A stretch of 64,000 nucleotides of DNA from Octopus sinensis (taxonomy: Eukaryota), in the NCBI RefSeq assembly GCF_006345805.1, contig NC_043002.1, forward strand, positions 13,950,001 through 14,014,000, in the 5' to 3' direction. The notes under the pieces are model-generated. The model was not told the DNA's origin. It worked only from the letters and a program-made list of their open reading frames with translations, and did not search any database. Below are positions 1 through 64,000 of this stretch, piece by piece. The translations under genes were made by a program, and so were the position numbers. The stretch's first letter is position 1. Every line of letters starts with the position of its first letter.

Positions 1-13461: not shown

Positions 13462-14122
13462 TTTACTATTTACTCATTTACTTCTTTCGGACATGTGACT
13501 GTGGCCATGCTGGAGCACCGCCTTTAGTCGAGCAAATCGACTCCTGGGCTTATTCTTTGTAAGCCTAGTACTTATTCTATCGGCCTCTTTTGCCGAACCG
13601 CTAATGTTACGGGGACGTAAACACATCTGCATCGGTTGCCAAGTGATGTTGGGTGGACAAACACAAACACACATATATATATATATAACGGGAAGCTTTA
13701 TGAAAATAAACAAAAGACGAAGGCAGGTGGAATGCAAACAAACAATAGTATTAGTATGGCGCTCAGGAATATAAATAAAACAAGTCTTTTACGTTTCGAG
13801 CCTACGCTCTTCAACAGAAAGATACACAGAAAAGAAACACGGAGAGAAACAAGGAGAGAGAAAAAATGCGTGCAGAAGCTAGCGAATCAACATGGCGATC
13901 TGATTCCGGCCAGAAGTCAAAGATCAAAACCATATATATATATATATACATAATATATACGACGGGATTCTTTCAATTTCGGTCTACCAAATCCATTCAC
14001 AAGGTCTTGGTCGGCCCGAGGCTAAAGTAGAAGACGCTTGTTCATGGTGCTACGCAGTGGGACTGAACCTGGAACCGTAGTTGGTAATCAAGCTACGTAC
14101 CACACAACCACTCCTACGCCTA
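13462..14122 (-). mobile_element. tRNA/CORE-type SINE (family B) interrupted by an HHR element
   Basis: The head (13960-14122) and tail (13462-13680) match the full copy at 49962-50370. The segment 13690-13931 is inserted in the internal (TA)n. Confidence 0.8.
13785..13822 (-). ncRNA. minimal type I hammerhead motif, variant core CUGUUGA
   Basis: Minus strand TCTTT-CTGTTGA-A-GAGC-GTAG-GCTC-GAAA-CG-TA-AAAGA. Stems I and II pair perfectly. Confidence 0.65.
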
Positions 14123-14384
14123 TATATTTATATATATTAAAACAAAAATACAATATCCCAGACGACGTCCTTTAGAAAGTTGATCATTCTGTCCCTGGCT
14201 GTTCGAGGAATGCGATTGATGCTACCGGTGCTTACATTGAAATATGATTTACTTTCATTTTCCCATGTAATATAGAACAAGTCAATTGATGCTGGTGTGT
14301 TTAGGTCCCCATAACTTCGAGTAAAGACGGTGCTCCAGCATGACCGCAGTCAAATGACTGAAAGAAATACAAGTCTGCGCAAGT

Positions 14385-15990
14385 ACTCTACCTTAAATTT
14401 TTTTGTCATTTATTTCTCCGTCAATTTATCCACTTCCAAAATCCCCAGGTATTTATAGCTCGTCTCTTCTATCTGCTCCATAACCTCACCCGACGTTATC
14501 GTTAGCCCGTCCATACATTTGATTTTGTGTCTCTTCAAGATTAAAATGCCACAATTTCTAAATCCGAACACTATTTTGATATCAGCGCTGAAGGTATACA
14601 CCGTATCAACGAGGGAACTGACTTGGGCTTCATCTTTACCATAAAGTTTGAGATCATCCATGAATAACAAATGGTCGACTTTTTGTTGGCGGCTTTTGAA
14701 TACATACCCAGCTCTTGCTTTCCTCGGGATCAGTGTAGTGGTATCAAGCACATTACAAAGTTCAGTGAGGACAGGCAGTCACATTGGAAGATGCCCCTCC
14801 TAATTTCTGCAGTCCCTAAACATCTTCCGTTTGCTGTCATCTCTGTCTTCCAATTCGCTATACTTTTTCCAAGCAATCGCTCAACATTCGATGCAATACC
14901 AAATAGGTTCTTACATTCCATTATCGAAGAATGTGGGATCATATCGTACGCCTTACGATTGTCGATCCATGACATGGCTAAATTACTTTCCCTCTTCTTG
15001 CAGTCTCTGAGTACAGTTTTGTCTATCAGGAGTTGATCCTTGGTACCTCTGCACTTTCGCTTACAACCCTTCTGCTCATGTGGCAGTACTCCATTTTCTT
15101 CGAGATATTCTTCATTGACTCTGCGAGTATTCCAGTCTATAACTTCCACATAAGTGGCAAACAGGATATCGGCCTCTAATTGTCTACAGCTATTCGTGCA
15201 TTACATTCATCAAATCTTTTGATCCAGTAGCTTTGAACTCCATCTAGTTCCAGGGGCTTCCACTTGCTCATTTTTTTTGCTGATTTCCTTCAGTTCCTTA
15301 ACTGAAATGACCAGATCTGCCTGTTTTTGATAGACTACTGTTACTTTCAGTTCCTTCAACCATTCAGCATCTTCTTGTGCTCCTTGTCATTGCTCCAGAT
15401 GTCACTCCAAAAGCTTTGACTTTCAATGTTATCTAGTATCAACTTTTATCTGTACACTCTCAATTTATTTCTTTATAGAATCTCTTCTGATCTATTCTGA
15501 ATAACCTATTCTGGTGGTAACTCTTCATTCTTTGATCGTATATTACCATCTTTGCTTTCTTTGCAATGAGGCGCTGTTTAGGTTCCTCCATTACTACTTT
15601 CAAGCCCTTTCTTTCAATATTATATTATACTTCCTTGATATTGCTTGATATGCAAGACCTTGTATTGCTTTATATCCAGGGTCTCCTCAACAATAATATG
15701 AATTTACTTGATTTGATGTATTCGGTGATTTCCAAGAAGGTTTTGAAAATGGTCTTTCCACCTACTAAGTCTCCCCTGTTCGGTAGAGGCCTTTATCTTT
15801 GCTTTGGAGGATTTCTTCACTCTCTGCCACGCCAAGGAACACTCTTTGATGTCTGCGGTGTTTTTGACTTTAAATGCATTTTACTGTTCAGTCTGATATA
15901 ATACATTAAGTTCTTTCAGCGACTTAGTTTCTCTATATAAATTCCCGTAGGATCCCTGTTGTGTTGTTTGGTTACTTCCTTCCGTTTCAA
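14385..15990 (-). mobile_element. R4/Dong-like (RLE-type) non-LTR retrotransposon fragment, RT pseudogene
   Basis: [65 protein letters not shown]. Frameshifted. Confidence 0.9.
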
Positions 15991-16290
15991 TTTTGGTTTC
16001 AAAGGGCTGCATTTTTCAGCATCCTCATAATGATCTTGGACGAAATTTAGATATGTTGTTTTTGGTGTGTGATCTTCGTTTGGATTTTGTAACGCATCGA
16101 GCGATTTCTGTGGTCGGTCGTGAAATCATTTCGGACTTCCTCGTTGTACGCCAGAATAGCCCAGTTTCAGAGCTGTGCTGAGGTTATTTTTACGTTGTTT
16201 GCTCGGAGGCCTACCTGAATCTTAGATGTTTTCACTCGATAGTCAGATGATACACCACACAAACTATGGCGAGGGTTTGGAATTTGTGGT

Positions 16291-16408
16291 GGGTAGGCTC
16301 GAAACGTTAAAGAATTTTTCATTTCCCGAGCGTTAAAATAATACATCTGTTTGTTATCAACACCACCTGTCTTCGTCTTGTGTTTCTTTTTTTGGTGAAT
16401 TCTCCCTA
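16291..16408 (+). mobile_element. 5'-truncated copy of the GAGC-GTAG-GCTC HHR element family
   Basis: GTAGGCTCGAAACGTTAAAG...AATACATCTGTTTGTT...CACCACCTGTCTTCGTC, ending in (TA)n. Homologous to 13690-13931, 25938-26135 and 39320-39482. Confidence 0.7.
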
Positions 16409-16423
16409 TATATATATATATAT

Positions 16424-16476
<53 letters not shown>

Positions 16477-17395
16477 ATATTATATTTACGTACGACGAGT
16501 TTCTTTTAGTCTACCAAATCCACAAACTAGCCTTTGGTCGACTCCACGCTATAGTAGAAGACATTTTCCCAGTTCCCAGTAATAGGGATGTAAACTTCTC
16601 ACCCCTTAGCCACGCTTGTAGATCTCCCTATCTCCCCATTCACTCCTACTCTCTTTCTCCCCTCTCTCTGTGTGTATATATATATGTATACAGTTTGGTA
16701 ATAATGTGCTTATAAATACGGAGCTAAATTATTTGTTCACAAGCCCATTTGACCCATTGCACTCCAAATAATGAACCCAGAATATGCTATCCTGTCCATA
16801 AACGTGCATTGCTATCCCGTTGTGATATCCATTGATTATATGCTTAACGTTCTTCTACAGTGACAAAGTGTGTGAATCATTGCCACAGAATGGATTCTAG
16901 ATACATAGATTATTAAATAATTCTCATTTGTTCTATTTTTGCATACTCATCTTATGTGCTTTTGTATTTCTTTTACGTGTGTGAGAATTATTAGTTGTTA
17001 AATTGCATCATTATTTAGGATCATTACAGAGAGAGCCTCGCAGATATTTCAAGGAGTGTTTTAAGCGTAGGTAACAGCTAGAGGACGAAAACCAACTCTA
17101 AAATTGATTAGTGGAGCACATCTGGATAATTCTATGAAGGACAATCATAACACTATAAAAGCAACGACATTAGGTGTAACGTAACTTGGTAAACCATACA
17201 GAACGATAGCATAAACACAGACAAAAAATCAATCGCATTATCATAGGCATAAGTGTGTGTATGTATGCGCATGTGTGAACATATCTAAACAAATCTGCAA
17301 CCGATGTATTGCCAAACTGATTTGCAATAACAAAGATATTTGTCCAAATTACACGGCAATAAATCGGGCTTCCGAATCTGGCAGTAGAGTCTGAT

Positions 17396-17762
17396 ATGTA
17401 TGTATGTATGTATTTACGTATGTCTGTATGTATGTATGTATGTATGTATGTATGTATGTGTGTATGTATGTATGCATGTATGTATGTATGTATGCATGTA
17501 TGTATGCATTTATGTATGTATGTATGTATGTATGTATTTACGTATGTCTGTATGTATGTATGTATGTATGTATGTGTGTATGTATGTATGCATGTATGTA
17601 TGTATGTATGCATGTATGTATGCATTTATGTATGTATGTATGTATGTATGTATGTATGTGTGTATGTATGTATGCATGTATGTATGCATGTATGTATGTA
17701 TGTATGTATGTATGTATGTATGTATGTGTATGTATGTATGTATGTAGGTATGTATGTATGTA
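17396..17762. repeat. (TATG)n microsatellite with a ~124 bp higher-order duplication
   Basis: The variant block TATTTACGTATGTCTG occurs at about 17411 and 17535. Confidence 0.9.
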
Positions 17763-17906
17763 AATGAGCGTGTATTAAAGCATGTGTGTTTATCTTGTTA
17801 TGTATCTATCCATCTATTTATAACTCTATCATCTGTGTTCATAGCTGAGTGTACGCGTGCAGTGAATGTATGATATTCACACGCACACACACATACATAT
17901 GAATGT

Positions 17907-17977
<71 letters not shown>

Positions 17978-17979
<2 letters not shown>

Positions 17980-18140
17980 AGGAGTGGCTGTGTGGTAAGT
18001 AGCTTGCTAACCAGCCACATGGTTCCGGGTTCAGTCCCACTGCGTAGCATCTTGGGCAAGTGTCTTCTGCTATAGCCCCGGGCCGACCAATGCCTTGTGA
18101 GTGGATTTGGTAGACGGAAACAGAAAGAAGCCTGTCGTAT
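17978..18140 (+). mobile_element. SINE family B, 5' half
   Basis: GGAGTGGCTGTGTGGTAAG...GGTTCAGTCCC...CTTGGGCAAGTGTCTTCT. Confidence 0.85.
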
Positions 18141-18175
18141 ATATGTATATATATATATAAGTGTGTGTGTACATA

Positions 18176-18213
<38 letters not shown>

Positions 18214-18252
18214 TTAGTGCGTGTTTGTCTGTGTGTTTGTGTATGTATATAT

Positions 18253-18318
<66 letters not shown>

Positions 18319-18794
18319 ACATATAGGTACAAGCGTGCAAATAGATGCATACATGCATGTATACATCTAATTATATACACATATAAATATGCATTTACAC
18401 GCACAGACACGAACCTATCCATATATGTACCCAATAATTCCACATCCCGATATAAACATGCACGCGTCTTTTCCATTTCCTTTCCTTCCGGGCATAAGTG
18501 AACGATAACCGATGCCAATTCGTTATACACCACATGATCACAATAAAGTGACATTATAAGCGGATCTTACTTTGGCAATAAAACTATGACAATTGGTTGT
18601 CAGTCATAGTATATTGAGGCTCCACTGGATTTCATCTACTTTTTGAGTACATCGCTAGCATAGTCTGGCACAAATAGAAGATCTAAACTGGTACTATATA
18701 TATATGAATGTATTCCAACGCAAAGTCACCATAGTGTTAATTCGAAGTCGTAAATTTGACATCGCTGCCAATTCAAATTTTTCCCGCTCTTACG

Positions 18795-19197
18795 CTTTAC
18801 TCTTTTACTTATTTCAGTCATGTTACTGTGGCCATGCTGGAGCACCGCCTTTAGTCGAGCAAATCGACCCCAGGACTTATTCTTTGTAGGCCTAGTACTT
18901 ATTCTATCTGTCTCTTTTGCCGAACCGCTAAGTTGCGGAGACGTAAACACACCAGCGTCGGTTATCAAGCGTTGTTGGGGGACAAACACACGCGCACACA
19001 CAAACACACACACATACACATACACATATATACAACGAGTTCCTTTCAGTTTCCGTCTACCAAATCCTCATACAAGGCTTTGGTAGGCTCGAGGCTATAG
19101 TAGAAGACACTTGCCCAAGGTGTCACGCAGTGGGACTGAACCCGGAACCAGGTGGTTCGTAAGCAAGCTACTTACCACACTGCCACTCCTATGCCTA
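18795..19197 (-). mobile_element. SINE family B, full length
   Basis: Reverse complement of the 49962-50370 copy. Confidence 0.85.
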
Positions 19198-19325
19198 TTT
19201 TGATAAAATCTACAAGTCGATCAGTGATTGACCGTTTCCTGTGCTACTACTTGGACGACAGCCTATGCTATAGCTCGTGCTAAACTTACACTGAAGACAC
19301 CTAAGGGCGTGGCAATATTCCAGGT

Positions 19326-19950
19326 AAGGAGGCGAGCTGGCAGAAACGTTAGCAAGTCGGGCGAAATGTGTAGCTGTATTTCGTCTGCCGTTACGTACTG
19401 AGTTCAAATTCCGCCGAAGTCGACTTTGCATTTCATCCTTTCGGGGTCGATAAATTAAGTACCAGTTATGCACTGAAGTCGATATAATTTGTCTGTCCTT
19501 GTTTGTCCTCTCTGTGTTTAGCCCCTTGTGGGTAGTAGAGAAAGAGATATAATCAACTTAATCCGTTTGTCCCCTCTGTGTTTAGCTCCTTGTGGGTAGT
19601 AAAGAAATAGGTATTTCGCCTGTATTTAAGTTCTGAGTTCAAATTTCGCCGAGGTCGACTTTGCCTTTCATCCTTTCGGGATCGATAAATTAAGTACCAT
19701 TTACGCACTGGGGTCGATGTAATCGACTTAATCAGTTTGACTGTCCTTGTTTGTCCCCTCAGTGTTTAGCCCCTTGTGGGTAGTAAAGAAATTGGTATTT
19801 CCTCTGGCTTTACATTCTGAGTTCAAATTTCACAGAGATCGACTTTGCCTTTTCATCCTTTCGGGGTCGATCGTACTGGAGTCGATCTAATCGAGTGGTC
19901 CCCTTCCCCAAAATTTCGAGCCATGTGCCTAAAGTAGAAACGAGTATTTC
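19326..19950 (+). mobile_element. SINE family A tandem array (1 headed unit plus about 3 headless or partial units)
   Basis: Repeated GAGTTCAAATT...TCATCCTTTCGGGGTCGAT...CCTTGTGGGTAGTAAAGAAAT units. Confidence 0.85.
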
Positions 19951-20585
19951 AGGTATGTGAGTAGCGTACGCCGTACTACAATCACTATACTCACGATAAC
20001 ACCATTCAATAGCTTCGTTATTCATTTGTGTTTCTAAGACAAAAAAAAAAAATTATATTTTTCAACACGATATCCTACGAAACGGCAACTTTTTTTTTTT
20101 TCCGGAATAGAAAATTATCGAGTTGAATTTCTTTGCGCATGCAAAAAAAAAAAAAAGAACTTCATTGAAAGAGTTTGAGCTATGAAAAGAAGGGTCGACA
20201 TTTAGGCCCGATTTGGGGTTTAAAGATAGGAAATTCAGATTCTGCCGAGAGATTTGGTTGTGATTAGTTTTACGATTTAACCGTATGAAATTACTTAAAG
20301 GCTTAATTGCGTTATAAAGAATTTTCTGCTTTGAACGGCAAGTAAACTTGCTATTCCATAGCATGAAAAGTTTTAAACAATGGGTGATACATTCACTTTT
20401 TTTTTTCCTAATATTCATACTTTTTAAAAGCTTTCCAACCACGATCAATCTTTCGCTCACTTCACATTATGACCCTATATAGTATAATATGCAATATTAT
20501 AATATAAGTATATGATATATATATATACATGTGTGTGTGTATATGTGCGCTCGTATATGGTTGTGAGTGTCAGTTTGTGTGTTTG

Positions 20586-20625
<40 letters not shown>

Positions 20626-22527
20626 TGTGTGTGTGTGTGTGTATACAATTGTACGTGGGTGTGTGCATGTGTGTGTTTGTATGTGAATATATATTTATAT
20701 TTATACATATATATGTACATATATATATATTCATGTAAATTTCGTTCTCTGCCTCTCATCTGGAATACGCGTATGCGTTTGCAAGTGCATATGAGCGTAT
20801 ATATGCACGCAAACTTGAATATGTATACTTGCATGCACGTACCAATGTTTATATATGTGTGCTTGTATGTGTGTTTGCGTGTGTGTATGCGTGTGTGTGT
20901 GCGCGTGTATGTGTGTGTGTGTGCGTGCGTGTGTAACATGTTTATGCCATTGTTTTCGCTAATGTGTCAATATTGATTTTTCAAATCTATTATAAATCTA
21001 TTAATACTGCGAAAAATAAGAAAACATAACAACACCCAATGGATTTTTATTTCGATATATTCGCTTTCTGCCAGCAGTTCTTGTGATCTCACTCTATGGA
21101 TTATATCAGGTGGAAATGCATCTATTAATCTAATTATCCTACAGCAAGCGCATGCGCAGAATTTATTCGTCATAAACCTGGAGGTATATACATGTTTATC
21201 TTACATTGGGAAGGTGTGATTGCAGATATTATATTGATAACTTTCACACCAAACCCTGAAAATGTTTGCATAAATCGACGAATTTCATTCTTAATCGGCT
21301 TTTAATTTTATTATATTTTCAATATCGCGCAGAAACACGTGGCATGCTCCCGAGTGTAAACAATATATTACATGCAGTCGAAGTCTGCAATGCAGTTTCA
21401 GTCCTAGCTTGAGTCGAATTCCATTAATACTGATGTTCTTGTTTCGTTAACGGTATTCTGAGGACGGTATTGATATCAATCTCTCAAATATTACTTTCTA
21501 CACAAAGTATTTTGGTTCTTTGAGCTCATGGACTCATAAGGCCGGTTATCCGATTCTCATAGTATAAGAGTGCCCGACATTCCAACAGTCCTCAGAACGG
21601 AACGCTGGTCCGTTGCAGGGTTCAAGGTCAGAAATTTCGAAGTAACAGAGAAATTCCATTGCATTGAATTCAGTACTTGAGTTGTATTCTATCTTATCAA
21701 CCAAAAAGCCATCGTTAACCTCGGCGTTATTTGAACTCAGAACCTAAAGAGTCGGCAATTTCCGGCATTGTGCGAAAATTTTTAACCAATATCTAAGAGA
21801 AGTGATAAACCAAAATGGGAACATTGATAAAAATTATGAAGATGAGTAACTTCACGCCAGCTGAAAGTATGCTTTGAATTCACTACAACACAAATATCGA
21901 AGAGAGTGTAGTAAAACGTAATATGTATTTCATAGGGATACTCGTATTTCATAACAAAGGGTAGATATGCGATATATTTAGGGAAACACAAATGGACTTT
22001 TATATGATACTATTTTGTCATGCAGTTTAACTTTTAATTAGCACTGGACGCCTATATTAATATGTAATTTTTAAAAAAATGTAAGTGTTGTGTGTGTTAA
22101 TGCATGTGTGTATGTAGGTACTTATATGTGTGTCAAGTGTGTCTTATGTATGTAAGATCAGGGTTGGTGTGCGCGCATGTTTAAGGAATACCTTTACCAA
22201 CGGCATTCTACCTATATACGTGCACTTATAATATTTCTCAATCACAAACGCATTTGTACAGAACAGATATGGATACTGTTGTGTTGACTATCCTAATAAT
22301 TACCACAACATTTTCTATCCCATATGTCAGTTTTCAATGGTACCATCACCGTGGCTGCCATCCTCAAAAATTCTACGTTCTATTATCAATAGATGAGCCT
22401 GTTTATCTGGCGTGTTGTATGATTGCATAAAGGTGTTATCGCGGATGTAGCTTCTCGCATTAAGTATAAAATTGGAATAATGAAGCAAATGATGTTTTCA
22501 TCGAGATTCGTAATATGATGTGCGCTC

Positions 22528-22586
<59 letters not shown>

Positions 22587-22644
22587 TGGAAAGAAGGGGA
22601 CACAGTGACAGCGGAATTTATCTATAAATATAATATGTGACAAT

Positions 22645-22703
22645 TATAAACTGTGAGTGTCGGATGTCGGGGTGGAACCCCACGCCGCCATCTCTTCAGT
22701 TAT
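22645..22703 (-). ncRNA. type I hammerhead motif with extended stem II (GAAA to GACA)
   Basis: Minus strand ATAA-CTGAAGA-GATG-GCGGCGTGGGGTTCCACCCCGA-CATC-C-GACA-CTCACAG-TT-TAT. The element (~22600-22900) is homologous to 41810-42072. Confidence 0.55.
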
Positions 22704-23374
22704 CCGGCCATCGGAAAAAATGCTATGAAAATGACTGTTAAACAAGGGGAAATTACTGTGTGATTGACCGTTATTAAGACAAAAGAGCTATTTGAATGAC
22801 CGCTAAGTGATGGGAGAGAGTAAAAGTAAAGGGGCTAAAAATCCTCATAGTATTCGCGTAAGCGCGCATGACCATACCTACACATGCGCGCCCCCACTCC
22901 CACGTACGTATATATATATATATGTATAGAACATTATTACTCATGAGAGATAACAATATTAGTGGCTGCAAGCTTAAAACCGTACAGGCAATGTTAACAA
23001 ATGTATATAAGCATTATACATAACAGGGACTGTAAGAAGCACCAGCTTGCTAAAATCAGGAATCAAAAATACTCAGCAGCGAAAAGAGTTAACAGTAAAT
23101 TTTTACAGGCATGGTTTTAAGCGGGCGTCCTCTAACATTGTTCTTTATATATTTATATATTAATTCACTTAGTTCGTTTTCTCAATTCACCTTGGTCTTT
23201 GGAACGAACATAGCCGTTGATTGAAGTGAAATATAGGCATTGTTATGAGTAGACTTGGCTCAAGTGAATCAAGTGCTTTTGCCATTATCTTCGAAATCAC
23301 GATACTAGGTTAACTGGAACTCCTTCTCGTAAAGTTGCAGTGATAAGACGGAATCTTTATTCATTTTTTTTCAG

Positions 23375-23541
23375 CTGTGGTAAGTAGCTTGCTTACTAAA
23401 CACATTGTTCCGTGTTCAGTCCCACTGCGTGGCACCTTGGGCAAGTATCTTCTACTATAGCCTTGGGCCGACCAAGCCTTGTGAGTGGATTTGGTTGACG
23501 GAAACTGAAAGGAGTCCGTCGTATATATATATATATATATC

Positions 23542-23590
<49 letters not shown>

Positions 23591-23780
23591 ATGTATACGT
23601 TTGTGTGTCAGTGTTTTTTCCCCCAACATCGCTTCACAACCGATGCTGGTGTGTTTAAGTCCCCCTCAGCTAGCGGTTCAGCAAGAGAAACCGACAGAAT
23701 AAGTACTAGGCTGACAAAGAATAAGTCCGGGGTCGATTTGCTCGACTAAAGGCAGTGCTCCAGCATGGCCACAGTCAAAT
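23375..23780 (+). mobile_element. SINE family B, near full length
   Basis: tRNA-like head, GGCACCTTGGGCAAG core, internal (TA)/(TG) tract and conserved tail. Confidence 0.85.
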
Positions 23781-24275
23781 TCTTCATAGAATTATATTGC
23801 GACCATTAACAAAACTTTCTAGTTAGGGTCAGTAGCAATATTTCTAGGTATCGTATCTTTACCTGTAATATATTGGGCTTAATTTAATGTAAGAATGGAT
23901 GATACTATAAAACATATATTCCGAAATTGTTATTTCTATATTCGATTATATATGTTGATGGTTGAAAAAAATTACAGGGTTTCACCAGAGAAATATTTTT
24001 TCACTAAGAACTGTAGCAGAGCGCCAATGATTAAGAGAGGACGACTATGGAAATTTTGGGATCAATAATTTTTATACATCTTTTGGAAACGTATCGATCT
24101 TTTATGGATGATTCTTCAGAGATTTACATCATATTGGTTGATGCTGATAGAAGTGCCAGCTTAAAGAGAAATATGTCGATGGTACGTAGATCGTTTGTGA
24201 AAAATGCTTCACTGCATGTATGGTCAGTTATTGAAGCCTCTCGTTCTCTAATTTATATCTGTATACGTGCGTTGC

Positions 24276-24695
<420 letters not shown>

Positions 24696-25025
24696 CTTAC
24701 TAACTACACCTTACTATACAGCTGTAAATAAGTATCTTGGTGCATAGTTCAACTCTGCTAGTAGCAGCGAAAACTAAAGTAAAACGAATGCACCGTTATT
24801 CATATTAGCGGTGGGGTATATCTTTTAGATATCCAATGTATGTGAGTTCAATGACTGTAAATCACCCCATATATCATCAGGGGTTCCTAAAAATACTGGA
24901 CAACATTCAAGTAATAAATCACATACCGTACGATCCAATAAAAGAGCAAATATATTCGCATCATCGTCGTTGCCGTTTCCACAGTCTTCTTCCAATTCCA
25001 CCTCACCATCAACAACAGCAATACT

Positions 25026-25212
25026 GGAGTCGCAATGGCCCAGTGGTTAGGGCAGCGGTCATAAGCACGCAGTTTCGATTCCCAGACCGGGCATTGTGAG
25101 TGTTTATTGAGCAAAAACACCTAAGCTCCACGAGGCTCCGGCGGGTGGTGGGGCGGGTGGTGTTTGGTGAAACCCGCTGTACTCTTTCACCACAACTTTC
25201 TCTCACTCTTTG
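25026..25212 (+). mobile_element. SINE family C, 5' portion
   Basis: TGGCCCAGTGGTTAGGGCAGCGG...GTTTCGATTCCC; homologous to 1392-1688. Confidence 0.75.
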
Positions 25213-26031
25213 TTTCTACTTCTGCCACAAAGCAGAGGAACCATGGTGTAACCCACTATGGTGTGGTAAACTTTAAGACCCTAGTCTTGATTGCCACTCC
25301 TCTGTACCCCAGGATGGTTCTGCTCTCCACCTGTTAAAAAGCCACCGTTTACGGAATGAGGATAACAACGTAGTTTTCGCGCCAGTGCAACCGCCATTCT
25401 ATCGTGTGTGGTGGGTGGATCTTCAAGTTGCCACATGCATTCTTAGTAGTTCAGAGTAGGCTGGAATTAGAGATTATCCTTTGTGGCTAATGACGTGAGT
25501 CCTGACTGGAAGAAGAAGAAGAAGTAGAAGAAGAAGAAGAAGAAGAAGAAGAAGAAGAAGAAGAAGAAGAAGAAGAGAAGAAGAAGAAAAGAAGAAGACA
25601 AAAGAAGCAACAATGTCAACGACAGTAATTGCATTAGCATAGTCAGCAGACACGATATAACATTGTTATGAAAATCGCAATGACCGTGAGCGAAGTAATT
25701 TTCAAGAAAATAATTTGTTCGGCATCGGTAATGGGGTATGTATATAGGATATAATATAAAGTCAGAAATTTAAAAGCTTCTATTCTGTGGTATCAGCATA
25801 TTAACATTCAAAACACGTTCATCATGTCTATTATTTAAATCGTAAAATATTATATTTTAACATAGCCAGAGTGCAAGTATTCTTTTATACACACACAAAC
25901 ACACACACACACACACAAATATATGTGTGTATATATATAGGGAGAGTTTACGAAAAAACAAAAGACAAAGACAGGTGGTGTACAAAACAAACAGATGTAT
26001 TAGTATAACGCTCAGGAATAGAAAAAAAGTA

Positions 26032-26065
26032 TTTAACGTTTCGAGCCTACGCTCTTCTACAGAAA
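26032..26065 (-). ncRNA. minimal type I hammerhead motif, variant core CUGUAGA (element 25938-26135)
   Basis: Minus strand TTT-CTGTAGA-A-GAGC-GTAG-GCTC-GAAA-CG-TT-AAA. Confidence 0.6.
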
Positions 26066-26191
26066 GGGACACGCAAAAAAAAAACAAGGAGAGAAACGAG
26101 GAGAGAAACAAATGTGCGTAGTGGCTAACGATGTTTGTATATGTATGTGTGTGTGTGTGTGTGTTTGTGTGTGTGTTTGTGTTTGTGTACT

Positions 26192-26500
26192 TGAAGGCGT
26201 AAAGTGTCGGGCTCACAATCACGAGGTTGTGAGTTCGATTACCGGACCGGATTGTGTGCTGTGCTCTTCACCAAGAAAACTTTATTTCATGTCGCTCTGG
26301 TTCACTTATCTGTAAAAATTGCTTCCGACGTCACTGGTTCCAAGCTGTATCGGCCTTTAACTTTTCCTAGGCTAGCATCAATGGCGTGGAAAGGAGAATG
26401 TGATATGCATAGACAACTGCTGTGATCGTCCATAAACCTTGATCGGACATTCTGGGTTCAATCTCATGGTCATTCAATACCGAAGAAGGTCTTTACCCTT
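26192..26500 (+). mobile_element. tRNA-derived SINE (family D), diverged
   Basis: GAAGGCG...GAGTTCGATTACC head; similar to 44200-44332 and 63195-63434. Confidence 0.6.
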
Positions 26501-26539
26501 ATACACACACAAACACCACTCCCACACACACACACACAT

Positions 26540-26570
<31 letters not shown>

Positions 26571-26579
26571 CATACATAT

Positions 26580-26745
26580 ATACGACGGACTTCTTTCAGT
26601 TTCCGTCTACCAAATCCACTCACCAGGCTTTGGTCGGCCCAAGGCTATAGTAGAAGACACTTTCCCAAGGTACCACGCAGTGGGAACGAACCCGGAACCA
26701 TGTAGTTGGTAAGCAAGCTACTTACCACTCAGCCACTCCAGCACC
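26580..26745 (-). mobile_element. SINE family B, 5' half
   Basis: Reverse complement of the family B head and core. Confidence 0.8.
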
Positions 26746-26899
26746 TGAAGAAATATTTAGCGGGATTTTGTTCGACGGCTTAACATCTTGGCCGGCTCAA
26801 CTACCTTAATAAAACTACTATGATAAAACTTATAACACAGGACGTTCAATAAACATGAAGCGATGAGGAGTGAGAGCTTCTTAACTGACTCACAATCAT

Positions 26900-27560
26900 T
26901 GATAACATCACAGAATGTATTGATAGAACCTGGATAAAGTAATCGTTTCACCAATTAACTTTTTGTAACATATTGATAAAACTGAAATGAGACCCACACA
27001 AGATTTTTTTTATTTCCTGGTAGTATGACCTTCCCAAAATGAAATAATATCTGCAAAATTGATAACCTCTCAGACTATATCACTATAACTTTGATAAAAT
27101 AATCGTTTCATCAATAGAACTATTGATTAATTTTTCTCTCAGATTGAAATGAGACCTACCCAAGGTGTATGTATTTACTGACCGTATGACGTTCCCAAAT
27201 GCAACAATACATACAAAATTGATAACCTCACAGGCCCTATCGATAGAACTTTGATAAAATAATCATTTCGCCAATTGAACTACTGGTTAATTTTTCTAAC
27301 ATATTGATAAACCTGAAAAGAGACCTACGCCAGGTGTATGTATTTGCTGGTAGTATGACGTTCCCAAACGGCTACAATGCCTGAAAAGTCGATAACCTCG
27401 CAGACCGTGTCAATAGAACTTTGATAAAATAATCTTTGCACTAATTGAACCATTGATTACTTTTTATAACAGATTGATAAAACTGAAATGAGACCTATCC
27501 CAGGTGTATGCATTTACTTGTTGTAATTCCTCCCCAGAATTCAACAGTATCTGCAAAATT
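26900..27560. repeat. diverged tandem repeat, ~165-170 bp unit, ~4 copies
   Basis: TGAAA(T/A)GAGACC recurs near 26983, 27145, 27313 and 27484. TTGATAAAATAATC recurs with the same period. Confidence 0.8.
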
Positions 27561-27599
27561 AATACAGAAATTCAACCAAATAAAATTGGATACAGGTTT

Positions 27600-39924: not shown

Positions 39925-41514
39925 GTATATATGGTGTAAAATATCTAGTCAAAATGAAAAATATGAAACGTGTTTTATTAAAGTCTAGAGAAAGGGAAAA
40001 TAAAATTTTAAAAATGAGTAAAACAAGGGACATACTTCGTAAATAGTTAGGAAAAGACAATAACACACACCGGCTCTGTAATAGCATAGGTCTACCAACA
40101 GTTATGTATGCCAGTAAGAAATTAAAGACCACCGTGAAAATGCACAGAACCTAGAAGTGCTCCTCCAATGATGTTTGAGCAGGATTCTATAAATTTACTG
40201 GTAAGACCATATAACTAATGAAAACATTCTAAAGATAGTTAACACAAGACCACTTAGCGAAATTACCATGCAGTGGGGGGGTTAAAACTACCAGATCACA
40301 TGCTCCGTGACCAAAATAACCCATTCTTAGAATGAGTTTACCAAAGTGAAAAAAGATGCAGAACATTCGTAACAGACGTGACAGTGCACGAAACCTCATC
40401 CATCAAAAGCCAGTGGCGTCAACTTGCTGCCCAATGTGCTCGAGACCACAGGACGAACTGATAATGACACTGAACTTTGGTAATTATTTGTTGGTAACTA
40501 TTTGTGCTTAATGAAGACAAAGAGAGTATTCTGGCGGTTAAAACCATAAGGGAATTGTGTCGACCAAATTTGAAATTTCAGTTAAGGAATTGGTAGTACC
40601 GATCACATAGAGTTAAATGCGTAATAAGATATTGGGAATTCTTTTCTTGTGAAAATAATTTGTAAAGAAAGACTCTGAAAAGGCTGCTGATTACATATAT
40701 CGAAATTCTTTGATGTCAGTTTTAATTTCAGTCACGTTAAATTATCGAAAGAACGGTTAGATTGAGTAACAATTACTATCTCAATGAAAAGTGGAATTAC
40801 TTTTATTATGTTGCCTATAAAGTATCAAAGTTCGAACTTAATGCCTAAAGAATGGGAGATAAAAGTATAGTAAATTAGAATAGAAATTCATCGCTAATAA
40901 TGTATCCGGTTAGATTTGATAATACTTAATTTAAAGAATAAAGGATGGAGTAAAAACGAAATGTGAAACCGCAGCATTTTGAAACTAATATTACAAAAGA
41001 GCAAGCGATGTTAATGTTATATAGGAAAATACAAGTTTGGAATTTCAAAATTGATTAGCGTTATCTTATATGAACTCACGAACTACTGAAAGTAACTAGA
41101 GAATGTTACTTAAAACTGTTCATAACAAATTAAGACAATTGCAGGAAAATGGAAAGCTCTTACAAGAAAATATCTAGGCATGGTCTCCCTTTCTTCCGCA
41201 TCAAGTTTCTACCAGTAACAATGCAAATTATTTTCTTTATAATTCATCTCAAAATAATTCCCAGTGTCTATCCATTCGGCGCCGTGTTTTGAGGGCACCA
41301 TTTAGCTGTCCTATGTTTAAAATCTCACATTCATCAAAGACTTCTTTTCCTTCATTTCATTGTCATGCTCCTACATTTGCGATCGAAGCAATAAAACAGC
41401 CATTGGTTTGCCGACGTATAATAACAGTATGTTACTAAGTCTGTACTAATTTTAATATTATATAAGTTATACTACATAACTCTCCTGCGAGACTACTGCA
41501 ATAATTAATATTTA

Positions 41515-41802
41515 ACCATAAAGGACATGACCCGAAAAGATCAGTTCTTGAATTTATACATGTGGCGGGGTCAAAGCTGCTTTTCTAGATGAACCATCTT
41601 TCCATATCACAAAGACCACACTTTCCACTGCCGTTGGTATAGGGCTTATACTTGGCTAAGATCTTCCAATGGATGTTGTAACTGACACCTTTATCTTTTA
41701 AGGACCATATATGACTGGATAAGTTGGTCGTTTTCCTTTTATCCCTGTGCCTTAATCTGAAGGTGTGATTAATGAACCTGACCTTGAAATGACACTCTGT
41801 GT
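41515..41802 (-). pseudogene. Penelope-like GIY-YIG endonuclease C-terminal fragment (second PLE lineage)
   Basis: Minus-strand reading TECHFKVRFINHTFRLRHRDKRKTTNLSSHIWSLKDKGVSYNIHWKILAKYKPYTNGSGKCGLCDMERWFI*...INSRTDLFGSC. Confidence 0.75.
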
Positions 41803-41973
41803 ATATACGGACATGTGCGCTTACGCGATTACTATGAGCATTTTTACTCTTCTACCTTTACTCCTTCCGATTACCTAGAGGTTATTCTAATAACTCTTTT
41901 GTCTTAATAACGGTCAATCACACAGTAATTTCCCTTTGTTTTAACGGTCATTTTCATAGCAAACTTTTCCCGT

Positions 41974-42030
41974 TAACTGAAGATATGCCGGAGTGGGTTT
42001 CCGCTCCGACTTCCGAAACTCGGAGATATA
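41974..42030 (+). ncRNA. type I hammerhead motif with extended stem II (element ~41810-42072 ending in (TA)n)
   Basis: TAA-CTGAAGA-TATGC-CGGAGTGG-GTTT-CCGCTCCG-ACTTCC-GAAA-CTCGGAG-ATATA. Homologous to 22645-22703; partly decayed. Confidence 0.55.
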
Positions 42031-42069
42031 TCATGCCTACAGAATAATTGTCGCGTATTATATTTACAA

Positions 42070-42108
<39 letters not shown>

Positions 42109-42122
42109 CATATTTATATTTA

Positions 42123-42170
<48 letters not shown>

Positions 42171-42177
42171 ATATATT

Positions 42178-42237
<60 letters not shown>

Positions 42238-42569
42238 ACTGACTGTTATTGTTGTTTGCATTCGTAATTGTGTAACATACTCTCCGTTTTTTGTTTATTT
42301 ATTTTTTTTCTTTGTTACCGTACACATTCGCTAGCTTTCTTACAAAGGAGTTTAATGCTCTTAGCTTAGACTTTTTAGGGGGCAACCAGATCGAACTATC
42401 TCAAGTGTAACTGCCCGAAGTGGTCATGACAGCTGGTACTTGACTGATGAAAGAAAGCCAAGAATGACACGTCTTTTTTTGCCTGTCCTTCTAATTAGTG
42501 ATTCTCTTATCCGCCTTTCTATCCTCTATCTGTCCGAACGTTTTAATGCCCTCTATTGCCTTTTTGTTC

Positions 42570-42830
<261 letters not shown>

Positions 42831-43419
42831 TAGGTATAGATACAGATGTAGATATAGATGCATGTATGTATTTTTGTATAAGCGTGGGTGCATATGTGTG
42901 TGTATATATATACATACATGTTTATACAAGCACATCTATTCAAATAATGAACATTATAAGTTAATATATGCATATATACATTACGTAAACATCGCGACAA
43001 AACGAGACTGACACACAAACACTCAGTAGTAGTGATATCTCAAGTAAAATGAGGGTACCAATATAGACATTTAATATCTTACAACAGAACACTATTAGAC
43101 GATCGATTCGTGAATATACAATGTACGTCTTCCTTTCAATAGAAATCTCTTGTGGCTGTAGTGGATATTTTGTATATATAATTATCTGTTCCGGTTAGAT
43201 AAGGACAACAAACAATAAACGACAGTAATATACGTCTTCTAGCAAATGAGGTGAAGTTATATATGATTAGCCAAAAATTTCTGAATAACAGCAGAGATTA
43301 CTGTCATCATTGTTTTCCCCCAGGTGGACTACTCCAAAGACATAAAGAAAAAAAGAAATAACTCACTCGCACAAAGACACACACGGACAAACACACCAAC
43401 GCGTGCATTTCCACAGTGC

Positions 43420-44157
43420 AAACAAGGACAGACTCACGGATTAAGTCGATTACATCGACCCCAGTGCGTAACTGGTACTTATTCAATCGACCTCGAAAGG
43501 ATGAAAGGCAAAGTCGTCCTCGGCGGAATTTGAACTCAGAACGTAGCGGCAGATATAATACCTATTCCTTTACTACCCACAAGTGGCTAAACACAGACAG
43601 GACAAACGAGGACAGATTGACGGATTAAGTCGATTACATCGACCCCAGTGCGTAACTGGTACTTATTTAATCGAACCCGAAAGGATGAAAGGCAAAGTCG
43701 ACCTTGGCGGAATTTGAACTCAGAACATAACGGCAGATGAAATACCTATTTCTTTATTGCCCACAAGTGGCTAAACACAGAGAGGACAAACGAAGACAGA
43801 TAGATGGATTAAATCGATTATATCGACCCCAGTGCGTAACTGGTACTTAGTTTATCGACCCCGAAAGGATGAAAGGCAAAGTCGACCTTGGCGGAATTTG
43901 AACTCAGAACGTAACGGCAGATGAAATACCTATTTCTTTATTACCCACAAGTGGCTAAACACAAAGAGGACAAACGAAGACAGATAGACGGATTAAGTCG
44001 ATTATATCGACCCCAGTGCATAACTGGTACTTAATTTGTCGACTCCGAAAGGATGAAAGGCAAAGTTGACCTCGGCGGAATTTGAACGTAGCGGCAGACG
44101 AAATACGGCTACGCATTTCGCCCGACGTGCTAACGTTTCTGCCAGCTCGCCGCCTTA
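43420..44157 (-). mobile_element. SINE family A tandem array, four ~180 bp units
   Basis: The head is present only at the 44157 end. Units repeat at about 43421, 43600, 43780 and 43965. Confidence 0.9.
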
Positions 44158-44199
44158 GATATGTCAATATATATATTAACATAATATGTATAATGTTTA

Positions 44200-45440
44200 T
44201 GAAGGCGCATGGCTGAGTGGTTAGAGCGTTGCGTTCAGAATCATGAGGTAGTGATTTCGATTCCCGAACCAGGCTGTATGTTCTGTTCTTGACCAAGACA
44301 CTTTATTTCACTTTGCTCCAGTTCTACTCAGAAAAGTAACTCGATTACAACAATCCTATTGCTGAATTGTTTCTTATTTTAGCGTCCCCGGATTGATGAA
44401 CAGCAGCGGCCATCTTGGCTGCATTTGAACTTAGGACGTAGAAACGGACGACATGCCGCTAGGGACTTTTTGCCAGGCGTTCTAACGATTCTGCTTGCTC
44501 GTCTCCTTTTTCTTCCAAGCTTATAGATTAATATATTATTGGTTTCAAATTTTGGACCTAGGCCAGCAAATTGTATGGATGGGGTAAGTCGATTACATCA
44601 GCCCTAGTGTTTAAGTGGTACTTATTTGATCGTTAACCCTGGCGGCCTTTTAACTTAGAACGTAGAGGCGGACGAAAACTGAGATGTTTTTTGTTTGGCG
44701 TGATAACAATTCTTCTAGCTTACATCCTTAAAGATCGAAGTAATATTAGGTTTAAAGAAAAACGGTGATCGGGCTGTACCGAGCCAAATGCTTCGCAGCA
44801 TTTCATCTGTCTTCACGTTATGAGTCCGCGAAAGGATATACAGCGAAGCCGATGCTGGTAGGAGGTATCCTTCTCGAGCCATGCCAGGCTCATAAGGGCC
44901 GGTTTCCCGGTTTTAGTGGCGTAGAAATTCCCCACCTGGACGGGACGCCAGTCCGTCGCAAGATTACTCATTTTTGCCAGCTGAGTGGACTGGAGCAAGG
45001 TAAAATTAAGTGTTTTGCTCAAGAACACAACGTGCCACCCGATCCAGGAATCGAAACCACAACTTTATGATCATGAGTTCAACACCTTAATCACTAAGCA
45101 ATTCGCCTGGTAGCATTTGAACTCAGACCGTAAAGATGGACAAAAGCCGATGAGTTTTGCTCAGCGTGGTAACAATTCTTCCAGATCGCTGCTCTAAAGG
45201 TCGGAGTAATATTAGACTTGAAATTTAAAAAAAAAGCGGCAATTGGGCAGAATCGAAAGCCCGCTGGACAAACTGCATTTCGTCCATCTTTACGTTTTCA
45301 GTTGAAATTCCACAGAGTCACTTTGCCTTGTATACTTCAAAGGACAATAATATACTTACCATTTGAGCATATGGTTCTAAGTAGTAGACTTACCCTCGCT
45401 TTCCCTCGCAATTGTTGACCTTGTATCAACATTTGAAAGC
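44200..45440. mobile_element. cluster of diverged SINE fragments (families A, C, D)
   Basis: tRNA-like head at 44200-44332 (+), a family C-like copy at 44868-45108 (-), and several decayed family A pieces. Confidence 0.65.
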
Positions 45441-46529
45441 AATATCTAGTGTTAAAGTTTGCTTTTACGAAATAAATGTAGAAAATATTATTTTATTAAA
45501 TATTACATTTAAACAAAATTAACTGTGTAAGCTAAATCATTAATGTAAATTTGTATTTGTAACACCGTGTGTTTTCTATCTATTTAAGGTAGTTTAAAAA
45601 GTCAAATTTTATACGAAATGTATGCATATAAACAAAGTAAGGGCGATATGTACTTTTCTGATGACAGCGGTTTTTTCCTATATTTCTATAGCTAAAAGAT
45701 AAAAATTAGACTGAATAACGGTTGCTATTATTATCTCGATTAAATGTACTAACATACCGATTTTTTTTGTGAAATAAATGTAAACAAACTAGGAGCAATA
45801 AGACTTTAAAGCAAAAACGATTTTTTCTTTTATTTACACGAGAAATTTATAGAGATATGAATAACTATGAATGACGGTAGTTATTAGTATTATTTTGTAA
45901 AAAGTACTAATGGACCAATTAGATGTAAAAGATAATAAACAAACCAACGGCGGTTTATCATTTGAGAAAAAATATTCCTTACGGAAAAATGAATATGAAT
46001 CAACGTTACTATTATTATTTGGATTTAAGTACTAAAAGAACTTTGAAGAATTTAATAAGATGTTTTTTAATCATAAGACTATACATAGGAATCAATAAAG
46101 AAGTTCGTTTTCCTTTTGAATAAGATATATTGCGTAATGTTAGACTGTAAAGCAACGAATATAGGAAAATAAAACATCAGTTGATTCTGAGTCTAAGAGT
46201 CTTTCTGGAATGAATAGCAAAGAAAAATAGCAATTTAGGAAAAATCTATGTATGAATATAATATAAACACTTAAACATATACAGAGATAAGCTACATACA
46301 TCTGAAAATATAGAAAATAATACCATCACACACACGGACACAGACACACGCACATATGGACATACTCATATGTACACATACGCACAATCACATATATATA
46401 TGCAGGCATATAAATATATGTACATACGCGCATATATATATATATATGTATGTATGCGTGTATATATATACAGACACATACATACACACACGCATGCACA
46501 CACATATATATATGTATATATATATAAAA

Positions 46530-46563
<34 letters not shown>

Positions 46564-46566
<3 letters not shown>

Positions 46567-46980
46567 AGACCAAAGTGTATGTACGCCGCTATATTTTTAT
46601 ATATAAAGATATAAAAGTGGGACAAAACGCAAAACAAGCAGACAGACGATACAAAGAAAACAAAGACGGAACATTCGGAGTTTTCTTTCCTCAGTCGGGT
46701 TCCAACTATCTTTGCAATTTCGGCTGGTTATACTCGAGATTATTCCAATCTGACCAGCCTCATGGAAAAATTAAGCTATGAGCACTAGATTCCTTGGAAG
46801 AAAGCACCGGATGTATACGAAGAAAAGGATGGAAGAAAACGGAGAAGAGGAAAAAAAAAACTCCGAATGACCCGTCCTTGTTTTCTTTGTATCATATGTC
46901 TGGATGTTTTGCGTTCTTGTCCCATTTTTGTATTTTTTATATATAAAAATATAGCGTCCTAAGTACTCTTTGGTCTCTTT
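46564..46980. mobile_element. microsatellite-embedded element with diverged ~130 bp inverted arms
   Basis: 46564-46692 is an imperfect reverse complement of 46847-46980. The spacer is homologous to 42320-42480 and 47741-47810. Confidence 0.75.
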
Positions 46981-46988
46981 TATGTAAG

Positions 46989-47040
<52 letters not shown>

Positions 47041-47627
47041 AATTTGTATTATTCTTTCTATTCTTTCATTCTTTCGTTCCTTCTCTCAGCCCCTTCACAC
47101 TTACTTCGATCTTTCCATTCTTCGTTCTTTCGTTCCCCTCTCACACATTTCCTGGCCTTCTCCTCATGCTCACCTTCCCTCCTCTTTCATTTCACTTTGT
47201 CCCTTTCAATTCTCTTCTCGTCCCTTCTTAATTCTTCTATCCCTCTGCCTCTACCTCTCTCTCTTCTCTCCACACGTGACCGGTGTTCAAGCAAGCCTGA
47301 CCTTTCTTTCTAGGTTCGACTACCATCCATGCAAATCTATATTCCTCCCAGTGCCTCTGAAAACTTATGTCCCTGCCGTAAGGTTTTACTTCCACACTGG
47401 CCAGCTTAATTTAATTCGTCCTTAGTCGAAAGAGACCCGTTGTTACTGTCTTGGTATTTGTATTTGTGTACCATTTCTGTGTTTTTTTGTTCGTTCTTGT
47501 TTTCGTATACATTCCCTGCTTCTATCAGTCTCATTTTGCTGAACTGCTAAGTTACTAGGACTTAAACACACCACCATCGGTTGTCAAGCGATGGTAGGGA
47601 AGAAACAGACACGCAAACGTATGCACT

Positions 47628-47667
<40 letters not shown>

Positions 47668-48433
47668 TAAACAGTAAAAATAATTACAGACATGGACAAG
47701 AACATGAAACACCACAGAGACGACACAAGAACCACAGGACGGGACATTCGAAGCCCTCAGTCATCAGTCAAGAACCAGATCATCTTAGCAATTTCGGCTG
47801 ATTAATCTTATATACGGCCACGCATACATAGGCTTGCATACACACACATGCATGTAGGTAGGTAGTTTCTCGCACCTAAATAAGACACCCTGAATTCTTA
47901 AAATATTCAGAGCATTAGCTTTGGTTACACAGAATATCTTCACACCCCTTGTTTTCATTATTTCCTCACCTACCAGATTTGACCGCGGCCTGACCATGAT
48001 TTATTCCAACGGACTTTTTTGTCGACCTCCACCAACCCCCCGATTTCAACGTACATTGAGAAACAGTTTACCCCATGGGCTCCTAGGGAGCGTTCTTGTT
48101 CGAGTTGCTTGCTGCGCCTTTGTTTTGTTTGGACATCGTAATTCCTGGATTTTCCTGAAGAGAAAGCTGCAATATGGTATCCTTATTCAATCAGAATTTG
48201 GAAATTTGTGGCCTTTGAATGTAATAAAAGGAATTCTGTAGAATCTTCGTTCAGCTCCATTTCTTCCATTCACTAATTATATTAAACTTCAATTATCCGC
48301 GCCAACGCACGGTTGCAACACCCTATGGTCATAACTCCAACCGTGTTTTTTCTGCTGTGATTTTTGCTACCCAGGTATCGGTTAAACTTTTGAATAATCC
48401 GTAACGAGATAATTCATCTTTCCATTTCAACAA

Positions 48434-48524
<91 letters not shown>

Positions 48525-49961
48525 TATATATATATACACCTCTACAGTTGAAAGATAAATTTGAACTCAAAACAAAATCAGTCCAAACAAATATGGCTAA
48601 AGATTTTGTCTGCCGTGCTCTTCCTTCTTGCCGCAGTAATCATACATAATACATGAATTTATCCTCTGAAGCTGCAATCTAGACTTCTGAATCAAGAACA
48701 TTTCTAACTGAAGATACGCACAGAGCAAAGTAGAAGTCTTTCTAACATAGTGTTTGCGGACAATGCTAAACGAGACCGCCGTTGAAATTCGTCTAGGAGA
48801 AAAGCTAATTACATGAGAGGTAATTGAAAGTAAGTGGCCGGGAAACTTCCGATACATAGAGAAAGCACACCATAACTACGCAGCGCAGACGTTAAGGCCA
48901 TATTTTCCAAAACACTTGCCTCAGTGTTTCGTTGTAATGACTTGAGATTTCGTTCAAAATCTGTTATTTTAAAGTCAAAATAGACACGATGAATATAACT
49001 GTTTAAGCAAATTTCTTTAAAACACTATAGCAAATAAACTTTATGAGTTTCATCTACGCTGTATAATTTCTAAATTCTTTATTAAATTGTTTCAGGGTGT
49101 GATAATATATTTAACAGAAATAATAACACAAACGATAATTCAAACTTATTTCCGTAAAATTCTCTTTGAAATTATTGAAAGCATTATGTTTTTTCTTACT
49201 GAAAAGACTTATAGCTCATTATTTGTTTATGTACATTCCTATAACGATGGTCTGTTAGCAATTTAATCTAAATAATAACAGCAACAGTATTTCCAACTTA
49301 TTCTTATCTCTATACGTATAAATAAAACAACATTTCCAAAGAAATTTATTGCTGTTGGTTTGTTTACTTATATTTCATATAAAATTTTACTTTTTAATCT
49401 ATTTCAAAAAGACTGAATAAACACATTCATTATTGCTAAAAAAAAAATCGCATACGTATTTAGTCGACATAGACACGACATAAAGACTTTTCTTCAAATA
49501 TATATTGTTTTTGTATTCCACATTGAGTAGATTTCTGTTAAACTTATTTCACTCCAACTTTAGTGGCACTTGGAAATATTTATAACTAGAATATAAACGT
49601 TTCAAAAATCGAATATTTTAATGGCGTAATGGTTAGGATATTGCACTCAGCTTCGTTAGGTCACGGTTGAATAAAACTGTTCATTTCATTTTTTTCCAGT
49701 TCATTCAAATGTAAATGAGTTCCAACAATAACGGAGATGTAATTCTACGGTCGGCTGTTGTCTCGTTCAAGGAGTGTATTTTAATCTCAGTCATTGTTAC
49801 GCATTAGAAACAAGATTAACCCCCAGTCTACGATGAAATAGAGCACTATTATAATTGCTCCAGTGATTCCTCTCCGTTTCCGCTCTATTTCATTCGAAAC
49901 AAATATACTATTTCCAAATTTGATAATCTCTCTCCATAAAATGTTTAACATTTTATGTATA

Positions 49962-50370
49962 TAGGCGCAGGAGTGGCTGTGTGGTAAGTAGCTTGCTAAC
50001 CAACCACATGGTCCCGGGTTCAGTCCAACTACGTGGCACCTAGGGAATGTGTTTTCTACTATACTATAAGCCCGGGCCGACCAATGCCTTGTGAGTGGAT
50101 TTGGTAGACGGAAACTGAAAGAAGCCTGTCGTATATATGTATATATATATATATATGTATGTGTTTGTGTGTCTGCTGTGTTTGTCCCCCTAGCATTGCT
50201 TGACAACCGATGCTAGTGTGTTTACGTCCCTGTCACTTAGCGGTTCGGCAAAAGAGACTGATAGAATAAGTACTGAGCTTACAAAGAATAAGTCCCGAGG
50301 TCGATTTGCTCGACTAAAGGCGATGCTCCAGCATGGCTGCAGTCAAAATGACTGAAACAAGTAAAGAGTA
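49962..50370 (+). mobile_element. SINE family B (tRNA head + CORE-like domain), full length
   Basis: GGCGCAGGAGTGGCTGTGTGGTAAG...GGTTCAGTCC head, internal (TA)/(TG) tract and conserved tail. It may be one of the described octopus SINEs (OK/OR1/OR2), but I cannot assign which. Confidence 0.85.
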
Positions 50371-50959
50371 ATATATAAAATATACATAAAATATTTTAAA
50401 ACACACATGAATTGTTTACCATAATACTCTCTTATTTGTTCTCTTAAAGTTTATTTTATGTAGTTTTAACTTCATTTCGTCTCTTCTGTGTTGCTAGATT
50501 TTGAACTCAACTTCCGTTTGGCCGTGTCACTTGAATTTTGCATTAACTGTTATCGATATCGATTCTCCGACTACTATACTTATTTGTATTACTGTTTGTT
50601 ATATACGTGAATAACATAATTTTGGGGCAATATACAGTTTGAAGCACAAATTTTAGAAAATGTGGCTAGAACTTCTTTTTTAAAGAAACAATTATTTAAC
50701 TGTAATTTGCGTACTAAGTAATTTGTTAGGTTACCAATATTTTTTGTCATATATAAGCAAAAGCATGCATATTCATCCGATCAGCGCAGGTGAAGTAATA
50801 TCAAATTATAATTGCCAGCTATATATCATATTTAATATACAGTATTGACAAGCACATTACTGTTGTTTTCTTCCGAGGTAAAAGTTGTTATAGATATTCG
50901 ATGTATCATCGCAACTATAACTGTTCATGTGTTTGGCATGACTTGATAAGATTTCTCTA

Positions 50960-51545
50960 TAATAGTCGGGTTCTCGCTTGGCTTTGCCTTTATGATCACT
51001 TCCTTTCCATTTCACCTTCCTTTTGCAATATCCTTGCAGTCTAGTCATTCCATGGTTTCTTTTCCATTGCATAGTTGTTAGTAAAGAATTTGTCTTGGGT
51101 TTCTGTTGTTGCCCATCCTCTGTACGTGACCCAGCTAACGTAAATTTCTATCAACGAAGATTTCCATCACAGGAGGCAGACCAGCACACCGTAGATCCTC
51201 TTTATTCCTGATCTTTTTAGAAAGAATAACATTCATAATTCGTCGTATATCTCTCATCATCAATGCATGTAACTTGTCTACTCGAGCTTTATAAGCTGTG
51301 TAGGTTTCAGCTCCTTACAGCAGAGAAGAAAGCTCTATAGGTTGGCAAACCTTACATTTGACACGTACAAAGACACGCCTATTTTTCCATAGTCCTTGCC
51401 AAATCTGCCAAATAAAACCCTAGCTCTGCTCATTTTGTATGTGATTTCCCTAGCCTATGCGTTATTTTACTGTTTAGGTATTTGCATGTTTTGCACAGGG
51501 GTATCCCTTCATGTCCAATAGTGATATTTTTAGCTGGAATGTTCT
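50960..51545 (-). mobile_element. decayed RTE-clade LINE fragment (post-RT region)
   Basis: The minus strand reads LWKNRRVFVRVKCKVCQPIELSSLL*GAETYTAYK, similar to the RTE motif K.KVY...VL..LLYG.ETWT. Confidence 0.55.
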
Positions 51546-53344
51546 TTGTACAAACACAATATGCATAGGAAGAAAACGGAAAACATCACTGACAGTTACA
51601 AAAGAGAGCGTTAGAGGCATTTCTGCTTTTTAAGCCATAGCAATGGCATATGCTCCCAACATGTCCAAACATCTCGGCTTCTATGCTGGAGCTGTTCACA
51701 ATATTTTTCAGCGCAACGGTTATTGGGATGCATTATTATTTGCTGTGGATGTATTATTCGATGTTTTTCTATATTGTAGGCACCAGATCCTGAATGGATA
51801 TGCAGCAGGTTGCAAGAACACGACGATGATGAGTCTCGAGTGAGAAATGATGCCTCTTACCCCGTAATTGAGCTTCTTCAAATAGCAACCCAATGGCCTT
51901 CAAACTTAGTCTACTGGCTTAGGCAGGAAAGATACATCAAATAACGTGATTATATGTACACCATATTTGGGAGAAAAGGCAGAATGATTTCCAACTGGAA
52001 TCTTTTAAACAACAACAAACAACAACAGTAACAACAACAACAACAGAAAGAGCAACAGCAACGACAAGAACAAAAGTGTAGCTATTTGATTTGAAAAATA
52101 AAACCATTTGCTCTATAGTTTATGCAACACTCACTTTTGTTATTTTCGTTTTCCTGGAAGTATCATCGCAGAGGGAACTGTGGAGAGTTTAGCAGGAACA
52201 TTGATGTATCTTATAAACAGGAGAATACAATAAAACAACGCATAATGAAATAACAATAGCAGAAACAATCAAATCAAACTTATATAAAAATTGGCGTCGA
52301 CAAAACATTAACTTCTTTCAATGTTACATTTGACCTTCCGGTCTTCACTGCATCGATTATGTATGTAACCGCTACATCTAGTTTAAGTAATTCACTTACT
52401 CGGTGGTATTTTACGGTGCAATGCTCTTGAGGGACGAAGAATTGTTATTCTTAGCAACAAGCCTTGACCGAACAAACTCATGCGTATATTTCATCAAATT
52501 GAATATAACAAAATGCAGAAAAAAAGCAAACAGTAAATAAATTAATGGCGCCAACATATGTATCTCTCTTAAGACATTACGTATATATATATTTTTCCCT
52601 AAATTTTAAATGTTCTGTCTCAAATCTAGATATACGGAAAAAGGGGGAAGGAGAAATTAGTTTCAATATTATCAATATACGCTGAGAAAACTGTGAAGCT
52701 GTTTATTCCTTTATACACGGGAGAATAGTTTCAGCGATAATATACTTGTTCATGAGAGAAATCTTATAGAAAGTGTGTATTAGTCAACCAGAATAGAAGA
52801 CGCTAGGCTTATAACACGTAATACTCAAAGGACTAACATTTCTTGTAAATTTCTAAATATGAACAACAATATGATTTAATTCATCGTTGTAAACAATAGT
52901 TCTACTTCAAAACCAGACGAGTAATTCGTTGATCTGCTGTGCATTGTTTAATTCTTTCTGGTATAAAAGTTTACTTGAGAAAGACTACCATTCTACTGGG
53001 TGAAAGACTTGTTCTCAACTGTTTAACGCCACATAAATTTTGGAATATTCTCTAAAGAATATATCTCCTGATTCATTAGAGTTTCTTTGTTTTATAATTG
53101 TATCTTTTTGTTACAGTCTCTGCACTTCGGTCATGCTGGAGCAGTGCCTTGGATGCTTCTACTCGAAAATCGATTCCCCTCCATCTCGTTAGCCGAACTT
53201 AGGGCAATGTAAACAAACAATGCCAGGTTACAAAGCGGTTGTGCAATAAATGCAGACACAAAGCACACACATACTCACACATACATATAACCGATGGGTT
53301 TCCATAAGGTTTCCGCCAACAAAATTCGTTCAGCAACAGGTTGG

Positions 53345-53870
53345 GTATGTCACGTTGGCTGCCCAATCTTTTCCAAGTCTGAATATGTACACAGACACGA
53401 CAAAGTAAGCAGTTATATCCACTGGACAATATGCCAACATTACAAAACATCAAAACTGATAGTAGGTGGTATAAGCATGAGCCAAGCAAGGTTTACGACA
53501 ATGATTAGCCCACAATCATCTGGGATATGCTACTTCAAACAAAAGAAGAAATAAGAGCTAATCGCCCAGACATAATAATCAAGGATTGGGGAAAAAGCAC
53601 CTGCTTACTGATAGACATTGCAGTCCTTTCTGATCAAAATAAAGAGGTAGAGAAATTGTCGAAGTACAAAGCTATTAGAAATTGGTATTGAATATATAGG
53701 GCATGAAGATAAAAACAATAACAATAATAATTAGAGCATTGGGTATGATAAAAATATATATGAACAAAAATGTAGACGCTACAACTGGATCCCAAACTCT
53801 ACACACTGTCCGAAAATAACCCTCCTAGGAACAGACCACATCCTACGCAAGACACTATCAAACCAATAAT
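53345..53870 (+). mobile_element. R4/Dong-like LINE C-terminal fragment (restriction-like endonuclease)
   Basis: GCPIFSKSEYVHRHDKVSSYIHWTICQHY, RANRPDIIIKD...CLLIDIAV, LLGTDHILRKTLS*. Confidence 0.85.
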
Positions 53871-54221
53871 GCAACCTAAACAAAACCCACGAATAAAAGA
53901 CAGACTCTATACAACATTTACCCAGTGAAATGAACTCCAACCAGCAATCCATACATTCAACACACAATACAAGCAAGAGTAACACGACAAATGACCGCAC
54001 GACACCTGAATACAGTTCCGGGAAGAGTTTCCACTCTCCCAACAACAGAAAAGAACAGACAATGCTGCACACACTGCAGCAACACGTTAGTGCAGCAGGT
54101 GATGCAGTAGAAATTTGCCGCGATCTATAAAAAATTGAACAGTTATATAATAATGATAACAACACCAACAACAGCAACAACAGAAATCATAAGAAGAAAA
54201 GGAATGAGAAGAAGAAGGTTG

Positions 54222-55580
54222 AACTCAACTCGAAAAGTCACAACGAAGCCATTAACATCATGGCACTTTCAGTAGTCCATTACAGTTTTAACATCATTTA
54301 CTGGATTCCTACGGAGCTCCAAAACCTGGAAAGGAAGACAAGAAATTTATTGACATCTAAGAACATGCACCACCCAAAAGTAGACGCTGACCGTCTGTAT
54401 CTACCTAAAAATAGTGGGGGAAGTGGAATGATGCAGTTAGAACTGTGTTATGAGACCCCTACAATATCAGTGAACAGGTACTTATCTAATACAGAGGGCT
54501 GGGTGCTGCGACTTGTTTGCAAACATGAGAGCCACACAAAATCACATTTTATTGTCAAGGAAGCTTATACAGTCGCAAGTAAACTTGGTATTAACCCTGA
54601 ATTAGATAAAGAATCTGAAACCACTGGTTCCCCACCACCAAAACGCATCAAGGAAACTGCAAAAAAGAACGGTCAGAAACTCCTGCATGGACAGTACATT
54701 CTTCAAATTCAAGATGCTGATGTGAATGAAGAAGCAACGCATCACTGACTGAGAAATTCAGGACTGAACACAGAGACTGAAGGCTTCATATTGGCGACAC
54801 AAGTTCAAAGCTCGCTTATGAGAAACTACCAGGCTAATGTTCTTCAAAGCGGTACTGATCCTAAATTCAGAGCCTGCAAACACTTGAGGAAACAATAGAC
54901 CATCTCGTTTTGGGATACCCTGTGCTGACACCAAATGAATACAAAAATTCTCCACGATAGTGAAGGGCATCTTTACGTTGGAAAATATATAAACACTACG
55001 AAATCGTCACTCCTATTAACTGGTATGAACATTATACTGTGCTAGTCATTGACGGTAAAAATGTTTGCATCTTCTGGGATTCTCCAGGAAACACTGACAG
55101 AACGATCCAAGATAATCAAACAGAAATAATTATTAAAGACAAGGAAAAATATACTTGTAGATTATAGATTTGTTTCCACTGATAAAAATATATCTGTAAA
55201 GGAATTTGACAAGCTTTGTTAATATAAGGACCTGGAAATTGAAATATATTAAAGTATATATATATTGAAGTATATTAAAGAAAAAACTGTTCCTGTTATT
55301 GTAGGTGTCCTAGATGTGATAAAAATGGGATATCAGAAATATCTAAACTACATCCCAGGAGAATCATGTCTCAGAGAAATTCAAAGATCGTGCTGGCAAG
55401 TATTGACCACATCCTCTGTCAATTTACATATCTGTGTTGTCTTACATGGAGGTATTTCGCTACTGCCGCTGCCACTTCCCCTCCCCAAGCTTTCAGTTAT
55501 ACTGTAATATCCGTTATACTTCCCTGGTCCTAGTGCGTTAGGTGTGTCTTGGCAAGTGATTGCAACAAACATGCAGAGGA
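54222..55580 (+). mobile_element. R4/Dong-like LINE 3' fragment ending next to (AAT)n
   Basis: LERKTRNLL...HHPKVDADRLYLPKNSGGSG, SGLNTETEGFILATQ, ETIDHLV, decayed RLE domain and TVPVIVGVL. Followed by (AAT)n at 55613-55678. Confidence 0.85.
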
Positions 55581-55613
55581 AAAGTAACAACAAAAACAAC
55601 AACAGCAAAAATA

Positions 55614-55678
<65 letters not shown>

Positions 55679-56571
55679 CCATTCTTCAACGACCACAGGA
55701 CCTCAAAACGATATAATGAATGGTACGGACAATAGCATTTACAATTCTATAGGATAAAATGTTATATATGCCAAAAACGAGTAGAGGTGAAATAGGTTTA
55801 TGTAAAAAGCAGATTACAAATGTAATAATACTCGAAGTACAGACAGATTTATGAGAAAATTACAATAATGAAAACAAAAAGCAATGATTTAATTAGGGAA
55901 GCAAGGAGTTGAGACAAGTTTTTTTTTTATCAGAGTTTTCCCTTTTGAACATCACTTTGAACTATGTTTTACAGAATTCATATTGTGATCAGAACGCATT
56001 CAGACTAAGAGATTCATTCTACACGTTGGCGTAAATCTTTACGGCTGCAGCTAGATTTATCCGTATTTGACTTTAAGGAGACCTATGCTTCTATAAGCAT
56101 ATTATTCAGCCAGGTCTTATTATCCAATGTATTTTTATGCTCGCAGTTTTATTATTTAGAAGAAATCGATTTAGTTTTCCTCTTTGTCATCTGAAATATT
56201 ACGTTTGTTTTCCAAAGATATCCAGGGAAATGGTGAAGATATTCTCCGTTTCGTTTTTGAATACCTAACGGGTTGCTGCTATTTCAGTCAAACAAATCGT
56301 TTGTTCGGAAAGAATTACCAAAAACAGCCCATCTAGTATTGTATACTAGTGAAAAGGCAATCGAGGAATATGGTTTGATGTATATTTTTATCCTTTCTTT
56401 GATCAAAAATTGGACCCTGTAAAGACTCGTGCTCTATTCCTATTGTTATCAATAACAGTAACCAATTCTTCTAAGACAGCGCATGTTTCCTCAGAAAGAC
56501 CACACAAGAAGAACAATGAACAATGAACAACAGCAACATCGCCAGGAACAAAGAAACAAAAATAACAAACA

Positions 56572-56717
56572 GCTCGCCTTCAAACCACATGGTTCCGGGT
56601 CCAGTCCCACTGCGTGGCACCTTGGGCAAGTGTCTCCTACTATAGCCTCGGGCCGACCAAAGCCTTGTGACTGGATTTGGTAGACGGAAACAGAAAGAAG
56701 CCTGTAGTATATATATA

Positions 56718-56789
<72 letters not shown>

Positions 56790-57050
56790 CTGTGTCTGTG
56801 TGTATGTGTGTGTGTGTGCGTGTGTGTATTTATGTGTCTTTGTTTACGCCTGTTTTTCCCCTCCACCGTCGCTTGACAACAGATGTTGGTGTCTTTACGT
56901 CTCCGTAACTTAGAGGTTCGGCAGACGAGACCAATAGAATAAGCAACAGGCTTACAAAGAATAAGTCCAGGGGGGTGGTGGATTTCCTCGACTAAAAGGT
57001 GGTGCTGCAGTATGAGAACAATCAATTGACTGAAACAAGTAAAAGAATAA
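56572..57050 (+). mobile_element. SINE family B, near full length
   Basis: Core GGCACCTTGGGCAAG, internal (TA)/(TG) tract and conserved tail. Confidence 0.85.
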
Positions 57051-57319
57051 AAAAACTAACAGTAATACAGTTGTTATCACTGACATCATCGACATCAGAC
57101 GTAACAACAGCGAAAACTATTGCGCTAGCAAGGAAAACACGATTTGCATCAACAATAACAACGTCACCGTAAGGAACATGAACAGTAAAAAGACGAGAAT
57201 AGCAGCAGCAATGATAGTTGCGTGATTTGCAACTGCAACATAGAGTGTGATTAGTCTTACAAATAATGGTGATACGAATATTAAGTAGAGACTCAACATT
57301 GATTTCTAATTATTCGTGT

Positions 57320-57965
57320 TTATATTCGGTTTAATTCTCTTATCTCAGATACTTTATCGAATGTAATATAGTTACTATTAATTTTCCTGTATTGAAGGTG
57401 AATTTGCGGTATTTTTCTCTGCTGAATCTCATGCTTATTCCTGTCGTAAATCCATGTACTTTCTGCAGTAGTGTTTCTTATTATTTCTTTTGTTCTATGT
57501 AACTTGAGATCGTGCATGTACAAAACATTTTTCATTTCTATACCATAGTATTCGCGTCTAAACCCAGTACCTCTTAAGTTGTCAGCCAAAGTCATCAACG
57601 GCAGAATGGAATGGAGTGGGGTAAGAGAATATACCTGGGATTTTCCGCTTCTAATGGAGCTGCGTTGCCTTCTACAATTCCCTTTTATGACTATTAATGA
57701 AAAAGAGTTACGATTTACTCAGGAAATGATTTATCTGTCATTATTGTTGCCCTACGTATGATTAATGGTTGCAGGATTCACGTGCTGAGAATCCTATCAA
57801 AAGATTTCGGGTACTGAATTCATACCATGACAACATCCATCATTTTCAATCGGCAATATACAGTTATAGATTTATTGATCAATAATTGATATTTACAGCT
57901 AAATGAACTTTTGTTCATATTGCTGTAAACAACCCTTCCGCTTCTGTGGATGCAGATCGCATTCT
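57320..57965 (-). mobile_element. highly decayed R4/Dong-like RT fragment
   Basis: QKRKGC (compare EQKGC) and NVLYMHDLKLH (compare HLLYMDDLKLY). It abuts (CAT)n/(TAT)n. Confidence 0.55.
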
Positions 57966-57967
57966 CC

Positions 57968-57995
57968 TATCATCATCATCATTATCATCATCATC

Positions 57996-58051
<56 letters not shown>

Positions 58052-58345
58052 GCTTTTCCTCCTCCACATCCCCTGCGTCTTGATATTAATGTTGTTTCCG
58101 TTCTTCTGCTTCTTCTTCTTCTTCTTCTTCTTCTTCTTCTTCTTCTTCTTCTTCTTTTCTTCTTCTTCTTCTTCTTCTTCTTCTCTTTTCCTTCTTCTTC
58201 TTCTTTTTTTCTTCTTCTTCTTCTTCTTCTTCATTTTCTTCTTCTTCTTCTTCTTTTTCTTCTTCTCCTTCTTTCCCTCCTTCTTCTCCTTCTTCATCTT
58301 CTTCTCCTTCTTCTTCTTCTTCTTCTTCTTCTTCTTCTTCTCTTT
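57968..58345. repeat. (CAT)n(TAT)n and (TTC)n microsatellites
   Basis: Direct reading. Confidence 0.95.
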
Positions 58346-58537
58346 CTTCTAGGATCAACTGCAATATTGCTCGTAGTAGTTGCACACACGTTGCAACAAC
58401 ATCGTATTATTTCTTCTGGACATGCATTTCAGTGAACATAATCCAAGCGATATGCCAGCTTTGAAGTTTCCATGCTGTCATAACATTCAGTCGTTTGTGT
58501 AATATGCCTATACCTACATCTCTCTATATATAATCTC

Positions 58538-59290
58538 TATGTATGTATGTATGTATGTATGTATGTATGTATGTATGTATGTATGTATGTATGTATGTAT
58601 GTATGTATGTATGTATGTATGTATGTATATACGTACGTATGTATGTATGTATGTATGTATGTATGTATATACGTACGTATGTATGTATGTATGTATGTAT
58701 GTATGTATTATGTATGTATGTATTGTATGTATTGTATGTTGTATGTAGTATGTATGTATGTATGTATGTATGTTATACGTACGTATGTATGTATGTATGT
58801 ATGTATGTATGTATGTATATATGTATGTATGTATGTATATATGTATGTATATATGTATGTATGCATGCATGTATGTATGTATGTATGTATGTACGTATGT
58901 ATGTATGAATGTATGTATGTATGTATGTGTATGTATGTATGTATGTATATGTATGTATGTTTATTCAGAGATAGAGAGAGAGAGAAGGAGAGAGAGAAAG
59001 AGAGAGTGGGGGAAACAGAAAGGGAGAGCCAAAAAGTAGAAGAAAGAAAGAGAAGGAAGAAGAGTCGGTGATGTAAGTTCTCGAACGAGAGATGCATTTG
59101 CAAACTCGGCTAAATATAATAATTCATACCTAATATCTATTATTGAGTTATGCATTTACATAAATACATACATATCTACATACATATATACATACATGCA
59201 TACATACATACATACATACATACATACATACATACATACATACATACATACATACATACATACATACATACATACATACACACATATATA
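58538..59290. repeat. (TATG)n and (TACA)n microsatellites in opposite orientation
   Basis: 58538-58960 (TATG)n; 59160-59280 (TACA)n. Confidence 0.9.
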
Positions 59291-59860
59291 TATATATGTA
59301 CACACACACATGTATATATATATATAAACATATACATGTATGTGTACGTGCATTATGTACGTATATATATGTACATATTATGTATGTATATATACAACTA
59401 TATATAAAAAACATCTTCGACATATCTGTATGTTTATTATTTTTCCTCAAATTTTCCGTGCTTTTACCGTTCGAATAAATATTATTAGCAAAGAAAAAAT
59501 TTAGTTAAGAAGGTGTATTCACACAGAAACACGTATTTTGCTGCTTGAATCGAAAATATCGCAGCGTTTTAAAATTTATTCTTACTTCAGTTGTAACAGT
59601 GCAAATCATTCTTAATGACATAACTTGTTTCTACAGCGTTTTAGGCAATCCAAATACGAAGAGATTAACAGCCTACACATGAGCACAAACACATCCACGC
59701 GAGTAAAAATGAATACAAACAATAAAGTCAAACATCCCATCAATACACCAGCCATTCATCAAACATACACATAGAGCCAGACTTTATTTCTTTCGCTATA
59801 CGTGAAAACATTATACTTAAGAGAATTTAAAAAAGAAACTGATCAATCTATCTATTCACA

Positions 59861-59947
<87 letters not shown>

Positions 59948-60274
59948 ATCTGGAAGGAAGAGCTATTTTTATCATACTTGTGGCTATGGCGAAAGAATGT
60001 ATCTGGTGGACGCGTCTGAAAGGATTAGAGACAAACACTTTCCTCTCTGGTCAATCTCTCATCAACTTCTTCAAGTATCACTTGAAGAAAAAAGTGAGAG
60101 TAGAGAGGCAAGTTTTGTCTAGTGAATGTTTTAAAAAAAGATGGGTGAATGTAGCAAGGATGGCACGTATGAATGACGAAGCCACCTTGACTATGATTCT
60201 ATGAACCGTAAAAATTAATACAGAGAGTTGCTTATTTGCAAAAAAAAAAAAAAGAAATATAACATGTGACTTCA

Positions 60275-60621
60275 TTGACCGAGGTTACCGTGGTCTTTTC
60301 CGTAGGCTTTTCTTTCCACGGGTAAACCTCACCTGTCCTCCCCTTTACACTTCATATTGACATTTCTGTGATAACGATCCCTATTGATCAATTTTTTTTC
60401 CTCTCCCCCTTTTTTTTAACCCCCCCCCCTTTTTTGTCCTCTTTCTCTCCTTTTACGATCCCTTTTGATAGACCCCCCCTTTTTTATTTTATTTTATTTT
60501 TTATTTTTTTATTTTTATTTATTTATTTATTTATTTATTTTTTTTTAACCTTCAAAAGAAAAGCTCTACCTTGTAATTTGTTCTATCTGTGTGCAGCCCT
60601 GTGTGGCTAATAAAGAAACAT
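60275..60621 (+). mobile_element. probable LINE 3' UTR ending in (TATC)n, tail similar to SINE family A
   Basis: TTTGTTCTATCTGTGTGCAGCCCTGTGTGGCTAATAAAGAAACATA resembles the SINE A tail TTTGTCCTCTCTGTGTTTAGCCCCTTGTGGGTAGTAAAGAAATAG. Confidence 0.5.
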
Positions 60622-61152
<531 letters not shown>

Positions 61153-61244
61153 ATACACGAAATATATTTCTTCCCACTGGCTACTTTTCTTCTACAAAAG
61201 AAGTTACATTGGGGAACTGTTATTTTAACAACTTGTGTCTATTT

Positions 61245-61350
61245 ACCACCCGATGAGATACATCTACACCACCGGATGCTCCTGAACCAGTTTTTGAGTA
61301 TCCCACCCGTGAGGTATCGATGTTAGATGTGTCGAAACAATTGTCGGGGT
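61245..61350 (+). ncRNA. type I hammerhead motif with long stem II, core CCGAUGA
   Basis: ACCAC-CCGATGA-GATACATCTA-[57 nt]-TAGATGTGTC-GAAA-CAATTG-TC-GGGGT. It has a 10 bp stem II, a palindromic stem III and a GUC triplet. Confidence 0.75.
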
Positions 61351-61498
61351 TAATATACTCTCGTATATTCCATCTTCTATCTTCCATTCGCCATATAGAG
61401 GGAAATAAGGGAAAGAACGAAGAAATAAAAATATATAAAAATGTTATAGTTACATTTCCATTAGCCAAGGAAAGTAAAGTGTAGAAGTGGTAGAAAGG

Positions 61499-61534
<36 letters not shown>

Positions 61535-61538
<4 letters not shown>

Positions 61539-62322
61539 TGACTTAATATAGAATGATTGTCGTCATTTCTTTCTCTTTTGCCTGCGTTGTTTGCCTTTTA
61601 GGTGCTGTGGTTTTACTGGGATCTCCCTTTTAAGTAGAAAGAATAGCCAAAACTCTTTGGCTGCTATTTCTAAATTCGGTGTGTGGTGAGGCAAATCGTT
61701 GCCAAACCCTTAATTACTTAGTATTACTTAAACCTTCCTTGAATGGAGCTTTTACATGCCGAAATCTACTTGGTGAAATTAATGATTATTCCAAATTAAT
61801 TAATTTCACCCTATATTATTATTGATAATTATATTTCATCCCAGTAAAAAAACCATAGCATCTTAGTTTTGGCAGCACGCTGGCGGAGGGGGGATGGTGA
61901 CATACTTTCATTCACCCTTTGAATTTGGTGGTACTGGTAATGGCTTACGCTCGCTCTGATACCATGAGTTGAGGTGATGTCTTCTAGTGCCTTCAAATTT
62001 AATACACAATTATTAATAATTGAGACGCAATTATTTATAATTGAAGAGTCCTACACTGAAGAGGAAAATAGTTGGGTAAGACATAATTATTTAAATGTTA
62101 TGCTTTCCTATGACTTAATTCCGAAACGTACGTCCGTATGTGACTTAATATAGAATGATTGTCATCATTTCTTTCTCTTTTGCCTGCGTTGTTTGCCTTT
62201 TAGGTGCTGTGGTTTTACTGGGATCTCCCTTTTAAGTAGTAAGAATAACCAAAACTCTTTGACTGCTATTTCTAAATTCGGTGTGTAGTGAGGCAAATCG
62301 TTGCTAAACCCTTAATTACTTA

Positions 62323-62325
<3 letters not shown>
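61535..62325 (+). mobile_element. partial-tandem (pseudo-LTR-like) HHR element, 602 bp unit, between (TA)n tracts
   Basis: Direct repeats at 61538-61723 and 62140-62325, with an HHR immediately before the second repeat. No ORF. Confidence 0.85.
62052..62138 (+). ncRNA. type I hammerhead motif with long stem II
   Basis: TACA-CTGAAGA-GGAA-[hairpin insert]-TTCC-GAAA-CGTACG-TC-CGTA. Intact core, palindromic stem III, GUC triplet. Confidence 0.75.
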
Positions 62326-62396
<71 letters not shown>

Positions 62397-62400
<4 letters not shown>

Positions 62401-63135
62401 ATAAAACATACTTGGAAAAGGATACGTGGCGTGCGATCATATTAATAATTAAATATATATAAATGTATGAATATATACATAGATATATGTACATACATAC
62501 ATATATATGTATATATACATGCATATATGGGTACAGGACATTAAAAAACGTGGACAGAATGAGAAACGAAAACTTAAAAAACAAAAACAGAAACGAACAT
62601 GTTTTTGAACAACGAAAAAAAACAGACAAACAGAGAAACAGCTGTAGAAATGTCCCCTCTTTTATATACTCCGCGTTGTCCCCTGTTTTATATACTCTGC
62701 GTTCGAAGGTAAGGACAACACGCGCCTTCGTTAAAACAGTCCTTCTCGCAAAACAAATTAAATTAAATTTGGGATGTTTTGTGGAGGGTCAAAGTGGTAA
62801 CAAAAACAGGACGGTGAGAACAAAACAGTAAAAACAAACGTGAAGTGTTGAACGTTTGAAAAAGCGAGCTTTGAGAAGAGACAGATAAAAGCACGTGTTG
62901 TCTTTATTAAGGAAGTGAAAGAGAGATTGGCTGTTAGTCACGTGTCAGGAACGATAGAGTCAAGGAGGACGAGTGAGAGAGAAAGATAGAGAACGGTGAA
63001 GGTGAGAGGAGAATAATAGGGAAAGGGTGGGAGTGAAAAACAGAAAGGAAGAACAAGAGAAAGAGAGAGAGCTAGACAGAAAAGAGATAGAATAAGAGTG
63101 CGCAAAGATAAAACGTACTTGGAAAAGAATGCGTG
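62397..63135 (-). mobile_element. (TA)n-adjacent repeat with short terminal direct repeats
   Basis: AAAGATAAAAC(A/G)TACTTGGAAAAG occurs at ~62397 and ~63104. The GA-rich body with CACGTG resembles the reverse complement of 47040-47520. Confidence 0.5.
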
Positions 63136-63194
63136 ATTACAACTCTGGGCAGAGAGTCGCCTCCCCGGCGAACGCACAATGTAGGGTTGTTTTT

Positions 63195-63434
63195 ATGGAA
63201 CGCCAGCAGTCGCCCATACATACCAGCCTCTCCTCTCCACTCCAAGGAACAGGCAAAAACCGATGCAACTTGGCACCAAGGATGTCGCGACTCATTTCTA
63301 TAGCTGACTGAAGTAAAGGAACGTGAAAAAAAGTGTCTTGCTCAAGAATAAAACACGCAGCCCGATCCGGGAATCGAACGCACAATCTCACGATCGTAAG
63401 CGCAACATTCTATCCACTAAGCCATGCGCCTTCA
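63195..63434 (-). mobile_element. tRNA-derived SINE (family D)
   Basis: Minus strand GAAGGCGCATGGCTTAGTGGATAG...GTTCGATTCCCGG...TTCTTGAGCAAGACAC. Confidence 0.75.
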
Positions 63435-63525
63435 CATACATGTATATAATTACATAAATAACTAAATAAATTATATATATATACATACGTACATATATAC
63501 CACACACACATATATATATACATAT

Positions 63526-63584
<59 letters not shown>

Positions 63585-63674
63585 CTGTGTGTGTATTTGT
63601 ATATTTAAATGTACTTTATAAAATATATAAATTTATCTCTATCTACAAATATAAATCCATATATTTACACACAC

Positions 63675-63747
<73 letters not shown>

Positions 63748-64000
63748 TGATATATACACATGGATACATATACATGTAGAAACATGTATGAGTCAGAGTG
63801 CGTATATGTGCACGCGAGTATGTCTGTGCACACTGATTTGAACACACACGCACACACACACACTTAAACACGCACCAACGCATATATTTATATAAGAAGC
63901 GAGATACAAACACAGAGATAAGTGAAAGAGAAAATGTGTTGTAAAGAGACACAAAGAAGGGAGTGATATTCTCTTACAAAAACCTATTACCGTAAAGTAG

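Follow-up and report, generated by a model that had tools for sequence, protein, structure and literature searches.

The element at 61535-62326 of the window (the whole 64-kb stretch of Octopus sinensis DNA analysed here) is very probably a non-autonomous Penelope-like element (PLE) or non-LTR retrozyme, a new family of a known kind. The copy in the window holds 1.3 units of 602 bp with only one hammerhead ribozyme, and it begins within a few nucleotides of the position at which that ribozyme is predicted to cut. Whether this copy arose by run-off at the ribozyme-cut end of a partly cut tandem RNA we regard as evenly balanced. Its insertion into (TA)n was likely the work of a Penelope-like reverse transcriptase-endonuclease acting in trans.

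Structure of the element and its family

The layout of the focal copy is as follows, signed values being relative to the predicted cut.

61501..61536: left half of the (TA)n target, the final TA being common to target and element (2-nt microhomology)
61537..61724 (+): upstream copy of the repeat, running from +3/+5 to +192
61725..61834 (+): 110-nt 'tail' between the focal 3' end (+192) and the family's main 3' end (+302)
61835..62049 (+): non-coding rest of the 602-bp unit
62050..62140 (+): type I hammerhead, stem I pairing 62050-55 with 62135-40
62134..62135 (+): predicted self-cleavage site after GUC, placed from the hammerhead topology
62137..62326 (+): downstream repeat copy, ending at +192 with TAT microhomology into (TA)n
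62327..62397: right half of the (TA)n target; target-site duplication not readable

The direct repeat (61535-61724 and 62137-62326, spacing 602, 96% identity) has a core of 187 bp with six mismatches (61538-61724 against 62140-62326) and one further mismatch at 61537/62139. This agrees with an earlier note on this DNA, which had described 186 bp direct repeats 602 bp apart, the upstream copy directly following (TA)n: we measured 187-190 bp at that spacing and found (TA)n on either side of the element (61501-61536 and 62324-62397). No second copy was found within the 64-kb window. The unit has a GC content of 35% and stop-free stretches of at most 73 codons, and a search for a tRNA head in it found none. 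An AT-rich hairpin lies within the tail (61772-61810), and the region 61625-61840 is strongly structured on folding (z = -5.1). Another hairpin is found directly upstream of the ribozyme (62007-62043). After the cut, each repeat copy also contains a 26-codon hydrophobic ORF (~61555-61633 and ~62157-62235, +), probably a by-product of T-rich sequence.

Other copies were sought in public sequencing runs. Twenty of the 24 listed runs (10 studies, four organism codes) contain some of the stretch, with no more than 47% of its words. Four runs covering three organism codes were aligned on one unit (61725-62326), with 1758, 1537, 1001 and 100 contigs aligned per run; X3, X2 and X5 are likely DNA and X9 is guessed to be RNA. 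The contigs reveal a high-copy family seen in several species, summed contig depth not being equal to copy number. The unit junction from 62326 to 61725 is seamless in 5, 5, 5 and 2 contigs of the four runs, and the contigs are too short to reveal dimers in other copies. In X9, one contig lacks 49 nt (61994-62044) and another 92 nt (62018-62111); these skips have no GT..AG ends and are probably deletion variants. A 20-nt family motif gave no matches in either the metagenome contig collection or the genome contig collection. A 17-nt ribozyme motif had a single viral match, which lacked hammerhead context. A gapped hammerhead pattern gave 19 metagenome matches; as none of the 19 stacks more than two pairs where helix II begins, none was taken as a relative.

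The family data also bear on the integrity of the focal copy. An assembly artefact was ruled out: the repeat copies differ at seven places, and other runs favour the upstream base in five of the seven. Local DNA duplication and two nested insertions were ruled out as well, every internal junction recurring in other copies. The downstream copy carries at least five private changes (62139, 62164, 62240, 62248 and 62287). At 62203/61601 both copies have G in place of the A found in more than 99% of family depth, and this rare base points to one template lineage for the two, as judged from the alignments.

The dominant fixed end of the family is a 3' end at 61834 into (TA)n, that is +302. Loose ends behind 61834 running into (TA)n were found in 9, 25 and 17 contigs of X3, X2 and X5, and depth drops more than 20-fold over 61830 in X2 and X5. 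Read-through over 61834/61835 occurs in contig pieces 1, 10 and 26. The focal copy ends at +192, in this copy only, and the family at +302, 110 nt away; there are thus two 3' positions. PLEs differ here, with a reported tail of 30-40 nt. All three hammerhead families of the window have two 3' ends each, ~95, 110 and 121 nt apart; the putative tails of ~95-120 nt are three to four times the published length of 30-40 nt. At all six of these 3' ends, CCT or TCT followed by an AT-rich run stands 8-25 nt before the junction, a pattern of six cases to which no statistics were applied.

The hammerhead ribozyme

The earlier note had predicted a hammerhead cleaving after GUC at 62134, and both motif and topology were found there. 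On the plus strand the core reads CUGAAGA (62056-62062), GAAA (62123-26) and GUC (62132-34), in type I order. Stem II pairs 62063-66 with 62119-22 and holds a 52-nt insert; the helix II closing pair G10.1-C11.1 is present (G62063-C62122), giving 4 bp plus the long extension. The unpaired base between positions 9 and 10.1 that is typical of min-HHRs is absent from the focal copy, helix II starting right after A9. Stem III is a palindrome, ACGUACGU at 62126-33, identical to its own reverse complement, and its self-pairing duplex is predicted at -9.8 kcal/mol. Among 5000 sequences obtained by dinucleotide shuffling of the 602-nt unit, one contained a hammerhead motif of this kind. A search of Rfam at the gathering threshold gave no match at the ribozyme; Hammerhead_1 (RF00163) matches its span weakly, at 14.4 bits against a gathering score of 34 (E 5.9), as is expected because helix II carries the 52-nt insert.

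Stem I forms six of six pairs with the family bases and four of six in the focal copy, where the damaged bases are A62055 and T62139. The family has G at 62055 in all aligned depth of all four runs and G at 62139 in ~100% of aligned depth. The stem I mismatch had previously been assigned to C62135. This is the family base, and therefore the repair of C62135 proposed as a cleavage test aims at the wrong base. A consensus lacking stem I pairing had been named as an outcome that would speak against the model; the family stem I is in fact a perfect 6 bp. A crippled internal ribozyme was considered as the cause of read-through and ruled out, all aligned contigs spanning 62055 having the paired base. 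In stem II, positions 10.2/11.2 vary, with A at 62064 in 44-69% (otherwise G) and U at 62121 in 86-93% (otherwise C). These unphased variants are compatible with G-C, G-U or A-U pairing. No core changes were seen among the 40 of 103 variants listed.

Folding gave a more mixed picture. With family bases, the 95-nt region is predicted to form helices I and II (stem I probability 0.88-0.99) and to leave helix III unpaired in the monomer; together with the self-pairing palindrome, this is the behaviour described for dimer-type PLE hammerheads (PMC4209133). With the focal-copy bases, helix I is not predicted. The stem I prediction is context dependent, family bases forming it in two of the four windows folded and not in the other two, and in longer folding contexts helix I formed in one of three windows. 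At the family level the ribozyme is real and better paired than the focal copy suggests; self-cleavage at the site is a prediction.

Neighbouring mobile elements

A Penelope-like remnant lies at ~35520-36730 (-), with a CX4CXXC linker, a C-terminal GIY-YIG domain (Pfam PF01541, E 1e-4) and an RT-like part in pieces. The remnant has a broken ORF and a Neptune-like layout; it lacks its 5' part and stops close to (TA)n at 34835. For CX4CXXC linkers, a role in directing Neptune PLEs to microsatellites has been proposed (PMC8557442). The presence of this remnant, with linker and GIY-YIG, in the 64-kb window is one of the points in favour of insertion by a Penelope-like enzyme. Comparison of the focal unit with the remnant and with the other hammerhead families of the window found only chance matches of 11-17 nt; as the remnant and the focal unit have no sequence in common, the window does not name the autonomous partner. 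A possible lead to it is contig record 25 of X9 (675 nt), which aligns only over 61725-61821, within the segment of high depth formed by 62250-62326 and 61725-61834.

Two further hammerhead families are present. At 29516-31436, a 482-bp unit has recently inserted head to head into (TA)n, the arms of the complex being 99% identical. Its four type I hammerheads are identical (minus-strand cores 29824 and 30307, plus-strand cores 30767 and 31249), with a 7-bp helix I and a near-palindromic helix III. Its foldback is at ~30538 (+217/+221) and its 3' ends are at +275 and ~+154. With two ribozymes per arm, this complex is closer to the definition of a retrozyme than the focal element is. A second head-to-head pair at 34402-34815 (cores 34533 on the minus strand and 34589 on the plus strand) carries the palindrome ACAAUUGU. 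It folds back 62 nt before the cut, and its 3' ends at +97 and ~+192 both run into (TA)n.

The window is also rich in microsatellites. ORF fragments resembling non-LTR retrotransposons lie at 14410-15200 (-), with a weak RVT_1 match (E 1e-4, below cutoff), and at 54131-54748 (+), which has no Pfam match. SINE-like repeats are abundant (43413-44157 and ~10 other places, including one 3.5-copy tandem of 184 bp), and a degenerate tandem array with a period of 160-170 bp and ~75% identity occupies 26898-27564.

The 5' end of the focal copy

The upstream repeat copy starts at the equivalent of 62137-62139, the TA being common to element and target. G61537 equals the family base at 62139, and therefore the copy starts at +3 to +5 with a loss of 2-4 nt after the predicted cut. 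A start 3-6 nt after the cut had been claimed before; its nearness to the cut holds and the distance becomes shorter. The chance of one end falling so near the cut is 0.8% (5/602), 1.8% when ±5 nt is allowed, or 1.7% when counted as one of 60 TA sites. An intron start was also considered, since a donor-like AG/GTGACT made of family bases lies at 62139/62140. It was ruled out, as G61537 precedes the donor and no fitting skip occurs among the seven joints listed.

In R2 non-LTR retrotransposons, which carry HDV-like ribozymes, the 5' junction coincides with the cut. Unlike R2, described as autonomous and rDNA-specific with an HDV-like ribozyme (PMC6765202), the focal family appears in most copies to read through its ribozyme. 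The earlier note had named a peak of 5' ends at the cut in other copies as support for its model. No peak was seen among the 24 of 302 loose ends listed, a weak test; none of these ends lies before 62135-62140, although single-contig ends were among those listed. Depth at 62121 against 62139 was 143k/151k, 124k/147k, 16k/16k and 343/611 in the four runs, and at 62095 against 62164 it was 17k/47k, 38k/41k, 4.4k/4.2k and 87/131, with no consistent step over the cut in the four runs. The contigs were aligned to the downstream copy, which has private changes at 62139 and 62164, on either side of the site where short junction contigs must align, so a minor 5' peak could be missed. What the contig test speaks against is a 5' peak equal in size to the 3' one; a minor class of such ends would be compatible with it.

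Three opposite-strand (inversion) joints in other copies have ends at +103, +108, +338, +466, +552 and +6. The +6 end, at 62140, comes from one X2 contig, with no joint orientation given. Without the focal end, one of eight ends falls within +1 to +6 (p = 0.077); with it, two of nine do (p = 0.003), but the focal end was selected for its coincidence. The 5' junctions of the two other hammerhead insertions of the window lie at -62 and +217/+221 relative to their cuts. Cut-site run-off as a family rule is therefore unsupported, a single coincident end standing beside two that do not coincide. The same applies to the previous suggestion that these ribozymes define the end of the mobile RNA, the other 5' junctions of the window lying far from the cuts.

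For the focal copy itself, the run-off reading draws on the perfect family stem I, the 5' boundary at +3 to +5, the joint end at +6, the self-pairing palindrome, the core that is unchanged among the listed variants and the rare base shared by both copies. It is weakened by the lack of a listed 5' peak and of a depth step, and by the two insertions that begin elsewhere. These same three observations suit an ordinary random truncation joined at the first TA after the cut, in which the ribozyme would have had no part in this insertion and the element class would be unchanged. Such a truncation would also agree with the choice of the focal case for its coincidence, and with anole PAc, for which ribozyme mutants are reported to have left in vitro insertion unchanged (PMC11167929). 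The low chance per end (0.8-1.8%) speaks against it, as do the second end at +6 in an inversion joint and a ribozyme kept intact over the family, which is thus likely used at some step. We consider random truncation rather unlikely.

The run-off reading is further weakened by the context dependence of stem I folding, by the in vitro use of uncut RNA by PAc, and by the position of the focal end within the 3' strand of helix I, a possible stalling point for a polymerase. This last point opens another explanation, that the reverse transcriptase stalled at the folded ribozyme base (helix I 3' strand, 62135-62140) on uncut RNA, with no cleavage at all. Both the focal end (equivalent to 62137-39) and the X2 joint (62140) fall within the helix that an enzyme coming from the 3' side reaches first, and the family-type helix I is predicted to be stable in two contexts. 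Yet in the focal copy the enzyme got past the identical downstream ribozyme, it passes the stronger hairpins of 61625-61840, and the end lies 2-4 pairs inside the helix and not at its edge. Stalling is, on these grounds, improbable.

A template cut at both ends would equally give a 5' end set by the ribozyme, both ribozymes having cut. Here a ligated 602-nt circle would have been copied 1.3 times and cut again, or the enzyme would have jumped at the cut from one linear monomer to the next. In favour are the seamlessness of both unit junctions in other copies and the rare base common to the two repeat copies; circular RNAs, moreover, are documented in metazoan retrozymes (PMC7229834) and have been suggested for PLEs (PMC4209133). 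An intact circle, though, offers no cause for stopping at the cut, and the palindromic stem III should leave a monomer circle inactive. We regard a monomer template as decidedly improbable. The earlier note had held that the template was a ribozyme-cleaved RNA copied for about 1.3 units; the 1.3 units stand and the coincidence is tighter than described, and run-off from a cleaved end reaches only an even balance.

Discussion

The element resembles several described systems. The focal ribozyme is like the pLTR hammerheads of metazoan EN+ PLEs (Cervera & de la Pena 2014, PMC4209133; Craig et al. 2021, PMC8557442) in its type I core and G10.1-C11.1 pair, and in a short palindromic helix III suited to dimer folding. 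The partial-tandem layout, (TA)n target and fixed 3' end are likewise PLE-like, and the putative optional tail may be (PMC4209133, PMC8557442). Among the reported PLE traits are partial tandems, insertion into (TA)n, tails and 5' joints with microhomology (PMC8557442, PMC3846280), the last being described for Penelope (PMC3846280). Unlike pLTR hammerheads, the focal one sits in a unit without an ORF, and its helix II has the 52-nt insert and no unpaired base after A9.

In being non-coding, low in GC and high in copy number, the family matches metazoan non-LTR retrozymes (Cervera & de la Pena 2020, PMC7229834; Li et al. 2026), which also have one type I hammerhead per unit and are proposed to be moved by PLEs. 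Retrozymes are reported to derive from PLE pLTRs (Li et al. 2026, bioRxiv 10.64898/2026.07.22.740005). The 602 bp unit falls within the 51-972 bp range given in that preprint and is longer than the 150-450 bp units of Cervera 2020 (PMC7229834). The focal copy, with its 1.3 units and one ribozyme, differs from the active retrozymes of Li et al., described as having at least two ribozymes.

An experimental parallel is PAc of Anolis (Poseidon; Frangieh et al. 2024, PMC11167929). PAc is reported to initiate internally at two sites, to read through its ribozyme and to have a 30-40 nt tail (PMC11167929). PAc and the focal family would have in common two internal initiation sites downstream of the ribozyme and read-through of the ribozyme, and both have an AT-rich target. 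The main in vitro substrate of PAc is uncut RNA, its RNA-seq reads are described as neither starting nor ending at the cut, and its hammerhead is dispensable in vitro (PMC11167929). In contrast to PAc, reported without ends at the cut, the focal copy has its genomic 5' end 2-4 nt from it.

Insertion by run-off at a cut end would proceed as follows. A tandem source locus would be transcribed, and two hammerheads would pair via the ACGUACGU palindrome and cut inefficiently, here at the upstream ribozyme only. The enzyme would then nick (TA)n and begin cDNA synthesis internally at +192, the shorter of the two start sites, the main one of the family being +302. It would pass one uncut ribozyme and copy 790 nt to the 5'-OH end left by the cut of the previous ribozyme. 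The cDNA end would be joined to the target by TA microhomology with the loss of 2-4 nt, and A62055 and T62139 would have been acquired after insertion. On such a scheme the cut would supply only a minority of the family's 5' ends.

Cutting of PLE precursor RNA by hammerheads was proposed in 2014 (PMC4209133; review PMC6765202), and what hammerheads do in PLEs is described as an open question (PMC8557442, PMC4209133). In the main texts covered by our literature search we found neither this family nor any account of PLE 5' junctions that cluster at the cut. We put forward only tentatively that the hammerhead may cut in vivo and that the genomic 5' ends it leaves at +1 to +6 may form a distinct class, fossil traces of ribozyme action during retrotransposition. 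If true, this end class would run against the in vitro result for PAc. A high-copy, multi-species family with an intact ribozyme makes the role of the hammerhead testable by counting 5' junctions in existing long-read assemblies.
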